Source of the DNA: a virus
Lineage: Duplodnaviria; Caudoviricetes
Virus record (IMG/VR): IMGVR_UViG_3300025030_000109
Span: 1 to 61,372 of that record
Strand: one strand, 5' to 3'
Length of the DNA stretch: 61,372 nucleotides
The first letter of the stretch is position 1, and each line of letters opens with the position of its first letter. Below the pieces are notes generated by a model that saw only the letters and a list, made by a program, of their open reading frames with translations, had not been told where the DNA came from and made no database searches. The translations under genes were made by a program, and so were the position numbers. Positions 1 through 61,372 of this stretch are shown here, one piece after another.

Positions 1-741
1 AGAGCGTCCAAATCCCAATTCGGCAAGCCAGTCTATGAACGCTCTTTCCAATACGACAAACGGGTGCAGTCGAACTTACCCATCTATCAAAACCTACCAG
101 TGGTGGTCGGGATCGATGGGGCTCGGAATCCGGCGGCGGCCTTTATGCAACTGGGGCTCGACGGACGACTCCGCAAATTGCGGGAGGTCTGCGGTTTCGA
201 GATGGGGTTCAAGACGTTTATTTCCACACTCATGCAGCCGATGATCAATACCTACTTCAAGAACAATCCGTTGATCTTCGTGGGCGACCCATCCTGGACT
301 CGCCAAAACGAGACCGACGATGGAAGCATCTATAAATTGTTAAAAAAGCTGTATGTTACAGATATGCCGGGGGCGGGGAACGTGGTGAAACCGTCGGAGA
401 CCAACGACCCTGTAAAGCGGATAAACGCGCTGGATGAGCCCTTCAGAAATATGTGGCCCGACGGAGAGCCTGGGGTGATCTATGACCGCGACCACTGCAA
501 GTTGCTTGTGGAGGGCTTGCGGAGTAAGTACCGCTACGTCAGGGTGAAGGGCGCTGAAGGCCGCTACAAGGATGCGCCCGACAAGGGGCATCGCTGCTCT
601 CACATCGTGGACGCAGATCAGTACGGCACCATGTTCATCCTCGGCAAACGGTACAACGCAGCGGAGTATGTCCGAAGCACGTACAATGTGCGGTCGCGAC
701 AGACGACACACAGAGTCGCGGACGGCTACGCAGGATATTGA
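1..741 (+). CDS. terL: Terminase large subunit, C-terminal nuclease part (continues from 60518 across the circular join)
   Basis: Frame continuous with the 60518-end ORF through the terminal overlap; RNase H-like motifs VVGIDG, GDPS, HIVDADQY; portal follows. Confidence 0.9.
   Translation, partial: RASKSQFGKPVYERSFQYDKRVQSNLPIYQNLPVVVGIDGARNPAAAFMQLGLDGRLRKLREVCGFEMGFKTFISTLMQPMINTYFKNNPLIFVGDPSWTRQNETDDGSIYKLLKKLYVTDMPGAGNVVKPSETNDPVKRINALDEPFRNMWPDGEPGVIYDRDHCKLLVEGLRSKYRYVRVKGAEGRYKDAPDKGHRCSHIVDADQYGTMFILGKRYNAAEYVRSTYNVRSRQTTHRVADGYAGY
7..132. repeat. 126-bp terminal direct repeat (copy 1), probably an assembly circularisation overlap
   Basis: Identical to 61247-61372. Confidence 0.95.
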
Positions 742-756
742 ATCTAAGGAGGCATC

Positions 757-873
757 ATGCTGATCAGGATCAGCACGAAAACGAGTTCGGTCGAGATGAC
801 CTTTGGGGTCTTTTGTATCATTACAGGCGTGACCGGAATGATCGGTGTTGCGCTTTGGAGGTGGTTCGCATGA
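757..873 (+). CDS. 38-aa single-TM membrane peptide
   Basis: AAGGAGG RBS, ATG 757, MLIRISTKTSSVEMTFGVFCIITGVTGMIGVALWRWFA; TGA overlaps portal ATG (ATGA). Confidence 0.6.
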   Translation: MLIRISTKTSSVEMTFGVFCIITGVTGMIGVALWRWFA

Positions 874-2981
874 TCGTCCTCAACAAGGAAAAATTGCAGG
901 CCCTAGGCATCACGCTGCGCGGCCGGTTCGGAACCTTCGAGTCGGAGCGCCGCGAGCTGGAGATCCAGTGGCTGAAGAACCTGCGCCAGTACAAGGCGGT
1001 CTACGATGCCGATGTGAAGAAGCTCCTGGAGGGCCGTTCCCAGGTCTACCCCAAGGACACCCACACGAAGATCGTGGGCTGGACCGCCAAGATGATGGAG
1101 ATGATGTTCCCGGCGCAGGAGAAGAACTGGGATCTGGAGCCGACCCCGTTCCCCAACATCGCCATCCAGGACCTGCGGAATATCATCACGACCCTGGAGC
1201 AACAGCAGGTCGCGGTCGCGCAGCAGGCAGATCCGCCGGCGCAGCCTGAGCCGGTCACCTCCGAGATGATCGAGGAGGGGGTCAAGGCCTTCGCCAAGCA
1301 GTGCGCCGAGCGCATGGTGCTGGAGATGGAGGACCAGCTGGCCGACTCCAAGCTGGACTATCCGGAACTATGCAAGAAGGTGGTCAGGCGGGGCGGCATC
1401 TACGGTTTCGGCGTGGCCGAGGGGCCGCTGGTCTACTCGACCAGCTCCCGGGAGTGGCGGCCGGACCCGAGCGGCATGTTCGCCGCAGTCTCCACAACCA
1501 TCCAGCGCCCCTACTACGAGCCGCTCCAGGCGTGGGACGTCTACCCCGACCTGACGGCGAAACGGTGGGAGGACCAGAGCGGCCTCTTCGTCCGGAAGGT
1601 GATGCCGAAGCACACCCTCTCCAAGCTGATCGACGACGAGAACTTCATCGGCGCCGAGATCGCTGAGTACCTGAGCAACTCACAGGGCGGGAACTACAAG
1701 ATCCGCAGCTACGAGAGCGAGTTGAACGAGATCAAGCACCTCAGCCAGAACCAGCCCAACCTGAGTCGGCAGTACGAGATCATCCGCTATTACGGCTTCC
1801 TCTCCGCCCGGGAACTGCGGGACATCGGCGTATCGATCCCCGACTCGGCGATCGGCAAGGACATCCTGGCAGACGTGTGGCTGCTGGATGATACAGTCAT
1901 AAAGGCGGACACAGCGCCCTTCGGAGAGAAGGTCTCCGACATGTTCCACGTCTTCATCCCTGAGGAGGACGAGGACGGCCCGCTCACCGGCACGGCCAAG
2001 GTGGAGACCCTGCGCGACTCGCAGATGAAGCTCTGCGCCATCGACCGCTGCACCATGGACAACATGGCGTCCTCCTGCCGGCCGATCGTGGAGGTGAACG
2101 ATGACCTGCTGCTCCCCGAGAGTCAGGGCCAGGCGATAACAGGGGGCATGACGGTCCACCGGAGCGGCGAGGGGTCGGAGGCGAACTACCCGGCCGTTCG
2201 CTCCATCGACATCCCCTCGCACATCCCCGAGCTTCTGGAGCTGCGCCGCACGGTCCTTGAGGTCTTCGACGTGGAGTCGAACCTCCCGTCGTGGCGCATG
2301 GGGGATGCGAAGCCGCTGGGCGAGGCGTTCAGGACCTCGAACAACATGTCCATGATGGCATCCGGCGGCGATATGGTGACCAAGGACGACGTGCGCTCCT
2401 TCGACCGCTTCGTGAAGTCGCTGATCGGGTCCCTGGTTGCCTGGAACATGGAGTTCAACACCAAGACCGACATCAAGGGCGACTACGCCGTGATGCCTAA
2501 GGGGAACCTGTCCCTGGTGGCGAAGGAGGTCCGGGGCGCCGCATTGGCGCAGCTGAAGACCACGCTCACCCCGAGGCAGATGGTGCTCATCAACGAGGAC
2601 CAGTTCCTGATCGAGGAGTTCCTCTCCCGCGACCTGCCCAGACGGCTTGTGAAGACCGGCAAGGAGGCGCAGGCGGCACTGGACGCTTTCGACCAGCAGC
2701 AGGCGCAGGCGGCGCAGATCCAGCAGGGGCTGGACCAGAGCAAGACCATGAAGCAGACCGCCGACGCGCAGAAGGCCACGGCCTCTGCCGAGGAGACCGC
2801 AGCCATGGTCGAGGCCAAGGTGCAGGAGAAACTGTCGATCATAGCCAAGAACTTGGCGGGAGCCAAAGGAGTCAAGGATGGAGCAGCTTTACAGGCAATC
2901 AAGTTACTTTTTGATGCGTCAAAACCTGCGGGAAAGGGAGCAGCAACTGGCAAAGCAGCTGCGGGAGCGGCTGCCAAGTAG
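870..2981 (+). CDS. Portal protein
   Basis: ~700 aa directly after terL; GGAGGT RBS before ATG 870; P22/N4-like portal size with Q/A-rich helical C-terminus. Confidence 0.85.
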   Translation: MIVLNKEKLQALGITLRGRFGTFESERRELEIQWLKNLRQYKAVYDADVKKLLEGRSQVYPKDTHTKIVGWTAKMMEMMFPAQEKNWDLEPTPFPNIAIQDLRNIITTLEQQQVAVAQQADPPAQPEPVTSEMIEEGVKAFAKQCAERMVLEMEDQLADSKLDYPELCKKVVRRGGIYGFGVAEGPLVYSTSSREWRPDPSGMFAAVSTTIQRPYYEPLQAWDVYPDLTAKRWEDQSGLFVRKVMPKHTLSKLIDDENFIGAEIAEYLSNSQGGNYKIRSYESELNEIKHLSQNQPNLSRQYEIIRYYGFLSARELRDIGVSIPDSAIGKDILADVWLLDDTVIKADTAPFGEKVSDMFHVFIPEEDEDGPLTGTAKVETLRDSQMKLCAIDRCTMDNMASSCRPIVEVNDDLLLPESQGQAITGGMTVHRSGEGSEANYPAVRSIDIPSHIPELLELRRTVLEVFDVESNLPSWRMGDAKPLGEAFRTSNNMSMMASGGDMVTKDDVRSFDRFVKSLIGSLVAWNMEFNTKTDIKGDYAVMPKGNLSLVAKEVRGAALAQLKTTLTPRQMVLINEDQFLIEEFLSRDLPRRLVKTGKEAQAALDAFDQQQAQAAQIQQGLDQSKTMKQTADAQKATASAEETAAMVEAKVQEKLSIIAKNLAGAKGVKDGAALQAIKLLFDASKPAGKGAATGKAAAGAAAK

Positions 2982-3135
2982 CGACATCGGTGAGGCGCTC
3001 TTCGAGCTCCTGGCGATCCGCCGCGAGAACGCCAAGGAGTCCTTGACCAAAGAGGGCGGCGATATGGATCGGGGCAAGGCCCTCGCGCTGAAGGAACTCC
3101 TTGATTTATTTGCGCCTACCACCCCGAAAAAGTAA
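2914..3135 (+). CDS. Small hypothetical head-module protein
   Basis: ORF overlapping portal 3' end; typical position between portal and scaffold. Confidence 0.55.
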   Translation: MRQNLREREQQLAKQLRERLPSSDIGEALFELLAIRRENAKESLTKEGGDMDRGKALALKELLDLFAPTTPKK

Positions 3136-3143
3136 TTATTTAC

Positions 3144-3173
3144 TTGACTTACTCAGTGAGTGCATTATACACT
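3144..3173 (+). promoter_or_regulatory. Putative promoter with palindromic ACTCAGTGAGT site in the spacer
   Basis: TTGACT 3144-3149, TATACA/TACACT at 16/18 bp spacing, AT-rich gap; palindrome 3151-3161. Confidence 0.55.
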
Positions 3174-3225
3174 CACCCGCAATTACTTTATTAACACACT
3201 TTTACTCACTTGGGAGGGCGCAGCG

Positions 3226-4149
3226 ATGGAAGGGGACGGCCTGGAGACTTCGGTAACCGAGTTGCTGGACGACGATGTGTTCGGTGCAGCGTTCGACTCC
3301 TACGTGGAGCCGGGGGAGAAGACTGAACCCGAGGCGAAGGTCGACGAGGCCGGAGAAGCGAAGGCTGCCGAGGAAGCGAAGGTCGCTGAAGAAGCCAAGG
3401 CTGCAGAAGAGGCGAAGGCCGCAGAAGAGGCCAAAGCGGCATCCGAAGCCGAAGCGAAAGCCGCAGAAGAAGCAGAAGAAGCAGCGAAAGCCGCGCCCCC
3501 CACGCCTGCGACCGCCGCAGACATCGCTAAGGCAATCGCCGAGGCCCTGAAACCCGCAGCACCCACGAAGGACGAGCCCGCAGCTGCGGAAGACGACTCG
3601 GACGAGGTGAAGGCTGCGCTCGCGGATCTGGAGAAGAACTGGTCGACGCACGCCACAGCGATCGGCGCGCTCCTCAAGCGGGAGCGCCAGGCGGTGACGA
3701 AGGAGCTACGAGCCGAGTTCGCCAAGATTCTGGAGCCGCTCCAGGCGCAGATCACACCGGTGGTGGCCCACACAGCGGCGCAGGCGCAGGCACAGTTCGA
3801 GACCGCCCTGAAGACGGCCCACGCAGACGCCTACGAGATCATCCCCGCAGTCGAGGCGTGGATCGAGAAGCAGCCCAAGTATATGCAGGTCGGCTACAAC
3901 AATGCGCTGGACAACGGCACCGCAGCGGAAGTAGCCGAGGTGCTCACGGCGTTCAAGACGGCAACGGGCGTGACCAAGGTCGAGGACCCCGCCGCGAAAG
4001 CGGCCGCCGATAAGGCCGAGGCCGAGCGTCTCGCCAAACTGAAGAAAATGGAACAGCCCACGACCACGCGCACCTCCGTCACCGCCGAGGCTGACCCGCA
4101 GGATTACGACGCTGCGTGGGACCAGGCATCCAAGAAAGTGGCGGCGTAG
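3226..4149 (+). CDS. Capsid scaffolding protein
   Basis: Acidic, Ala/Glu/Lys-rich with EEAKAA repeats; upstream of MCP; GGGAGGG RBS. Confidence 0.7.
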   Translation: MEGDGLETSVTELLDDDVFGAAFDSYVEPGEKTEPEAKVDEAGEAKAAEEAKVAEEAKAAEEAKAAEEAKAASEAEAKAAEEAEEAAKAAPPTPATAADIAKAIAEALKPAAPTKDEPAAAEDDSDEVKAALADLEKNWSTHATAIGALLKRERQAVTKELRAEFAKILEPLQAQITPVVAHTAAQAQAQFETALKTAHADAYEIIPAVEAWIEKQPKYMQVGYNNALDNGTAAEVAEVLTAFKTATGVTKVEDPAAKAAADKAEAERLAKLKKMEQPTTTRTSVTAEADPQDYDAAWDQASKKVAA

Positions 4150-4189
4150 GTTCTAGCGGACCTCCGGCTACGCCTAAAGGACAAAGACA

Positions 4190-4399
4190 ATGACCCAAGC
4201 CGATCTCGACAACAGGTTCAGATACCACGCACCGAAAGCAGGGCAACCGGAGAAGTACACGGCGATCCGCGACAAAGCGAAAGAACTGGCAGAACTCATC
4301 AACAGGCTTTGCCCTGAGAGCCGTGAGAAATCTCTGGCGATCACCAGTCTGGAAGAGAGCTCCATGTGGGCGAACGCAAGTATCGCCCGTAACGAATAA
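4190..4399 (+). CDS. Acb2/Tad1-like helical-hairpin protein (putative cyclic-nucleotide sponge, anti-defence)
   Basis: FRYHAP...CPESREKSLAITSLEESSMWANASIARNE matches the RExxLAxTxLEExxMW hairpin signature as I recall it. Confidence 0.65.
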   Translation: MTQADLDNRFRYHAPKAGQPEKYTAIRDKAKELAELINRLCPESREKSLAITSLEESSMWANASIARNE

Positions 4400-4468
4400 A
4401 CAAACCCCGCTCCGCCGGGGAAATCTCAGCAGGACCTTTGAGGGAGAACACCCTCCAGGAGGTAGCAC

Positions 4469-5464
4469 ATGGGCCTTAACGTGTATGGCGATATATCGCC
4501 GGCGGTCGCGGGGTTTGTCAATCCCCAGTTTCTGATGAGAGCGCTCCCTTACCTGGTACTGGAAAAGTACCTGGATATGAAGCCGCTCCCTTCCAACAAC
4601 ACCAAAGTGGCGATCTTCCGTCGCTACGAAGCCCTCGCCAAGGCGATCACGCCGCTGGTCGAGGGGGTCACGCCTCAGGGCAAGTCCATGAGCAAGACGG
4701 ACATCCAGGTCACCCTGCAGCAGTACGGCGACTTCGTACAGCTCACCGACCAGATCGCCGACCTGCACACGGACAACGTGCTCCAGGAGTACGTCACCAT
4801 CACCGCCGAGCAGTGCGCTCAGACCCTTGAGACCCTGCGCTACAACGTCCTGAAGGCCGGCACCAACGTCTTCTACGCCAACGGCACGGCCCGCACCGAC
4901 GTCAACACCGCAGTCACCCTGACCCTGCAGCGCAAGGTCACCAGGGCGTTCAAGCGGCAGAACGTGGGCTACATCACCAGCCAGACCGCATCCACCCCGA
5001 ACTACGGCACCGTGGCTGTCCGCGCCGGCTACATCGGCCTGATCCACCCGGACTGCGAGAACGACGTGCGCGCCATGTCCGGTTTCAAGGATGCCGTGGA
5101 CTACGGCGCCAAGGTCCCGGTCGATTCCTTCGAGATCGGCTCCGTGGAGGATGTGCGTTACATCCGCTCCACCATCTTCGAGTCCTTCGCCGACGGCGGG
5201 GGCAACAAGGGGAACATGGTCTCCACGACCGGCGTGAAGGCCGACGTCTACCCGATCATCTACCTGGGCGCGCACTTCGCCGCCTCGGTTCCGCTGAAAG
5301 GCAAGGGCGCGGTCACCGCCCCCATCGTCCGCAACCCCGGCACCATCTCCGACTCCGACAAGCTGGGGCAGCGCGGCCACGTGGGCTGGAAAGCGTACTT
5401 CGGGGCTATCATCCTGAATCAACTTTTCGGAGCACGTCTTGAGTGTGCTGCGTCTGACCTTTAG
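4469..5464 (+). CDS. Major capsid protein, N4-gp56 family
   Basis: YGDISP, LPxNxTKxxxFRRY, LxQYGDF, DxLGQRGxVGWK motifs; AGGAGG RBS; strong codon bias. Confidence 0.9.
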   Translation: MGLNVYGDISPAVAGFVNPQFLMRALPYLVLEKYLDMKPLPSNNTKVAIFRRYEALAKAITPLVEGVTPQGKSMSKTDIQVTLQQYGDFVQLTDQIADLHTDNVLQEYVTITAEQCAQTLETLRYNVLKAGTNVFYANGTARTDVNTAVTLTLQRKVTRAFKRQNVGYITSQTASTPNYGTVAVRAGYIGLIHPDCENDVRAMSGFKDAVDYGAKVPVDSFEIGSVEDVRYIRSTIFESFADGGGNKGNMVSTTGVKADVYPIIYLGAHFAASVPLKGKGAVTAPIVRNPGTISDSDKLGQRGHVGWKAYFGAIILNQLFGARLECAASDL

Positions 5465-5492
5465 GTAAGTAGCTGATCTTTGACAATTAGGC

Positions 5493-5522
5493 TTGACAAG
5501 TTCTGCACCAGCCCTGTATGAT
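5493..5522 (+). promoter_or_regulatory. Sigma70-like promoter for the HNH gene
   Basis: TTGACA-N18-TATGAT. Confidence 0.6.
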
Positions 5523-5549
5523 GCCCTTACCTCAAAGGAGGGTATCCAA

Positions 5550-6146
5550 ATGGCTACGTTTAAAGGTGCAGAACTTGTCTGCCAAGTCTGTGGTGCGAAG
5601 TTCAAAGTCCCAACATGTCGAGCGAAGACTGCTACAACCTGCTCGCACGAGTGCTCAGTCACATATAGGGCGTCAGGACTCATGCGCGATCTAGTGCCGT
5701 ACACCTGCCAAGGGTGCGGCATTACAAAGTTCACACACAAGAGTCACGCTTCTGTGAGAGTGTACTGCTCCAACAGGTGCAAGCATGCGCACGCAGGAGC
5801 GCTCGCACGAGGCAAGGGGTTAAGTAAGGGTGAGAATAACGGCATGTGGCGAGGAGGTTTGACACTGCACCCCGATGGTTATATCTATGAAAATAGCTAT
5901 AATCACCCGTTCAGCAGCGACAACAGGGTCCTGCAGCACCGCTTGGTGGTAGAGCGCCATCTCCGAGAAACCAACCCGGATTCCGCGTGTCTGGTGACAA
6001 TCGGAGACAACCGGTACCTCAACCCTGAACTCGTGGTCCACCACAAAGACTTAGACCGAAAGAACAACAAGCTCGACAACCTGCAAGTCATGACGAATGC
6101 AGACCATCAAGCGCTCCATAACCGCCTTCGGGCGAAAACGAAATAA
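5550..6146 (+). CDS. Free-standing HNH homing endonuclease with N-terminal Cys-rich zinc fingers
   Basis: CxxC repeats, HRLV, VHHKDLDRKNNKLDNL; AAGGAGG RBS; more AT-rich than flanks. Confidence 0.85.
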   Translation: MATFKGAELVCQVCGAKFKVPTCRAKTATTCSHECSVTYRASGLMRDLVPYTCQGCGITKFTHKSHASVRVYCSNRCKHAHAGALARGKGLSKGENNGMWRGGLTLHPDGYIYENSYNHPFSSDNRVLQHRLVVERHLRETNPDSACLVTIGDNRYLNPELVVHHKDLDRKNNKLDNLQVMTNADHQALHNRLRAKTK

Positions 6147-6158
6147 CAGGAGGTTCAC

Positions 6159-6602
6159 ATGCTCATATCTCTCAAAAGCATCACCAGCGCCGTCCAGCGT
6201 ATGCTCTTCGGCACCCGCGCCTTCACTTCCGGCGTACTCGCTCTGGGTACCACCAAGTCCAAGATCCAGACCACCGCCGCTATCAGCTACTGCATCGACG
6301 GCATCATGTATACCAAGGCCGCCACCGACGACCTCTTCGTCTTCACCGACGTCACGGTCCAGCCGATCTCGACCACGCGCTACTACCTGCTGGGTCTGAC
6401 CACTACGGGGGCTTCCTCGGTCACCACCGGCACCGCGACCGAGCTCCCCGACTGCCCTGCGGGGGTCTGCCCAGTGGGTTACGTCAAGGTCGTGACCTCG
6501 GCCGCCGGCACCTTCATCCCCGGCACCACGCTGCTTGATGCCGCCCAGATCACCGAGACCTACGTGAACCTCTCCTGCGCACCCGCAGCAGCGCTCGCAT
6601 AA
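6159..6602 (+). CDS. Putative capsid decoration/minor head protein
   Basis: Thr/Ala/Gly-rich beta-type 147 aa downstream of MCP with MCP-like codon bias. Confidence 0.55.
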   Translation: MLISLKSITSAVQRMLFGTRAFTSGVLALGTTKSKIQTTAAISYCIDGIMYTKAATDDLFVFTDVTVQPISTTRYYLLGLTTTGASSVTTGTATELPDCPAGVCPVGYVKVVTSAAGTFIPGTTLLDAAQITETYVNLSCAPAAALA

Positions 6603-6628
6603 GCACACAGACAAAAGGAGCATCATCT

Positions 6629-7039
6629 ATGAAAACTATCTCCTATCTGCTTGTTCTGCTCCTGCTCGGGGCCGTCGCCGTGTTTGCCGGCGGGGCTTCC
6701 AGCGGGACCACCATGACCGACGCGAACCTGAAGCCCACCTCGACCATCGGCCTGGACACCGCCAAGACCGTGACCACCACCGTGACCGGCACCAAGGTAG
6801 CTTTCAGCGACGTGACCCTCGTCTCGGGGACCCACCAGCTCCAGGTCAACTGCGTCAACGCTGTAACCGGGGCCGCCTCGGCTGCACGCCTCAAGATCAA
6901 CAACGCTGGAACCGAGATCCCGCTCAACGGGCTCACGCCGCCCTTCGTGGTGCCGAGCGGGGTTACCTCCCTGGCGTTCACCAAGTATTCGACAGGCACG
7001 GCGACCGACTCGGTGAAGTGTACCGCCTATGGGAACTGA
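6629..7039 (+). CDS. Thr-rich protein with N-terminal signal peptide
   Basis: MKTISYLLVLLLLGAVAVFA; AAGGAG RBS; last gene before terminator. Confidence 0.65.
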   Translation: MKTISYLLVLLLLGAVAVFAGGASSGTTMTDANLKPTSTIGLDTAKTVTTTVTGTKVAFSDVTLVSGTHQLQVNCVNAVTGAASAARLKINNAGTEIPLNGLTPPFVVPSGVTSLAFTKYSTGTATDSVKCTAYGN

Positions 7040-7058
7040 CTAGGATTCATCGGACGTT

Positions 7059-7088
7059 GCCCCGCACTCAAAAGGTGCGGGGCTTTTT
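7059..7088 (+). terminator. Rho-independent terminator of the capsid operon
   Basis: GCCCCGCAC-7nt-GTGCGGGGC followed by TTTTT. Confidence 0.85.
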
Positions 7089-7113
7089 CAGTATCTAAGA
7101 TCGGGGAGGCGCT

Positions 7114-7395
7114 ATGTACATGAGCCGAATGTTGGAAGTGGGCAAGGCCGAAAACGGTTTCGTAGTCGAGTGCCGCTGCAAGATAAAGCCCGCGCAGAAG
7201 GCGGCGAACAAGGATCTGTGCTGCGGCTACCCCGGCTCCAGCGAGAAGCAGTACATCGCCAAGGATGCGAAAGAGGTAGGCGAACTCATAGCGAAGCTCA
7301 TGCCGATGCTGGAGGAGGAGTACGACTCCGAGAAGGCTTTCGACAAGGCGTTCGACGATGCCGCGATGGGTATGAGCGAAAAGGGGAAAAGCTAA
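7114..7395 (+). CDS. Hypothetical protein
   Basis: GGAGG RBS; TAATG coupling to next gene. Confidence 0.7.
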   Translation: MYMSRMLEVGKAENGFVVECRCKIKPAQKAANKDLCCGYPGSSEKQYIAKDAKEVGELIAKLMPMLEEEYDSEKAFDKAFDDAAMGMSEKGKS

Positions 7396-7733
7396 TGGCG
7401 AGAAAGAAGAGAGAGGTCGTTGAACCCTCCGGAATCACCGTCGAGCAGCACCTGAAGAATCTGGGTCTGCTGTCCGAGGCTCCCGAGGCTCCCGAGGCTC
7501 CCGAGGCTCCCGAGGCTCCTGAGGCTCCCGAGGCTCCCGAGGCTCCCGAGGCTCCCGAGGCTCCCGAGGCTCCCGAGGCTCCCGAGGCTCCCGATGAGAC
7601 TTTCGAGGTCTCCCTCTTCGACACCACCCCGGTCTCGATCAACGGCGCGCTTGTCCATCTCCCTCGCGGGACGCAGAAGGTATCCAAGCAGATCTACAAC
7701 ATCCTCCGGGATGCAAATCTCATCAGCACCTAA
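7395..7733 (+). CDS. Hypothetical protein with (EAP)13 linker
   Basis: ATG 7395 coupled to upstream stop; repeat in frame. Confidence 0.7.
7476..7592 (+). repeat. Tandem repeat (GAGGCTCCC)x13
   Basis: 13 units of 9 bp, one synonymous variant (GAGGCTCCT). Confidence 0.95.
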
Positions 7734-7745
7734 AAGGAGACACCG

Positions 7746-8108
7746 ATGGAAGGCTTGAACCTGGACCTTGACGCGCTTACCCCGACTGCGGCACCTGCCG
7801 CGCAGAAGCTCCACAAAGGCAAGATCGAGTACGCCCCGCCCTTCTACACCATCAACGTCCAGCATGTCGAGCACATGCCGGAGTACGAGGTGATCGGGGT
7901 GAACGGCGAGGTGATCCAGGTCACCCGAGGCATCGACGTCCCGAACATCCCGCAGGCATTCATCAACGTGCTGCGCCAGGCGGTCACCTCCAAGCTCTTC
8001 ACCGTCAAGAAGCCGGACGGCTCCGAGGAGCACGAGTGGCGCCCGGTCAACGCGATCCCCTTCAGCGTGATCGAGGGGCCGTATCAGGTGAGGAAGACCG
8101 ATGACTAG
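7746..8108 (+). CDS. Hypothetical virion-module protein
   Basis: AAGGAG RBS; position in structural operon. Confidence 0.7.
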   Translation: MEGLNLDLDALTPTAAPAAQKLHKGKIEYAPPFYTINVQHVEHMPEYEVIGVNGEVIQVTRGIDVPNIPQAFINVLRQAVTSKLFTVKKPDGSEEHEWRPVNAIPFSVIEGPYQVRKTDD

Positions 8109-8739
8109 AGCCGAGATCCTTGCAGAACTGAGAGAGATGGTCAGCGACACCCGAGCCCCCTACGGCTGGTCCGACGTTCGCCTGATGAACTTCCTGTCCC
8201 TCGGGCAGACCCAGTTCTGCAAGGACACCGGTTTCTTCCGCGACTCCACCAACTACACGCTCACCACCGAGGTGGGGGTCTCGACCTACCTCCTCGACTC
8301 CGAGGTCATCAAGGTTCTCGCCCTGTCCTATGCTGGATCGACGCTCACCGAGGACGTGCGCTCCTCGCTCTTCGACTCCGCCTGCACCCCGTTCGCCTAC
8401 CGCACCGATCTGGACACCCAGAGCCTCACGCTCCTGGCGCCGGCAGATGCAGTCTACACCCTCGACATGGTGGTGTGGCGCTCGGCCCGGGTCCCGTTCA
8501 ACCACAAGAACGGCAACAGCTACGACGGCGCGCTGGAGATCCCCGAGGACTTCCACCTCGCCCCTGTCGAGTATGCGGCCTACAAGTGCTTCGGCGATCA
8601 CGACCGCGAGCGGCAGGACCCTGTGAAGGCTGCGGACCACCTGGCGAACTTCAAGCGCTACACCGTCGAAGGTAAGCGCGCCTTCCGCCGCTTCACCAGC
8701 TCCAGAGGCTTTGAGCCGAACCCCACCTACCTCGTCTAG
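8101..8739 (+). CDS. Head-tail adaptor protein
   Basis: Helical N-terminus with WSDxxL, EIPEDFHLAPVEYAAYK motif; 212 aa before tail gene. Confidence 0.65.
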   Translation: MTRAEILAELREMVSDTRAPYGWSDVRLMNFLSLGQTQFCKDTGFFRDSTNYTLTTEVGVSTYLLDSEVIKVLALSYAGSTLTEDVRSSLFDSACTPFAYRTDLDTQSLTLLAPADAVYTLDMVVWRSARVPFNHKNGNSYDGALEIPEDFHLAPVEYAAYKCFGDHDRERQDPVKAADHLANFKRYTVEGKRAFRRFTSSRGFEPNPTYLV

Positions 8740-8748
8740 GAGTACCGC

Positions 8749-10230
8749 ATGGCGAAGACTCCCGTTTCCACATTCACGTTCGGCGGCATGAACAACGCCA
8801 GCGACCCAGCGACCGTCGGCGCACCTACTTACCAGAACCGGACCTACTCCGCCTGCGCCGACATTGTGAACTGTGATGTGGACAGCAGCGGGAACGTGAG
8901 CCGCAGGGAGGGGAGCGCCGTGGACGTCGAGGCAGCCGTCACCTCCGCGGGTCTAGGGTTCTGCGTCGTGGATGGCGCGATCAACGCCTACTCCGCAGGG
9001 GTGCTCACCCCGCTGGTGGGCTCACCCGCCGTGGCGGACGTGACCGAGTTTCTCCAGGTGAATGACATCGTGGTCTTCAGCGACGACACCACCATCGGCT
9101 ACATCAAGGACGACCTCCCGACCATCCTGAGCTCCAGCACCGAAGCCGACGACATCCTCGATCTGGAGGCGTGGGTGGCATCCACCTACCCCGCCGGCGC
9201 GGAGGTGACCGAGAGCAACATGGAGATTGACGCTTTCGCCATGTCCACGCGCCCCGGCTACTGTCTGGAGTTCTACAACGGCGCGGTCTATATGGCTCGA
9301 CAGGTGACGAACGACACAGGGGTCGCCTGGTTCGTCTTCTGCACCAAGACCTTCAACGCCGCGAAAGAGGACGACCGCTTCAACGTCGTCGCTGGTTTCA
9401 AGGACCAGATCACCATGATCAAGGCGGTCAATGACGGGATCTTTGTGGGGACCTTGGGCGGCACGTTCTTCCTCTCCGGCGACGGGGTGAAGGGGAGCGC
9501 CGAGGGCATCCGGGGCTTTACCCAGAGAAAACTGAACTCCTTCGGGGCGATCTACGGTTCCGCAGCCAAGGTCCCCGGGAAGAAAGAGAAGGGCAGCGAG
9601 ATTGTCATGTGGCTCACGGCGAACGGCGTGTATGCCGGCGGGGACGGCGGGGTCTGCGAGGATGTGTCCGAGGACCGGGCGCTGGTCCCTGCAGGGTTGA
9701 CGGCCGCGGCTTTCGTGAGGCAGACCGGGGACGACTGGCACTACGTCGTGAGCATCGCAGGAGCGGCGCTCGTGGTGACCCTGAAGACGCTGCACCACAG
9801 CCGCTACACCGGCTTCAGCTTCAACGGGTTCTTCTCCTCCGGGGGCCACTACTACGGCACGAACGCCGACGGCGTGATCCTTCTGGAGGGCGAGACCGAC
9901 TACGCTGCCAGCGCCATCGATGCCTACTTCTCGACGCCGCTCACCGACTTCGAGGCCCAGGAGCTGAAGCGCTGCGCCGATGCCTACCTGCAGGTCAGGA
10001 CCTCGGGCGACATGGCGCTGGACCTTTACGTCGACGAGGCGGAGGTGGCCGTGGACATACCGTTCGATGGCCCGTTCCAGATCGAGACCGGGCTGCGGCA
10101 TTTGCGGGCGAAGCTCCCCCGGGGCGCCAAAGGCTCCAGCTGGCAATTCAAAATCAAGAATGTGGACGGATGCCGGTTCACGGCGTTTTCCCTCAAAGTT
10201 CCGCCTGTTGTCTCAGGGCGTACCATCTAG
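8749..10230 (+). CDS. Tail nozzle/tubular protein (beta-propeller type)
   Basis: N-terminal FGGMNN...NCDVDSSGNVSRREG motif typical of podovirus tail/stabilisation proteins. Confidence 0.6.
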   Translation: MAKTPVSTFTFGGMNNASDPATVGAPTYQNRTYSACADIVNCDVDSSGNVSRREGSAVDVEAAVTSAGLGFCVVDGAINAYSAGVLTPLVGSPAVADVTEFLQVNDIVVFSDDTTIGYIKDDLPTILSSSTEADDILDLEAWVASTYPAGAEVTESNMEIDAFAMSTRPGYCLEFYNGAVYMARQVTNDTGVAWFVFCTKTFNAAKEDDRFNVVAGFKDQITMIKAVNDGIFVGTLGGTFFLSGDGVKGSAEGIRGFTQRKLNSFGAIYGSAAKVPGKKEKGSEIVMWLTANGVYAGGDGGVCEDVSEDRALVPAGLTAAAFVRQTGDDWHYVVSIAGAALVVTLKTLHHSRYTGFSFNGFFSSGGHYYGTNADGVILLEGETDYAASAIDAYFSTPLTDFEAQELKRCADAYLQVRTSGDMALDLYVDEAEVAVDIPFDGPFQIETGLRHLRAKLPRGAKGSSWQFKIKNVDGCRFTAFSLKVPPVVSGRTI

Positions 10231-10239
10231 GAGGTAAAC

Positions 10240-11487
10240 ATGCGGACAGTCACGAATTACGGTGATCCCGTCAAAGGCGCGGACGGGATCGCAAAGAGCG
10301 GGGTGGCGGTCACATTCCAACTGGTTGACGAAGCGAAGCGCCAACCAGTTGTCCTTTTCGATGCGGACGACGGGGACCTCATCGTCGGGGATGTGATTAC
10401 CGCAACCACCAACGGGACGGGTGTCTTCACTGTCAGCCTCTGGGAGAACAACAAGGGCGAGGTGGCAACCTGTTACAAGGTGCGCTATGCAGCAGGCGTG
10501 GCAGGCGTCTCAGCCAAACCGTTCTACATCAAGGTGAACGAGGGGGAGACAGACTTGACCCTGCTGGAAGCCCGGACCACCATGGCTGCCATCCAGCCGC
10601 AGACCCTATCCCTGTTCTCTGCGCTGCTCACAGCGATCAGCGAGGCAGTAGCGCTCGTCACCACAACCACGAACGGGATCATGTCCTATGTGGATAAGGT
10701 AAAGCTGGACACCATCAGCACCACAGGCGGTAACACGACGCTGACGGGCCCCCTTGTGTACGGCGGCATCGGGCTGCAAGCGGGGGCGCTCGCCAACCAC
10801 GCCACGTTCAGAAACATCTCCGCAGACACCGCATCCAGAGTGTACATCATGCCGAAAGGGGCACCGGCAGGGACCGCCTCGGCGTTCAAGATCTTCGGCA
10901 CGGACTACGAGGCCGACTCGGTGAACTACCGGGATTTCGGGTTTTACTACGACGCCACGGCGCAGAAGTTCTACCTGAACGGCAAGGCCAACGGCACTTT
11001 CAGCAACGTCCCTCTGGCTTTCGCGTTCCAGGATGGAGCCTACGTCGCGGGTGAGATTTTCAAATACACGGCATCAGATGCATCGGTCGTCGCAGCTTTT
11101 GCACTCGGAGGCGCAGCGGTGACGCACGGCGCCATGTACTCCGGCGTGGGTACGTACTTCGAGAAGGACGCAGCTTTCGCCAACGGAAAGATGTTGCGCT
11201 GGTATAGGGCGGACGACACATCAGCGGCTACAGGCATCAGGTTCACCGCAAGCAACGATCTGGAATTCCTGATCGACGGCACCGTGCGCGGGAAGTTCAC
11301 CGCTGCCGGCAACCTCACAGTGGGAGGTACGGTCACCGTAGGGCAGCTCGCACTGGCGGCGCTGAACGAAGCGCCAGCATCGGCCTCGGCCGCAGGTACC
11401 GCGAGGGAGATCCGTGTTACTGCGAACTATGTGTATGTTTGCATCGCCACAGATACCTGGGTGAGAGCCGCGCTGACAACCTGGTAA
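10240..11487 (+). CDS. Tail fibre protein
   Basis: GIMSxxDKxKLD motif and C-terminal YVYVCIATDTWVRAAL fibre motif. Confidence 0.7.
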   Translation: MRTVTNYGDPVKGADGIAKSGVAVTFQLVDEAKRQPVVLFDADDGDLIVGDVITATTNGTGVFTVSLWENNKGEVATCYKVRYAAGVAGVSAKPFYIKVNEGETDLTLLEARTTMAAIQPQTLSLFSALLTAISEAVALVTTTTNGIMSYVDKVKLDTISTTGGNTTLTGPLVYGGIGLQAGALANHATFRNISADTASRVYIMPKGAPAGTASAFKIFGTDYEADSVNYRDFGFYYDATAQKFYLNGKANGTFSNVPLAFAFQDGAYVAGEIFKYTASDASVVAAFALGGAAVTHGAMYSGVGTYFEKDAAFANGKMLRWYRADDTSAATGIRFTASNDLEFLIDGTVRGKFTAAGNLTVGGTVTVGQLALAALNEAPASASAAGTAREIRVTANYVYVCIATDTWVRAALTTW

Positions 11488-11500
11488 GGGGAGGCGCACT

Positions 11501-14500
11501 TTGAAAATAATCAACGCCAGCGATGCACCCCTGACCGGAGCAGTCGTCGCTCAAGCGCAGAGGCTCCACGCTGCGGCGAAGCTCCTTGTCACGCGCCCCC
11601 TGAAGAAGATAACAGCACTCGCCTCCGACATCGGCGATGTCTTCATCTTCGTGGCGCGCCTCGGCGCCACCGAGTCCTCCGACCAGGTTCTGGTCCTCAA
11701 GTCCGGATACCCCTTCAAAATTGTCTCCGCCGGCAACGACGAGGTGAACGGCCCCTGGCTCACCTGGGAAGGTGGCATTGCACCGTTCCAGGTGCAACTC
11801 TGCTACCGCGACCCGGAGTTCGGCGATTACACCTACCCCATGTCGGATTACGTGGTGAACGTGGAAGCCAACCTCATGGACGCTGCGGGGAACCTGGAGC
11901 TCGGGCAGACCTACTACATGACCAAGCTCGTCGAAGAGGACCCCTGGTGGGCGGACGACCTTGAGGGTGAGCAGCCACAAGACCGCATAGGACTGCTGAT
12001 AACTGATGACACTGGGCGGCAGCTGTTCGCCCCCTTCACACCGGCGGACACAGACCCGCTTTCCGCGGTCTATACGCAGTACGGTCCGCCCCCGACCTGC
12101 ACGCCGATTGTCCAGTGGGCAGACCCCGCAGACATCCTGGGCGGCGCGCCGCTCACGGAGTTGGAACTGAATGCAGCGGTGAAGATCCCCGGCACAAGCA
12201 CCGACCTTCCTGGTGTCTTCACCTACGACCCGCCCCTGACCACGGTGCTGGCAGCCGGTCCGCACACGCTGTCTGTCACCTTCCAGGCGACAGATGCGAC
12301 TCACTACCTCCCCGCAGTAGCCACGGCCACACTTGTCGTAGGCAAGTCCGCGCAGACGATCACCGTCACAGAAGACCACTGGATCGGGGTAACAGGGGTG
12401 CCCTACACCGGGGAGACCCCGGACACGCCGCTGGTCGGCAACACCTCGCACGGCAGCCACGGGGATGACCTCTTCGTGGGCGGCACGGGGAGGATCCAGG
12501 CGCACTGTACATCCGGTCAGGCGGTCAACTATTTCTCCTCGAACCCTGAAGTGGCAACCATCGACATCCTCTCCGGTGACGTGACGCTTATCTCCCGCGG
12601 CGAGGCGGACTCCGGGGTCTCGTTCCACATCGTAGCACCTGAGAACGACGCATTCTTCGAGGCGACCTACGACGGGCAGACCCACAACTTTGCCTTGCTG
12701 CAACTCGACCCCTCGGACATCACCTTCACAGTCGACTCCCCCATAGAGTACGGCGAGCCGCTTGCCGTGACGACCAGCGCCCCGATTGCGGGGGCGTGGG
12801 ACATCGACCCTGTGGAGGGGACGATCCTGGATGTGACCACGACCATCCCGCACTCCATCACCGGCATATTCACGCCGGAGGACATCGAGAACTACGCTAC
12901 GAACCAGGAGTTCGACGTGGACCTCGACGTGACAGCGGCCACGCCGGTCATCACCTGGGCGCCGCTCGACATGGTATACGGTGACCTGTTCGGTGACACG
13001 ATCATGAACGCCGTCGCCACCAACCCGCACACCGGCCTCGTGGTCGCAGGGGACTACGTCTACGCCATCTACGCCAGAGAGAACGTGCTCGCAGCAGATG
13101 GCACCACGTCTGCGGACAACACCGGCGCCGACCTGATCGTGGATTTCACGCCGACAGGGCTGAACGCAGCGAACCATACAACAGCTACAGCCACCCGCTC
13201 ACTCGTCATGGGGACCCGCGGCGTGACTGTCCAGGCGATTGCGACCAGCAAGACCTACGGCGAATTAGACCCTGTATTCACCTACACCGCCACAGGGTTC
13301 ATCGACGGGGAAATAGCAGCAGACAACCTGACGGGGTACTTGGCGCGGACTTCCTCGACCTCGGAAGGTGTCGGGACTTACCAGATAACCATCGGCACGT
13401 TGGCAGGGAATCAAAACTACCACATAGCGACCTTCGTGGGTGCGGACTTCAACATCGTGCCCGGGAACCGCAACCCCGTGCTGACGTCCCTGGTGAAGAC
13501 CAGCGGCAACTACAGGGGGGACTCTATCGTCCTTACGGCGACAGCCTCTGATCCCGAGAGTGACCCGATCACCTACACCTGGTCCTACTCTTTCGGAGGC
13601 TCGGCCTACACGGGAGTCAACGACGGGACCAACGTCGGAGGCTTCACGCCGTCGCTGCCCGGGACCTACATCTGCACGGTGTCAGTGAGCGACGGCAACT
13701 CCGTCTATACCCACGTCAAGTCCTTGAGCGTCGTGGTGCTGAACCGCACGTCCGCAGCCAACTTCACCTCCTCGCATGTGGGGGAGTGGCTTGTCGGAGA
13801 CACCACGACCCTGACCAACACGACGCCGGCCGATCCCGACGGGGACAGCCAGACCTTCGCTTTCACTGTGGAGTCCTGCCCCCCGGAGGGTGACCCCTAC
13901 GGGACCATAGTGGAGGTGAGCGCAGGGGTCGCTACATTCTCCCCTGATGCCGCCGGGGAGTGGATCATCAAGCTGACCGTGACGGATGCCGTCGGCGGAG
14001 TCTCGTCGGCAACAACCACTGTCACTGCGGCGGTCGGCGCGGCTTCGCTTACCTGGGCTACCATCGGGGGCATGACCTACGGCGACCGGCTCGATGCCTC
14101 CAGGCTGACCGCGACGACGGGCGTGGCGGGGACTTTCGTTTACAAGGTCGGCGGGGTCACAGTGGCCTCCGGCGCGGCCGGGGCGCTCACCTTCTACCCC
14201 TCGGGCGGGTTCCTCCCGTCGGTCGGGAGCGTGACGGTGGACGTGGAGTTCACTCCCACCAATCCTTGGGAATCCGACTACGCCTCGGACTCGCAGACTG
14301 TCACGGTGTCGAAGAAGGCGTTGACGGTGACTGCGACAGGGACGAGCCGGTACTACACCGGCACCGTTTTCTCCGGCGGTTTCGGCGTAAGCTACTCGGG
14401 GCTCATTGCTGGAGAGCAGTTCTACTCCCTGAGCGGATCGCTGGTCTACGGCGGCACATCCCAAGGCGCCAGCGACCCCGGCACCTACACCATCGTGCCG

Positions 14501-16636
14501 TCCGGGCTCACCAGCGTGAATTACCAGATCACCTTCGTCGCGGGGGCGCTCACCATCCTGCGCGGCACCGCTTCAGCAGGTGCGGCCTTCTCCCTGCCGC
14601 CGTTCGTGGTGGCCGGCGTCGCCTTGGGCAGTGTCCTTGCCGACGCCTCAAGCGCCAGCGTCGCAGGGAGTTGGGCCTACATGGGCGAGACGGGCGCACT
14701 TACATCGGCATCGGTCCTCGCCAAGGACACGGGGTACGCTGTAGATGCGACGTTCACACCCACGTCGAACCTCTACGCCGTCGTCACCCTCACAAGCGGT
14801 TTCGTCGTCAAAGGAGTTCCAGTCATCACCTGGGCAACCCCTGAGCCGATCACCTATGGCACCAGGCTCTCTGCAGTGCAGTTGAACGCTTCCTGCAACG
14901 CCGCAGGGACTTTCACTTACGACCCGCCGACCGACACCATGCTCGGGGCGGGAGAACACGCGCTTGCCGCCTACTTCACGCCCTCCGACCCGACGAACTG
15001 GACGGATGCGACCGACGGGGTGTGGCTCACCGTAGGCAAGGCGGTGCCAGCTTTCACCTTCACCATCACCGTGCCGAGCATCCTGGTCGGCGCCTCGCTG
15101 GTGTGGAAGTACGCGCTCGACAACCCGATGGGCGGCCCTGTCACCTACCGGCTTGACTCTGAGGTAGGCGAGGTCATAAGCATCGATGATTACATTTTTA
15201 CGGTGCCTGACAGCGGCCGGTGGGTGTTCGCACTGCGGGCTGAGACCAACGACTTTCTCGCGGCAACCTCGTCGGACGGCGTGGAGATCCTCGCCCCTGC
15301 GGAGCTTTCTTGGGCAACCCCTGCACCGATCACCTACGGCACCGCTCTCTCCGCGACGCAGCTCAATGCGACGGCGAACGTCCCCGGTGTCTTCACCTAC
15401 GACCCGCCGGATGGGACCATCCTTGATGCTGGGGAGCACGCGCTTGCAGTGACCTTCACGCCGTCGAACCCTGTCCAGCCTGCGATCTTCGGCGGCGTGT
15501 GGTTGACGGTGGATAAAGCCGTGGCCCTTGGATTCATTATCGACGTGGATAGCATCCCACTGAACAGCACCCTGGCGGGGAAGTACACCCTGGTGAACCT
15601 CTCGGGGGCGACCCCGCTGGCCTACTACCAGAAGTCGAACGGGACTTGGGTGCTGTTCGACCTTGACACTTTCGTCTTCACGGAGAGCAGAGCATCCATG
15701 ACCGTGACCGTGGCGGTCTCCGCGGGGCCGAACTACACGGATACGGTGAAGAGCGACACGGTGCGCGTCGGGGGGCTGCCACAGACAATCTCCGCGATCA
15801 CGATAACCGGTGACATCGTAGATAGAAAAGGGGGAGGAGTGGGGGTCGTATCTGCGACCGCATCGTCCGGACTTGCCGTCACCTTCTCTTCGAACAGTAC
15901 CAACGTCTACTTCGGGAACTTCACAGGGGGGAATATTCTCTGCGTTGCACCTGGGACGTATACCGTATATGCGGATCAACCTGGGAACTCGACCTACGCC
16001 GCAGCCGCCAGGGTAAGCATACTGCTGACCGTCAAGAAGGCGGCGCAGCCCCTGGATTTCTCCCTGAGTCCCAGCACCGTAAGTATCGGCGGCACCTCGC
16101 AGATCACGGTAATAGAGGATGGGTACGGCACCGGGGCTCTGTCCTTCTACTCAAACGGCTCGCAGATAGCGACTGTCTCAGGCATGAGGGCGACGGGGCA
16201 GAGCGCGGGCAGCGTCTGGATCACCATGCTGAAGCAGGCGGACGTGACCTATGAGGCGGTTGCCATGGCTCACCTTTTGACTGTCACATCTGCGGCAGAC
16301 CCCACTGGGGGAGGCGGCTGGACAAGAGTGTGGACCAGTGCGAATCAAGACTACAGCAATGACTACTTCTACTCCATCGACCCTGTGACGGCTGCACCGC
16401 TCGCAGACGGCGCACCCCCCATAGCTATTGTATCCCCGGACGGTCTCTGGAGAGTAGGTATGCTCGGGATTCAGGGCGGCACGGAGTGGTACAGCGCCAA
16501 CTGCGGCAGCACCTTCGCACAGATGAATGCGGCCGTCGGGATGAACTTCTCCAGCGCGTCATTCCCGAACATATTAGGCGGTGACTATGCACCCCCGAAC
16601 ACCCCGAAACTGTACTGGCTGGACCACAAAGAATAA
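11501..16636 (+). CDS. 1711-aa Ig-like/MBG/PKD multi-domain adhesin-like virion protein
   Basis: Repeated TWATPxPITYGTxLSxxQLNA modules, SKTYGxxDP MBG motif, DPESDPITYTW PKD-like motif, Big_2-like units. Confidence 0.75.
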   Translation: MKIINASDAPLTGAVVAQAQRLHAAAKLLVTRPLKKITALASDIGDVFIFVARLGATESSDQVLVLKSGYPFKIVSAGNDEVNGPWLTWEGGIAPFQVQLCYRDPEFGDYTYPMSDYVVNVEANLMDAAGNLELGQTYYMTKLVEEDPWWADDLEGEQPQDRIGLLITDDTGRQLFAPFTPADTDPLSAVYTQYGPPPTCTPIVQWADPADILGGAPLTELELNAAVKIPGTSTDLPGVFTYDPPLTTVLAAGPHTLSVTFQATDATHYLPAVATATLVVGKSAQTITVTEDHWIGVTGVPYTGETPDTPLVGNTSHGSHGDDLFVGGTGRIQAHCTSGQAVNYFSSNPEVATIDILSGDVTLISRGEADSGVSFHIVAPENDAFFEATYDGQTHNFALLQLDPSDITFTVDSPIEYGEPLAVTTSAPIAGAWDIDPVEGTILDVTTTIPHSITGIFTPEDIENYATNQEFDVDLDVTAATPVITWAPLDMVYGDLFGDTIMNAVATNPHTGLVVAGDYVYAIYARENVLAADGTTSADNTGADLIVDFTPTGLNAANHTTATATRSLVMGTRGVTVQAIATSKTYGELDPVFTYTATGFIDGEIAADNLTGYLARTSSTSEGVGTYQITIGTLAGNQNYHIATFVGADFNIVPGNRNPVLTSLVKTSGNYRGDSIVLTATASDPESDPITYTWSYSFGGSAYTGVNDGTNVGGFTPSLPGTYICTVSVSDGNSVYTHVKSLSVVVLNRTSAANFTSSHVGEWLVGDTTTLTNTTPADPDGDSQTFAFTVESCPPEGDPYGTIVEVSAGVATFSPDAAGEWIIKLTVTDAVGGVSSATTTVTAAVGAASLTWATIGGMTYGDRLDASRLTATTGVAGTFVYKVGGVTVASGAAGALTFYPSGGFLPSVGSVTVDVEFTPTNPWESDYASDSQTVTVSKKALTVTATGTSRYYTGTVFSGGFGVSYSGLIAGEQFYSLSGSLVYGGTSQGASDPGTYTIVPSGLTSVNYQITFVAGALTILRGTASAGAAFSLPPFVVAGVALGSVLADASSASVAGSWAYMGETGALTSASVLAKDTGYAVDATFTPTSNLYAVVTLTSGFVVKGVPVITWATPEPITYGTRLSAVQLNASCNAAGTFTYDPPTDTMLGAGEHALAAYFTPSDPTNWTDATDGVWLTVGKAVPAFTFTITVPSILVGASLVWKYALDNPMGGPVTYRLDSEVGEVISIDDYIFTVPDSGRWVFALRAETNDFLAATSSDGVEILAPAELSWATPAPITYGTALSATQLNATANVPGVFTYDPPDGTILDAGEHALAVTFTPSNPVQPAIFGGVWLTVDKAVALGFIIDVDSIPLNSTLAGKYTLVNLSGATPLAYYQKSNGTWVLFDLDTFVFTESRASMTVTVAVSAGPNYTDTVKSDTVRVGGLPQTISAITITGDIVDRKGGGVGVVSATASSGLAVTFSSNSTNVYFGNFTGGNILCVAPGTYTVYADQPGNSTYAAAARVSILLTVKKAAQPLDFSLSPSTVSIGGTSQITVIEDGYGTGALSFYSNGSQIATVSGMRATGQSAGSVWITMLKQADVTYEAVAMAHLLTVTSAADPTGGGGWTRVWTSANQDYSNDYFYSIDPVTAAPLADGAPPIAIVSPDGLWRVGMLGIQGGTEWYSANCGSTFAQMNAAVGMNFSSASFPNILGGDYAPPNTPKLYWLDHKE

Positions 16637-16648
16637 AGGAGAACCACC

Positions 16649-17686
16649 ATGCCTATAACAACCGCAGCACAGATAGCTGACAGTACCGCAGCGTTCATCA
16701 CGGATGCACAGGCCACGGCGAATTCCGCCATTGCTGATCTGCAGCTCGCAGCAGCCGCCTGGAGCTCGGTCACCTGGAACGCTCTGTCCCCCACAGCGCT
16801 CAACAGCTACGCCGCATTCGCCGATGCCGACGCCACCATCAAGTCCGCCCTCGCGGCCTTCGATGCGGCGCTGGATCTGATCGTCGTTCCGACCATCGGG
16901 GATGCCCCGGACCTCTCCAGTTACACGGCGGCGAAGTGGAACGACTCCACCTGGACCACGCACAAGGCGGTGATCGCGGCTTTCATAAGCGACATCACCA
17001 GCGCAGACGATCTGGACACGGCGGTGACCAAGCTGACCAGCGACACGACCAAGCTGCAGAACGCCATGTACGCCAAGGACTACGAGCGCCGCACCCAGGT
17101 GCTGCGCGACCTCCACTCGGCGGCGGACGCCTCGACGGGCGCGGCGGGCTTCACCTACCCCAACTCCATGACCACCGCCCTGAAGCTGGACGCGCAGCAG
17201 AAATTCCAGTTCGACATGAGCCAGACGGCGCGGGACCTAGTGACGTTGATGTTCAACTGGGCCAAGGACGTGGGGCAGTTTGCCATCAAGGAGGGAACCG
17301 CCGCGCACAACGCCGACGTGGATTTCAACATCCGGTACGCCGAGGCGCTGGTCCAGGTCTACGACTCCACGGTGAAGAACGTCCTGGCCGAGTTCCGTGC
17401 CACCTTCGAGCGGAAGACCACCCAGTTCGACCAAGCGGTGAAGTCTTATATGACCCGCGCCGAGGTGCTCAAGCTGAACAACTCGGCCAGCGAGGTGAAG
17501 GACAAGGTGAACGCGCAGAACTTCGGCGCACTGGTTCAGCAGCACGCAACGGATGTGTCGCAGTCCGTAGAGACGGCGGCCAGGAACGCCAAGAACAAGA
17601 TCGACGCAGCGGTCGCGGTGGTGACCGGGGCGACCAACATGGTGGCCTCCGCCAGCCAGATCTCGGTGGGCATACTGACTGCATAA
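16649..17686 (+). CDS. Putative internal virion/ejection protein
   Basis: Ala/Thr-rich helical 345 aa; AAGGAG RBS; upstream of large ejection-type genes. Confidence 0.55.
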   Translation: MPITTAAQIADSTAAFITDAQATANSAIADLQLAAAAWSSVTWNALSPTALNSYAAFADADATIKSALAAFDAALDLIVVPTIGDAPDLSSYTAAKWNDSTWTTHKAVIAAFISDITSADDLDTAVTKLTSDTTKLQNAMYAKDYERRTQVLRDLHSAADASTGAAGFTYPNSMTTALKLDAQQKFQFDMSQTARDLVTLMFNWAKDVGQFAIKEGTAAHNADVDFNIRYAEALVQVYDSTVKNVLAEFRATFERKTTQFDQAVKSYMTRAEVLKLNNSASEVKDKVNAQNFGALVQQHATDVSQSVETAARNAKNKIDAAVAVVTGATNMVASASQISVGILTA

Positions 17687-17691
17687 ATATC

Positions 17692-17720
17692 TTTACCCTT
17701 AGAGGTATTTTATGTATAGT
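17692..17720 (+). promoter_or_regulatory. Sigma70-like promoter
   Basis: TTTACC-N17-TATAGT in an AT-rich intergenic gap. Confidence 0.55.
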
Positions 17721-17746
17721 GTCAAGCATTTATGTGGAGGTGAGTG

Positions 17747-19234
17747 ATGGCTGAAACTGCGAGGTTCAACGCCCGATCCTATTTCGGACTGCCGGCGAAG
17801 CTGGACGACTATGAGACCAACCCCGAGAAGCTCGGCAATACCTCGACACTCTCCGGCGCTCTGGGCGGACTTGCCAAGGCCGGGGTGAACGGTCTGGTCA
17901 ATGCTGGGGTCCGCACTTACAACGCCGTTGCTGCCACAGGGACGCCGACTACCTCTTTCGAGGAGCGGAACGCCGCTTTCCCGGCAGCGAACGTGCGGAG
18001 GTATCAACCCCAAGGGGTCGCTCCTGCGGCCGCGGTGCTGCCTGCCGCGCCCCGACCGTCTCTCAGGATGCTGGCGTCGCACACGCCGGGGCAGACCTAC
18101 GCTCCTGCTCCCACTCCGCAGGCAGTCGCCCCTGTCGCTGCCCGACCCTCGCTCCGCAGGAGCGCCGCAGCCGCTCCGCTTGCGGGCAACCCTCCGGACC
18201 CCCCACAGGATCTCACGGCGCAAACCCCGACCTTCCGCCCTACGATCACCGAGCAGACCGATGCGTCCGGGGTGGTCCCTGCTGACTGGCAGGCGCGGCA
18301 GGCTCCGACCGGAGGCCCTGCGGGGTACTCCGCCGATGGGACCAACGGAGGCTTCGGCTTCACGAGGAATGCGGACGGCACGGTGGATCGCATGTTCACC
18401 CTGCGGCAGAGGACGGCAGCAGAGGATCTCGCCTCGCCCCGCGAGGTCCAAGCGGAGGCGGCACCCGCAGTGGTCGATATGTCCCCTGGGTCTCAGGGAG
18501 CGTGGGAGCGGGAGCAGAGGAACGCCGCGCTCACCGAAGGGGTCTGGTCCCCGAGAGCAAGAGCCAAGATCATCCAGGACCAGCAGGCTCTGGACGAGAC
18601 CGGGGCGAACAATCTGAGGACCAACAGGGTGAGCCAGCAGAACGCCGACTCGCTGACGAGTCACTATCGGACGACTGACAAGAGGACCGAGGCGCTGCTC
18701 CCCGGGGAGCAGGAGATCCAGGGTTCCGCCCTTGCAACGGCGAGGCAGAGCAGGCTTAGTCAGGCGCAGAAGGACGCCCTCGAACTCGCAGGTTTCCCGG
18801 TGGAGCAGGCCGAGAAGATCGCTCGGACGGGGTACTACCGGAAGCAGGGGGACGCCGTGGCGGCGAAGGCCGACAATGATGTGGTGCTGGAGAAGCAGCG
18901 CATGATCGAGGAGGGGAAGCTGAAGGCGCTGGAAGCGAAGAACAACTCCCCGACCCTGAAGGCTGACGCCGCCTTCGCGGAAAGCCTCGCACCCGCCACA
19001 GGACTCCTCCCCTCCGAAGCGGCCGCAGCCGTCAAGGGTGGTTACCGGAAGGTGCAGAAGGCGAAGTCTCGGTGGTTCGGTCCAGATCAGAAGGCGGGGC
19101 TTGTCAACGATGTGGGGCAGCTTTACGATCCCGCAGCGCCTGCTTTACCTGCGGGGTACCGCGCCTCCGGCAAGCTCACCCCCGACGGGCGCCCGATCCT
19201 GCTCGACGCCAAGGGCAACAAGTTCGTCCAATAA
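17747..19234 (+). CDS. Putative internal virion/ejection protein
   Basis: Low-complexity Ala/Pro/Gln-rich ~495 aa; GGAGGTG RBS. Confidence 0.55.
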   Translation: MAETARFNARSYFGLPAKLDDYETNPEKLGNTSTLSGALGGLAKAGVNGLVNAGVRTYNAVAATGTPTTSFEERNAAFPAANVRRYQPQGVAPAAAVLPAAPRPSLRMLASHTPGQTYAPAPTPQAVAPVAARPSLRRSAAAAPLAGNPPDPPQDLTAQTPTFRPTITEQTDASGVVPADWQARQAPTGGPAGYSADGTNGGFGFTRNADGTVDRMFTLRQRTAAEDLASPREVQAEAAPAVVDMSPGSQGAWEREQRNAALTEGVWSPRARAKIIQDQQALDETGANNLRTNRVSQQNADSLTSHYRTTDKRTEALLPGEQEIQGSALATARQSRLSQAQKDALELAGFPVEQAEKIARTGYYRKQGDAVAAKADNDVVLEKQRMIEEGKLKALEAKNNSPTLKADAAFAESLAPATGLLPSEAAAAVKGGYRKVQKAKSRWFGPDQKAGLVNDVGQLYDPAAPALPAGYRASGKLTPDGRPILLDAKGNKFVQ

Positions 19235-19243
19235 GGAGCTACC

Positions 19244-22200
19244 GTGGCCCTGACCCCCTACATCGGAGAAGAAGTCGATGCCCCGCAGTTGACGCCCTAT
19301 GCAGGGCCTGAAGCAGCCCCGGCAGCCACCCCCTCCCGCCTGCGCCGTTTCGTCGCCGACCCTCTGATCTCCGCGACCAAGGGGGCCATCGGGTTGCCGG
19401 AGGCGGCAGTCGGCGTGGCTGACATCGCCACGGGCGGGCTCGCCGGCAAGGCAGCGGAGGCTGTGGGCTTCCGGCCCAAGCAGGCGAAAGAGATCCTGAA
19501 CTCCCTCTACTCGCCGGAGCAGCAGGCGGCGAACAACGAGGTGGCACAGGCCGAGGGCGTGCTGCCCACGCTGAAGGCGTCATTCCGGAACCCGTCTACC
19601 ATCGCCCACACGGTCATCGAGTCGGCGCCGTCCATGCTTGGAGGCGCGGGTGTTGCCCGTGGGCTGCTACGAGCCGGGGTTACCGCCTCTCCGCTTATCG
19701 CAGCCGCCGCAGGCGAGGGGGCCATGAGCGCCGGGTCCACGGCGGAGCAGGTCAGGCAGGAGGACCCCGCGGGTCGCCTCTCGCTCCGGCAGTCGGCTAT
19801 CGCCGCAGGCAGCGGAGCGCTGACCAGCGCCCTCGGCGTAGCCGGAGGCAAGCTGGCGAACAAGCTCGGCATCGTGGATGTGGATGTGGCTCTGGCCGGC
19901 GGGGCGAGAGCGACCAGGAAAGGGACTGCCAAGGCTCTCGCAGAGGGCGTGGTCTCCGAGGGACTCCTTGAAGAGGCGCCGCAGTCCGCGCAGGAGCAGG
20001 CGGCGCAGAACGCCGCGACCGGCAAGCCTTTAGGCGAGGGTGTAGCCAAGGCTGCGACGGTCGGAGCTATCGCAGGCGGTGTCATGGGTGGCGGCACCTC
20101 GGCTGCTTTCAACCTGGCGGCGAAGGCGGTCGGCATCGGGGACAAGACCGAGCAGATCAAAGCCGAGATCGAGACCCTTCAGGACCTCGTCGATCCCGAG
20201 GAGCAGAAGGCTGCGGTCGCCGATCTGGGCGCCCGGGTGAGTCCGGAGAACCCCGCAGCTTTCGAGGCTCAGGTCCTGGACCGGCTGGACGCTGGCGATC
20301 ACCCGCTGGATGAGAAGGGGCAGGAGGCTCTGGAGGTTCCCGAGGCGAAGCCGGAGGAGACAAGGGCTTCTCTTCTTGAAGCCGTTGCGGAGTCGCTCGC
20401 CGTGGATGAGAACCCGCTGGAGATCCTCCAGGCGAAAGACGAGGCGAAGGTTCTGGACGCTTTGAAGCCTGCGGAGCCGGCGGTCCAGCAGGATCTCTTC
20501 GCTCCAGCTACGCCGGTCGCCGACCCTTCAGTTCTCCGCGCGCAGACCTGGGCCAAGGACGGCAGGGTCATTCTGAAGGAAGGCCTCGCGCCTGATGCGG
20601 AGGTCGCGGCGCTGCTGGACGACATGGGTCTGACGCTGGTCAAGGGCGAGCGGGTGGACCGGAAGGACGGCGGGAGTGTCAAACGGAGGGAGTGGCGGGT
20701 GGAGCCAAAGGCGCAGGGCGAAGCCCCCATCGCCCACATGGAGCAGCGTCTCGCCTACCCTGACAACCCGAACCTCGTGGTGGCCCGTAAGGGCGACCAG
20801 ATCGCGCTGATCGACCTGAAGAGCAAGTCGGTACTGGGCAAGGCAGACATAGTCGAGGGGAAACTCGGGGGCTGGTCGGAGGGCTCCGAGCCTGCGACCC
20901 CTGCCGAGCGTGTGCAGATCGAGGGGCTCTTCCGGAGGCACTTGGGGGAGGGGAGGAGCGAAAGCGAAGCGGTAACCCGATTCTCCAGAACCGCAGCACC
21001 CAAGAAGACGGTGAAAGCGTACAAGTTATTCCGCACCTTGAAAAACCGTCCTGGTGAGTTATTCCCCCTGTTCATCGGGAAGACAGATGCGGTAAAGGTG
21101 GGGGAGTGGGTTGAGGCAGAACACATACCCACCAAAGGATTTGCCCCGAGGCCGGGGTGGCACGCAGGGGCGAACCCCTCCGCACCTCATCTGCGATCCG
21201 CGGGTAAGATTGCGCCTGACCGAGTGTGGGCTGAGATAGAGATGCCTGACGACGTGGATTGGCAGACAGTCGCGGACGGAAATAAAAGCGCCAAGAAGTC
21301 CCGTGGAGATATTCAGGATCAGGTCCCCAAGGGTGGACACTATGCTTTCAATACGTCGAAGAAAGGTTCCGACGGCACGCAGAATCCTGCGTGGGCATGG
21401 CTGATCGGCGGGGCAATCAAGATAAACCGCATCCTCAGTAATGACGAAGTCGCGGACATCTTAACCAAAGCAGGTATGACTTCTGAGGTTGAGGCGGAAA
21501 CTCAAGGCAATGAGGCTCTCTTTGGGCAGTTCAAAGAGAAGCTGAACCGCTCCGGAGGAGCAGGCCTCCCCGCTCCCGAGATCCGCACCCATCTCGCCTC
21601 CGCCGTTGCCTCCCTGAAGATCCCCGTCGTGGTGGTCGGCACGGCTGCCGAGATCCCCGGGCTGCGCCCCGACGCCCCCGCCTTCAACGGAGTCTTCCAC
21701 CGAGGTACCATCTATCTGAACGCAGAGCACATCACCTCGCTGAAGGAGGCGGAGGACGTCCTGCTGCGGCACGAGATCCAGCACGCAGGTCTGCGAGCGC
21801 TCTTGGGTATCGACGGGCTCGACAAGGTCCTCGCCAAGGCGTGGAACGACCTGGGCTCAGGGGTGCGCGAGTTCGCGCAGGAGAAAGGCATCGAGACCAG
21901 GAGCAAAGAGGGGAAGCGCGAGGCGACCGAGGAGTACATCGTCGAGCTGGCGAGGGCGGACGCCAAGCACCCGCTCTGGGACCGCTTCGTGGAGGTCTTC
22001 AAGGCGGTGCTTCGCAAGATGGGGATCGATCTGAAATACAGCGACGCCGAGCTCCGCTCGCTGGTGGCCCGCGCCGGGGAGGCGATGAGGACCAAGGGGG
22101 TCGAGAGCGACGCGACCCGCTTCAGCGCCGACGGCGTGCCGCTCACGTGGTTCTCCAGTCTGGAGAAGCTGATCGACCAGAAGACCAAGACCCTGAAGGG

Positions 22201-25200
22201 CGACAACAAGGTCCCCGCCTCGCATTTCACTGGCATCCTGAAGGAGGCTAAGAAGGACGAGTTGGAGCAGACAGGCTTGACCTCCTTCCTGAAGGAGAAC
22301 CCGCGGGTCACCAAGAACGAGGTGATCGACTTCCTGAAAGAGAAGCAGCTTGATTTGAGGGATGTGGTCCTTGGTGACGGCCCCAAGGTCCCCAAGATCA
22401 CCGCCGTGAAAGTCAGCGAAGCTTCTGATGTCCCGCAGTGGGCAATAGACAACACCCCCGATGCTTGGGCCGTCTACCGCGACGGCGAGTTCATGTACAC
22501 ATCCGAGGAGGCGAGCAAGTACGACGCGATAGCGGAGTACGACGTCAACGCTGACGACGATTACGACCAAGAGAACGAACCGCAATTCGCGCAGTACGTG
22601 GAGCCCGGCGCTGCCGAAAGCAGTTACAGAGAGATGTTCGTGACGGCTCCGAGCACCCAAGACCCCTATACTGGTGACATCCAGGCGATCAATGACTACC
22701 ACATGGGGATCATTACCAAGTCCGAGGCAGAAGCTCGCGGGGCGGTGATCAACGAACCTTGGGAGGATGGACACAGCCAGTATCAAGGTGTGGAGAACCC
22801 CATCGTCCGCATCCGCTTCAACGAGCGCAGCGTGGATGGCAAGCGCGTTCTCTTCGTGGAAGAGATGCAGGGGCCGTCCGACGCGAACCAGAAGAAGATG
22901 CCGGAGTACCTCAGAAAGCGGATCTACGATCTAGGCGTGAAGCGCGTGCTTGCCTACGCCAAGGAGAACGGTTTCGCGGGGGTCGCCTGGACCACCGGGG
23001 AGATGCAGGCGAAGCGGTACGATTTGAGTAAGCAGATAAGCAAGGTCACCTACACGGATAACGCCTCATCCGGGATCGGACGTGCGAACCTCGACGGTGA
23101 CCCGACATACGGGCGGGTAGTGGCCTTTGACCACAATGGCGGGAAGGTTATAGATAAGCAGGTCGAGCCGGAGGAATTGCCTGAGATAGTAGGCAAAGAC
23201 GTAGCCAAGAAACTGCTCGCCCAAGCCCCCGAGCACAGTAACTCCTACGGTCTCGGCGTGCGCCTGAAAACGCTTTCCGGCCTCGACCTCAAAGTTGGCG
23301 GCGAAGGGCTCGCTGCGCTCTATGATAGAACTCTTCCTTCTCTATTCAAGAAGTACGGGGGGGAGGGGGTAGGCACCGTCAAGATCGACGGCATCCCCGG
23401 CGGGGCGCGCCAGATGGAAGACGTTATGGAGCGGGCAGAAGATCCTGACTTTCGCATGATCCCCGTCCCCTTCACCCTCATCACCGACCGAACCCCCGGC
23501 TCGTTCCCGCTGTATCAGCGGCTGAACACGAAAGAGGGGGTTAACGACCTCTACCAGAAGACCACCACACAGATCGCCAAGCGCGCTCTCTCGGACATCT
23601 CGGGGAACGTGTGGCGCTCCATCATGCCTGTGGACCGTGCGATCAAGATGGCGCAGTCCATGCCGATCTACGCGCCGATCAAGGATCTCCTGGCGGACTA
23701 CCTGGTGCAGAAACGTGCCAAGGCTGCGGCTGGTGACGTGCCGACGACCCGGGCCCAGACGATCCGGCTGGAGCATGAGAAGGCCTTCAAGACCGATACG
23801 GACCTCGCTGCCTTCAACGACCTGACCATCAAGGCGACGCTCTACGAGCTCCACGCCGACGGCCGGGATGCAGGGTGGACGCCCAAATCGTGGGAGGAGT
23901 CGGGGAAGGCAGAGCAGACCGGGAAGACTCTGGGCGAGGCGCGCACCGAGATCGCGGCGCTCTGGAAGAAGCTCTCCCCCGAGCAGCGCAAGGTGCAGCA
24001 GAAGATCATCGACCACATGAAGGTCCTCGCCGACCAGTTCCGCGACGCGCAGCTGGAGCCCCTGCGGGCTTCCTTCGGCAACGAGGCGTTCAACCAGGCG
24101 GAGGAGATCGCGGGGACGCTCTGGAAACAGGACCCCGCCGGGATGGTGAAACTGCGGGCTACGCACGGCAACGAGGCGGTGGATCTCGCCCTCCAGATCG
24201 CTCAGATCAGCGACCGCGGGCAGCTGCGCGGGGACTACGCGCCCCTCATGCGCTTCGGGGACCACGTTGTCCGCACTCTGGAGGAGGGCTCGGAGAAGCG
24301 GCTGAAGACGGAGATGTTCGAGTCCAAGCAGGCGGCGATGGACGCCGTGGAGCGCATCAAGAAGATGAAGGGGGTCACCGCGCAGTACGAGCTCCAGACC
24401 GAGGGGAGCCGCAACGTGACCAACATCCCGCTCGCCTTCCTGGAGCGCATGAAAGCTGCGGCCGAGGCCCGGGGACTCACTGGGGAGGCGCTGGACTCGC
24501 TCATGGACGACTTCAAGGCGGCCCGCCTCCAGACCATGCCGCGCTACGCCGTCTCAGGCCACACCCTGAAGCGCGAGGGGGTCGAGGGTTACTCCACGGA
24601 CGCGCTCCGGGCTTACGCCACCTACACGGCGAAGGCGGCCCGCGCCATAGCGAGCCTGAAATACGGCACGGCCATAGAGCAGACCTTCCGCGACATGACC
24701 AACCGGATCAAGGCGCAGGACACCGACGTCCACGCCATCGAGCGCATGTCGACGCTGCGGGACAACCTGTACCGGCTGGAGATGGCGCACAACGCCGAGA
24801 AGATCAACGAGTTCACCAAGGCGGTGGGCAAGGCGACCTTCCTCTGGTACCTCTCCAGCCCGTCGGTGTGGGCGGTGCAGTGGGCGCAGCCCTTCATGAC
24901 CACCATCCCCAAGATGGCGGCGCGCTACGGGTTCACCAAGGCCTTCACGTCCTACGTGAAGGAGGCGAAGAACTACACCGCCGGCAGGTTTTCCGACGAG
25001 AAGATCGAGGCCTTCAACCTGGCGCACGAAAACGCAGGCGAGCGGCTCTACGAGATGATCCAGGCGGAGCGCAAGGCCTCCGCCGCCGAGAAGGGTCGAC
25101 TGCGCCTCGCCATGAAGGCTCTCTACGGCAGCTTCTCCGAGAGCGACCGGAAGCTTCTGATTCTGAAAGTTCTGGGCCTCCAGGGTATGCTGGACCTCTC

Positions 25201-26440
25201 GTCCTCCCACGAGTTGCAGGACCTCATCACCGGGGCCTCCCGCGGCGAGAAGCTGGTCGACGCCGTGGTATCCAAGGGCGCCTTCTTTATGCAGAAGTCG
25301 GAAACCGGCTCCCGCCGCGCCGCAGCGATCTCGTCCTTCCAGATAGCACTGGCACACGGCAAGGACTTCATGGAGGCGAATGACTACGCCGCGAACATCA
25401 TCGACGACACGCTGGCCGACTTCTCCAGCCAGAACCGGCCGGAACTGCTCCGCGGCAACACGGGTCGGGTCCTGGGTCAGTTCCAGTTCTTCCGCCTGCA
25501 CATGCTGGGCAAGACCGTGCAGCTCGCCAAGGACGCCTACCTGGAGGATGGGTGGGGTGAAAGGCGCAAGGAGCTGGCCTACATGGTGGGCATGTCCATG
25601 GGTCTGGCCGGGGCCTCGGGAACCCCCATCGCCATGCTGGCCTCGAATGCAGTGACTGGCGCCATCTGGGCGGGGCTTGCGGCGGCCTTCGGCGACCCGG
25701 ACGATCCGTGGGACCCCAAGCAGGACTTCGAGAACGCGGTGCGCGAGGCGCTCGGCGATACGGCAGGCAACGTCTTTTTGAAGGGTCTCCCGTCGCTCAT
25801 CGGCGCGGACATCTCCAAGCGCGTGGGTCTGGGCGGCATGGCGAACGTGATAAACGGCGAGCCTCCCCCGGGCCTTACCGGGACGCAGAAAGCTCAGTGG
25901 TACGCAGGCCGCGCTCTGGGTCCAGCTTTCGGCATCGTCTCCGACTCCCTGCGCGCCTCAGACGCCCTTGCAGACGGCGATCTGGGCGAGGCCGTGGCTG
26001 TGTCCTCTCCCAAGGTGCTGAAGGACTTCATCAAGGCCTACGGCCTGAGCGAGCGCGGCGCCGTCGGTGGCGGCGGGAACACCATGATCCAGCCGGAGGA
26101 CCTGTCCCCCACGAGCGTCGCCCTGCAGCTTCTGGGCGTGAACCCTCTGGAGGTATCCTTGGCGCAGGAGGAACGCCGCGAGATCTCTGCCCTGTCCGTC
26201 GAACTGCGGCAGCGCCGGTCGCTCCTGATGAAGCGGGTGACCGAGGCGACCATGGAAGGCGACATGGAGGCGCGGGATGAGGCGATCGAGGCGGTCAATA
26301 CCTGGGGGATGAAACAGCCGGGGATGAAGATCTCGCAGGGGGAGCTCCTCGCCGCGCTGAAGCGCGGTCAGGCGGCGAGGGCCGGAGTGCTTACAAAGAG
26401 AGATCAGATGCTGCAGGAGAGGGTGAGGGGCGGGGAGTAG
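19244..26440 (+). CDS. 2398-aa large polyvalent/ejection protein with PLxRFG domain
   Basis: YAPLMRFG (24242-24259), zincin HEIQH (21770-21784), LFVEEMQ nuclease-like motif, Gly/Ala-rich N-terminus. Confidence 0.8.
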   Translation: MALTPYIGEEVDAPQLTPYAGPEAAPAATPSRLRRFVADPLISATKGAIGLPEAAVGVADIATGGLAGKAAEAVGFRPKQAKEILNSLYSPEQQAANNEVAQAEGVLPTLKASFRNPSTIAHTVIESAPSMLGGAGVARGLLRAGVTASPLIAAAAGEGAMSAGSTAEQVRQEDPAGRLSLRQSAIAAGSGALTSALGVAGGKLANKLGIVDVDVALAGGARATRKGTAKALAEGVVSEGLLEEAPQSAQEQAAQNAATGKPLGEGVAKAATVGAIAGGVMGGGTSAAFNLAAKAVGIGDKTEQIKAEIETLQDLVDPEEQKAAVADLGARVSPENPAAFEAQVLDRLDAGDHPLDEKGQEALEVPEAKPEETRASLLEAVAESLAVDENPLEILQAKDEAKVLDALKPAEPAVQQDLFAPATPVADPSVLRAQTWAKDGRVILKEGLAPDAEVAALLDDMGLTLVKGERVDRKDGGSVKRREWRVEPKAQGEAPIAHMEQRLAYPDNPNLVVARKGDQIALIDLKSKSVLGKADIVEGKLGGWSEGSEPATPAERVQIEGLFRRHLGEGRSESEAVTRFSRTAAPKKTVKAYKLFRTLKNRPGELFPLFIGKTDAVKVGEWVEAEHIPTKGFAPRPGWHAGANPSAPHLRSAGKIAPDRVWAEIEMPDDVDWQTVADGNKSAKKSRGDIQDQVPKGGHYAFNTSKKGSDGTQNPAWAWLIGGAIKINRILSNDEVADILTKAGMTSEVEAETQGNEALFGQFKEKLNRSGGAGLPAPEIRTHLASAVASLKIPVVVVGTAAEIPGLRPDAPAFNGVFHRGTIYLNAEHITSLKEAEDVLLRHEIQHAGLRALLGIDGLDKVLAKAWNDLGSGVREFAQEKGIETRSKEGKREATEEYIVELARADAKHPLWDRFVEVFKAVLRKMGIDLKYSDAELRSLVARAGEAMRTKGVESDATRFSADGVPLTWFSSLEKLIDQKTKTLKGDNKVPASHFTGILKEAKKDELEQTGLTSFLKENPRVTKNEVIDFLKEKQLDLRDVVLGDGPKVPKITAVKVSEASDVPQWAIDNTPDAWAVYRDGEFMYTSEEASKYDAIAEYDVNADDDYDQENEPQFAQYVEPGAAESSYREMFVTAPSTQDPYTGDIQAINDYHMGIITKSEAEARGAVINEPWEDGHSQYQGVENPIVRIRFNERSVDGKRVLFVEEMQGPSDANQKKMPEYLRKRIYDLGVKRVLAYAKENGFAGVAWTTGEMQAKRYDLSKQISKVTYTDNASSGIGRANLDGDPTYGRVVAFDHNGGKVIDKQVEPEELPEIVGKDVAKKLLAQAPEHSNSYGLGVRLKTLSGLDLKVGGEGLAALYDRTLPSLFKKYGGEGVGTVKIDGIPGGARQMEDVMERAEDPDFRMIPVPFTLITDRTPGSFPLYQRLNTKEGVNDLYQKTTTQIAKRALSDISGNVWRSIMPVDRAIKMAQSMPIYAPIKDLLADYLVQKRAKAAAGDVPTTRAQTIRLEHEKAFKTDTDLAAFNDLTIKATLYELHADGRDAGWTPKSWEESGKAEQTGKTLGEARTEIAALWKKLSPEQRKVQQKIIDHMKVLADQFRDAQLEPLRASFGNEAFNQAEEIAGTLWKQDPAGMVKLRATHGNEAVDLALQIAQISDRGQLRGDYAPLMRFGDHVVRTLEEGSEKRLKTEMFESKQAAMDAVERIKKMKGVTAQYELQTEGSRNVTNIPLAFLERMKAAAEARGLTGEALDSLMDDFKAARLQTMPRYAVSGHTLKREGVEGYSTDALRAYATYTAKAARAIASLKYGTAIEQTFRDMTNRIKAQDTDVHAIERMSTLRDNLYRLEMAHNAEKINEFTKAVGKATFLWYLSSPSVWAVQWAQPFMTTIPKMAARYGFTKAFTSYVKEAKNYTAGRFSDEKIEAFNLAHENAGERLYEMIQAERKASAAEKGRLRLAMKALYGSFSESDRKLLILKVLGLQGMLDLSSSHELQDLITGASRGEKLVDAVVSKGAFFMQKSETGSRRAAAISSFQIALAHGKDFMEANDYAANIIDDTLADFSSQNRPELLRGNTGRVLGQFQFFRLHMLGKTVQLAKDAYLEDGWGERRKELAYMVGMSMGLAGASGTPIAMLASNAVTGAIWAGLAAAFGDPDDPWDPKQDFENAVREALGDTAGNVFLKGLPSLIGADISKRVGLGGMANVINGEPPPGLTGTQKAQWYAGRALGPAFGIVSDSLRASDALADGDLGEAVAVSSPKVLKDFIKAYGLSERGAVGGGGNTMIQPEDLSPTSVALQLLGVNPLEVSLAQEERREISALSVELRQRRSLLMKRVTEATMEGDMEARDEAIEAVNTWGMKQPGMKISQGELLAALKRGQAARAGVLTKRDQMLQERVRGGE

Positions 26441-26454
26441 GCCCCGCCTACTCC
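26434..26454. terminator. Hairpin at the convergence of the late and replication arms
   Basis: GGAGTAGGC-CCC-GCCTACTCC containing both convergent TAG stops; no U-tract. Confidence 0.45.
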
Positions 26455-26876
26455 TCCTCAAAACTGAATCGCTTAACCATCGGGTTAAGGCAGAGCCCCA
26501 CCAGCAGCGGGACGTGGTGGCAGAGATCGTTGAATGACTCCAGCAGCGGGAGCGCCCGGACACGGAGGATGTGGACTACCTCGTCCTCCATGGTTTTTGC
26601 CTTCAGGATCTCGTCGGTGCAGGCAGCGAAGACCTTGACGCTCCAGCCGGCGCCGGAGAAGGCGCCCTGGTGGAACCAGCAAAAGTCAGGGATGGAGACT
26701 CCCGTCTCCTCAAAGAACTCGCGGCTCATCGCCTCAAAGGACGACTCGTGGTCCTCGATCTTCCCGCCCACACCGTTCAGCTTCCCGATGAGCTCCTTCG
26801 GTCCCCGGTTCTTCTTGATGAGGACGACCCGCTCCTTCTTCGCGTCGAAGGCGAAGCCTACCACATAGTTGATCAC
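26448..26876 (-). CDS. Nudix (MutT-like) hydrolase
   Basis: Nudix box GGKIEDHESSFEAMSREFFEETG; GTG start overlapping upstream TGA. Confidence 0.9.
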   Translation of the reverse strand: MINYVVGFAFDAKKERVVLIKKNRGPKELIGKLNGVGGKIEDHESSFEAMSREFFEETGVSIPDFCWFHQGAFSGAGWSVKVFAACTDEILKAKTMEDEVVHILRVRALPLLESFNDLCHHVPLLVGLCLNPMVKRFSFEEE

Positions 26877-27037
26877 ACTTCCTCCAGCCGGCAGCAGATG
26901 CCGCGGCTCTGGCACTCCGCCATGATGTCCCTCGCCTTGTCCACATCCACGGGGTGCGGATTGACGACCGAGGGGTAAAAGTCCGTGCCGCCTGGACGGT
27001 CAACGGCCCGCGAGGCGACTACGTTGTAGAGGAGCAT
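26873..27037 (-). CDS. Hypothetical protein (54 aa)
   Basis: AGGAGG RBS; coupled to Nudix gene. Confidence 0.55.
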   Translation of the reverse strand: MLLYNVVASRAVDRPGGTDFYPSVVNPHPVDVDKARDIMAECQSRGICCRLEEV

Positions 27038-27153
27038 GACGCCTCCTGCAGGGCCGCCTCCGCCTCGCACCTGCCGCAGAGAAAACACTTAATCTCTGCC
27101 TCCTCCGCATTACAGATCCGGGTTCCGTCGTACTTGCAAATGAAACAGGACAT
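27019..27153 (-). CDS. Small Cys-rich protein (44 aa)
   Basis: MSCFICKYDGTRICNAEEAEIKCFLCGRCE; two CxxC pairs. Confidence 0.5.
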   Translation of the reverse strand: MSCFICKYDGTRICNAEEAEIKCFLCGRCEAEAALQEASCSSTT

Positions 27154-27312
27154 TTTCGCACCCCCGAAAATAATCTGTTGACAAGATTTCAGACCCCGAT
27201 AACATTAGCCTATCCTAACGATCGGAGGTCGCCCGTGACTCACTACCCCATAGAAGAACTGGAAGCCCGCAGGGATCGGCTCCTGTGTCAGATCCTGCCC
27301 CTGCGGGAGAGG

Positions 27313-27474
27313 CTACTGCGTCATAAGCGCGCTCACTCTGCTCCGGAAACCGTCGATCTCCGCGAAGGTGGGCTGCGTGATCTCCGTGTGGACCCCGCAG
27401 GCGGGGCAGAAGCCGAGGTTCGTCGCTCCGTCAACCTCCCCGCTCATCTCCGTTTCACATCTGGGGCAGTTCAT
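27313..27474 (-). CDS. Small zinc-ribbon protein (53 aa)
   Basis: CPRC...CPAC; AAGGAGGT RBS; ATGA overlap. Confidence 0.6.
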   Translation of the reverse strand: MNCPRCETEMSGEVDGATNLGFCPACGVHTEITQPTFAEIDGFRSRVSALMTQ

Positions 27475-27680
27475 CTCGCTACCTCCTTGGAAGCCCAGGC
27501 GACGAAGCGTCCGAGCGAGCAGTGTCCACCCCCGAGCTGCGGGGCGAAGCGGCCGTGGTTCTCGCGGACCACGAGGCTGATGTAGAAAACCGTGTCCTGC
27601 GTCTTCCGTGTGACGATCTTGCGCCCGAGGTTGCAGTGGTCCGTGTAGATCTTTCCCGGTCGGATGTCGCGTCGGCGCAT
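27471..27680 (-). CDS. Hypothetical protein
   Basis: AGGAGG RBS; first gene after promoter at 27745. Confidence 0.6.
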   Translation of the reverse strand: MRRRDIRPGKIYTDHCNLGRKIVTRKTQDTVFYISLVVRENHGRFAPQLGGGHCSLGRFVAWASKEVAR

Positions 27681-27705
27681 AGTCCCTCCTAATTAGTATA
27701 GGTGA

Positions 27706-27745
27706 ACTATGCCTCAATGATAGATGTTTGTCAAGAACTTTATTT
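27706..27745 (-). promoter_or_regulatory. AATAAAGTTCTTGAC-family promoter
   Basis: AAATAAAGTTCTTGACA-N17-CATAGT. Confidence 0.7.
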
Positions 27746-27750
27746 AAAAA

Positions 27751-28350
27751 TTATCCCCACTGCGCGGCCATCGCCTCTGCGATGCCGGTGTACGTCTTGG
27801 AGCGCTCTTTCCAGCGGTCCTCGCTCGGGCCTAACTTATTCTGCCCGCTATCTGTCTGATTAGCCCATCGTCTCTTCCCATCTGCTGTGATGCGGGGCGC
27901 TACTAGCTCTGTCGGTTGCAGCAGGGGCAGCCCCTTGAGCCACAGGCAGGTACGCTTGCTTGCATCATGCCCGAACTGATAAGGCTGAATACTTTGCGAC
28001 GCCTTTCTAATTCGGGTACCGATACATCCGACAGGGTTCTCAAGCGCAATCTTCGGAATCGGCAAGTCGAGCAACCAGCGCACGAACTTCAAGGATTCCT
28101 CGGTTTTCTCATGCCCTCGCCCTCGATCATTCCAGTGTAGCCCACTGCCGCACATGTAAGTGCATTCCGGGTGTACAATAAACAGGTCCCACGGTACACC
28201 CCTCGCCAGCACGTCCCGAATATCTCCTTGGATGTGGAACGGTGAGCCATCATCCGCGGGGAGGAGGTCGCAGCTCCAAGCTCGATGTCCTCGGGCTCGA
28301 AAGGCACGCCGCACCTCCCCGCTGGTTTCACATCCAACAAGCACTAGCAT
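27751..28350 (-). CDS. Phage DNA cytosine methyltransferase-like protein
   Basis: VLVGCETSG, WSCDL, HPECTY, ENPVG, RSKTYxGIAxAMAxQWG. Confidence 0.8.
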   Translation of the reverse strand: MLVLVGCETSGEVRRAFRARGHRAWSCDLLPADDGSPFHIQGDIRDVLARGVPWDLFIVHPECTYMCGSGLHWNDRGRGHEKTEESLKFVRWLLDLPIPKIALENPVGCIGTRIRKASQSIQPYQFGHDASKRTCLWLKGLPLLQPTELVAPRITADGKRRWANQTDSGQNKLGPSEDRWKERSKTYTGIAEAMAAQWG

Positions 28351-28359
28351 TTAACCTCC

Positions 28360-31224
28360 TCACTCCTGCGAACTTGCCCGTCGCTTCCCATCCTTGATGT
28401 CCGTCACCAGGCTCAACACTCGGCGCCCCAGCGCGGGGCAGTTCAAGTCCACCACCCACACAGGCTGCTGCGTCCCGCCAATGTAGGTCCCCGATCCGAG
28501 GACCCGTCTGGTATCATGACTTAACAGCGCCTTCAGGTCCATAAGTTCGTTCTTCAGGTCCGTGTAGCTGCCGTAGTGCTTGTCCAGATACTTCTTGAGA
28601 CTCTGCCTCGATACGTAGAGCTTGTTCTGGTCCACCATGATGCGGGCGATCAGCGGGCCGCGGGGCTCCTTCAGCACCGAGCAAAGCTTGGTATCATCCC
28701 CACTGGTCACCATGACGCCGGCGGCCATCTCGTCCAGGAACTGACCCAGGACGTCCACTTGGGTCGCCACCAGCTCCTCCTTCTCGCCCCGCAGCGCCTT
28801 GATGCGCCCCACGATCCAGTTCAGCAGGGGCGCCACCTCGAACTCGATGAGGTCCAGCTTCTTGGCGATCAGCCCTCCGTAGATGGCGACGGCGCTCATG
28901 GCGGACCAGAACCTCTCGTCGCTGGAGGCGGCACTTAGCTGGTCGATCTTCTTGGAGATGGCGTCGATCTTCTCCTGGTGCTCGTGCTGATGCTCGGTGA
29001 TGTAGGCGGCGTAGACGGGGCCGGCGGTGCCGAAGTTCTGGTGGAAGGCGCGGTAGGCGGCGGTCGCCTCGTTGCGTCCGAACCCCGCGACCGGCTTGCA
29101 GGTCACCTCCATGATCCGGTTGATCTCGGCGGAGGAGTCGGACTTCAGATTGGAGAGCTTGTCGATGAGGGAATGGTTGCTGGAGGCGACGGCGATGGTG
29201 TTCCACGAGTTGAGCACTGCCCGCTCCCGGGCGTCCCGGCCCAGGCGAGCCTTGTCCCGCCCCTGTGTGATACGGTAGAGAAGATCGGAGAGCTCCTGCC
29301 CCTCGATATTACTCACCTCGTCCAGGTACAAGGGGAGTGAGCCGTAGAGGCCCAGACGCGAGACCAGCGCGTTCACCGTGTCGTTCTTCAGAAGGGACAG
29401 TTGACGAGGGTCTCCGTACGTCGATAAGATCCATTCCCCCACCAGTGTCTTTCCAATTCCCGTATGGCCGACAAGTGCAACGCACGCGCCTGCGTATCCC
29501 GTGAAGCGCATGAGCGGAGCGCCGAAAGCTCCCGCCAGGAACGCGAAGGCGAACGGCTCCATGCCGGGGAGACCCAAGGCCTTTGTCGTACTCGACCACT
29601 CTTCGAGGTCCCCCTCGGGGTGGAATGCCTTGGCAACTTCGGGGATGTTTTTCGCAAAGCCGGTGTCCTCCTCGTCTCCGTTGATTTTGTAGGTCTTGTC
29701 ACCCAGCACGAAGGCCTGATCCAGGCCATCCGGCCGCCACCCCATCTGGGAATGCAGCGTCGCCATGTCCTTCATGCTCCTCAGTTTCGACAGGTACTGC
29801 TCCACGTAAGCCATAAAGAAACCTCTCTCCTCCTTGCCTGAGATCTGCACGTGATTATCGGCCATGTGCATCATCATGGTCTTCTGGTCATGCAGCAGCG
29901 CCGAGCGAAGGGTGAACTCCTGGTACTCCCCGGTGCGCGGCATCTGGTGCCGGATGGTGACTGTCTCATACCCCAGGCTCTTGTCCATGGCGATCTTGGT
30001 CGGGTAGAGGTCATAGGGGTAGAGCCTGAGCGGGGCCGAGGAGCCGTCGGCGATGTAGTAGACGCCGTCGTTGGAGCGGCGGTAGCCGTAAGGCTGCAAC
30101 CCCACCTCTTCCTCGGTGACCACTTGGGCCACCTCCAGCTCCGGCCGGCCCAGAACGATGGGGCTCTTGATCTTGTTGGCGCTGGGGCAACCCACGCAGA
30201 GGTGCGCGTCCTCCGCGGCGAACTTGGCACAGGTGGTGGGCCCGGCGCCCGACTTGATGTGGTGCTGGATCTTGCCGGCGGTGATCGACTCGGTGTAGGC
30301 GGGATGTCCTGCGGACCACTGGTGGATCAGGTCGTCCCCCTCCGAGCAGTAGCGCAGCAGGCCTATGGCAGCGTACCAGGCAGGCTCGGTCAGGTTGCCC
30401 CTGGTGTCGCGCATCTGGCGGATCTGGGCGCATTTCTGAGCCACCCGCTCCGCCGACGACGGCGGGCCGTCGAGCCCTGCGGTGAACTCGTCGTTGATGC
30501 CTCGGAACTGCGTCGGGGGGAGCAGCGCAGGAGCTGCGAGCTTCGCCTTGGTCGAGGCGTGCTCCAGCAGATCTATGAACCGCGCCAGCGGGATACTGTC
30601 GGCGTCCTGCAGCACCCTCACGGCCTTGATGTCTCCGGTCTTCCGGTTGTGGGTTCCCACCGGGCGAAGCACCGAGGCCGAGTCTGAGGTGCGGCTGGGG
30701 TCCTGCTTGAACTTGTGGTGCGCCATGACGTTCTTGAAAAGGTGGGCCAGGGTCTTCCACTGCTGCGCCGGGACGTCTTCCTCGATGATCCAGTGCGCGT
30801 AGAGGCCGTGGCCGGAGGAGATCAGGACTGGGAACGGGAAGCCTGCATCCCTTACGAAGCGGCGCAGGTCCTTGATGGCGTCCAGCTGTGTGGGGTAGCT
30901 CTTGTGGGGGTCTTTGGCGAACTTCTCGGGGCCGCAGTCGATGTCGACGAAGTAGGAGCGCAGATGCGTGGTGTTTTGCTGCGTCCGCACAGGCAGCTTG
31001 CTCCCCTTGGGCAGCGATCTGTTCTTGTCGTTGTTCTGGTAAGCCTCTATACTGTAAGACGCCTGAGCCAGGTACATGGTGTGGCCGGCGGCGTCCGAGG
31101 CCCTGAGATGTTCCGCAGTTTCTGCGATTGTCGCGTGGAAGTAGTGTTGGAATCCCCCGGTGGGGATCAGGCGGGCGGTGCAGTAAAGCCCCGTACTTGG
31201 GAGGAGCCTTGAGAGAAAGTCCAT
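28360..31224 (-). CDS. Primase-helicase fusion (RepB-like primase + DUF927)
   Basis: FVDIDCG, SGHGLYAHW, VLRPVGT primase motifs; Cys cluster; Walker A GHTGIGKT, Walker B LYLDE. Confidence 0.85.
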   Translation of the reverse strand: MDFLSRLLPSTGLYCTARLIPTGGFQHYFHATIAETAEHLRASDAAGHTMYLAQASYSIEAYQNNDKNRSLPKGSKLPVRTQQNTTHLRSYFVDIDCGPEKFAKDPHKSYPTQLDAIKDLRRFVRDAGFPFPVLISSGHGLYAHWIIEEDVPAQQWKTLAHLFKNVMAHHKFKQDPSRTSDSASVLRPVGTHNRKTGDIKAVRVLQDADSIPLARFIDLLEHASTKAKLAAPALLPPTQFRGINDEFTAGLDGPPSSAERVAQKCAQIRQMRDTRGNLTEPAWYAAIGLLRYCSEGDDLIHQWSAGHPAYTESITAGKIQHHIKSGAGPTTCAKFAAEDAHLCVGCPSANKIKSPIVLGRPELEVAQVVTEEEVGLQPYGYRRSNDGVYYIADGSSAPLRLYPYDLYPTKIAMDKSLGYETVTIRHQMPRTGEYQEFTLRSALLHDQKTMMMHMADNHVQISGKEERGFFMAYVEQYLSKLRSMKDMATLHSQMGWRPDGLDQAFVLGDKTYKINGDEEDTGFAKNIPEVAKAFHPEGDLEEWSSTTKALGLPGMEPFAFAFLAGAFGAPLMRFTGYAGACVALVGHTGIGKTLVGEWILSTYGDPRQLSLLKNDTVNALVSRLGLYGSLPLYLDEVSNIEGQELSDLLYRITQGRDKARLGRDARERAVLNSWNTIAVASSNHSLIDKLSNLKSDSSAEINRIMEVTCKPVAGFGRNEATAAYRAFHQNFGTAGPVYAAYITEHQHEHQEKIDAISKKIDQLSAASSDERFWSAMSAVAIYGGLIAKKLDLIEFEVAPLLNWIVGRIKALRGEKEELVATQVDVLGQFLDEMAAGVMVTSGDDTKLCSVLKEPRGPLIARIMVDQNKLYVSRQSLKKYLDKHYGSYTDLKNELMDLKALLSHDTRRVLGSGTYIGGTQQPVWVVDLNCPALGRRVLSLVTDIKDGKRRASSQE

Positions 31225-31270
31225 CGGGTGAGCCTCCAGAAGCGGGTCTACCAAATAATACATTAAAAGG

Positions 31271-31311
31271 CAGGGGGTATTATGCTACCCCCTGAGTTGG
31301 ATCTCTGTCAA
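31271..31311 (-). promoter_or_regulatory. Promoter for primase with inverted repeat over the -10
   Basis: TTGACA-N18-TAGCAT; CAGGGGGTA-6nt-TACCCCCTG at 31271-31294. Confidence 0.5.
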
Positions 31312-31317
31312 GTTCTT

Positions 31318-31497
31318 TTAATGGTGCGGTTCTTCATCCGCACCAGATGCGTGGCCCCGACTGTTCAGCCACTCAAATATCTGCTTGGCTGCGCCCACTA
31401 TCTCTTCGGCGGTCACGATGTCCTCGCGGTGCGCCATTCCTGCGGTCTTTATCGCTGCATCCAGCGCAATCGTTTTCAGGTTCTGTTCGTCGCTCAT
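31318..31497 (-). CDS. Hypothetical protein (59 aa)
   Basis: GAGGAG RBS; MSDEQNLKTIALDAAIK... Confidence 0.6.
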   Translation of the reverse strand: MSDEQNLKTIALDAAIKTAGMAHREDIVTAEEIVGAAKQIFEWLNSRGHASGADEEPHH

Positions 31498-31562
31498 CGC
31501 ATCTCCTCTTGGTGGCCCTCGGCCACTTCTTTTAATGGTGCGGCTCCTCTTGGGAACCGCGC

Positions 31563-31931
31563 CTAGTCTTCCGCTCTCGCCTGCCGCTTCACCGGAGGCG
31601 TCAGGTGTTTCTTGAAGACGGCCTCAAGCACTGCGGGGCGGTCTTTCTTCTCGACCTCCACCAGGGGGAGGTCTCCCGACTTCTCGACCTTCTCCAGCAG
31701 CGCGATGACGCGCAGAGCGCGGCTGCGGATCAGGGGTTGCTGCGGACCGACGCTGGCCGTGCCGTCGAGCTCCGGCCGGACAGGCTTCTCCATTATCCAC
31801 GTGTAAATGGATACACGGGAGACCCCAAAGAGGGGTGTTACCTCGTCCACAGAAAGTCCTGTTCTGCGGAGCAGATCCTTGAGGTGCTTCCCGAACTTCT
31901 CTTCGCCCGGCGGGCCTGGTGTCGTTTTCAT
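31563..31931 (-). CDS. XRE/Cro-type HTH regulator
   Basis: GLSVDEVTPLFGVSRVSIYTW helix-turn-helix. Confidence 0.75.
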   Translation of the reverse strand: MKTTPGPPGEEKFGKHLKDLLRRTGLSVDEVTPLFGVSRVSIYTWIMEKPVRPELDGTASVGPQQPLIRSRALRVIALLEKVEKSGDLPLVEVEKKDRPAVLEAVFKKHLTPPVKRQARAED

Positions 31932-31943
31932 TTTGGGCTCCTT

Positions 31944-32288
31944 TTAATACTTCTCGAATAATCTGGTCAGGATCGAGTCCTGCTTGTCGGATAGGTAGGG
32001 CAGCGCGGAGTGAGTCTTGCGGTAAACCGAGTCAATGAACTCGCACTCCCAGTCGTTGTCGATTTCGCCCTCATCGACATTTCTTTTCAGGTACTCCGCC
32101 ATCCGTTTCTGCGAAGCTTCCTTAGCGGTCAGACGCTGTTCCACCTCCTTGCGCCACTTCTCCGAAGCCGCCCGAGCTTCTGGTGTGTTCAGCTTCTTGA
32201 AGTCGATGCCTTTAGATTCCCCGCTTCCGAAATCAATTGTGTCAGCTTTGACTCCGGCGCAGAAAGGGTCGTCGGTGACGTCGCCCAT
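31944..32288 (-). CDS. Hypothetical protein
   Basis: AGGAGG RBS; WExEFIDSV...LSDKQ motif common in phage proteins. Confidence 0.65.
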   Translation of the reverse strand: MGDVTDDPFCAGVKADTIDFGSGESKGIDFKKLNTPEARAASEKWRKEVEQRLTAKEASQKRMAEYLKRNVDEGEIDNDWECEFIDSVYRKTHSALPYLSDKQDSILTRLFEKY

Positions 32289-32297
32289 GACGGCCTC

Positions 32298-33284
32298 CTA
32301 AATGACCCTTGGAGCATCCAAGGTGAACCTTGCGGCGCCGGCGTGGCCCCCGCCTCCGAACGCTACGGCGACCTCGCTCACGTCGAAACCGAAGCGGGAC
32401 CGGAGCGAGTAATTGCGCTTACCTCCCGGGCGGTCGCAGTAGGTCATGGAGAACGGCGCGTCCGGATAGGCGAGGCAGAGTGCTTCGCCTACTTCGGAGA
32501 TGTTCTCGGAGCAGCAGACGACGGGGATGAGATACTTCTTGCAGTCCGACGGCGAGATACTCGCATTCGGCGAGATGCTCCAGTAGTACGGGTGGTTACG
32601 AAGGCAGCCGTTTATGGCTATGGATTCAGGCGTTGCATGTTTGAACGCCACCCCGTCGTCGATGTGGCAGTGTATCATCTCTGCCGCCTTCACCCTCCCC
32701 TCAATCTGCCGTCTCTGGAAGTCCAGTATCGCCTTCCCCGCATCGTAGGCCAGCGGCATGTAGAAGTCGGCCCACGCCTCGAACTCGAAGGGCATCGTGG
32801 CGATGAAGGCGTTGATCTCCTTGGAGTGCTCCAGCTCAAACTTCCAGAGGTCGCGGTCCTGGACGTAGTGCAGCAGTTTGGGGATTGGCTCCTCGGGGTT
32901 GAAGAAAAGCCAGGAGAGAACGCAGCCGGAGTTTTCGAGGTAGACTCGGACGCCGGAGAAGAGGGGTAACCCATCGACTACTTCGGCTCCGAGGTGGAAG
33001 ATCTCGGGGAACTCTGCGAGTTCGGCCATCGCAGAGCGATGATGATCGATCACCACGGTCGCGGGGAACTTCTCCATGAACTCCCGCAGGACGGGGGCCT
33101 TGTAGCTGAAGTCCAGGATGTAGACCTGGTCGGGGGAGAACTCGTTGAGTTCGGCGTAAGGCGGGTCCTCGCCGTACTGGACCGATTTGAAGAGCATCTC
33201 GTGAGATGCAGAGAGGGCGTGGTGTGCGGCGAAGGCGCTCGCCCAGCCGTCCTGATCTCGATGCCAAAGTACAGCTACTTTCAT
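32298..33284 (-). CDS. DHH/DHHA1 phosphoesterase
   Basis: HxDxDG, ILDFS, IDHH, SLRS, GGGGHAGAA. Confidence 0.9.
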   Translation of the reverse strand: MKVAVLWHRDQDGWASAFAAHHALSASHEMLFKSVQYGEDPPYAELNEFSPDQVYILDFSYKAPVLREFMEKFPATVVIDHHRSAMAELAEFPEIFHLGAEVVDGLPLFSGVRVYLENSGCVLSWLFFNPEEPIPKLLHYVQDRDLWKFELEHSKEINAFIATMPFEFEAWADFYMPLAYDAGKAILDFQRRQIEGRVKAAEMIHCHIDDGVAFKHATPESIAINGCLRNHPYYWSISPNASISPSDCKKYLIPVVCCSENISEVGEALCLAYPDAPFSMTYCDRPGGKRNYSLRSRFGFDVSEVAVAFGGGGHAGAARFTLDAPRVI

Positions 33285-33922
33285 TTTCGCTCCTTCTTTG
33301 GGGTTGTCAGCGCTCGCTCCAGCGGCCAGTTCTTTAGCCTCTGGATGAGCGACGGTAGGCCTATATTTAGTCGGGCGGCCCACTGCGTGAGTGTCAAAGT
33401 TTCGCCGTTGAGTGTGATCCGTCTGCAGTTTCTGGAGTTGTTATTTTGAGTTATGGAGTCTGCCCATCGGCAGTTGCCTGGTTCGTAATTTCCGTCTGAG
33501 TCTATACGATCCAACGTGAAACCCGCAGGGCTAGGACCCATATCAGTATAGAAATTCTTAAACGCTCCCCACCTCGGACTTACCCTGATGCCTCGCCCGC
33601 CGTAGTGATGGTAATCCTGATTCCTCGGGTTGTTGCATCTGTTGCGCATTGAGACCCAAGAATTGTACTCGGGCGCGTTTCTGCGCGGACCTAAGCCTTC
33701 GATGTTTCGCGTGTGCAAGCAGCCGCAGTGGGTAGTGGTGCCTCTAGTCAGCCGAGCTTTAGGCACCATGCGAGTTCCCCCGCAATCACACAAGCAAAGC
33801 CACTCAGCGTGTTGTCGACCTGAAGGCAGCGTCACTTGGTGCATGGTTGTAGCGAGCAACATGCCGAACTTCTGCCCGCTTATCTCTGCACCTTTCTGAT
33901 TCATCCCGAAGTAACCTGCCAC
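33281..33922 (-). CDS. Free-standing HNH-type homing endonuclease
   Basis: WLCLCDCG, HCGC, MRNRC, YGGRGI, LDRIDSDGNYEPGNCRWA. Confidence 0.85.
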   Translation of the reverse strand: MAGYFGMNQKGAEISGQKFGMLLATTMHQVTLPSGRQHAEWLCLCDCGGTRMVPKARLTRGTTTHCGCLHTRNIEGLGPRRNAPEYNSWVSMRNRCNNPRNQDYHHYGGRGIRVSPRWGAFKNFYTDMGPSPAGFTLDRIDSDGNYEPGNCRWADSITQNNNSRNCRRITLNGETLTLTQWAARLNIGLPSLIQRLKNWPLERALTTPKKERK

Positions 33923-33936
33923 TGCTCTGCCTCCTT

Positions 33937-33963
33937 AAAAGCCCCTCCCCGAAAGGAGGGGCT
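33937..33963 (-). terminator. Rho-independent terminator
   Basis: GCCCCTCC-TTTCGG-GGAGGGGC followed by TTTT on the minus strand. Confidence 0.75.
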
Positions 33964-33970
33964 AAGATTC

Positions 33971-35005
33971 TTACAGGCTGAAGAGCGCGGAGAGCGCCTC
34001 GTCGGTGAGGTTGTCACCCGCGCCCTCTGCACCCATACCGAGCCCGAGATCGCCCAAGCCCAGGCCGTCGTCTGCGGGTTTCGCAGCTGCGGCAGCAGCC
34101 TCGTCTTTTGCCTTCTTCTCTGCGGCTTTTTTGTCGGCGTCCGCTTTCTTCTTGGCTGCGGCTGCGGTTTTCTCTTTCTCCGCTTCGACCGCTTTCTGAG
34201 CTGCGATCTCTGCGGCGGAGGGGCCCGACTGGGTCTGCTGCGCAGCGGGTGCCGGCAGCGCCGTCTGGGTAAAGTCCTGCATGATCGCCCCCACCTCGTC
34301 GGAGGTCAGGAGCGGCTGGATCTTGCCTTTGAAAGCAGCCTCCGGCAGAACGCCCTGGAAAGCGAAGACCAGCTTGGTCGGGGTTGCGGGGTCGAAGGAG
34401 ATCGTGGTGATCACCGTGGCGAGGCCCAGGCCGTGACCAGCGAGCTGGCGGGCGTAAGCGGCGAAGTCGCCCAGGGATGCCGGCGGGACGTTGAAACGGA
34501 AGACGCCGTTGTTGGCATAGATCGCCAGGCGCTTCTTCTCGGCGCAGGCCTTGCCCTTGCCGGGGGAGCCGTCCTGGAGCTTGGCGGTGCCCCACATGTT
34601 CTGCGGGCAGCCGGCACAGGAGTCGCACTGCTTGTTCGGGGAGTCAGCCTTGGGCCTGATGCCGTCCTCGCTGGAGCAGTCGGGGGACTGCGCCTCGGAA
34701 CCTGCGGTGTAGGCGGTGGCGAACCAGGCGCGGTCGAGGGCGGCCTTCCCTTTCAGGATGACGGCGGCGATCTTCGGGGCGTTGATCATACCCATGCCTT
34801 CGACTTTCATCTGGATGACTTCTTCCACGCCGTCGATCTTGGTCTTGAACATGCCTTGGTTGGCGGTAAGAGTGGGGACCGCTCCAGCTCCGATGCCGTT
34901 GGCGGCGTCCAGGTTGGCCTGGATCAGGCTGGGGTCGGCGGCGATGGCCTCCCGCAGGTAGGCGGGGAGGGACGACATTTCGGGGATCATTACTTCGTTG
35001 GTCAT
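33971..35005 (-). CDS. Putative ssDNA-binding/replication accessory protein
   Basis: CSSxDG...CxxCPxNxWG...GKAC zinc motif, acidic C-terminal tail, strong codon bias. Confidence 0.6.
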   Translation of the reverse strand: MTNEVMIPEMSSLPAYLREAIAADPSLIQANLDAANGIGAGAVPTLTANQGMFKTKIDGVEEVIQMKVEGMGMINAPKIAAVILKGKAALDRAWFATAYTAGSEAQSPDCSSEDGIRPKADSPNKQCDSCAGCPQNMWGTAKLQDGSPGKGKACAEKKRLAIYANNGVFRFNVPPASLGDFAAYARQLAGHGLGLATVITTISFDPATPTKLVFAFQGVLPEAAFKGKIQPLLTSDEVGAIMQDFTQTALPAPAAQQTQSGPSAAEIAAQKAVEAEKEKTAAAAKKKADADKKAAEKKAKDEAAAAAAKPADDGLGLGDLGLGMGAEGAGDNLTDEALSALFSL

Positions 35006-35083
35006 TTGGGGCTCCTTTGTAGTGGCGCTTTCGCGCCTGGTTTAAGTGAATTGGGGCGGGCGAGCGCAGCGCCCCCAACTGAT

Positions 35084-35716
35084 CTAGTTCTTCCTCACCC
35101 CGACCGTCCGGATCGCGGTGTACTTGACGCCCGGGGGCGGAGGGTTCGGCCTGCTGTCGGTCTTCTCATCTTTGTCGCCCATGATTTCGAGGACGCTCGT
35201 CTTCGCCACCCCTTTCGTGATCAGTTCCAGGTGCATGTAGGACTTAATCGCTGCGGCGACCTCCTCAACGGTTGCGCCTGCGCCAGCCAGAGCCATAAGA
35301 TCTTCAAGGTGTTCAGCGACGGGTAACAGGAGCTGGGAGTCTACGACCGCATCCCAGTCCTCCACGGATACGCCTTCTTTCCTCGTCGGGAACACTGTGC
35401 CGAACTCAGTCTTGAAGCCTTTGGACTTCAGCTTGTCCAGCATCTTCAGGAGCCAGGCCTCGATCTCGTTCTGCTTCAGGCCGATGTCCTTCTTCTTGGC
35501 CTCGGCCGCCGCCTTGCCGTCCCGGCCGTTAATGTAGAGGTCGGTAAGGAAGTCGAAAAGCGCGGGGTCGTCCTGCTTCAGCAGGTACGCTTCGCGGTTG
35601 GATTGGAAGGTCTCCAGGGATGCGACGGCACCCGCCGCTGCCTCCTTGATCCGCTTGATACGCCCGCGGTCGATGAGGTACTGGTCGATGATTTCCTGGT
35701 TGGTGGGGGTGGTCAT
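35084..35716 (-). CDS. Conserved-type phage hypothetical protein
   Basis: Coiled coil then KTEFGTV...VEDWD...PPGV; coupled to upstream gene. Confidence 0.65.
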   Translation of the reverse strand: MTTPTNQEIIDQYLIDRGRIKRIKEAAAGAVASLETFQSNREAYLLKQDDPALFDFLTDLYINGRDGKAAAEAKKKDIGLKQNEIEAWLLKMLDKLKSKGFKTEFGTVFPTRKEGVSVEDWDAVVDSQLLLPVAEHLEDLMALAGAGATVEEVAAAIKSYMHLELITKGVAKTSVLEIMGDKDEKTDSRPNPPPPGVKYTAIRTVGVRKN

Positions 35717-36249
35717 TTCGCACCCCCGGAGAACTCCTGAATCATCTTGTTGAGGTCCTCGGTGAGCGGCACGGGGAGATTCTTGATCTCGCCCTTCGGC
35801 ACGAACTCCTCGACCTCCGGCCACACAGCGAGAAGCTGCTTGTCGGTAGTGATGGTGGAGAGCAGCGAGTTGATTTGCGAGCGGAGCAGTTTGCGATCCT
35901 TGTCAACAGCATCTTGGAGCAGGTTGATCTCCTCGAATCGCTTGGTCAGGGGGTCGTCAGTGCCGAAGCGCAAGCGCTGCTCCCAAGCGCGGTAGCCGTG
36001 CGGGCGCTCGGTGGCGAGCGGGAGATTGGCGGTCTGCCCTCCGAAGTAGCAACGCATGTCTGCGCTCAACCTCGCCACGCCTTTCGGCAAGCCTTTGAGC
36101 AGGTCCACCATGTGGGCTCCCTGCGAAGCGTATGCCTGCTCCGCGAGCATCTGGCGCATCGTTGCGAGGGACTCCTCCCTGCCGCTGAAGGTCTTATCCA
36201 GCACCGTGTCGCGGAGCGTCTGTTTCTGGGTTTCGGTGAAGCGGGCCAT
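35713..36249 (-). CDS. Nmad5-like (nucleotide modification-associated domain 5) protein
   Basis: C-terminal ITTDKQLLAVWPEV signature; ~180 aa. Confidence 0.65.
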   Translation of the reverse strand: MARFTETQKQTLRDTVLDKTFSGREESLATMRQMLAEQAYASQGAHMVDLLKGLPKGVARLSADMRCYFGGQTANLPLATERPHGYRAWEQRLRFGTDDPLTKRFEEINLLQDAVDKDRKLLRSQINSLLSTITTDKQLLAVWPEVEEFVPKGEIKNLPVPLTEDLNKMIQEFSGGAK

Positions 36250-36279
36250 CTCGCTACCTCCTTTTGAAGTGTTAAATTC

Positions 36280-36319
36280 TTTATATCAGTCTTTATTTGC
36301 CGCGTCAAGAACTTTATTT
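36280..36319 (-). promoter_or_regulatory. AATAAAGTTCTTGAC-family promoter
   Basis: AAATAAAGTTCTTGACG-N17-TATAAA with extended TGn. Confidence 0.8.
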
Positions 36320-37904
36320 AAGATTCTTTTCCGAGCTTCAGCAGCCCCAAGACCACGTCTTGCAGACGACCCTTCTCCCGCACCACTGAGTAGATCCTGC
36401 GCTCTGTGGGTGTTGCAGAGATATGCATGATGTCGATCTTGGACTTCTGCCCTCCGCCGTCGATGCGGCAGCAGGCCTGGGTGTAGATCTCGTTCGAAGT
36501 GATGGGCGCCCCCCAGACTATGAGCGACGCGGCGGTGAGCTCCAAACCGTGCGACATGCACTGCGGGTGTGCGACGAGGACGTGCGGCGCCTTCTTGGTC
36601 TGGAAATCGGCGAAGATCTGGTTCCGCTTGCCAGCGGAGACCGACCCATCCACGATCTCGACGGTCCACTTTTTCTTCAGCTCCAAGGCGATGGCGTTCA
36701 GCGCCCCAGTGAAGGGGAGGAACACGATGACCTTCTCGCCGTTGTTTTCCTCGATGGCTTCTTCCAGGACTTTCATTCGTGGGCCGAAGTCCAGGCGGAG
36801 AAACTCGCCGTTCGCACCGTAGACGCAGCCGCAGGCTGCCTGCACCACCTTGCTGATCAGCACCGCAGCATTCACCGCCGTCACGGTCGACCCATCGATC
36901 TCGGTGGTTGCCTCGCGCAAGAGCTTCGTGATGTGGTGCTTCTGCTCCGGAGAGAGCTCGGCATGTCTCTCAATCAGGCAGGGCTCCATGTCAGTGACCG
37001 TGGAGCGGTCGAACCTGATGGATGGCGAGAGCACCCGTGCGACGGTCTGCTCCGATCCCTGCCGCGGGACCCAGCGGAAAGGACCGAACTGCTGCATGGT
37101 GAGATCCTTAAAAGCGGTGAAGCTCTGTCCTCTGACGCTCTCAGGGCGTACCAGCCTGGCCTGACCATAGGCATCGGTCGGCTCGTTGCTTGTGGGCGTC
37201 CCTGTGAGCCCCCAGCACCAGGTGTAGACCCCGCGGTTGTTCACCACGGCGTTCATCGCTTTCCACCGCTTGGTCTTCGCGTTCCGGAAGACTGCCACTT
37301 CATCAATCACGATCAGGTCTATGTCACCTCGCGCCATGATCTCCTTCTGGACGATCTCGACCCCGTCGTGATTTATTACGTACAGGTCCATGCTCTTATC
37401 CGCAAGCAGTTTCCTCCGCTTCTCTGCTGACCCATGCAGCACGGCGAAACGCTTCCCGGGGAAGTTCATGAAGATCTCGTCGCCCCAGGCTCGCTCCAGT
37501 GTGGAGAGCGGTGCCACGACCAGGACCTTGTTCAGGACCCCGATCTGCTGGAGGTAGTCAACGGCCCAGAGCGTCGAGAGGGTCTTGCCGGTCCTTGGAC
37601 TATTGTGACAATGTCCTCTCGGGTTCAGCGTGAAATAGGCGCTGGTCGTGATCTGGTGTGGCCGAGGCTTGCGGCCCGGTATGATCGGCCAGTTATAAAC
37701 GGCCTCTATCGGACTCGGCGCCTCGATCCCCAGGTTCCTGAGAATCCTTGCGGCCTCCAGTGTCAGGGGCGCGGCGCCTAAGACCCCGATGGGTGACTCT
37801 GCGAACCGGACGGTCGGGATGCAGGCTCGTACCTGTTTGGCCTGCGCCAGGTCGGCGGGCTTGAAAACTATCTGAGAACCGACGATGCGAGGAGCAAAGG
37901 TCAT
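36318..37904 (-). CDS. SNF2-like superfamily 2 helicase
   Basis: PRTGKT, VIDEVA, LTGTP, SHGLELT, QxxxRIDGGGQ. Confidence 0.9.
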   Translation of the reverse strand: MTFAPRIVGSQIVFKPADLAQAKQVRACIPTVRFAESPIGVLGAAPLTLEAARILRNLGIEAPSPIEAVYNWPIIPGRKPRPHQITTSAYFTLNPRGHCHNSPRTGKTLSTLWAVDYLQQIGVLNKVLVVAPLSTLERAWGDEIFMNFPGKRFAVLHGSAEKRRKLLADKSMDLYVINHDGVEIVQKEIMARGDIDLIVIDEVAVFRNAKTKRWKAMNAVVNNRGVYTWCWGLTGTPTSNEPTDAYGQARLVRPESVRGQSFTAFKDLTMQQFGPFRWVPRQGSEQTVARVLSPSIRFDRSTVTDMEPCLIERHAELSPEQKHHITKLLREATTEIDGSTVTAVNAAVLISKVVQAACGCVYGANGEFLRLDFGPRMKVLEEAIEENNGEKVIVFLPFTGALNAIALELKKKWTVEIVDGSVSAGKRNQIFADFQTKKAPHVLVAHPQCMSHGLELTAASLIVWGAPITSNEIYTQACCRIDGGGQKSKIDIMHISATPTERRIYSVVREKGRLQDVVLGLLKLGKES

Positions 37905-38209
37905 GGGCGTTCCTCGATCAAGCAGAGGATGAGCCGTAAGCACTCTTTGAGATCTTCCATACTTTTCAACGTCTCTATTGATGTTCTCACCGCATCTATT
38001 TCAGCTTCGTGCTCGGCTAGTGCTGTTTGTTCGGCGGTCTGCTCCATACCTTCCTGCTCGCGCCTGAATGCCTCTTTCCACTGGAACTCATCGCTTGTGC
38101 CCCGGTACTCCCGAGGCATGTTGTGGATTGACTGCCCGTTTCTCGCTGCCATCGCAGCGTTATTCCGGACCAGTTCTACCTCCCTACGACGTTCATCTCG
38201 TCTGGACAT
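37901..38209 (-). CDS. Hypothetical protein
   Basis: Fills the gap; coupled to helicase by ATGA. Confidence 0.6.
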   Translation of the reverse strand: MSRRDERRREVELVRNNAAMAARNGQSIHNMPREYRGTSDEFQWKEAFRREQEGMEQTAEQTALAEHEAEIDAVRTSIETLKSMEDLKECLRLILCLIEERP

Positions 38210-38348
38210 CTTCTGCCCCCACACACTTAGTATCCCGCTCCTTCTTGTGGCAGAAAGCGTCGTTGCAACTTTTGTCGCACTCGTGAGGGAAGGCTTGGAT
38301 GCAGCCCGTCACCTCGCACGCCTCGTCAGTCTCGGCGCAGATTCTCAT
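38193..38348 (-). CDS. Small Cys-rich protein (51 aa)
   Basis: MRICAETDEACEVTGCIQAFPHECDKSCNDAFC; ATGA overlap. Confidence 0.5.
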   Translation of the reverse strand: MRICAETDEACEVTGCIQAFPHECDKSCNDAFCHKKERDTKCVGAEDVQTR

Positions 38349-38617
38349 AGCAGATACCCCTCTTTCCGCATCTGCTTCCGCAAGCGCAGTCGCGCAAAAT
38401 ACTTGGCCTGTTCGTCCTTCAAGTTCGCCGTATTGCAGGCGGTAGAGCAGAAGCTGCCGACGCTGGCGAGGTGTACCTGGTCAGAAGCCTTGAAAATGAA
38501 CTCCGAACCACACTTCTTGCAGACCCGCTGCTCGTCGGCGTAGATGTGCGCTGGACTCCGGTCGCTTTTGATCTTGATCGGTTTAGGTTCCTCGGCCCGG
38601 CGGTGCGGGCCACTCAT
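38345..38617 (-). CDS. Zinc-finger hypothetical protein
   Basis: CKKCG...FCSTAC; ATGA overlap. Confidence 0.55.
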   Translation of the reverse strand: MSGPHRRAEEPKPIKIKSDRSPAHIYADEQRVCKKCGSEFIFKASDQVHLASVGSFCSTACNTANLKDEQAKYFARLRLRKQMRKEGYLL

Positions 38618-38823
38618 CTCGCCCTCCGGGCCGCCTCGCGCCGCATCTCCGCGGCGTCGAAGTTCTCCGGCGAGGGGATCGGGGAGCGGCACACATCGAT
38701 GGCGACGATAAGGGTGAGCAGCAGGAGAACGAAGACTGCAGCGAAGATCCTGGTGTTCCGTCTGCGCGCTGCTCGCAACAGCTCGGCACGCTGGGCGCGG
38801 TATTCTGTAAGTGCGTCGTGCAT
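38614..38823 (-). CDS. Small single-TM protein
   Basis: IFAAVFVLLLLTLIVAI; AGGAGG RBS. Confidence 0.6.
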   Translation of the reverse strand: MHDALTEYRAQRAELLRAARRRNTRIFAAVFVLLLLTLIVAIDVCRSPIPSPENFDAAEMRREAARRAR

Positions 38824-38855
38824 GGTGGGCCTCCTAAATGCATATCAGTGATCTG

Positions 38856-38895
38856 AATTTACTTCAGACGCTCCCTTTTGTCAAGAACTTTATTT
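38856..38895 (-). promoter_or_regulatory. AATAAAGTTCTTGAC-family promoter embedded in the VRR-NUC 3' end
   Basis: AAATAAAGTTCTTGACA-N17-TAAATT. Confidence 0.75.
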
Positions 38896-39238
38896 CAGCA
38901 TCTACTTTTTTCCTCCAGGTCTCCACAAAGACCAGGTCCTCCACGCAGCGCACCACGAAAGCAACGGCGCCGGTGGTGTTGATTGCCTTGAGCTGATGCG
39001 CTTGGAGCGGGGTCGGATCTTTCCCCAGAACCTTGGTCTCGATGGTGAAGAAACGGCCGCGGTAGTGACCGTGGATATCGGGCTGGCCCATCACACCTTG
39101 GAAGGCGGGGACTGGGAAGTGAAACCAACCTGTGTGCTGCTCGGTAACCTTGACGGCGTCCTTGGAAGCACACAGGCCGATCCCTGTGAGGTAGGTGCGG
39201 CAGGCGTCTTTGACTCTTCCTTCAGGGGTCTTGCTCAT
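38864..39238 (-). CDS. VRR-NUC nuclease / Holliday junction resolvase-like
   Basis: TPEGRVK, GQPDI, IETK, PTPLQ, GAVAFVV. Confidence 0.85.
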   Translation of the reverse strand: MSKTPEGRVKDACRTYLTGIGLCASKDAVKVTEQHTGWFHFPVPAFQGVMGQPDIHGHYRGRFFTIETKVLGKDPTPLQAHQLKAINTTGAVAFVVRCVEDLVFVETWRKKVDAEIKFLTKGSV

Positions 39239-39867
39239 ACCAGATCATCAAAGACGACCAGCACTCGCCGCATCATCTCCGCCAGGAGAGGTATTGCAAC
39301 CTCCCTCATCTGAGGGTGGGCTGCCGGCGCCGTGCGCAGCTTGAAGAAGTGCCGCCACTCCCTGAAGTTGGCAGTCATGACGATCTCGGTCTTGAGGCTG
39401 TTCGGGAGGACGGAGCGTGCCTGCTCAGGGCGCCAACCCTGATCGCGCAGGGTCTTGTACGCTATCTCAGCGTTGAGCATGTGATTGAACCACATTGCCC
39501 CGGGGATGTCGCGTATCTCGACCCTCTCGTAGTCGCCCGGTGCCGCATCACACCAGGGCGGAATCACAAAGGCTACATGCCCGCCCTCATAGTCACAGTA
39601 CCGGGTACTCTCCTGGCTGTAACTGGCGATCCTATGCCGCACGATCTCATGACTTACACCGCGGTCCACGATGAACCTGACGGTCGCGCTGGCGTGCTCC
39701 AGGACCGTCTCGTGACCCTGCTTGATGATCTTGGCGGCGAATGCGGGAGCGGAGGACTCGCTCATCTTCTCCTCGCTCTTGTAGCAGGTCCTGCCGGCCA
39801 CCTCGATGAGTTGTAGGGCATTCGGGGTGATGGTGAGGATCTCGGACGAAGGCTTAACGAGGAGCAT
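39235..39867 (-). CDS. thyX: FAD-dependent thymidylate synthase
   Basis: GHETVLEH, RHRIASYSQESTRY, ARSVLP, AHPQMR. Confidence 0.95.
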   Translation of the reverse strand: MLLVKPSSEILTITPNALQLIEVAGRTCYKSEEKMSESSAPAFAAKIIKQGHETVLEHASATVRFIVDRGVSHEIVRHRIASYSQESTRYCDYEGGHVAFVIPPWCDAAPGDYERVEIRDIPGAMWFNHMLNAEIAYKTLRDQGWRPEQARSVLPNSLKTEIVMTANFREWRHFFKLRTAPAAHPQMREVAIPLLAEMMRRVLVVFDDLV

Positions 39868-40387
39868 GGTTGAGCCTCCTGTGGTCCTCTGCGAGGACGC
39901 GAGCGAACTGCGCGGCGTACTGGTCCAGATCCTCCAGCGACCCGTTGTTGTCGACGTAGGTGGTGTAGGGGTGGTTCTCCACGTTCTTGTCGGCGTGGTT
40001 GCCGAAGACGTTCACGCCGTCCCGAGAGACCAGCACTGAGATCGAGCCTTCATGCGCCTCAAGGAACTTGGCGATCTCCTGCGGCTCCCGGATGTGGAAG
40101 AACATGACGTCGAGGTTTCGCTCGGCGATCAACCCTGACATGAACTTCATCGGGCCGTCGAACACCTGCGTCGAGAGGTCTTTCAGGTCGGAAAGGAACT
40201 GACGGCCTCTCTCGTCCTTCACCTCGTCCCAGCCGAGGATGCGCGCAGCGCGCTTCACCTGGTCGACGCTTGAGTGGTTGCTGGAGGTCAGGTTCTCCCC
40301 CTGTAGATGCTCCCTCACCATCTCCACGAATGTGTCCTTCCCCGTCCCTCCTGCGCCGTTGATCACAACGGCAAGTGTCTTCCCCAT
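39854..40387 (-). CDS. P-loop (deoxy)nucleotide kinase-like protein
   Basis: INGAGGTGKDT, IREPQE, NNGSLEDL. Confidence 0.75.
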   Translation of the reverse strand: MGKTLAVVINGAGGTGKDTFVEMVREHLQGENLTSSNHSSVDQVKRAARILGWDEVKDERGRQFLSDLKDLSTQVFDGPMKFMSGLIAERNLDVMFFHIREPQEIAKFLEAHEGSISVLVSRDGVNVFGNHADKNVENHPYTTYVDNNGSLEDLDQYAAQFARVLAEDHRRLNHAPR

Positions 40388-40415
40388 CCCATCCTCCTGT
40401 TGGTAAGTTGATAAC

Positions 40416-40586
40416 TTATGTGGATAACTTCTTGCGGTCGCTTTTCTTCACCCGGCGACTCTGCTTCCTGATCGTCGGTCGGAGTGCGCCCAGCATGTCC
40501 AGCTCCCTCCTCTGCTCCGGCGAGACGCTCCCCAGGATCGGACCCAGGGAACGCAGTTCGCGGGTTACTTCGTCGTCTTCAGTCAT
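40416..40586 (-). CDS. Hypothetical protein (56 aa)
   Basis: AAGGAG RBS; basic C-terminus. Confidence 0.5.
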   Translation of the reverse strand: MTEDDEVTRELRSLGPILGSVSPEQRRELDMLGALRPTIRKQSRRVKKSDRKKLST

Positions 40587-41091
40587 TCATGCTTCTCCTT
40601 TCGTAGTAAGCACCCTCGTAGTCGGGGTGAAAGTTGGGGCAGGCGAACTCTCCAAAGAGTTCCCGAGCCTTGCGGTCGTAAGCAAAAGCTGCTTCTATGG
40701 TGGATAGGTATTCCCCAATGTGGGCCTGTTTTCCAGCGTGTGTAATTCTCGCTTCCCACTTTAGGCCGCCTTTCCGTGCGTGGACACCTTTTAGCTTGTG
40801 GGCACTACGTCGACCATTCATCTTATTCTGGCTATTGCTGGCTACACGCAAATTGTGCCGTTGGTTGTTGGTGCCGTCCCCATCTTTGTGGTCGACCAAG
40901 ACTCCATCAGGAGCATCCAAAATCAACCGGTGCATCCTGACCTTGCGACCCACACCTTGCACAAAAATCGTTGTTCGGGCGTACCAGTTGTTGCCGATAC
41001 CTACATAGTGCCACCGGTGCTTGGACACCAAAGCATAATCAGCATCATCTACGAGTGCAATTTTGCCGTGGGTGAGTGGAATTTCTTTCAT
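40579..41091 (-). CDS. HNH-AP2 homing endonuclease
   Basis: IPLTxGKxALVDDAD, MHRLI, VDHKDGDGTNNQRHNLR, AP2 WEARI...AAFAYD...GEFA. Confidence 0.9.
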   Translation of the reverse strand: MKEIPLTHGKIALVDDADYALVSKHRWHYVGIGNNWYARTTIFVQGVGRKVRMHRLILDAPDGVLVDHKDGDGTNNQRHNLRVASNSQNKMNGRRSAHKLKGVHARKGGLKWEARITHAGKQAHIGEYLSTIEAAFAYDRKARELFGEFACPNFHPDYEGAYYERRSMND

Positions 41092-42260
41092 GCTTTGCGG
41101 CCGTTGTGGTGGCATGTGAAGTCGTCGCAGTAACCCTTGCAGAGGAAGTTGGGCGTGCAGGGGAAAACTTCGTCCCGGCACGCTATCTCCATACGATCTG
41201 TGATGCAGTCGATCTTGTCCCAGATACCTGGGATGTCGGCCTTAGTGATAGGCTTCTTCAACCCCACCAGAGCCTTTGCAGGGTCGGCCTCTTTTACAAA
41301 GATAAGCTTGCCATCAGCCTCATCAAACTGCTCACCTAAGTGGAGGTCCGCAAGAGCAACCATAACCTCCACTTGGAAGGGGTCGTCCTTAATCTTCCCA
41401 AACTTCCAGTCGATGTAATTGAGTTTACGATCTTTTATGGCCAGTACGTCGCCCCTGCCTCGAATGTGGACAATTTTATTGTCCCACCAGCCGCAGGGTT
41501 TTTTGTCCTTGGTGCAGCATAGTTCTTTCTCGACGTGGATAGTTGCCCCGGAGCGTATGAAGAAGTCACAGTACCGTTTGACCTTGGGGAGGTATGTGGG
41601 GTCGACAGGCAGGCTCTTGCCTTGCGCGTTCAGCAGGTAGTTCTCCGCAGTCTTATGCCCACGGTTCCCGTCTGCCATCGCCTCCGACTCGACGTACTTC
41701 ACGGTCTTGAAATACTTGGATGCAGCCCATTTACGTGCGCAAAGCATAAACTCCGTCATGCCTGTGTAGCTGGTGGCGAAGTGAGGCTGCGGGTCGATGA
41801 GGCGCTTCTTGGCGAGCACCTGCGGCGCGGACGCGACGAGCGCGTCGAGGTTCAGTCCTAAGTCGAGGTCGAGATTCAAAATTTCCTCCTGGGGTTCAAG
41901 ATCATTAAAAACAAGGGGCTCGGTCTGTCCCGAAGGCACCGACCCGTAGACCTCGACCTGAAGGTCTCCTTTCGGGGGTGACTGCAGGTGCTTAGTCCTC
42001 TGGAAATACTCCTGCACTTTAGCCGGTACGGGCCAGGCACCGGGGCGCAGGGTCGCGGTCTGCACGTCCCTCTGCCAGGTGCGCCACAGGTTCACAGGAG
42101 GCAAGGCGTTCGCCCCGCGGCGGTCGGGGCCTGCGACCAGGTAGCCGCAGCGGTCGGAGACGGGCTTCTTGGACTCCAGCACGTCCGGGAAGGTCAGGGT
42201 GTGGAGCAGGACGGAGGCGGCCGGCGCGGTGCGCTCGGGGGGTAGGACTTCGATGGTCAC
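41088..42260 (-). CDS. Cas4-like PD-(D/E)xK exonuclease with N-terminal extension
   Basis: SYT..CARK, GNRGH, RGRGD, IDWKFGK, C-terminal LCKGYC...C cluster. Confidence 0.8.
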   Translation of the reverse strand: MTIEVLPPERTAPAASVLLHTLTFPDVLESKKPVSDRCGYLVAGPDRRGANALPPVNLWRTWQRDVQTATLRPGAWPVPAKVQEYFQRTKHLQSPPKGDLQVEVYGSVPSGQTEPLVFNDLEPQEEILNLDLDLGLNLDALVASAPQVLAKKRLIDPQPHFATSYTGMTEFMLCARKWAASKYFKTVKYVESEAMADGNRGHKTAENYLLNAQGKSLPVDPTYLPKVKRYCDFFIRSGATIHVEKELCCTKDKKPCGWWDNKIVHIRGRGDVLAIKDRKLNYIDWKFGKIKDDPFQVEVMVALADLHLGEQFDEADGKLIFVKEADPAKALVGLKKPITKADIPGIWDKIDCITDRMEIACRDEVFPCTPNFLCKGYCDDFTCHHNGRKA

Positions 42261-42625
42261 GGCTTCGCCTCCTTCCAGGTGAACGTCACTTTTGCTATGC
42301 CCCAGCAGTTTGCATATGTCTCCTCCTTGCTCACACTCCGCATCACCGGCTGCGGCTTGGGGTGGGTGAAGGTGCCGGTGAGTTTGACTTTTTGATATAA
42401 ATATTTCGCGTGATCAGCAGGCTCTTGCTGATAGATCTCCCCGCGCTGTACCTGCATCCATCTCGTGCCAAGATCAACCTCCACCGTCTCCATCTCGGGC
42501 GGCGGGTTAAGGATGGCGTTAACATCGGCATCAAACTGGAATAGCGCCTCACGATCTCCTAGCGCAAATATTTTGGTTTTGGCTAACTCCACCACTTCCT
42601 TGTACCTCTCTAATTCCGTCTTCAT
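42257..42625 (-). CDS. Hypothetical protein
   Basis: GGAGG RBS; coupled on both sides. Confidence 0.6.
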   Translation of the reverse strand: MKTELERYKEVVELAKTKIFALGDREALFQFDADVNAILNPPPEMETVEVDLGTRWMQVQRGEIYQQEPADHAKYLYQKVKLTGTFTHPKPQPVMRSVSKEETYANCWGIAKVTFTWKEAKP

Positions 42626-43686
42626 ATCTCCTCCCTCCACTCCCTCGCCACCGGCTGGAACGGCACGCCGGCGTCGGTCAGCAGGCTGTACTCGATGGTG
42701 AGGCGCCGGCCGATGTAGTTCGCAGCGTTTCTCAACACCTCGGCTTTCTCCTCGTGGCTCCCAGGTGCCACCGGCCGCACCTCCTTGCCGTCATCGGTGA
42801 GGCAGACGCAGATCACCGTCCCGCTCTTCTCCGCCTGGATGATGTCCTTGACCGTGACCTCCATGTCCAGGAACTCCTTGATCTTGATCAGCGAGTTGCT
42901 CCGGATGCCGTCTTCGTAGGGCGCGTCGTTGGTTCGGAGGATGAGGCCCTCGAAGCGGCGCGCACGCGCCTGGGCGAAAAGGTACGCCTGGTTCTCCTCA
43001 CTCTTGTAGGGCGCGTTCGCCAGAACTGTTGCAGGGGCGTCGGTGCCCCACGCAGGGATCAGATCCGAAAGCTCCAGGTACCGATCCAGAAAGGTATCCA
43101 GAGAGATGAGATCGTAACAGAAGTACTTAAGCTTCAGCGACTCGGGCTGCTGTTTCTTGATCCACGAGCCGATGGTCTGCAATTTCGTCCCGTGGTGGTA
43201 GAGCTCGCCGTCGATGAAGGTCCCCTCGGGGAGCCGGGGCTCCAGGAACTCGGAGACATGGGGGAGCGTGATCGGCTTCCCCTGCCGGCTGTAGAGCAGG
43301 ATCTCGCCGTCCTGCTTGGTGGCGAGGCAGCGATGCCCGTCCAGCTTCAGCTGGAGTACGGCGCCCTCGTGGTTGATCTTCTTGACTTTCTTCAGCGGCT
43401 GCGCCAGCATAGGGAGGGGCAGGCCCATCTGGTTCGTCTTCCCCTGGAGCGCCTCCTCGCGGGTGTCGACGTAGCCTCGGTCCCGCTGGCGGGAGATCCT
43501 GGAGCGGACACGGAGGGCGACCTGCTCGACGATCGATCGGCCGGAGGCATTGGTGGTGACCGTCTCGCTGTGCTCCACCTCCTGACCTCCCTCGACCGTC
43601 GCGTGGGCGATGGTGATGTATGGTCCTGTGGCGCGGATGCGCCAGGTGCCGATGCCGTTTACATGCTTGCGGTACAGGGTGAGCAT
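42622..43686 (-). CDS. ATP-dependent DNA ligase
   Basis: KLDGHR, YSRQG, IDGELY, EGLILR, KIK, C-terminal OB fold. Confidence 0.9.
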   Translation of the reverse strand: MLTLYRKHVNGIGTWRIRATGPYITIAHATVEGGQEVEHSETVTTNASGRSIVEQVALRVRSRISRQRDRGYVDTREEALQGKTNQMGLPLPMLAQPLKKVKKINHEGAVLQLKLDGHRCLATKQDGEILLYSRQGKPITLPHVSEFLEPRLPEGTFIDGELYHHGTKLQTIGSWIKKQQPESLKLKYFCYDLISLDTFLDRYLELSDLIPAWGTDAPATVLANAPYKSEENQAYLFAQARARRFEGLILRTNDAPYEDGIRSNSLIKIKEFLDMEVTVKDIIQAEKSGTVICVCLTDDGKEVRPVAPGSHEEKAEVLRNAANYIGRRLTIEYSLLTDAGVPFQPVAREWREEI

Positions 43687-43699
43687 TTCAATCCTCCTT

Positions 43700-46675
43700 T
43701 TAGAGACTCTTCAAATCGCCCCAAGACTCAGGGCTCAGTTTGGCATCGACGGGGAAGGTGATCGGGAGATCTACACCCCAGGCTTTTTTATAAGGCAGGT
43801 TCGACAGCACATGCTTGAAGGTCTCGGCGGCCTGACGAGCCACGGCGTGCGGGAAGATGAAGAACAGGCCGTCGTGGAGCTCGAAGTAGAAATAGCCGTT
43901 GAACTTGGGGAGCAGGTTGCGCGCTACGGCAAGCGCTAGATATTTCTGGTCTCCACCTGTTCCCTGAATAGGGTAGTTGATGGCGGAACTCTCCATCTCC
44001 CAGGCGTCACGACCCGCCCACGAGCCCAGAAGCTGCACCCTGCGGCCGGCGAAGGTCTCAGCATACCCTAGCTGACGACACTTTGCTATCTGAGTCTGCC
44101 AATAGCCAGAGTTGCAGGCACCGCGGCCTCCGTTCGGGCCACCCGAGACTTTGACGAAGGTCGCCTTGTAGGTGGCGAGGAACTGCTTGACCGCCTCTTC
44201 CTGGATGTCCAGCTCGTAATCGACCCGGGCTTTCTTCGTTGCACTTTTAGAGCCAATTCTGTACTGGAAGCTCAGGTTGCTGTTGGAAATCAGGTAGTTA
44301 GATACAGTGAAGCGATTGCGGGGTCCGGCGTTGGTGATATCGTACACCCTTTTGGTTTGCAGCTTGGAGCACACCATCGCTCCACTATTTGATCCAGAGT
44401 CAGCCCCTTTGAGACGAGATTCTGAACTACGATCTCCGCATACCTGACTTCCGGGTGCATTGTCCGGAGTACGTGATACACATGCTTTCTGGGTATCTGC
44501 TTGCCTCTGTACTCCAGGTACTTGTTTCCACGCTTGTTCTGTAAATTCTCCGCTCTCATCAAAAGCCTCAAGTTCCCCGGCTCGTAGTGGCCATCGTTCT
44601 CTTTCCGGTCGATGTCCAGCTTCAGGTACGTTGGATGTGGTAACTCCTTCAGAACGTAGGCTATCGCCTCCGCTACCGTCTTGAATCTGAACTGAATCCC
44701 ACGCCCTCCGTAGTTCTTGTACGACAGGTCTTTGATGTTCTCGCACCGCTGCTTCATCGCGTTGCACCGCTTCTGCACTCGGGCTACTGCCGCGCTGCTG
44801 ATCATCGCGTGACCCTCGTTGGTATGCCGCATCCGGGTTGCGCACGCCTTGCACTGCGTAGCCTTCCCAGATTTCAGGTTGTCCTTGTTCACCCATAAGC
44901 CGCTGCCGCATTTCGTGCAGAGACAGTCGACCTTCAGGACTTTCCCTTCGCGCATCAAATTCTGCGAGACGATCTTCAGGAACCCGAATTGCGAATTTAC
45001 CATCTCCGGTCTGAGCAAGGCGGCTTCCCGCTGCGGCGGCCTGTCCGAACTGGCACCAACTACCGTCCTCCAGATAAACCATGTGGTCGAGCGTTGCTGT
45101 GAGTCCTGCATACGTGATAGTCTCCTTTTCGCCTTGATACACCGATCCTGTGTGCGCGACGAACTCTACCCCATCCCATACTCTCATGTCAAGAGAAACT
45201 TTCTCTATAGCGACTAGGCCACAGTCAGTCAGAACAAGCTCACCCTCCGCCACGCAGAACTTCCCCAGCTTTCTCTGAAGGTTCGCCTCGGCGTCGTCGG
45301 CCGCCACCCGCTGAATCAGGGTGCGGTAGTCGATCCCCGCGATCTGCGCTCCCATGTAGGAGTGCGCGTCCTCGCCAGGTTCCCGCAGGGAGAGCATGGT
45401 CTCGTCGCCGGACGCGACAGCCATCCAGCCGAACTCTTGGCCGGCGAAGTCGAGCTCCACAAGCGTGTACCCTTCGGGCGGCCTGATCAGGCGCCGAAAG
45501 TCCTTGCCTCGTTTCCACTGGTGCAAGGCGATCCCTGTCGGGAACTCCTCGTTGTTGGTCCCCAAATCCTTGTCGCCCTTGCGCTTCTGGCTGGAACTGT
45601 AGGTCATCCTGGAGCTGTACGTGGAGAAGATCCTGGCACCCGGGCGGACGCAGCCGTCACCGTTGTAGGCCAGGCTCTTCAGCGTCCCCTCGGCGTACTT
45701 GGTGCAGTTCCCCTTAGCCTCGCGCACATCCTTCAAGAGCTTCGCCCTGGGGTCGATGAAAGCGAGCTCGTAGAGCGCGTACTTGTCGGTGCTGGGCGCC
45801 TGAGTCTTCTTGGACACACCCTGGATCGGCAGGCCCCATGTATCGTAGAGGAGCGTAGCCAACTGCTTGGGACTTCCCAGATTCACGAAATTGGTCTCCG
45901 GATTCTCCGCCTGAAGCGTCCGCAGCTGCTTTGCCGTGAGCCCGCTCTCGACGAAACCCATCCCCGGGTTAGCCTCCAACAGCGCGGCACGAGCCTTGTC
46001 TCCATCCTTGAGCAGCTGATCTTTCAGCGCCAGGGCTTTCTCCTTCGACGACTTGATACCCAAGACGTGAGTCTTCGCCACCTGCGGGATGCTCTGCGCC
46101 TCGATGAGCGCCGCGCGCCTCTGCTGAGGCGTCAGGTGACTCCAGAACATCTCTCCCAGGCGCACGGCGAAGCGTGTGTCCTCCTTACACCGGAAGAGGA
46201 GCAGCTTCAACTCCTCGGGATCTCTGGTCTGGAAATTGGTGAAGTCCTTGAACCCTGCCTCGTCCGGGAAGAACTCATGCATGGCGGCTTCCAGCTTGTA
46301 GGACTTCCGCTTGGCCGCCGGCACCTCGTCGCCCTCGGGAGCCACAACCCAATGCTTCCACAGCAACATGGAGTCCAACCACTTCAGCCGGAAGACCAGG
46401 TCCTCAAGACCGAGAGCGACCAGGAAGGCGGCGTCGAAGGCTACGTTCCAGCCGCAGATGTAAAGGTCCTGCGCGAGTATCTGCTCCAGGGAGCGGCGTA
46501 TCAGGTCGGTTTTAGGGTAGAGCTGCCCGACGGATTTCTCACCGAAGGTCCACGCAACTGCGGAGACCCAGGCAGCGCCGGAGCAAGCTCGGAAGGGTTG
46601 CAGAGCGTACTCGGGGAGCGATCCCTGGGTCTCCAGGTCGAAGCCTGCAACCTGCGTGTTGAAGTCTATGTTCAA
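43700..46675 (-). CDS. polA: Family A DNA polymerase (3'-5' exo + pol) containing an intein
   Basis: Exo FDLET, WNVAFD; motif A ELDFAGQE; motif B RKLGKF/SNLSFQY split by intein; AINYPIQG; motif C LHDG. Confidence 0.9.
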   Translation of the reverse strand: MNIDFNTQVAGFDLETQGSLPEYALQPFRACSGAAWVSAVAWTFGEKSVGQLYPKTDLIRRSLEQILAQDLYICGWNVAFDAAFLVALGLEDLVFRLKWLDSMLLWKHWVVAPEGDEVPAAKRKSYKLEAAMHEFFPDEAGFKDFTNFQTRDPEELKLLLFRCKEDTRFAVRLGEMFWSHLTPQQRRAALIEAQSIPQVAKTHVLGIKSSKEKALALKDQLLKDGDKARAALLEANPGMGFVESGLTAKQLRTLQAENPETNFVNLGSPKQLATLLYDTWGLPIQGVSKKTQAPSTDKYALYELAFIDPRAKLLKDVREAKGNCTKYAEGTLKSLAYNGDGCVRPGARIFSTYSSRMTYSSSQKRKGDKDLGTNNEEFPTGIALHQWKRGKDFRRLIRPPEGYTLVELDFAGQEFGWMAVASGDETMLSLREPGEDAHSYMGAQIAGIDYRTLIQRVAADDAEANLQRKLGKFCVAEGELVLTDCGLVAIEKVSLDMRVWDGVEFVAHTGSVYQGEKETITYAGLTATLDHMVYLEDGSWCQFGQAAAAGSRLAQTGDGKFAIRVPEDRLAEFDARRESPEGRLSLHEMRQRLMGEQGQPEIWEGYAVQGVRNPDAAYQRGSRDDQQRGSSPSAEAVQRDEAAVREHQRPVVQELRRAWDSVQIQDGSGGDSLRSEGVTTSNVPEAGHRPERERWPLRAGELEAFDESGEFTEQAWKQVPGVQRQADTQKACVSRTPDNAPGSQVCGDRSSESRLKGADSGSNSGAMVCSKLQTKRVYDITNAGPRNRFTVSNYLISNSNLSFQYRIGSKSATKKARVDYELDIQEEAVKQFLATYKATFVKVSGGPNGGRGACNSGYWQTQIAKCRQLGYAETFAGRRVQLLGSWAGRDAWEMESSAINYPIQGTGGDQKYLALAVARNLLPKFNGYFYFELHDGLFFIFPHAVARQAAETFKHVLSNLPYKKAWGVDLPITFPVDAKLSPESWGDLKSL
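44282..45256 (-). mobile_element. Intein (325 aa) in PolA motif B
   Basis: Block A CVAEGELVLT, block B LTATLDHMV, block F VYDI, block G RFTVSNYLISN followed by Ser+1; removal restores motif B. Confidence 0.9.
44290..45111 (-). CDS. HNH-type homing endonuclease nested in the +1 frame inside the intein
   Basis: 273-codon ORF with CLCTKCG, CKAC, MKQRC, YKNYGGRGI, IDRKENDGHYEPGNLRL; AAGGAG 10 nt upstream of ATG 45111. Confidence 0.85.
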   Translation of the reverse strand: MQDSQQRSTTWFIWRTVVGASSDRPPQREAALLRPEMVNSQFGFLKIVSQNLMREGKVLKVDCLCTKCGSGLWVNKDNLKSGKATQCKACATRMRHTNEGHAMISSAAVARVQKRCNAMKQRCENIKDLSYKNYGGRGIQFRFKTVAEAIAYVLKELPHPTYLKLDIDRKENDGHYEPGNLRLLMRAENLQNKRGNKYLEYRGKQIPRKHVYHVLRTMHPEVRYAEIVVQNLVSKGLTLDQIVERWCAPSCKPKGCTISPTPDPAIASLYLTT

Positions 46676-46707
46676 GTCCCGCCTCCAGTTTCATCGTAGT
46701 TCAGATC

Positions 46708-46746
46708 TTTATACGCTTGACTTCAGGCGGAGTCAAGAACTTTATT
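46708..46746 (-). promoter_or_regulatory. AATAAAGTTCTTGAC-family promoter for polA
   Basis: AATAAAGTTCTTGACT-N17-TATAAA; inverted repeat CTTGACT-N8-AGTCAAG over -35 and spacer. Confidence 0.8.
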
Positions 46747-46773
46747 CGGGGTTCGTTCATCGCTTCGCTCCCC

Positions 46774-46972
46774 TTAGTACTGCCCCTTGATCTCGGCCAG
46801 GAAGAACCGGCCCACGGACGGTGCCTGCTTCATCGCCTCGAAGACGTGCTCGGGGACCCCCTGGGTAGCTGTAGGTGCCGCCCTTGCAGAAGGTGACTTC
46901 GAGGATCTGATCCTCGGCGTCGTAGGAGTAGCTGTCGATCATACTGCTGTCCGGCCTGATTGTCTCGTTCTT
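46774..46972 (-). pseudogene. KTSC-domain gene with frameshift and apparently lost start codon
   Basis: SSMIDSYSYD...LEVTF..GGTYSYPG then +1 shift in a G5 run to VPEHVFEAMKQAPSVGRFF..EIKGQY; AAG where ATG is expected after AAGGAG. Confidence 0.75.
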
Positions 46973-46990
46973 TTTGTGGCTCCTTTTGGG

Positions 46991-47155
46991 TTAGTCGTTA
47001 AAATCCTCATCCGCGCAGAACATGCAGTAGTCTGCTCCCTCGCTGATCTCCTCACCACAAGTGAGGCAGAAGCGTTCCTGGATGTGGCTGAACATCTCGG
47101 CGCGTTGCGAGGGCGTCATAGCTTGAAGTTCTTGGATTATCAGGGTCATGTTCAT
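46991..47155 (-). CDS. Small zinc-ribbon protein (54 aa)
   Basis: FCLTCGEEISEGADYCMFC; AGGAG RBS. Confidence 0.6.
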   Translation of the reverse strand: MNMTLIIQELQAMTPSQRAEMFSHIQERFCLTCGEEISEGADYCMFCADEDFND

Positions 47156-47166
47156 TTCAGGATCTC

Positions 47167-47787
47167 CTATGAATCAAACCCGAAGACGAACCGCACCTCG
47201 CCGTGCAACTCTTTCAGTCGGCGCACCTCATCCACGAAATACTTCAGGCTCTCACCCAGATCCTCGCTCCAGCTTATCTGGACGTGGGTCGTTGTCTCAC
47301 TGATATGGTCAGGTGCTGAGACCGCCACATCGCGGCCATCGATCCCGCCGCACCACTCCGAGGGCGCCATCTTGCCGTCCCAAGCCTTGAACGTCTCCAG
47401 GTCCACGATGCCTGTGCAGGTGGTCGACGGCAGAGGCGCAGCAAGTATCTCGTCGGCGGACAGCCAGGAGAAAGAGTGGTCACCCATCCAGATCTCCAGC
47501 GGGTCACCCGCCTCCTGATACTTCCGCCTGCTCGGGTCCATCACCTCCAGCGAGCTGATCGGGTGGCGGTCATCGTCGGTCATCTCAAAGTCCTCGGGGA
47601 GTCCGCGGCCGGCACTTAACGGCACCACCGGCGTGTGCGTCGGGACTCCGGCAAAGCCGAACCCGTTGCGGACGTCACCCAGCCAGGCGAACAGCAGGTA
47701 GTGCCGGTCCTGCTCGTAGGTACTCGCTACATCTTCCCACCCTGTCTCTATCTTTTTCTGCCATACTCCGTGAATGTCCGTCCCCAT
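47167..47787 (-). CDS. Conserved-type phage hypothetical protein
   Basis: MGTDIH, RxYxLFxxLxxVRN, RGLPxD, HSxSWL, VRFVFGFDS pattern. Confidence 0.75.
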   Translation of the reverse strand: MGTDIHGVWQKKIETGWEDVASTYEQDRHYLLFAWLGDVRNGFGFAGVPTHTPVVPLSAGRGLPEDFEMTDDDRHPISSLEVMDPSRRKYQEAGDPLEIWMGDHSFSWLSADEILAAPLPSTTCTGIVDLETFKAWDGKMAPSEWCGGIDGRDVAVSAPDHISETTTHVQISWSEDLGESLKYFVDEVRRLKELHGEVRFVFGFDS

Positions 47788-47848
47788 GGTCTTTCTCCTT
47801 TTAGTGAGTTGCGCTGAATCGTTTCGTCGATCTCGGCGGAGCCGAAGG

Positions 47849-48040
47849 CTACCTCTTTTTCACGCTCCAGTACTGCAATATCTCCTCGCTGACCATGCGG
47901 GCTGACCACTCCCCGCCCACGCAGATGTTGCCCTCGCACCACCTCTGGAACTGGTAGGTTTCCTCATGCTGCTCTGCCGCTACTTGCGTCCGGTGGAGCG
48001 AGCCGTCGCTTGCCTCGTATGCTGCTATCTCTCTTGCCAT
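47849..48040 (-). CDS. Hypothetical protein
   Basis: AAGGAG RBS; YEASDG motif. Confidence 0.65.
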   Translation of the reverse strand: MAREIAAYEASDGSLHRTQVAAEQHEETYQFQRWCEGNICVGGEWSARMVSEEILQYWSVKKR

Positions 48041-48054
48041 CTGATTATCTCCTT

Positions 48055-48228
48055 TTAGTCTCTGTCCCTGCAGTCGTAGATCCGCCCAGTCACGGGATCT
48101 TTCTCCAGGCCGTAGAACTGGTCGCGGTTCGAGTCGTAAGGGGTGGTGAAGCGGGAGGGCATGATGTTGAGCGCCCTCTTGATCTGCTTGCCCTGGTGGG
48201 GCACCGGTCGGTTCTGGGTGAGGGTCAT
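48055..48228 (-). CDS. Hypothetical protein (57 aa)
   Basis: AAGGAGG RBS after promoter. Confidence 0.6.
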   Translation of the reverse strand: MTLTQNRPVPHQGKQIKRALNIMPSRFTTPYDSNRDQFYGLEKDPVTGRIYDCRDRD

Positions 48229-48250
48229 GGCTTCCTCCTTTAGATCGTTT

Positions 48251-48296
48251 TCAAGAACTTTACCAGCACCGCTATCCTTTGTCAAGAACTTTATTT
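48251..48296 (-). promoter_or_regulatory. AATAAAGTTCTTGAC-family promoter with a second partial copy over the -10
   Basis: AAATAAAGTTCTTGACA-N17-TAAAGT (extended TGn); TAAAGTTCTTGA repeated at 48251-48262. Confidence 0.8.
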
Positions 48297-48323
48297 AAAT
48301 TATTTTACGGGTTGGGCTTAGGC

Positions 48324-49229
48324 TTAGATCCTAGGCTTATTGACCGGCGAGATGGTGTGGACGTTCCCACGGCTCAAGACTGTGGCGATGGCGTCCGGGG
48401 AGAACTGCGGGACTCGCTCCCCCTTAGAGAAATGCATGGCAGGCGCGTCCCAGGCCCCACCTCGCTGCGCGATCAGGATCGTCTCGTCGCCGAGCTCCCG
48501 TTTCGCCACCAGAGCTGATTCGAAGTCCGGGTGGGCGCTGATGCATACACCCAGCATCTCCGCGGGGTGCTCAGTGGTGTCCACCAGGAGGAAATGGCTC
48601 TTGTGCGGGTCCTGGCTGCCGTCCTTCCAGTGGGCGGAGATGTGCGCTGCCCGCTCGCGGATAAACCTGCGGGGGTTGGTGAGCAGGAACTTCTGGTCGG
48701 AGAGGGTGAGGATGTAGAATTTCTTGGTCGGCTTGTGGACCAGGTAGTTCGGCGGGCGGAGATCGAGGTCGTGGATGCCCTTGATGGCCTTGCGGGCCTC
48801 TTTGAAAGCGTCCAAGGGGAAAGAGAAGGCCCGAAGGTCTGCGAGCCTCCCAAAGTCGATGTAGTTGCGCTCCTCGCAGGTGTCTCTCTGCTGCTCCACC
48901 ACCAACACCTCGGTCAGCTTACTGTGCTTCAGGCGGTGGATCATCGAGTAGAGGGTGTTGAAGTTCCGGCCAGTGCGGGTGGCGTACACATAGAGCTCGG
49001 AACGGGTCATGCCTGCAATCTTGCGGCGCTCCTCCGGGGAGTAGCGCATCCGCCGATCCACAGGGCTCGCTGTGCGCAGGTAATAACGGACGGTGCTGAT
49101 GCTGACACCATGGGCGGCGGCCGTGAGACGGTCCATCTCCGCCGCGGGCATCATAGGGTGAGCGAGGGAAAGTTCGGCGCGGCTACGACAGATAGCGTCT
49201 CGCAGGTCTGTTTTGAGGGGTCTAGGCAT
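48324..49229 (-). CDS. Putative DNA-binding protein (HTH-like N-terminus)
   Basis: AAAHGVSISTVRYYL HTH-like segment; AAGGAGG RBS; adjacent to large non-coding region. Confidence 0.6.
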   Translation of the reverse strand: MPRPLKTDLRDAICRSRAELSLAHPMMPAAEMDRLTAAAHGVSISTVRYYLRTASPVDRRMRYSPEERRKIAGMTRSELYVYATRTGRNFNTLYSMIHRLKHSKLTEVLVVEQQRDTCEERNYIDFGRLADLRAFSFPLDAFKEARKAIKGIHDLDLRPPNYLVHKPTKKFYILTLSDQKFLLTNPRRFIRERAAHISAHWKDGSQDPHKSHFLLVDTTEHPAEMLGVCISAHPDFESALVAKRELGDETILIAQRGGAWDAPAMHFSKGERVPQFSPDAIATVLSRGNVHTISPVNKPRI

Positions 49230-49823
49230 TTAGGGCCTCCTTGTGGGTGGTTTTGGTAAGTAATGCACCAAAAAGCCGAGGATGTCAACATTTAAATGGT
49301 GTGAGGATTACTGGTGGGGATTGCCGTGATTCCGCGGTGTTATATGCTGTAATGCGTTTTTGGAAAGCGTAGTAGTCAAAAAAGCAACTTTTTTCCCAGT
49401 AGCGGGGCCCAACTTTTTTCAGGAATTTTGGAGGGCTGGGGCGTCGCGGCGGCTTTCTAATTTTAGGCGTTCACGTTATGAACGCTAAAAAAGATGAGCG
49501 GTGCTAGTTTTTTTTTGAAACTTTTGCACATTATATATAGGTCATATAATTCAAACAAACGTAGACCCGCCTGCGGCGCAGCTTTGGTGGGTGGGGTCCA
49601 GCGATCCGTAGTACTATCACGATCCGAAAAAAATTCGCTTTTGTAGTGAGTAAATGATTCTAATAATCGACCGATTTTGGCCGTTTTCCGCTCAACCCCA
49701 AATATGTACGGAAATAAAATAGTTGCATATGCGAAATAACTTCTAATGTTGGCCTAAACCGGCAGTAGTAGATTAAAGACTAAATTGGTCCGTTTTAGGC
49801 TTAGGCTTAGAGGTCGATCAAGA
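49230..49823. other. AT-rich non-coding divergence region (candidate origin or control region)
   Basis: ~600 bp without convincing ORF, A/T tracts, inverted repeat GCGTTCA-N5-TGAACGC, transcription diverges here. Confidence 0.5.
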
Positions 49824-50040
49824 CCTGGCACCGCAGCACTAAATGCGTATCTAAACTTATAAAAAGATTGCATATCTAGGAAACTATGGTATGATTTGTT
49901 CAGATTCTAAATAACTAAGGAGGCCTGAAAAATGCCAGTCTACATTTACTCCAGGATAAACAAGGTGATCAAGATCCGCTGCACGCTTTGGAGCCCGCAA
50001 CTCACCGACGAGCAGATACGGGTGGAGCTGGACAAGGAGG
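49824..50040 (+). repeat. ~217-bp direct repeat copy 1 (promoter + RBS + ORF start)
   Basis: Near-identical to 50817-51034; TTGCAT-N16-TATGAT with extended TGn, TAAGGAGG. Confidence 0.9.
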
Positions 50041-50105
50041 CGGCACAATACCTGCCATTGGTACCGCTACAAAAGAGACGCGATCAAACGAGCCGACGAA
50101 TTTAA
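49932..50105 (+). CDS. Early small protein (57 aa), paralog of 50926
   Basis: MPVYIYSRINKVIKIRCTLW; TAAGGAGG RBS. Confidence 0.65.
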   Translation: MPVYIYSRINKVIKIRCTLWSPQLTDEQIRVELDKEAAQYLPLVPLQKRRDQTSRRI

Positions 50106-50129
50106 TAAATGCGAACAGGAGCGGAGCTG

Positions 50130-50624
50130 ATGAAACCCATTTACTTAATTACATTACCCCACAACTTTGGTCGACCCGTCAACCCACAACATATTGTTGC
50201 AGTCTTCACCGACCTGAAAGAAGCACAGCAAGACCACACCGCCCGGACGAGAGCAGCAAACGACACCGCACCCCGCGACCTTGACGGGCACCCCTATCAT
50301 ATTCGTGGGCCGTACACGGACCAGACCGAAGAGGAAGCTTTCGAGATGATCAAAGCCGGAATGATTATGTTGACCGCCCAGGACCTGATAAACGAACTGC
50401 AGCGACTCGGTTATAAAATCGAGGGCACCAACGGAATGTCATTCAACTATTTCAACACCGGCAACAAACGCAAGTATAAAGCCAGATCAATTAGCATCAT
50501 AGAGGCAGATACAAAAATGTCATTCGCACATGTTGACGCCCGCCGCGATGATAATTTTAAAGCACTCCAGGCGCTCAGATATAACCATTTCGCTTACGAC
50601 AAAGAAAGAATCTGGGAGTTGTAG
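50130..50624 (+). CDS. Early hypothetical protein
   Basis: AGGAG RBS; open frame. Confidence 0.6.
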   Translation: MKPIYLITLPHNFGRPVNPQHIVAVFTDLKEAQQDHTARTRAANDTAPRDLDGHPYHIRGPYTDQTEEEAFEMIKAGMIMLTAQDLINELQRLGYKIEGTNGMSFNYFNTGNKRKYKARSISIIEADTKMSFAHVDARRDDNFKALQALRYNHFAYDKERIWEL

Positions 50625-50703
50625 CACCCCGCAGCCGCACCCATAGCCACACCCCCCGACACGTAACCAACCGCGCCACGGCGCCACCAGGAGGAGATAG
50701 ACA

Positions 50704-50835
50704 ATGAGCACATCGAACGACCAGGTAAAGCACCTATTCGCCAACCACCAATCCGGGGATTCTGCGAATTTGCACAGCGACGGCACCGTACTCAAATCCT
50801 ACTCGACGCCCATCGCCCTGGCACCGCACCACTAA
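50704..50835 (+). pseudogene. Early gene apparently truncated by the repeat copy 2 junction
   Basis: AGGAGGAG RBS; ...LHSDGTVLKSYSTPIAL runs into the repeat at 50817 and stops within a few codons. Confidence 0.5.
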
Positions 50836-51034
50836 ATGCGTATCTAAACTTATAAAAAAGATTGCATATATAGGAAACTGTGATATTATTTATTCGTATT
50901 CTAAATAACTAAGGAGGCCTGAAAAATGCCAGTCTACATTTACTCCAGGATAAACAAGGTGATCAAGATCCGCTGCACTCTCTGGGGCCCGCAGCTCACC
51001 GACGAGCAGGTACTGGCCGAGCTGGACAAGGAGG
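50817..51034 (+). repeat. ~217-bp direct repeat copy 2
   Basis: Near-identical to 49824-50040; TTGCAT-N16-TATTAT with extended TGn. Confidence 0.9.
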
Positions 51035-51045
51035 TGGAGAAATGA
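50926..51045 (+). CDS. Early small protein (39 aa), paralog of 49932
   Basis: Same first 20 codons as 49932; ATGA coupling to next gene. Confidence 0.65.
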   Translation: MPVYIYSRINKVIKIRCTLWGPQLTDEQVLAELDKEVEK

Positions 51046-51410
51046 AAAAGACCTTGCAACAGGTTGAATCTGAGGGGCGAAAGGCCGGCGAAATATGGGT
51101 AAATAACCCCGTCTGTATCGTCAACCTATACCGCACCAGTGATGAACGTGGGGCATGGTGGGTAGGTCACGCATCCGGCCGAACAAACGACATTACCCAC
51201 CGTTTACCTGCGCCGACCAGATATCAACTGGTAGAGATCATGAACCCAAATTGGGAGAAAAACGAAGCCGGCCAATGGAGCTTCACATACCAGATTCTGA
51301 GCCAACATGATACGCTGCAGGAGGCGCAGGACGCCCACGCGCGGATAACTAGATTGACCGGCCATCCGATGATAGAGAAATGTCACAGATACGTTTTGCT
51401 GGGACAATAA
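51042..51410 (+). CDS. Early hypothetical protein
   Basis: GGAGGTGGAG RBS; coupled. Confidence 0.65.
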   Translation: MKKTLQQVESEGRKAGEIWVNNPVCIVNLYRTSDERGAWWVGHASGRTNDITHRLPAPTRYQLVEIMNPNWEKNEAGQWSFTYQILSQHDTLQEAQDAHARITRLTGHPMIEKCHRYVLLGQ

Positions 51411-51443
51411 ACAACCGCGCCACGGCGCCAGGAGGGAGTAAGA

Positions 51444-52358
51444 ATGAACTACCCAATTCAGGAGCACGAACACTCAATCAACAACGTACCCGGCCGCATG
51501 TTCACCGTTCACGAGCCGCAGGAGGTGAGAGGTAACAAGGTGCACCGCAACCAGACATGGATCAGCGAAGGCCGCCCGGTGAAAGGATACGGGACCAACG
51601 GCGTCATGCATGTCAAAATCCGCTTTGACGACGAGTGTAAGAACGGCCACCAGTCGTTCAGCATCACGGCAGACGTTTACACCGTCGAGAGCCGCCGCCA
51701 GAAAGACATCGCAGCCAGTGGGTGTATGAATGATGAGATAGCCAATATTTTCCCCGAACTGGTACCGCTGATCAAGTGGCACCTGATGAGCACAGACGGG
51801 CCTATGCACTACATCGCCAACACCGTTTACCGCGCCAGCGACAGAGACGCCAACGGGCGCAGGAAGGGCGAGGCGAGCGCATGGCGTACCGTCGTTTACT
51901 TCGGCAATAGCCCGGTGTCTCACGCTGTCAGCGAGAAGCTGGCGCAGTGGATAGAGCAGCACCCGCGCCCCCAGGTCAAAGAGATTCAGCACCCGGACAA
52001 AGGGAAGCCGGGCGCATACCAGTTCGCCCCGAAATACACCTTTAACGGCTTCTGCGAGCGCAGGCATGAGTGCCCCTTTAACGATGAGGAAACAGCGCGT
52101 CAATGGGCGGCAGCCTTCAATACGATAGACTACCGCTTCGACAGGATCACCACCGGATACAGCGAAGGCAAAACCCGCGACCTTGACGCCGCCAGGAGCA
52201 GCGCAGTATGGCCCGACGCAACGGACGAGGAATTGAGCACCGAGCGCGACACCCTGAAAGCCGCACTTGAGGCACGCTTACCCGGTCTGATAGCTGAATT
52301 CCGCGCCGACATGGAGCGGATAGGTTTCTTGTGGGAGCCTGACCATAGCGAGGTGTGA
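51444..52358 (+). CDS. Early hypothetical protein
   Basis: 304 aa; FSITA...GC...I...FPEL..LIKWHL pattern common in phage early genes. Confidence 0.75.
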   Translation: MNYPIQEHEHSINNVPGRMFTVHEPQEVRGNKVHRNQTWISEGRPVKGYGTNGVMHVKIRFDDECKNGHQSFSITADVYTVESRRQKDIAASGCMNDEIANIFPELVPLIKWHLMSTDGPMHYIANTVYRASDRDANGRRKGEASAWRTVVYFGNSPVSHAVSEKLAQWIEQHPRPQVKEIQHPDKGKPGAYQFAPKYTFNGFCERRHECPFNDEETARQWAAAFNTIDYRFDRITTGYSEGKTRDLDAARSSAVWPDATDEELSTERDTLKAALEARLPGLIAEFRADMERIGFLWEPDHSEV

Positions 52359-52360
52359 CC

Positions 52361-52573
52361 ATGGACATCGAGAGAGCGAGAAAACTAAAAAGAGGCCAGA
52401 TGGTACACTGCCCTGCAGACCGAGGCGAACCCGCATACACCGGGCGAGTAGTGCAGGAAAACGCAATAACCGAGACCGCAGCCGAATACGATGCAAACGG
52501 CTCTAAATACATTTGGGTTTTAGTACAAGGCCCGCTTCACAAAACAACTTGGCCGTCTAACCGTCTAGGATAA
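52361..52573 (+). CDS. Early hypothetical protein (SH3-like size)
   Basis: GAGGTG RBS; open frame. Confidence 0.6.
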   Translation: MDIERARKLKRGQMVHCPADRGEPAYTGRVVQENAITETAAEYDANGSKYIWVLVQGPLHKTTWPSNRLG

Positions 52574-52600
52574 CCACACCAACCCACGGGAGCCACGACC

Positions 52601-52804
52601 ATGAGAGACCGCAGATACACCATAACCCAGGAGTACACCGGAGCAGCCACACGGCAACATGTTCTAAGGTTCTGCAACGACTTCGTGTCCACACACCGCA
52701 CCCGCGACCAGGCAGCAGCCGCCCAGGAGCGACACGCAGAGGAACGCAGCGCCCAACTTGCCGGATGGATGCAGCCCACATTGCCAGGAGGCACGCCGCT
52801 ATGA
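52601..52804 (+). CDS. Early hypothetical protein
   Basis: GGGAG RBS; coupled to next gene. Confidence 0.6.
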   Translation: MRDRRYTITQEYTGAATRQHVLRFCNDFVSTHRTRDQAAAAQERHAEERSAQLAGWMQPTLPGGTPL

Positions 52805-52959
52805 CATTTGACCAAGTAAAAACCAAAGCAGTCAAACAATGGGACGGTTATCTTGTGATCACACCAGCCGTCGCCCGTCGTATATCGACAACCGGAAAGC
52901 TTGTCGAAGTGGCCGTGATCCACGCCCGCACCCCGAGACCCAAGGAGGCGCAGCCGTGA
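52801..52959 (+). CDS. Early hypothetical protein (52 aa)
   Basis: AGGAGG RBS; ATGA overlap. Confidence 0.55.
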   Translation: MTFDQVKTKAVKQWDGYLVITPAVARRISTTGKLVEVAVIHARTPRPKEAQP

Positions 52960-53012
52960 TCCTCATCGTCGCCCTGATCCTAGTCGCAGTCTACGCACAC
53001 CGTTATGTCTAA
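52956..53012 (+). CDS. 18-aa hydrophobic peptide
   Basis: AAGGAGG RBS, GTG start overlapping TGA; MILIVALILVAVYAHRYV. Confidence 0.45.
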   Translation: MILIVALILVAVYAHRYV

Positions 53013-53062
53013 AACCCACACACCCGCGCAGCCCCAGGCGCCAAAGAGAGGAGAGCAGACAA

Positions 53063-53299
53063 ATGGATAAAGACCAGTTCAATCAGAAGCTAGAAACGCT
53101 TTGCGAGGAGTTGTTTTTCCAGGTGAGCGCCGAGGCTAACAGGCTATTCCAGAGCGGAGCCGTTGACGTTGACAGCTTCCAGGACGATATGAGGCTCCCC
53201 AAGATCATCCTTTGCGCAGCGCTTCACAACGAGGCGGAGCAATACAGACCCCGAGATAAGAAGCTGCTCAAAGAGTTGCGGAACCTTACCAGGTTCTAA
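53063..53299 (+). CDS. Early hypothetical protein
   Basis: GAGGAG RBS; last gene before terminator. Confidence 0.65.
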   Translation: MDKDQFNQKLETLCEELFFQVSAEANRLFQSGAVDVDSFQDDMRLPKIILCAALHNEAEQYRPRDKKLLKELRNLTRF

Positions 53300-53322
53300 G
53301 CCCTTCACCCCAAAGAAACGAA

Positions 53323-53351
53323 GCCCGCGAGCAGTCAGCGCGGGCCTTTTT
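53323..53351 (+). terminator. Rho-independent terminator of the early cassette
   Basis: GCCCGCG-9nt-CGCGGGC then CTTTTT. Confidence 0.75.
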
Positions 53352-53713
53352 GCGTCCGCCCACGTCCCATTTTTCCCGCGGCCCTTCGGGTTGCGCCTAT
53401 TCGGCGCTTGACAGGCGCTGACGCGCCAAAGGCATAGGTGCTGCTGCGCAGCTTAAAGCCCCGCTTCCGCTTCGCTACAGCTCGATGTAGCGGCTTCGCC
53501 GCGAAAAGGCCACACACAAAGCAAGTTTGCGCTTCGCGTGATCCAGGCAGAGGCCTTGGGGGGCTACGCTGCGCTCGCCCCGTAGGCTATTCATGCCCCC
53601 CGTAATACAGCCCCTCTCAGTCGCCCAATTTTTATAAAGTACTGAATTTACTACGAAATCCCGACGCCGCGACATACACGCCAGAAAAATTCCCAAAAAT
53701 CCAACCTCAGGAC

Positions 53714-53752
53714 AATAAAGTTCTTGACACTCAGCCCCGTAGCCGCTAAACT
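53714..53752 (+). promoter_or_regulatory. AATAAAGTTCTTGAC-family promoter (only plus-strand copy)
   Basis: AATAAAGTTCTTGACA-N17-TAAACT. Confidence 0.8.
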
Positions 53753-53780
53753 CCTGAGAAATACTGAACTTGGGGGGGAC

Positions 53781-54353
53781 ATGATGAGCGTCATTGAATT
53801 CAGCGGCGGGCAGATAAACCACCGCTACCTGATGGGTAAAAGCAAAAACGACCTCGCACACATGGTTCTGGACTACCTGACAGTATGGGAGAAATCACAG
53901 GCCGATGTAAAAAGGCTGACACAAGAACTGGCAGCCGCGAGGAGACCCCCCATGCAACCGATCGACCAGTCCATCGTAACCCCGACCGAAGGGGACTGTA
54001 TGCGCGCCACCGTCGCAACACTGCTCGATCTACCTCTCGACGCCGTGCCTCACTTCATGAGGTTCCCGGGAGATGAGTGGTGGAGAGTCTATGTGGGCTT
54101 CTTCTGGGCGCTCGGGTGGGAGATCGGAGAGTGGAAAACTGAGGGAGCCATAGACCCCGACAGCGGGGTCAACGGATTCTTCGACGCCGCAGTACCATCC
54201 AAGACGTTCCCCGACAAGAAGCACGCCGTGGTGATCGACAGCGCAGGAGTCGTGGTCCACGACCCGAACCCCAACAGGGCGTGGATGGGCGCGAACGTCT
54301 TGGAGAGCGGGGAGCTTATCGGGTACTACACGATGAAGAGAATCACTGAGTAA
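53781..54353 (+). CDS. Hypothetical protein with C-terminal papain-like (C39-like) domain
   Basis: GDCMRA...HAVV...VHDP Cys-His-Asp arrangement. Confidence 0.6.
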   Translation: MMSVIEFSGGQINHRYLMGKSKNDLAHMVLDYLTVWEKSQADVKRLTQELAAARRPPMQPIDQSIVTPTEGDCMRATVATLLDLPLDAVPHFMRFPGDEWWRVYVGFFWALGWEIGEWKTEGAIDPDSGVNGFFDAAVPSKTFPDKKHAVVIDSAGVVVHDPNPNRAWMGANVLESGELIGYYTMKRITE

Positions 54354-54420
54354 CAAATTTACTCAATGAGTACAAATTCCACTCATTTAGCTTGACAACA
54401 CACTGAAAGTATGCCCTAAT
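54341..54420 (+). promoter_or_regulatory. Three ACTCAnTGAGT-like boxes at 20-bp period followed by TTGACA
   Basis: AATCACTGAGT 54341, ACTCAATGAGT 54361, ACTCATTTAGC 54381, TTGACA 54392. Confidence 0.6.
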
Positions 54421-54428
54421 CCCACCCC

Positions 54429-54965
54429 ATGAGCGCACATCAAGACACATGGGGCCTGGACGATCTGATGGAGGAGCCTTTCGAGCCCCTCTTGGAAGAC
54501 CTGCGTTCCGGCTCCGAGGTCTTTCTCCCGACCGGTTTCACCGGTCACCAATTCGTCGACTATCACGACGAAACACCCTCAAAAAAATACCTCTCCGAGT
54601 GGCCGGCGCAGTTCCCGGTCGCCCTCGCCATGGAGGTGGAGGATCTCCCCGCCATCCTGGCCCGCTTCGAGATAACCCCCGAAAGATTCGAGCTTCTGAA
54701 ACCTCTCCCGGCGTTCCGCAAGGCGGTGGCCGAGGCGCAGCGCGACGTGCGTGAGCAGGGGCATACCTTCAAGCTGAAATGCAAAGGGATCGCCGAGGAC
54801 TTCCTGGACAATCTCTACCACGAGCTGCAGAACCCACAGGTAGGCCTCTCGACCAAGGTCGATGTCTTCAAATATCTCACCAAGATGGGTGGGCTGGAGC
54901 CTGTGCCGGTCCCCGCCACCGCTGCATCTTCCGCTGTCGCCGTGCAGATAAACATCAACATCTGA
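54429..54965 (+). CDS. Putative terminase small subunit
   Basis: 178 aa helical protein ending in beta-strand VQININI; first gene of the late arm. Confidence 0.5.
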   Translation: MSAHQDTWGLDDLMEEPFEPLLEDLRSGSEVFLPTGFTGHQFVDYHDETPSKKYLSEWPAQFPVALAMEVEDLPAILARFEITPERFELLKPLPAFRKAVAEAQRDVREQGHTFKLKCKGIAEDFLDNLYHELQNPQVGLSTKVDVFKYLTKMGGLEPVPVPATAASSAVAVQININI

Positions 54966-54984
54966 ACCTCGGGAGGCTCTGCCT

Positions 54985-55431
54985 ATGCCCCAAGCAGCCC
55001 TGGCCCACAACATCGATGTCTGCGCGCAGACCCAGACTTTTGAGCAGATAAAAGAGACCTTGCGTCGCCTGGACGCGCATGGCGAGAGGACCGCCATCGC
55101 TCTGGAGCATATAGCGGAACAGGGGGCGATCGTGGCCCAGCACGAGAAACGGCTCGACAAGCATGACATCGACCTGCGCGAGGTCTTCCACCGGGTGAAT
55201 GACCAGGAGAGGCTGGAGCGCGTGGAGCAGAAAGTAGCGGAGCTGGAGAAGAAGGTAGCCAAGGAGGAGGGGGCCGAGGAGGTTGCCGTCGAGAAGAAAA
55301 AGTTCTGGACCGATCTGAAGCTCCAGCTGGCGACCCCGATCATGGTGGCCGCTTTCTTCTTCCTCTGGCTCACCGGCAAGCTGGAGATAGCGGCCAAGCT
55401 GCTGAAGCTCTGGAGAGAATTCGCAGGCTGA
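54985..55431 (+). CDS. Coiled-coil protein with C-terminal TM (holin/XhlA-like)
   Basis: Heptad region then IMVAAFFFLWLTG. Confidence 0.55.
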   Translation: MPQAALAHNIDVCAQTQTFEQIKETLRRLDAHGERTAIALEHIAEQGAIVAQHEKRLDKHDIDLREVFHRVNDQERLERVEQKVAELEKKVAKEEGAEEVAVEKKKFWTDLKLQLATPIMVAAFFFLWLTGKLEIAAKLLKLWREFAG

Positions 55432-55480
55432 ACATCATTACCCCGACCCGGCTTCTGCCGGACAATAGGAGAGTGAACCC

Positions 55481-55789
55481 ATGTCTAAATTAGTCAGAGA
55501 CGACAATCAGAAGATCCTCCAGTTGCTTCAACCCTCGGCGGCCCACCAGGCGCTCGCCGTCTCCGCAGTCTCGGCCGCATCCGACGCTCTGGGCGACACC
55601 ACGACCCTCGTAGAGCTCTACTGCGACACGCTCTGTTTCGTGGCCCTGGGTGCTGCCCCCGTCGCAGAAGCGACCCACATCCCCGTCTACGGCGGCATCC
55701 CCCGGACTCTCGCCGTGACCCCCGGGACGAAGGTCGCAGGCATCCTCGCCGCCGGGACCGACACCCTGCGCATCGTGGAGATGGTGTAA
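55481..55789 (+). CDS. Hypothetical (probable virion) protein
   Basis: AGGAG RBS; beta-rich 102 aa. Confidence 0.6.
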   Translation: MSKLVRDDNQKILQLLQPSAAHQALAVSAVSAASDALGDTTTLVELYCDTLCFVALGAAPVAEATHIPVYGGIPRTLAVTPGTKVAGILAAGTDTLRIVEMV

Positions 55790-55792
55790 GCC

Positions 55793-57424
55793 GTGGCGAC
55801 CTACTACGTAAGCCAATCAACCGCCAACGGATACGCTATCGGCGACGACAGTCGAAGCACTGCGCAGGCTGTGAGCAAATTGACACCCTGGCTCACCGTC
55901 GATAAGGCGTACACGGCATCGGCAGCGGGTGACACTATCGTCCTGAACGACGGGACGTACACCCACGCCACGCTGCTCACTGTTGCCAAGTCACTGACGA
56001 TCAACCCCGAGACTCCTTATGGTGCGATTCTCCGCTCAGTAAACGCCACGCGGGTTATCCATCTCAACTCTACGTCAGGTGCTATCTCTCTGACACTCGG
56101 GCAAGTCGTGGTGGATGCAAACAACACATCCGCAAGCGGGATCACTTTTAACGCAGCCGCCAACCTTTACACTCTGGCGCTCAATGGAACAAAGTTCCTG
56201 AATCCTACGCTGATCGGTGTCAACGTTTCCACTTCCGCGCCTGCTGTCGCGCTCACAGCACGTAATATCATCATATCCGGTACTGCAATCACTCAATCGG
56301 GGATTTATGCTTCAGGATTGGGTGTGGGCAGCAGTGTGGACATTGACGGCATCACGGTGGACATGAGCGGCCAGACGACAAACGAGCATGGAGCGGTGGT
56401 GCTAAAAGCTGTTGCCGAAGGAGTGACAGCAACAGTGAAAAACGTAACAGGCTCCATTGTCGTTAACGCCTCGGCCAATCAACATCTTGGTGTGAGGATA
56501 TTCAATATCCCTGCCGCCGTGATTGAATATTGCAATATCAACATTTCGGGAGGCACCGGGACGGCAAGCGGAATTCTCTACTGGATAGGTTCGGACATGA
56601 CCACGCCGCTTACATCGGCTAACGGCATAATCCGGTACAACCGAGGCCAGAATTCCATGCCGGGGGGTATTCTTGCTCTGATCGGACAGGACGCCTCGGC
56701 GGTTGTCGGCACAGCCAAGAACTACAGCAATGGCGGGAAAATCTACGGTAACAACTGTTCAGGAACTGCCGCCAACAGAGCTTCATTGCACGGGTTTATG
56801 CTCGGGAACTCAACAGGCGGCGAGGCATACGGGAATTTTGCTGACTCGGTCGCTTTCCTTGTCATAGCCAAGGGGCAAGATGGCGGCGTGCTGAGCTACA
56901 ACAGCGGGACCAACATTGCAGGGATCGGCGGTCTGAGAGCTAAAGCGTCCACAGGGTCCAAGTTTTACAATAACACAGTGCAGTGTATCTCAGGCTGGCC
57001 GTTTTACGCAGACCATGACGCCACAACATCCATTTACTCGGCTGACGTCGAGTTTAAGAATAACATCGCATATGTGACTGACACTGTTACAGGCATGGTA
57101 AGGGTGAGCGTCGGTAGCACAGGCACGTTTGCCAACAACGTTTATTACTCCACGGTCGCATTGCCTGTGAACCCTTGGGTTTACCAATTAACGAATTATG
57201 CCACGTTCGAGGATTGGCAAACGGCGCAGGAGTTGACCGCTGTGTACGCAGACCCACAGATTTTGAGCAACGGCAAACTGAGGGCAAATTCACCTTGCCG
57301 CAATGCGGGCGTAGATGTTGGACTCACCGCAGACTTCGCGGGGCGACCAGTCAGGGGTTTACCGGACCTAGGGGCTTATGAGTACAGGCGACCGGCGAGA
57401 CGAGGTTTTGGCTTCGGATTCTAA
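55793..57424 (+). CDS. Right-handed beta-helix protein (tailspike/depolymerase-like)
   Basis: TYYVS, PWLTV, GDTIVLxDGTY, YNNT/KNNI repeats, SPCRNAG...DLGAYE; more AT-rich than flanks. Confidence 0.75.
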   Translation: MATYYVSQSTANGYAIGDDSRSTAQAVSKLTPWLTVDKAYTASAAGDTIVLNDGTYTHATLLTVAKSLTINPETPYGAILRSVNATRVIHLNSTSGAISLTLGQVVVDANNTSASGITFNAAANLYTLALNGTKFLNPTLIGVNVSTSAPAVALTARNIIISGTAITQSGIYASGLGVGSSVDIDGITVDMSGQTTNEHGAVVLKAVAEGVTATVKNVTGSIVVNASANQHLGVRIFNIPAAVIEYCNINISGGTGTASGILYWIGSDMTTPLTSANGIIRYNRGQNSMPGGILALIGQDASAVVGTAKNYSNGGKIYGNNCSGTAANRASLHGFMLGNSTGGEAYGNFADSVAFLVIAKGQDGGVLSYNSGTNIAGIGGLRAKASTGSKFYNNTVQCISGWPFYADHDATTSIYSADVEFKNNIAYVTDTVTGMVRVSVGSTGTFANNVYYSTVALPVNPWVYQLTNYATFEDWQTAQELTAVYADPQILSNGKLRANSPCRNAGVDVGLTADFAGRPVRGLPDLGAYEYRRPARRGFGFGF

Positions 57425-57443
57425 CTTTACGAGGTACCCATAA

Positions 57444-57845
57444 ATGGCCACCCAGACTCTCACATTCGCGCATATCCTCGGGGATAGCACGCCGTCCGCC
57501 GGCAGGACTATCAAGGCGGCGCCCACGCCGGGGCAGTTCATCGACTCCACCACCGTGGACACCGCGGCCCTGGTCCTGACCGGCGTCACGGACGCAGACG
57601 GGCTCTTGTCGCTGACCCTTCTTCAGGGGATCATCTACACCATTGCGATTGAGAAATGGGGCACGAAGACGATCCTCGTCTCCGAGGACGCCGCCAAGGA
57701 GTTCGTGACCTACCTGGGCGAGGATGCCGCAGTGGCTGGCGCGGTGGCCGGCACCTACAAGTTCCGCGACGGGGAGTCGGTCAGGTTCTTCCTCGTCCAG
57801 GACGGCGATGGAGCATACCAGCTGGGCTTCGAGGTGATGGCATGA
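57444..57845 (+). CDS. Fibre-anchor-like protein
   Basis: VTDADGLLSLTL...YTI resembles the N-terminal domain of 10240. Confidence 0.5.
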   Translation: MATQTLTFAHILGDSTPSAGRTIKAAPTPGQFIDSTTVDTAALVLTGVTDADGLLSLTLLQGIIYTIAIEKWGTKTILVSEDAAKEFVTYLGEDAAVAGAVAGTYKFRDGESVRFFLVQDGDGAYQLGFEVMA

Positions 57846-58198
57846 AACGGATCATAGCGGCAGCGGTTCTCCTCAGTTTCACAGTCTTCGCCTATGCGAA
57901 GGCACCTGTCGGCACGACTGGGACGGGCGGCAGTGGCAGCGGCACAGCCCTTCTCCCGGCGACTGCCTCAAGGCTCGGCGGCATCAAGGTCGGGGCAGGC
58001 CTGTCGGCGGCCGTCGACGGCACGCTCACGAATACAGGGGTCGAGGGACCCCAAGGACCCGCAGGACCGGCTGGCCCCGCAGGATCGCCGGGAGCGACCG
58101 GCCCAACGGGGGCGCAAGGCGTTCAAGCCCCCTCTGGCAGGTTTCAACTTCCGCGGCCCCTGGACCACCACCCCCAACTGTCTCGCTGGACGATATAA
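57842..58198 (+). CDS. Signal-peptide collagen-like protein, probably frameshifted/truncated
   Basis: MKRIIAAAVLLSFTVFAYA; PATASRLGGIKVG; about ten GXY triplets; GFNFRGPW continues in another frame. Confidence 0.6.
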   Translation: MKRIIAAAVLLSFTVFAYAKAPVGTTGTGGSGSGTALLPATASRLGGIKVGAGLSAAVDGTLTNTGVEGPQGPAGPAGPAGSPGATGPTGAQGVQAPSGRFQLPRPLDHHPQLSRWTI

Positions 58199-58225
58199 GC
58201 ATACCGATTCAGTAAGGAGCCCAAA

Positions 58226-58810
58226 TTGGCAGAGTTCCAGATCGCGGACAAGATCACCAGGCGGAACGAGGGGGGGTGGCAGAACGACCCCGCCGACACC
58301 GGGAACGACAAGCAGGGCAACGGGACCTACAAGGGCCTCGCCTCCACCAAGCAGCCCAGGTGGAAAGGGTGGCCGATAATCGCCGCCGCGATCGCCGAGC
58401 TCCCGCCGCAGCCCCGCTACTGGTCCAAGTCATATCACGCCTGGGTCGAGCGGCTGGAAGCGGCCCTCGGCGCCAACGAGGAGCTTCAGACCTTGGTTGA
58501 CGAATACTACAAGGCGAATTTCTGGGACGTGAACCGGCTGACCGATCTGCGCAGCCAGGAGGCGGCGAATCACGTCTACGACCACGGCGTGAACCGCGGG
58601 GTCGGCACGGCGGCGATCCTGCTTCAGAGAGTTCTAGGTGTCAAGCTGGACGGCAACATCGGCCCCGTGACGCTCGCCACGGCCAACAAGCTCCCGGACC
58701 TGAAGCTGGCTGAGATGTACCGCGAGGCGCGCAAGGCCGACTACAGGCATCTGGTGGAGAAGAACCCGAAACTGGCGAGATACGAGGGAACGTGGCTGAA
58801 GAGGTGCTAA
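58226..58810 (+). CDS. Endolysin, glycoside hydrolase family 108 with peptidoglycan-binding domain
   Basis: NEGGWQNDPAD, YxxNFWD, DHGVNRG, LQRVLGVKLDGNIGPVTL, WLKR. Confidence 0.9.
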   Translation: MAEFQIADKITRRNEGGWQNDPADTGNDKQGNGTYKGLASTKQPRWKGWPIIAAAIAELPPQPRYWSKSYHAWVERLEAALGANEELQTLVDEYYKANFWDVNRLTDLRSQEAANHVYDHGVNRGVGTAAILLQRVLGVKLDGNIGPVTLATANKLPDLKLAEMYREARKADYRHLVEKNPKLARYEGTWLKRC

Positions 58811-58825
58811 CAAGGAGGGCATGAG

Positions 58826-59452
58826 ATGAGAGTAGCGTTCCGCAAGAAAGGCAGCACCATCTACGCCAAGCTGATCCGGCTTTGGACCTTCGGCAAGTAC
58901 AGCCACTCGGAACTGGTCTTTTCTGACGGCCGCTCCTTCTCGTCCGACGAAGCGGATGGCGGCACACGCTGGAAGGACTGGGCGATGTCCGACGAAGAGT
59001 GGGATTTCCTGAACGTCCCCTGCACCTTCGAGCAGGAGCAGGAGATCCGCGCTTTCTGCGCCGGCGAGGAGCACTGCAAGTACGACATGGTGGGGATCGG
59101 CTTCTCCTTTCTCCCGATCCCGATCGGTGTGCAGTCGGCCGAGAAGTGGTTCTGCTCGGAAATCTGCGTCGCGGGGCTGCAGCAGATCGGCTATCTCGTG
59201 GGGTACACCCCCTCGCGCATCTCGCCGAACGCCCTGCACAAGATACTCAGCAAGGAGCTGGGGAGAATCCCCAAAGTGGTCCAGGCTGCGGCCTTATGCC
59301 TCTGCCTCGTCCTTGCCGGGTGCGCGTCGACCACGACCACCATCACCGCTCTGGGCGACGTCTACTGCACCTCCAGCGTGGACAAGCCGGTCGCAATCAC
59401 GCCGTCCCTGCAGGCAGACGGCAACGATGTGAAGTTGCCGGTGCTCCCATGA
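58826..59452 (+). CDS. Permuted papain-like amidase (YiiX-like) fused to a lipoprotein-like C-terminus
   Basis: YSHSEL, KYD, WFCSE, SPxxL; then LCLCLVLAGC lipobox at 59312-59323. Confidence 0.75.
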   Translation: MRVAFRKKGSTIYAKLIRLWTFGKYSHSELVFSDGRSFSSDEADGGTRWKDWAMSDEEWDFLNVPCTFEQEQEIRAFCAGEEHCKYDMVGIGFSFLPIPIGVQSAEKWFCSEICVAGLQQIGYLVGYTPSRISPNALHKILSKELGRIPKVVQAAALCLCLVLAGCASTTTTITALGDVYCTSSVDKPVAITPSLQADGNDVKLPVLP

Positions 59453-59622
59453 GCCCATTCTTCTGCAAGAGGCGGCACGAGACAATGGAGGAGGCCTGCG
59501 CCGACTGTGACGACTGCCCAGGGTCCGGGGTGGATCTGGTGACCAACAGCTTCCGGAGGCCCGCGATGAAGATCGAGGATGTGTTTGAAATTCTTGGTGA
59601 CATCACGCGTAACTCGGTGTAA
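59449..59622 (+). CDS. Small Cys-containing hypothetical protein (57 aa)
   Basis: ATGA overlap; MSPFFCKRRHETMEEACADCDDCPG. Confidence 0.5.
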   Translation: MSPFFCKRRHETMEEACADCDDCPGSGVDLVTNSFRRPAMKIEDVFEILGDITRNSV

Positions 59623-59625
59623 AGT
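59597..59625 (+). promoter_or_regulatory. Sigma70-like promoter for the GIY-YIG gene
   Basis: GTGACA-N17-TAAAGT. Confidence 0.55.
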
Positions 59626-59632
59626 TCCGCAC

Positions 59633-59685
59633 AACGTGGATAGGGGGCACCCGACAAAGTCAGAACTCTACTGACCTTCCACGTT
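59633..59685 (+). ncRNA. Candidate three-way-junction cis-regulatory RNA
   Basis: AACGTGGA/TCCACGTT enclosing GGG-GGCA-CCC and GTCAG-AACTCTA-CTGAC. Confidence 0.55.
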
Positions 59686-59717
59686 TCACTTAGAGACTCT
59701 TGAGAGGAGAGTGTGAC

Positions 59718-60518
59718 ATGTTGAATCAGAGCGGGATCTACCAGATCAGGAACACGGTAAACGGGAAGATTTATGTGGGGAGTTCTAAACTGCTTGGTTT
59801 GCGCTGGAAGCAGCATCGAACTGCGCTAAGAGCAGGCACGCATAGATCTAAAAATCTTCAGCGAGTCTGGAACATTTACAGCGAATCAGCTTTCGTTTTT
59901 GAACCCTTGATTACCTGCGCCAAGAGTACGCTGATCTGGTATGAGCAGCAATTCATCGACCAGCTTCAGCCGGAGTACAACAACAGGAAGCTGGCGAACA
60001 GCAACAAAGGGCACAAGCATACGCCAGGCGCCAGAGCGCGGATCAGCGCAGCATCAAAACGTTACTGGGAAGATCCTGCGACTCGTGAGCGCATGAGAGT
60101 GGCAAATACAGGGTCCAAGCGAACTGATGAGACGCGGAAACTCCTCAGCGAGAACAAGAAGAGGTTCTACATAGCTAACCCGGAGCAGCGGGAACTTTCA
60201 CGTACTCGATCCCTGGCGCGCACCGACATCACGAGGTACGAACTTGATGGAGTAACCCGAACCATCCAGGAGTGGGCCGACCACTACGGTATAGGGCAAG
60301 ACACCATTCGGCAGCGGATCAAGGCAGGCTGGGAACTTCGTGCCATTCTCACCAAGCCGACACAAAAAGCACTCATCACCTACAACGGGGAAAGTAAACT
60401 CCTCGTGGAGTGGGCCAGGGAGTATGGGCTGAAGGAAGCCACGCTCGCACAACGCATCAAGAAGTGGGACATGCGCAAGGCGCTGACAACACCAGTGCGC
60501 GATTGGAGCAACCGCTAA
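59718..60518 (+). CDS. GIY-YIG homing endonuclease with NUMOD3-like repeats
   Basis: SGIYQIRNTVNGKIYVGSS, R..QH, EQQFID...YN, KHTPGARARIS, KRTDETRKLLS. Confidence 0.9.
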   Translation: MLNQSGIYQIRNTVNGKIYVGSSKLLGLRWKQHRTALRAGTHRSKNLQRVWNIYSESAFVFEPLITCAKSTLIWYEQQFIDQLQPEYNNRKLANSNKGHKHTPGARARISAASKRYWEDPATRERMRVANTGSKRTDETRKLLSENKKRFYIANPEQRELSRTRSLARTDITRYELDGVTRTIQEWADHYGIGQDTIRQRIKAGWELRAILTKPTQKALITYNGESKLLVEWAREYGLKEATLAQRIKKWDMRKALTTPVRDWSNR

Positions 60519-61372
60519 TGGCTGAAGGAATTGACTACACACCCAGTCCTGTAATTCGGGAATTCATGCGGGACAACTCCTTCTTCCGCGTGGTGAAGGG
60601 GCCATACGGGTCCGGAAAAACGACCGGGTGTATCATGGAGGCGCTCCGACGATGCATCCAGATGCCGCCCTGCCCAGACGGAGTGCAGCGCAGCAGATGG
60701 GTCTTTGCGCGTAATACGAAAAGCCAACTTACCGACACCCTTCTCAGATCTGTTCTGGAGCTTATCCCGCCGGGACTCGGGTCGTGGAGCGTATCCAACT
60801 TCATCTACACACTGAAGTTCGGGACCGTACATGCGGAGTGGCTCTTCCGGAGCTTGGATTCTCCGGAGGACATCCAGCGACTACTGAGCCTGCAGCTAAC
60901 GGGAATTTTTATTGAGGAATGCCGTGAGATTCCGCTAACTTTGGTGCTGGAGGCGCAGACAAGGCTTCGGCGATTCCCGAGAATTCAAGATGTCCCCGAG
61001 TACTGGAGCGGCATGATCTGCGCTACGAACCCCCCAGAAATAGATTCCGACTGGTACAAGCTGATGGAGCATCTGCCGCAAAAAGAGGACGAACCAACTA
61101 CGATAGTGCCCGCAGCTGTTTTCAAGCAACCCTCGGCGATGTCCCCCGAAGCCGAGAACCTGCAATACCTACACAAGGACTACTACACCGACCTTATGAA
61201 GGGGAAATCTCAGGATTGGATAGACACGAACATCCACAACCTGTACTCCAAATCCCAATTCGGCAAGCCAGTCTATGAACGCTCTTTCCAATACGACAAA
61301 CGGGTGCAGTCGAACTTACCCATCTATCAAAACCTACCAGTGGTGGTCGGGATCGATGGGGCTCGGAATCCG
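60518..61372 (+). CDS. terL: Terminase large subunit, N-terminal ATPase part (runs off the end, continues at the window start)
   Basis: TAATG coupling; Walker A GPYGSGKTT, ARNT, Walker B IFIEE, TNPP; absent from the ORF track because no stop before the end. Confidence 0.92.
   Translation, partial: MAEGIDYTPSPVIREFMRDNSFFRVVKGPYGSGKTTGCIMEALRRCIQMPPCPDGVQRSRWVFARNTKSQLTDTLLRSVLELIPPGLGSWSVSNFIYTLKFGTVHAEWLFRSLDSPEDIQRLLSLQLTGIFIEECREIPLTLVLEAQTRLRRFPRIQDVPEYWSGMICATNPPEIDSDWYKLMEHLPQKEDEPTTIVPAAVFKQPSAMSPEAENLQYLHKDYYTDLMKGKSQDWIDTNIHNLYSKSQFGKPVYERSFQYDKRVQSNLPIYQNLPVVVGIDGARNP
61247..61372. repeat. 126-bp terminal direct repeat (copy 2)
   Basis: Identical to 7-132. Confidence 0.95.

What the first reader, a model, noticed from the sequence alone, without database searches (positions are those of the whole stretch)
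44282..45256. Intein whose homing endonuclease is encoded out of frame as a nested, separately translated gene
Seen: PolA is interrupted in motif B (RKLGKF/SNLSFQY) by a 325-aa intein with blocks A, B, F and G. In the polymerase frame the ~200 central residues show no nuclease motif and read like an off-frame translation. The same DNA in the +1 frame (45111->44290, 273 codons) encodes a complete Cys-rich HNH-type endonuclease (MKQRC, YGGRGI, IDRKENDGHYEPGNLR). It has an AAGGAG SD hidden in the intein EKET codons 10 nt before the ATG, and it stops 8 nt before the intein end. Both frames stay open over 822 nt. Known: canonical inteins carry the endonuclease in frame, usually LAGLIDADG. Inference: a free-standing HEG invaded a mini-intein and uses splicing to remove its off-frame translation from an essential enzyme, decoupling nuclease dose from polymerase synthesis. 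I recall out-of-frame intein endonucleases being reported in actinobacteriophages, so novelty may be limited to this lineage and this PolA site.
Basis: partly seen in the sequence, partly recalled or inferred. Interest (0 to 1): 0.92.

Follow-up and report, generated by a model that had tools for sequence, protein, structure and literature searches.

The report
Polymerase intein with nested out-of-frame endonuclease
A self-splicing protein insert (intein) in this groundwater phage's DNA polymerase gene carries its probable mobility nuclease as a separate gene in a shifted reading frame of the same DNA; the layout is real and kept by selection in many phages, but the kind has been described before.

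Summary
The family-A DNA polymerase gene (43700..46675, minus strand) is split in motif B (RKLGKF|SNLSFQY) by a 325-codon intein (45256..44282). A 273-codon ORF (45111..44290) lies inside it in the +1 frame.

- **Nuclease frame:** the nested ORF matches phage HNH-endonuclease families (PHROG E 3e-24). Its model is confident (pLDDT 91.5).
- **Polymerase frame:** only intein residues 1-92 and 297-325 fold, as a HINT domain. The centre is unstructured.
- **Conservation:** in all 160 related loci examined (80 viral contigs, 80 bacterial genomes) the nuclease sits in the same +1 frame and the polymerase frame has no stop.
- **Selection:** codon-position variability flips from the intein frame to the +1 frame between about codons 60-90, and back near codon 300.
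- **Stop avoidance:** synonymous shuffles of the nested gene give a mean of 9.4 polymerase-frame stops (0 of 400 stop-free).
- **Start signals:** the ATG and Shine-Dalgarno site are built from biased codon choices in conserved intein residues.

Splicing, separate translation and cleavage are inferred, not shown. The nuclease motif has Arg where I-HmuI has its His.

The kind is already described: a 2025 actinobacteriophage preprint, and the nested P46 inside P45 of phage APSE-1 in RefSeq. This scan has already noted the layout in at least 72 other genomes.

The parts
43700..46675 (-). Family-A DNA polymerase precursor gene (991 codons), one continuous open frame through the intein
   Evidence: ORF list. 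Pfam DNA_pol_A E 1.6e-28 and PHROG 17 DNA polymerase E 4e-45, each matching in two stretches either side of the insert.
45257..46675 (-). N-extein (473 codons), ending ...QRKLGKF in polymerase motif B
   Evidence: Sequence. Alignment with the intein-less allele P0003.
44282..45256 (-). Intein, 325 codons, Cys1 ... Ser324-Asn325, followed by Ser+1
   Evidence: Sequence. C1, T55, H58, D306 and N325 are invariant in 53 aligned relatives. Foldseek hits to solved inteins/HINT domains at probability 1.00.
44981..45256 (-). N-terminal splicing region (intein residues 1-92, blocks A and B; T55 at 45094-45092, H58 at 45085-45083)
   Evidence: pLDDT at least 90. The polymerase-frame third codon position is the most variable in codons 1-60.
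44369..44980 (-). Central about 204 codons of the intein in the polymerase frame: unstructured, unconserved 'shadow' translation kept free of stops
   Evidence: pLDDT 42-54 with no secondary structure. Polymerase-frame amino-acid identity 0.12-0.38 against 0.24-0.61 in the +1 frame. Stop avoidance.
44282..44368 (-). C-terminal splicing region (residues 297-325, blocks F and G)
   Evidence: pLDDT above 90. Coding signature returns to the polymerase frame at codons 301-325. D306, G311 and N325 invariant.
43700..44281 (-). C-extein, starting SNLSFQYRIG (rest of motif B, then motif C)
   Evidence: Sequence. Alignment with P0003. PHROG and NCBIfam polymerase matches at residues 800-980.
44290..45111 (-). 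Nested gene in the +1 frame: 273-aa HNH-family (I-HmuI-like) homing-endonuclease candidate, stop included
   Evidence: PHROG 374 HNH endonuclease E 3.1e-24 and PHROG 3377 E 1.2e-19. Model pLDDT 91.5. BFVD Foldseek hits to phage HNH endonucleases, best E 5.5e-13. Coding signature in this frame.
45122..45127 (-). Shine-Dalgarno AAGGAG, 10 nt before the nested ATG (45111-45109), written in the intein's E-K-E codons
   Evidence: Sequence. An SD core is present upstream of the conserved ATG in 36 of 37 and 7 of 9 relatives, against 10.1% background. Glu45 is GAG 28 to GAA 5, against 418 to 500 elsewhere. Tyr49 is TAT 36 to TAC 8, against 192 to 285.
44842..44919 (-). Four-Cys cluster of the nested protein (C65, C68, C87, C90), a probable zinc ribbon
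   Evidence: C65 is invariant and C68, C87 and C90 are at least 90% conserved in 55 sequences. That it is a zinc ribbon is inferred.
44566..44613 (-). HNH-like motif IDRKENDGHYEPGNLR of the nested protein (D168, R169, N180; N192 lies just downstream)
   Evidence: R169, Y176 and N180 are invariant; D168 and N192 are at least 90% conserved. The profile aligns weakly (E 0.82) with the DH...NLR...N motif of I-HmuI, 1u3e.
45163..45192 (-). Promoter-like site (TTGACA, 18 nt spacer, TAGAGT) about 50 nt upstream of the nested ATG; a lead only
   Evidence: Consensus scan: 1 site found against 0.6 expected in shuffles, not significant.

Best explanation
This is a class-1-type intein in motif B of a phage family-A DNA polymerase, with its homing-endonuclease gene overprinted in the +1 frame.

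**Proposed mechanism**
- Ribosomes reading the polymerase frame make a 991-aa precursor.
- Intein residues 1-92 and 297-325 fold into a HINT domain, bridged by a stop-free, unstructured loop of about 200 residues. That loop is simply the off-frame reading of the nuclease gene.
- The HINT domain excises the whole insert and joins ...RKLGKF to SNLSFQY..., restoring motif B.
- Separately, ribosomes start at the internal ATG (45111), behind an AAGGAG written in the intein's own codons. They make a 273-aa HNH-family protein.
- That protein presumably cuts or nicks intein-less polymerase alleles near the motif B codons, so that repair copies the whole element in (homing).

**Shown here**
- The anatomy.
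- Selection on each frame in its own segment.
- Avoidance of polymerase-frame stops by codon choice.
- Conserved start signals.
- A patchy distribution of full, mini and empty alleles.

**Inferred, not shown**
- Splicing.
- Internal initiation.
- Nuclease activity and its target.
For: **Intein**
- C1, T55, H58 (block B TxxH), D306, G311 and N325 are invariant in 53 relatives.
- The model has pLDDT above 90 only at residues 1-92 and 297-325.
- Foldseek against the PDB returns almost only inteins and HINT domains, at probability 1.00: BIL domain 2lwy E 1.2e-3, NpuDnaE 4kl5, RecA mini-intein 5i0a.
- The insert breaks polymerase motif B. Intein-less alleles exist: 77 of the 120 best PolA homologues have an empty site, 27 a full intein and 8 a mini-intein; 7 were unclassified and 1 uncertain, by my regular-expression classification.

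**Nested gene**
- PHROG HNH families match at E 3.1e-24 and 1.2e-19.
- The model has pLDDT 91.5.
- 86 BFVD matches reach E <= 0.001, headed by annotated phage HNH or homing endonucleases.
- Free-standing homologues occur in phages and in this same genome.

**Frame-specific selection**
- On an alignment built in the polymerase frame (53 sequences), the polymerase-frame third position is the most variable in codons 1-60 and 301-325 (0.62-0.68).
- In codons 91-300 the first position, which is the nuclease third position, is the most variable (0.53-0.71).
- On the nuclease-frame alignment the differences at positions 1, 2 and 3 are 0.45, 0.40 and 0.64. Amino-acid identity is 0.436 in the nuclease frame against 0.225 in the polymerase frame.

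**Stop avoidance**
- Window: 0 polymerase-frame stops against a mean of 9.4 in shuffles, with 0 of 400 shuffles stop-free. The same holds in all 77 sequences tested (the window plus 76 viral loci), while the third frame matches expectation.
- T-ending codons precede AA/AG/GA codons 0 of 3650 times, against 21.8% elsewhere.
- The free-standing paralogue in this genome has 8 stops in the equivalent frame. Four free-standing phage homologues have 18-50.

**Same layout elsewhere**
- The nuclease is in the +1 frame in 80 of 80 viral loci (one of them, L043, is a mini-intein with only a weak match) and in 80 of 80 bacterial-genome loci. It is also so in Streptococcus, Shewanella, Caulobacter, Gardnerella and APSE-1 phages.
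- In the bacterial set, 0 loci have a polymerase-frame stop and 2 have a stop in the nuclease frame.

**Start signals**
- An ATG lies at +146 in 37 and at +134 in 9 of 55 relatives.
- Tyr49 is TAT 36 to TAC 8, against 192 to 285 elsewhere, p 2e-8.
- An SD core is present in 36 of 37 and 7 of 9, against 10.1% background. Glu45 is GAG 28 to GAA 5, against 418 to 500, p 3.6e-6.
Against: - **No experiment:** nothing here shows splicing, a +1 product or cleavage.
- **Curated models see neither part:** Pfam and NCBIfam find nothing in the window's intein or nested ORF. Pfam matches 0 of 53 inteins, and 1 of 55 nested proteins weakly matches HNH_3.
- **Weak matches to solved structures:** the profile searches give E 0.21 for the intein and E 0.82 for I-HmuI. 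Foldseek of the nuclease model against the PDB gives nothing at E <= 0.001.
- **Missing penultimate His:** the window's intein has Ser324 before Asn325 where most relatives have His.
- **Missing catalytic His:** the nuclease motif has an invariant Arg (R169) where I-HmuI has His, in the weak alignment. Free-standing homologues share this, so catalysis by the usual HNH mechanism is not assured.
- **Start not settled:** 9 of 55 relatives lack an ATG at either conserved position. A second Met (M37) lies just before the homology core, so the true start is open.
- **N-terminus not selected as nuclease:** the first roughly 30 residues of the nested protein overlap block B and show the intein's coding signature, not their own. 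Their confident fold in the model may be an artefact.
- **Controls from other genomes:** the four free-standing controls come from other, mostly more AT-rich phages.
Confidence: 0.85

Rival explanations
1. The nested protein is conserved but is not a working homing nuclease. It could be a DNA-binding or nicking-deficient relic, or a protein with another role, because its HNH-like motif lacks the usual catalytic His.
For: - R169 is invariant where I-HmuI has His, in the alignment.
- No PDB fold match for the whole model.
- Only 1 of 55 members touches Pfam HNH_3.
Against: - The Arg is shared by the free-standing homologues annotated as HNH or homing endonucleases, so it is a family trait and not decay.
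- Strong purifying selection acts on the +1 frame.
- The patchy full, mini and empty distribution among close polymerases, and insertion at several different polymerase contexts, fit active mobility.
- The alignment to I-HmuI is weak (E 0.82), so the residue equivalence is itself uncertain.
Confidence: 0.08
2. The nuclease is not separately initiated. It is made when a fraction of ribosomes slip +1 out of the polymerase frame, giving an N-extein / N-intein / HNH fusion.
For: - No direct evidence on initiation.
- 9 of 55 relatives lack the conserved ATG.
- Translation of the polymerase frame passes through the internal ribosome-binding site.
Against: - In most loci the +1 frame is closed by a stop only 1-18 codons upstream of the conserved ATG. 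The stop-to-stop starts lie at +91 to +142 in most rows, leaving little room for a shift site.
- An ATG plus SD is conserved, through biased synonymous codon choice, in 46 of 55 relatives.
- I did not look for a conserved slippery motif.
Confidence: 0.05
3. The insert is not removed by protein splicing. It is either tolerated inside the polymerase, like the ShiLan hidden-HNH insertion in a methylase, or removed at the RNA level.
For: - Pfam and NCBIfam see no intein.
- A precedent exists for an out-of-frame HNH insertion without splicing domains (PMC11855218, abstract and section 4 read).
Against: - All class-1 catalytic positions are invariant.
- The two ends fold as a HINT domain.
- The insert sits inside catalytic motif B of an essential enzyme.
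- The polymerase frame is kept open by selection, which RNA splicing would not require.
Confidence: 0.02
4. The frame offset is an assembly or sequencing artefact, and the true intein has an in-frame HNH domain.
For: None found.
Against: - The same +1 offset is seen in 160 of 160 related loci from independent samples and isolates.
- Two compensating indels would be needed.
- Logan contigs of the probable source sample agree with 0 differences over 44036-45600.
- The coding signature changes frame gradually at both ends.
Confidence: 0.005

Closest known systems
Non-canonical actinobacteriophage inteins with the homing endonuclease in a separate reading frame (Gosselin, Arsenault and Gogarten, bioRxiv 10.1101/2025.01.02.630785; abstract, sections 8 and 15, and passages read)
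   Same: - A contiguous intein whose splicing domain is in the host frame, while the endonuclease is a second ORF on the same strand in another frame between the splicing blocks.
- The in-frame centre forms no recognisable structure.
- The proposed origin is invasion of an intein by a free-standing endonuclease gene.
   Different: - Their same-strand case is an 'endonuclease VII-like' ORF 'in reading frame 3'. Here the ORF is in frame 2 (+1) and belongs to a longer I-HmuI-like, Cys-rich HNH family.
- Their hosts are actinobacteriophage proteins; the polymerase they list is DNA polymerase III alpha. Here the host is a family-A polymerase of a groundwater phage.
- They call such layouts rare. 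Here 441 IMG/VR stretches and 143 bacterial-genome stretches encode relatives of the intein.
- I did not test homology with their sequences, and their supplementary tables were not opened.
Phage APSE-1 P45 DNA polymerase with nested P46 (RefSeq NC_000935; genome paper van der Wilk et al. 1999, not held, so recalled only through citations)
   Same: - A homologous intein: N-terminal 101 residues 39% identical, E 1e-14.
- A homologous nuclease ORF in the same +1 frame inside it.
- RefSeq annotates P46 as 'HNH endonuclease' nested in P45.
   Different: - A different polymerase family and insertion site (...GGKS|C ... HN|CENI).
- About 26% nuclease identity.
- I could not read whether the 1999 paper discussed the nested gene as the intein's endonuclease.
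ShiLan-type hidden HNH insertion in a mycobacteriophage methylase (PMC11855218; abstract and section 4 read)
   Same: An out-of-frame HNH ORF inside a host gene whose own frame stays stop-free across the insertion.
   Different: - ShiLan has no detectable splicing domain and is thought to stay in the protein, with no Shine-Dalgarno site.
- Here a HINT domain flanks the ORF, and a Shine-Dalgarno site plus ATG are conserved.
Fractured genes: split inteins with a free-standing endonuclease gene between the halves (Dassa et al. 2009, PMC2677866; search listing and abstract seen, plus its description in the 2025 preprint)
   Same: An intein and a separately translated endonuclease gene occupy one locus, and the model is invasion of an intein by a free-standing endonuclease gene.
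   Different: There the host gene is broken into two genes and spliced in trans. Here the polymerase frame is continuous through the nuclease gene.
Canonical bifunctional inteins (in-frame LAGLIDADG or in-frame HNH domains; as summarised in the 2025 preprint, section 8)
   Same: The nuclease coding sequence lies between block B and block F, and homing into an empty allele is the presumed life cycle.
   Different: The nuclease is not part of the intein polypeptide. The intein's own centre is a non-functional shadow translation.

Membership tests
Intein (class 1, HINT fold) | N-terminal Cys/Ser nucleophile at the first residue | tested here: met
   Cys1 (45256-45254), invariant in 53 of 53 aligned relatives.
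Intein (class 1, HINT fold) | Block B Thr-x-x-His | tested here: met
   T55 and H58 are invariant. That this is the defining block B motif is recalled knowledge.
Intein (class 1, HINT fold) | C-terminal Asn followed by a Cys/Ser/Thr +1 residue | tested here: met
   N325 is invariant. The +1 residue is Ser in the window and Cys or Ser in the relatives.
Intein (class 1, HINT fold) | Penultimate His in block G | tested here: not met
   The window has Ser324 (LISN). Its closest relatives have F, S or A there, while most of the family has HN. From memory this His is common but not universal among active inteins.
Intein (class 1, HINT fold) | HINT fold | tested here: met
   AlphaFold2 model with pLDDT above 90 at residues 1-92 and 297-325. 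The top Foldseek PDB hits are inteins or BIL domains at probability 1.00, target-normalised TM-score 0.42-0.51.
Intein (class 1, HINT fold) | Match to curated intein models (Pfam, NCBIfam) | tested here: not met
   0 families for the window's intein, and 0 of 53 relatives match any Pfam family at E <= 0.01.
Intein (class 1, HINT fold) | In-frame insertion at a conserved site, with intein-less alleles | tested here: met
   Inserted in polymerase motif B. P0003 (83% identical) reads RKLGKFSNLSFQY. 77 of the 120 best homologues have the empty site.
Intein (class 1, HINT fold) | Protein splicing activity | not testable with these tools
   Needs expression of the precursor.
HNH / His-Me finger homing endonuclease | Match to family profiles | tested here: inconclusive
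   PHROG 374 and 3377 'HNH endonuclease' match at E 3.1e-24 and 1.2e-19. Pfam gives nothing for the window, and only 1 of 55 relatives matches HNH_3, at E 0.0033.
HNH / His-Me finger homing endonuclease | Catalytic His after the conserved Asp (DH) | tested here: not met
   Invariant Arg169 (IDR) aligns with the His of I-HmuI's DH in a weak profile match, E 0.82. The same Arg is found in free-standing homologues. The role of that His is recalled.
HNH / His-Me finger homing endonuclease | Conserved Asn residues of the motif | tested here: met
   N180 is invariant and N192 at least 90% conserved. They align with NLR...N of I-HmuI.
HNH / His-Me finger homing endonuclease | Fold similarity to known members | tested here: inconclusive
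   BFVD gives 86 matches at E <= 0.001, the best to annotated phage HNH endonucleases (E 5.5e-13). These are predicted structures with names by annotation. The PDB gives no match at E <= 0.001.
HNH / His-Me finger homing endonuclease | Site-specific DNA cleavage and homing | not testable with these tools
   Only indirect support: the patchy allele distribution and several insertion contexts.
Out-of-frame-endonuclease inteins of Gosselin et al. 2025 | Endonuclease ORF on the same strand, in another frame, between the splicing blocks of a contiguous intein | tested here: met
Out-of-frame-endonuclease inteins of Gosselin et al. 2025 | Endonuclease VII-like ORF in 'reading frame 3' | tested here: not met
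   Here the ORF is in frame 2 (offset 145 nt). The best families are HNH; PHROG 1035 'endonuclease VII' matches only at E 3.3e-6. Jerseyvirus phages do have the other frame.
Split intein / fractured gene | Host gene broken into two separately translated halves | tested here: not met
   One continuous 991-codon frame.

The most novel reading that the evidence does not exclude
This is not a rare accident. It is one member of a large, old lineage of inteins that never carry their nuclease in frame.
- The intein and an I-HmuI-like 'DR-variant' HNH gene have co-evolved as an overprinted pair.
- The nuclease's Shine-Dalgarno site and ATG are hard-wired into conserved intein codons (E45 as GAG, Y49 as TAT).
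- The nuclease's codon choice is constrained to keep the essential host frame free of stops.
- The pair has hopped between several polymerase families, and other genes, in phages of many bacterial phyla.
- It is invisible to Pfam-based annotation.

To my searches this family-wide picture is not in print. What is in print is the 2025 actinobacteriophage cases and a nested ORF annotated in APSE-1.
Probability: 0.6. Interest if true: 0.6.

Novelty: new member of a known kind. Interest (0 to 1): 0.45.

Why it matters
- **Annotation:** polymerases of this kind are deposited as 'DNA polymerase', 'endonuclease' or two split genes. In the records I opened the nested nuclease is unannotated, with APSE-1 the exception.
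- **Overlapping genes:** it is a clean natural case. One frame needs only to stay open while the other is under amino-acid selection. The switch-over points are mapped to about 30 codons, and the codon-level cost is measurable.
- **Origin of inteins:** it supports the 'splicing domain first, nuclease invades later' view. It also shows that nuclease and splicing domain can stay together for a long time without ever being one polypeptide.
- **Practical use:** these inteins tolerate an arbitrary unstructured loop of about 200 residues. That suggests scaffolds for insertion-tolerant engineered inteins.

Tried and rejected
- **Curated models:** Pfam and NCBIfam on both frames gave nothing for the intein or the nested ORF. 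Membership therefore rests on motifs, folds and PHROGs.
- **Solved structures:** sequence-profile searches gave only weak hits, E 0.21 for a DnaE intein and E 0.82 for I-HmuI. Foldseek of the nuclease model against the PDB gave nothing at E <= 0.001.
- **Close relatives of the nuclease:** The search for related loci with the single nuclease protein found only 1 distant locus. The alignment query worked.
- **DNA of the named alleles:** The DNA of the intein-less allele P0003 and of the mini-intein allele P0002 could not be fetched, so the homing site and the deletion boundaries are known at protein level only.
- **Shuffle run:** the first shuffle script timed out. It was rerun with 400 shuffles per locus.
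- **Rows dropped:** L010, L029 and L043 (cut by contig ends, or mini-intein) and L048 (nested frame interrupted) were left out of the shuffle test. The loci were dereplicated at 90% nucleotide identity to 55. L073 and L084 (tblastn end not at the intein end) were left out of A3 and.
- **Expression:** no RNA holder was listed for the stretch, and the one RNA run laid gave no cover. This says nothing about expression.
- **Promoter scan:** one site upstream of the nested ATG, not more than chance. I did not test its conservation.
- **1999 APSE-1 paper:** not held.
- **Not done:** I did not open supplementary files of any paper. Supplemental Table 1 and the supplemental figures of the 2025 preprint may list polymerase cases that bear on novelty. 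I did not test homology between this nuclease and the preprint's endonuclease VII-like ORFs, and I did not search for a slippery site for the frameshift rival.
- **Considered and rejected:** sequencing error, split intein, and a functional in-frame centre, for the reasons given under the rival explanations.

Full report
**What is there.** The window is a complete viral record of 61,372 bases (CheckV 99%) from a groundwater metagenome. On the minus strand a 991-codon ORF (43700..46675) encodes a family-A DNA polymerase. Its Pfam, PHROG and NCBIfam matches fall in two stretches either side of a 325-codon insert.

The insert begins with Cys (45256) right after ...QRKLGKF. It ends Ser-Asn (44282) right before SNLSFQYRIG. 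A polymerase 83% identical in the exteins reads RKLGKFSNLSFQYRIG without interruption (P0003). The insertion point is therefore exact and lies in motif B.

Inside the insert, 145 nt after its start and so in the +1 frame, an ATG at 45111 opens a 273-codon ORF. It stops at 44292-44290, 8 nt before the insert ends. AAGGAG lies 10 nt before the ATG.

**The two frames code for different things.** The +1 ORF matches PHROG families annotated as HNH endonuclease (E 3.1e-24 and 1.2e-19). Pfam and NCBIfam see nothing in either frame.

With an alignment of 55 relatives, the nested protein folds with mean pLDDT 91.5. Its nearest predicted viral structures are phage HNH or homing endonucleases (86 matches at E <= 0.001, best 5.5e-13). 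It has no significant match among solved structures.

The polymerase-frame reading of the insert is confident only at residues 1-92 and 297-325. The roughly 200 residues between have pLDDT 42-54 and no secondary structure. The confident ends match solved inteins and HINT domains at probability 1.00. Across 53 relatives C1, T55, H58, D306, G311 and N325 are invariant. That is the catalytic outfit of a class-1 intein, as I recall its definition.

**Relatives show the layout is selected, not accidental.**
- A search of IMG/VR with an intein alignment found 441 stretches encoding a relative. In the 80 kept, the nuclease hit is in the frame one base after the intein frame in 80 of 80. One of them, L043, is a mini-intein with only a weak match.
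- A scan of species-representative bacterial genomes found 143 stretches, mostly Bacillota, with some Actinomycetota, Synergistota, spirochaetes and Proteobacteria. In the 80 kept the offset is again +1 in 80 of 80. None has a polymerase-frame stop and 2 have a stop in the nuclease frame.
- Isolated phages of Streptococcus, Shewanella, Caulobacter and Gardnerella, and APSE-1, have the same layout.
- After dereplication at 90% nucleotide identity, 55 sequences remained.

**Frame-specific selection.** On an alignment built in the polymerase frame, which if anything favours that frame, the codon-position pattern flips along the insert.
- In codons 1-60 and 301-325 the polymerase-frame third position is the most variable (0.62-0.68). 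Polymerase-frame identity there is 0.53-0.79.
- In codons 91-300 the first position is the most variable (0.53-0.71). That position is the third position of the nuclease frame. The +1 translation is there more conserved than the polymerase-frame one (0.24-0.61 against 0.12-0.38).
- An alignment built in the nuclease frame gives the same answer.

**The polymerase frame is kept open by codon choice.**
- Shuffling synonymous codons within the window's nested ORF gives a mean of 9.4 polymerase-frame stops, and none of 400 shuffles is stop-free. The observed number is 0.
- The third frame has 21 stops against 19.4 expected.
- All 77 sequences tested (the window plus 76 viral loci) behave this way.
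- Mechanistically, a stop arises only when a T-ending nuclease codon precedes a codon starting AA, AG or GA. That happens 0 of 3650 times in the 55 sequences, although T-ending codons make up 21.8% before other codons.
- A free-standing paralogue in this same genome (33281..33934, minus strand) has 8 stops in the equivalent frame. Four free-standing phage homologues have 18-50.

**Start signals are written into the intein.**
- In 37 of 55 sequences an ATG sits at +146, spanning the conserved Tyr49 and a following G. In 9 more an ATG sits at +134.
- Where Tyr49 is followed by G it is TAT 36 times and TAC 8 times, against 192 to 285 for the same context elsewhere in these polymerase genes (p 2e-8).
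- A Shine-Dalgarno core lies upstream in 36 of 37 and 7 of 9, against 10.1% background.
- Glu45, which supplies GAGG, is GAG 28 times and GAA 5 times, against 418 to 500 elsewhere (p 3.6e-6).
- In most loci a +1-frame stop lies shortly upstream of the ATG, which leaves little room for a frameshift origin of the product.

Internal initiation is thus the best-supported route, but it is inferred. 9 of 55 lack either ATG, and a second Met (M37) lies just before the homology core.

**Life cycle.** By my regular-expression classification, the 120 best polymerase homologues comprise 77 with the empty site, 27 with a full intein and 8 with a mini-intein (114-181 residues before block F). Another 7 were unclassified and 1 was uncertain. 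A 74%-identical polymerase carries a mini-intein at the very same site, with a near-identical N-terminus (P0002).

The family sits in several polymerase motif B contexts and in non-polymerase-looking contexts. Some polymerases carry two copies. This patchiness fits the homing cycle of invasion, decay and loss. Because the overprinted layout is shared by all relatives, the mini-inteins are more likely deletion derivatives than ancestors.

**Caveats.**
- The window's intein lacks the penultimate His, having Ser324, as do its closest relatives.
- In the nuclease, an invariant Arg (R169, IDR) stands where I-HmuI has the His of its DH pair. This rests on a weak profile alignment, E 0.82. Free-standing homologues share it. 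Nuclease chemistry is therefore not assured by sequence.
- The first roughly 30 residues of the nested protein overlap block B and carry the intein's coding signature, not their own.
- Logan contigs of the probable source sample agree with the window with no difference over 44036-45600. That is the same sample.

**Comparison with what is known.**
- Four full-text searches found two works from one laboratory. [quoted passage not shown] The second is a paper on an out-of-frame HNH insertion without splicing domains.
- The window differs in nuclease family, frame (+1) and host gene. The principle is the same.
- RefSeq annotates an 'HNH endonuclease' P46 nested in the intein-bearing polymerase P45 of phage APSE-1. 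I show that pair to be homologous to the window's pair, in the same +1 frame. I could not read the 1999 genome paper.
- Jerseyvirus phages of Salmonella carry a related intein with the same nuclease family in the other (-1) frame. The overprinting therefore arose, or shifted, more than once.
- This scan has already noted the layout in at least 72 other genomes, with follow-up verdicts like mine.

**Verdict.** The feature is real and its reading is well supported. It is a new member of a kind already described. The family-wide picture (size, age, embedded start signals, stop avoidance) goes beyond what I found in print and is the part worth carrying forward.

Noticed in passing
window 33281-33934 (-): A free-standing paralogue of the nested nuclease (32% identity, E 1.4e-11). 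It has the same Cys cluster, YGGRGI and LDRID motifs, and has 8 and 13 stops in its two other frames.
   Followed up: partly
L087-L089 (Salmonella Jerseyvirus phages SE2, VT223, YMFM0293): A related polymerase intein carries the same nuclease family in the -1 frame instead of +1. In SE2 the polymerase is annotated as two CDS, and in VT223 the whole gene is named 'endonuclease'. The nested gene is not annotated in any of the three.
   Followed up: partly
L056, L058, L060 (IMG/VR contigs): One polymerase ORF holds two inteins of this family about 1.3 kb apart, each with its own +1 nuclease hit.
   Followed up: no
L030, L035, L039, L045 (IMG/VR contigs): The same intein family sits in a different extein context (...GKAD|C...N|CLVLDF...) that does not look like polymerase motif B. 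This suggests a switch of host gene.
   Followed up: no
L048, L094, L130: The nested nuclease frame is interrupted by a stop while the polymerase frame stays open. These are candidates for decaying endonuclease genes.
   Followed up: no
P0002, P0007, P0026, P0045, P0067, P0072 (polymerase homologues): The same polymerase family carries other inteins at two further sites: FSTY|CVPG... and PIQG|CLQAG... . P0007 and P0067 have Pfam LAGLIDADG_3 and Intein_splicing hits, and P0007 has two different inteins in one gene.
   Followed up: no
window 44031-44065: Logan contigs of the source sample branch here, in the C-extein. Short contigs of higher depth and a loose end suggest strain variants or a repeat.
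   Followed up: no
window 42622-43686 (-) and 41088-42260 (-): Directly downstream of the polymerase lie an ORF with the look of an ATP-dependent DNA ligase and a 390-aa ORF ending in a Cys cluster. Both are named by eye only.
   Followed up: no
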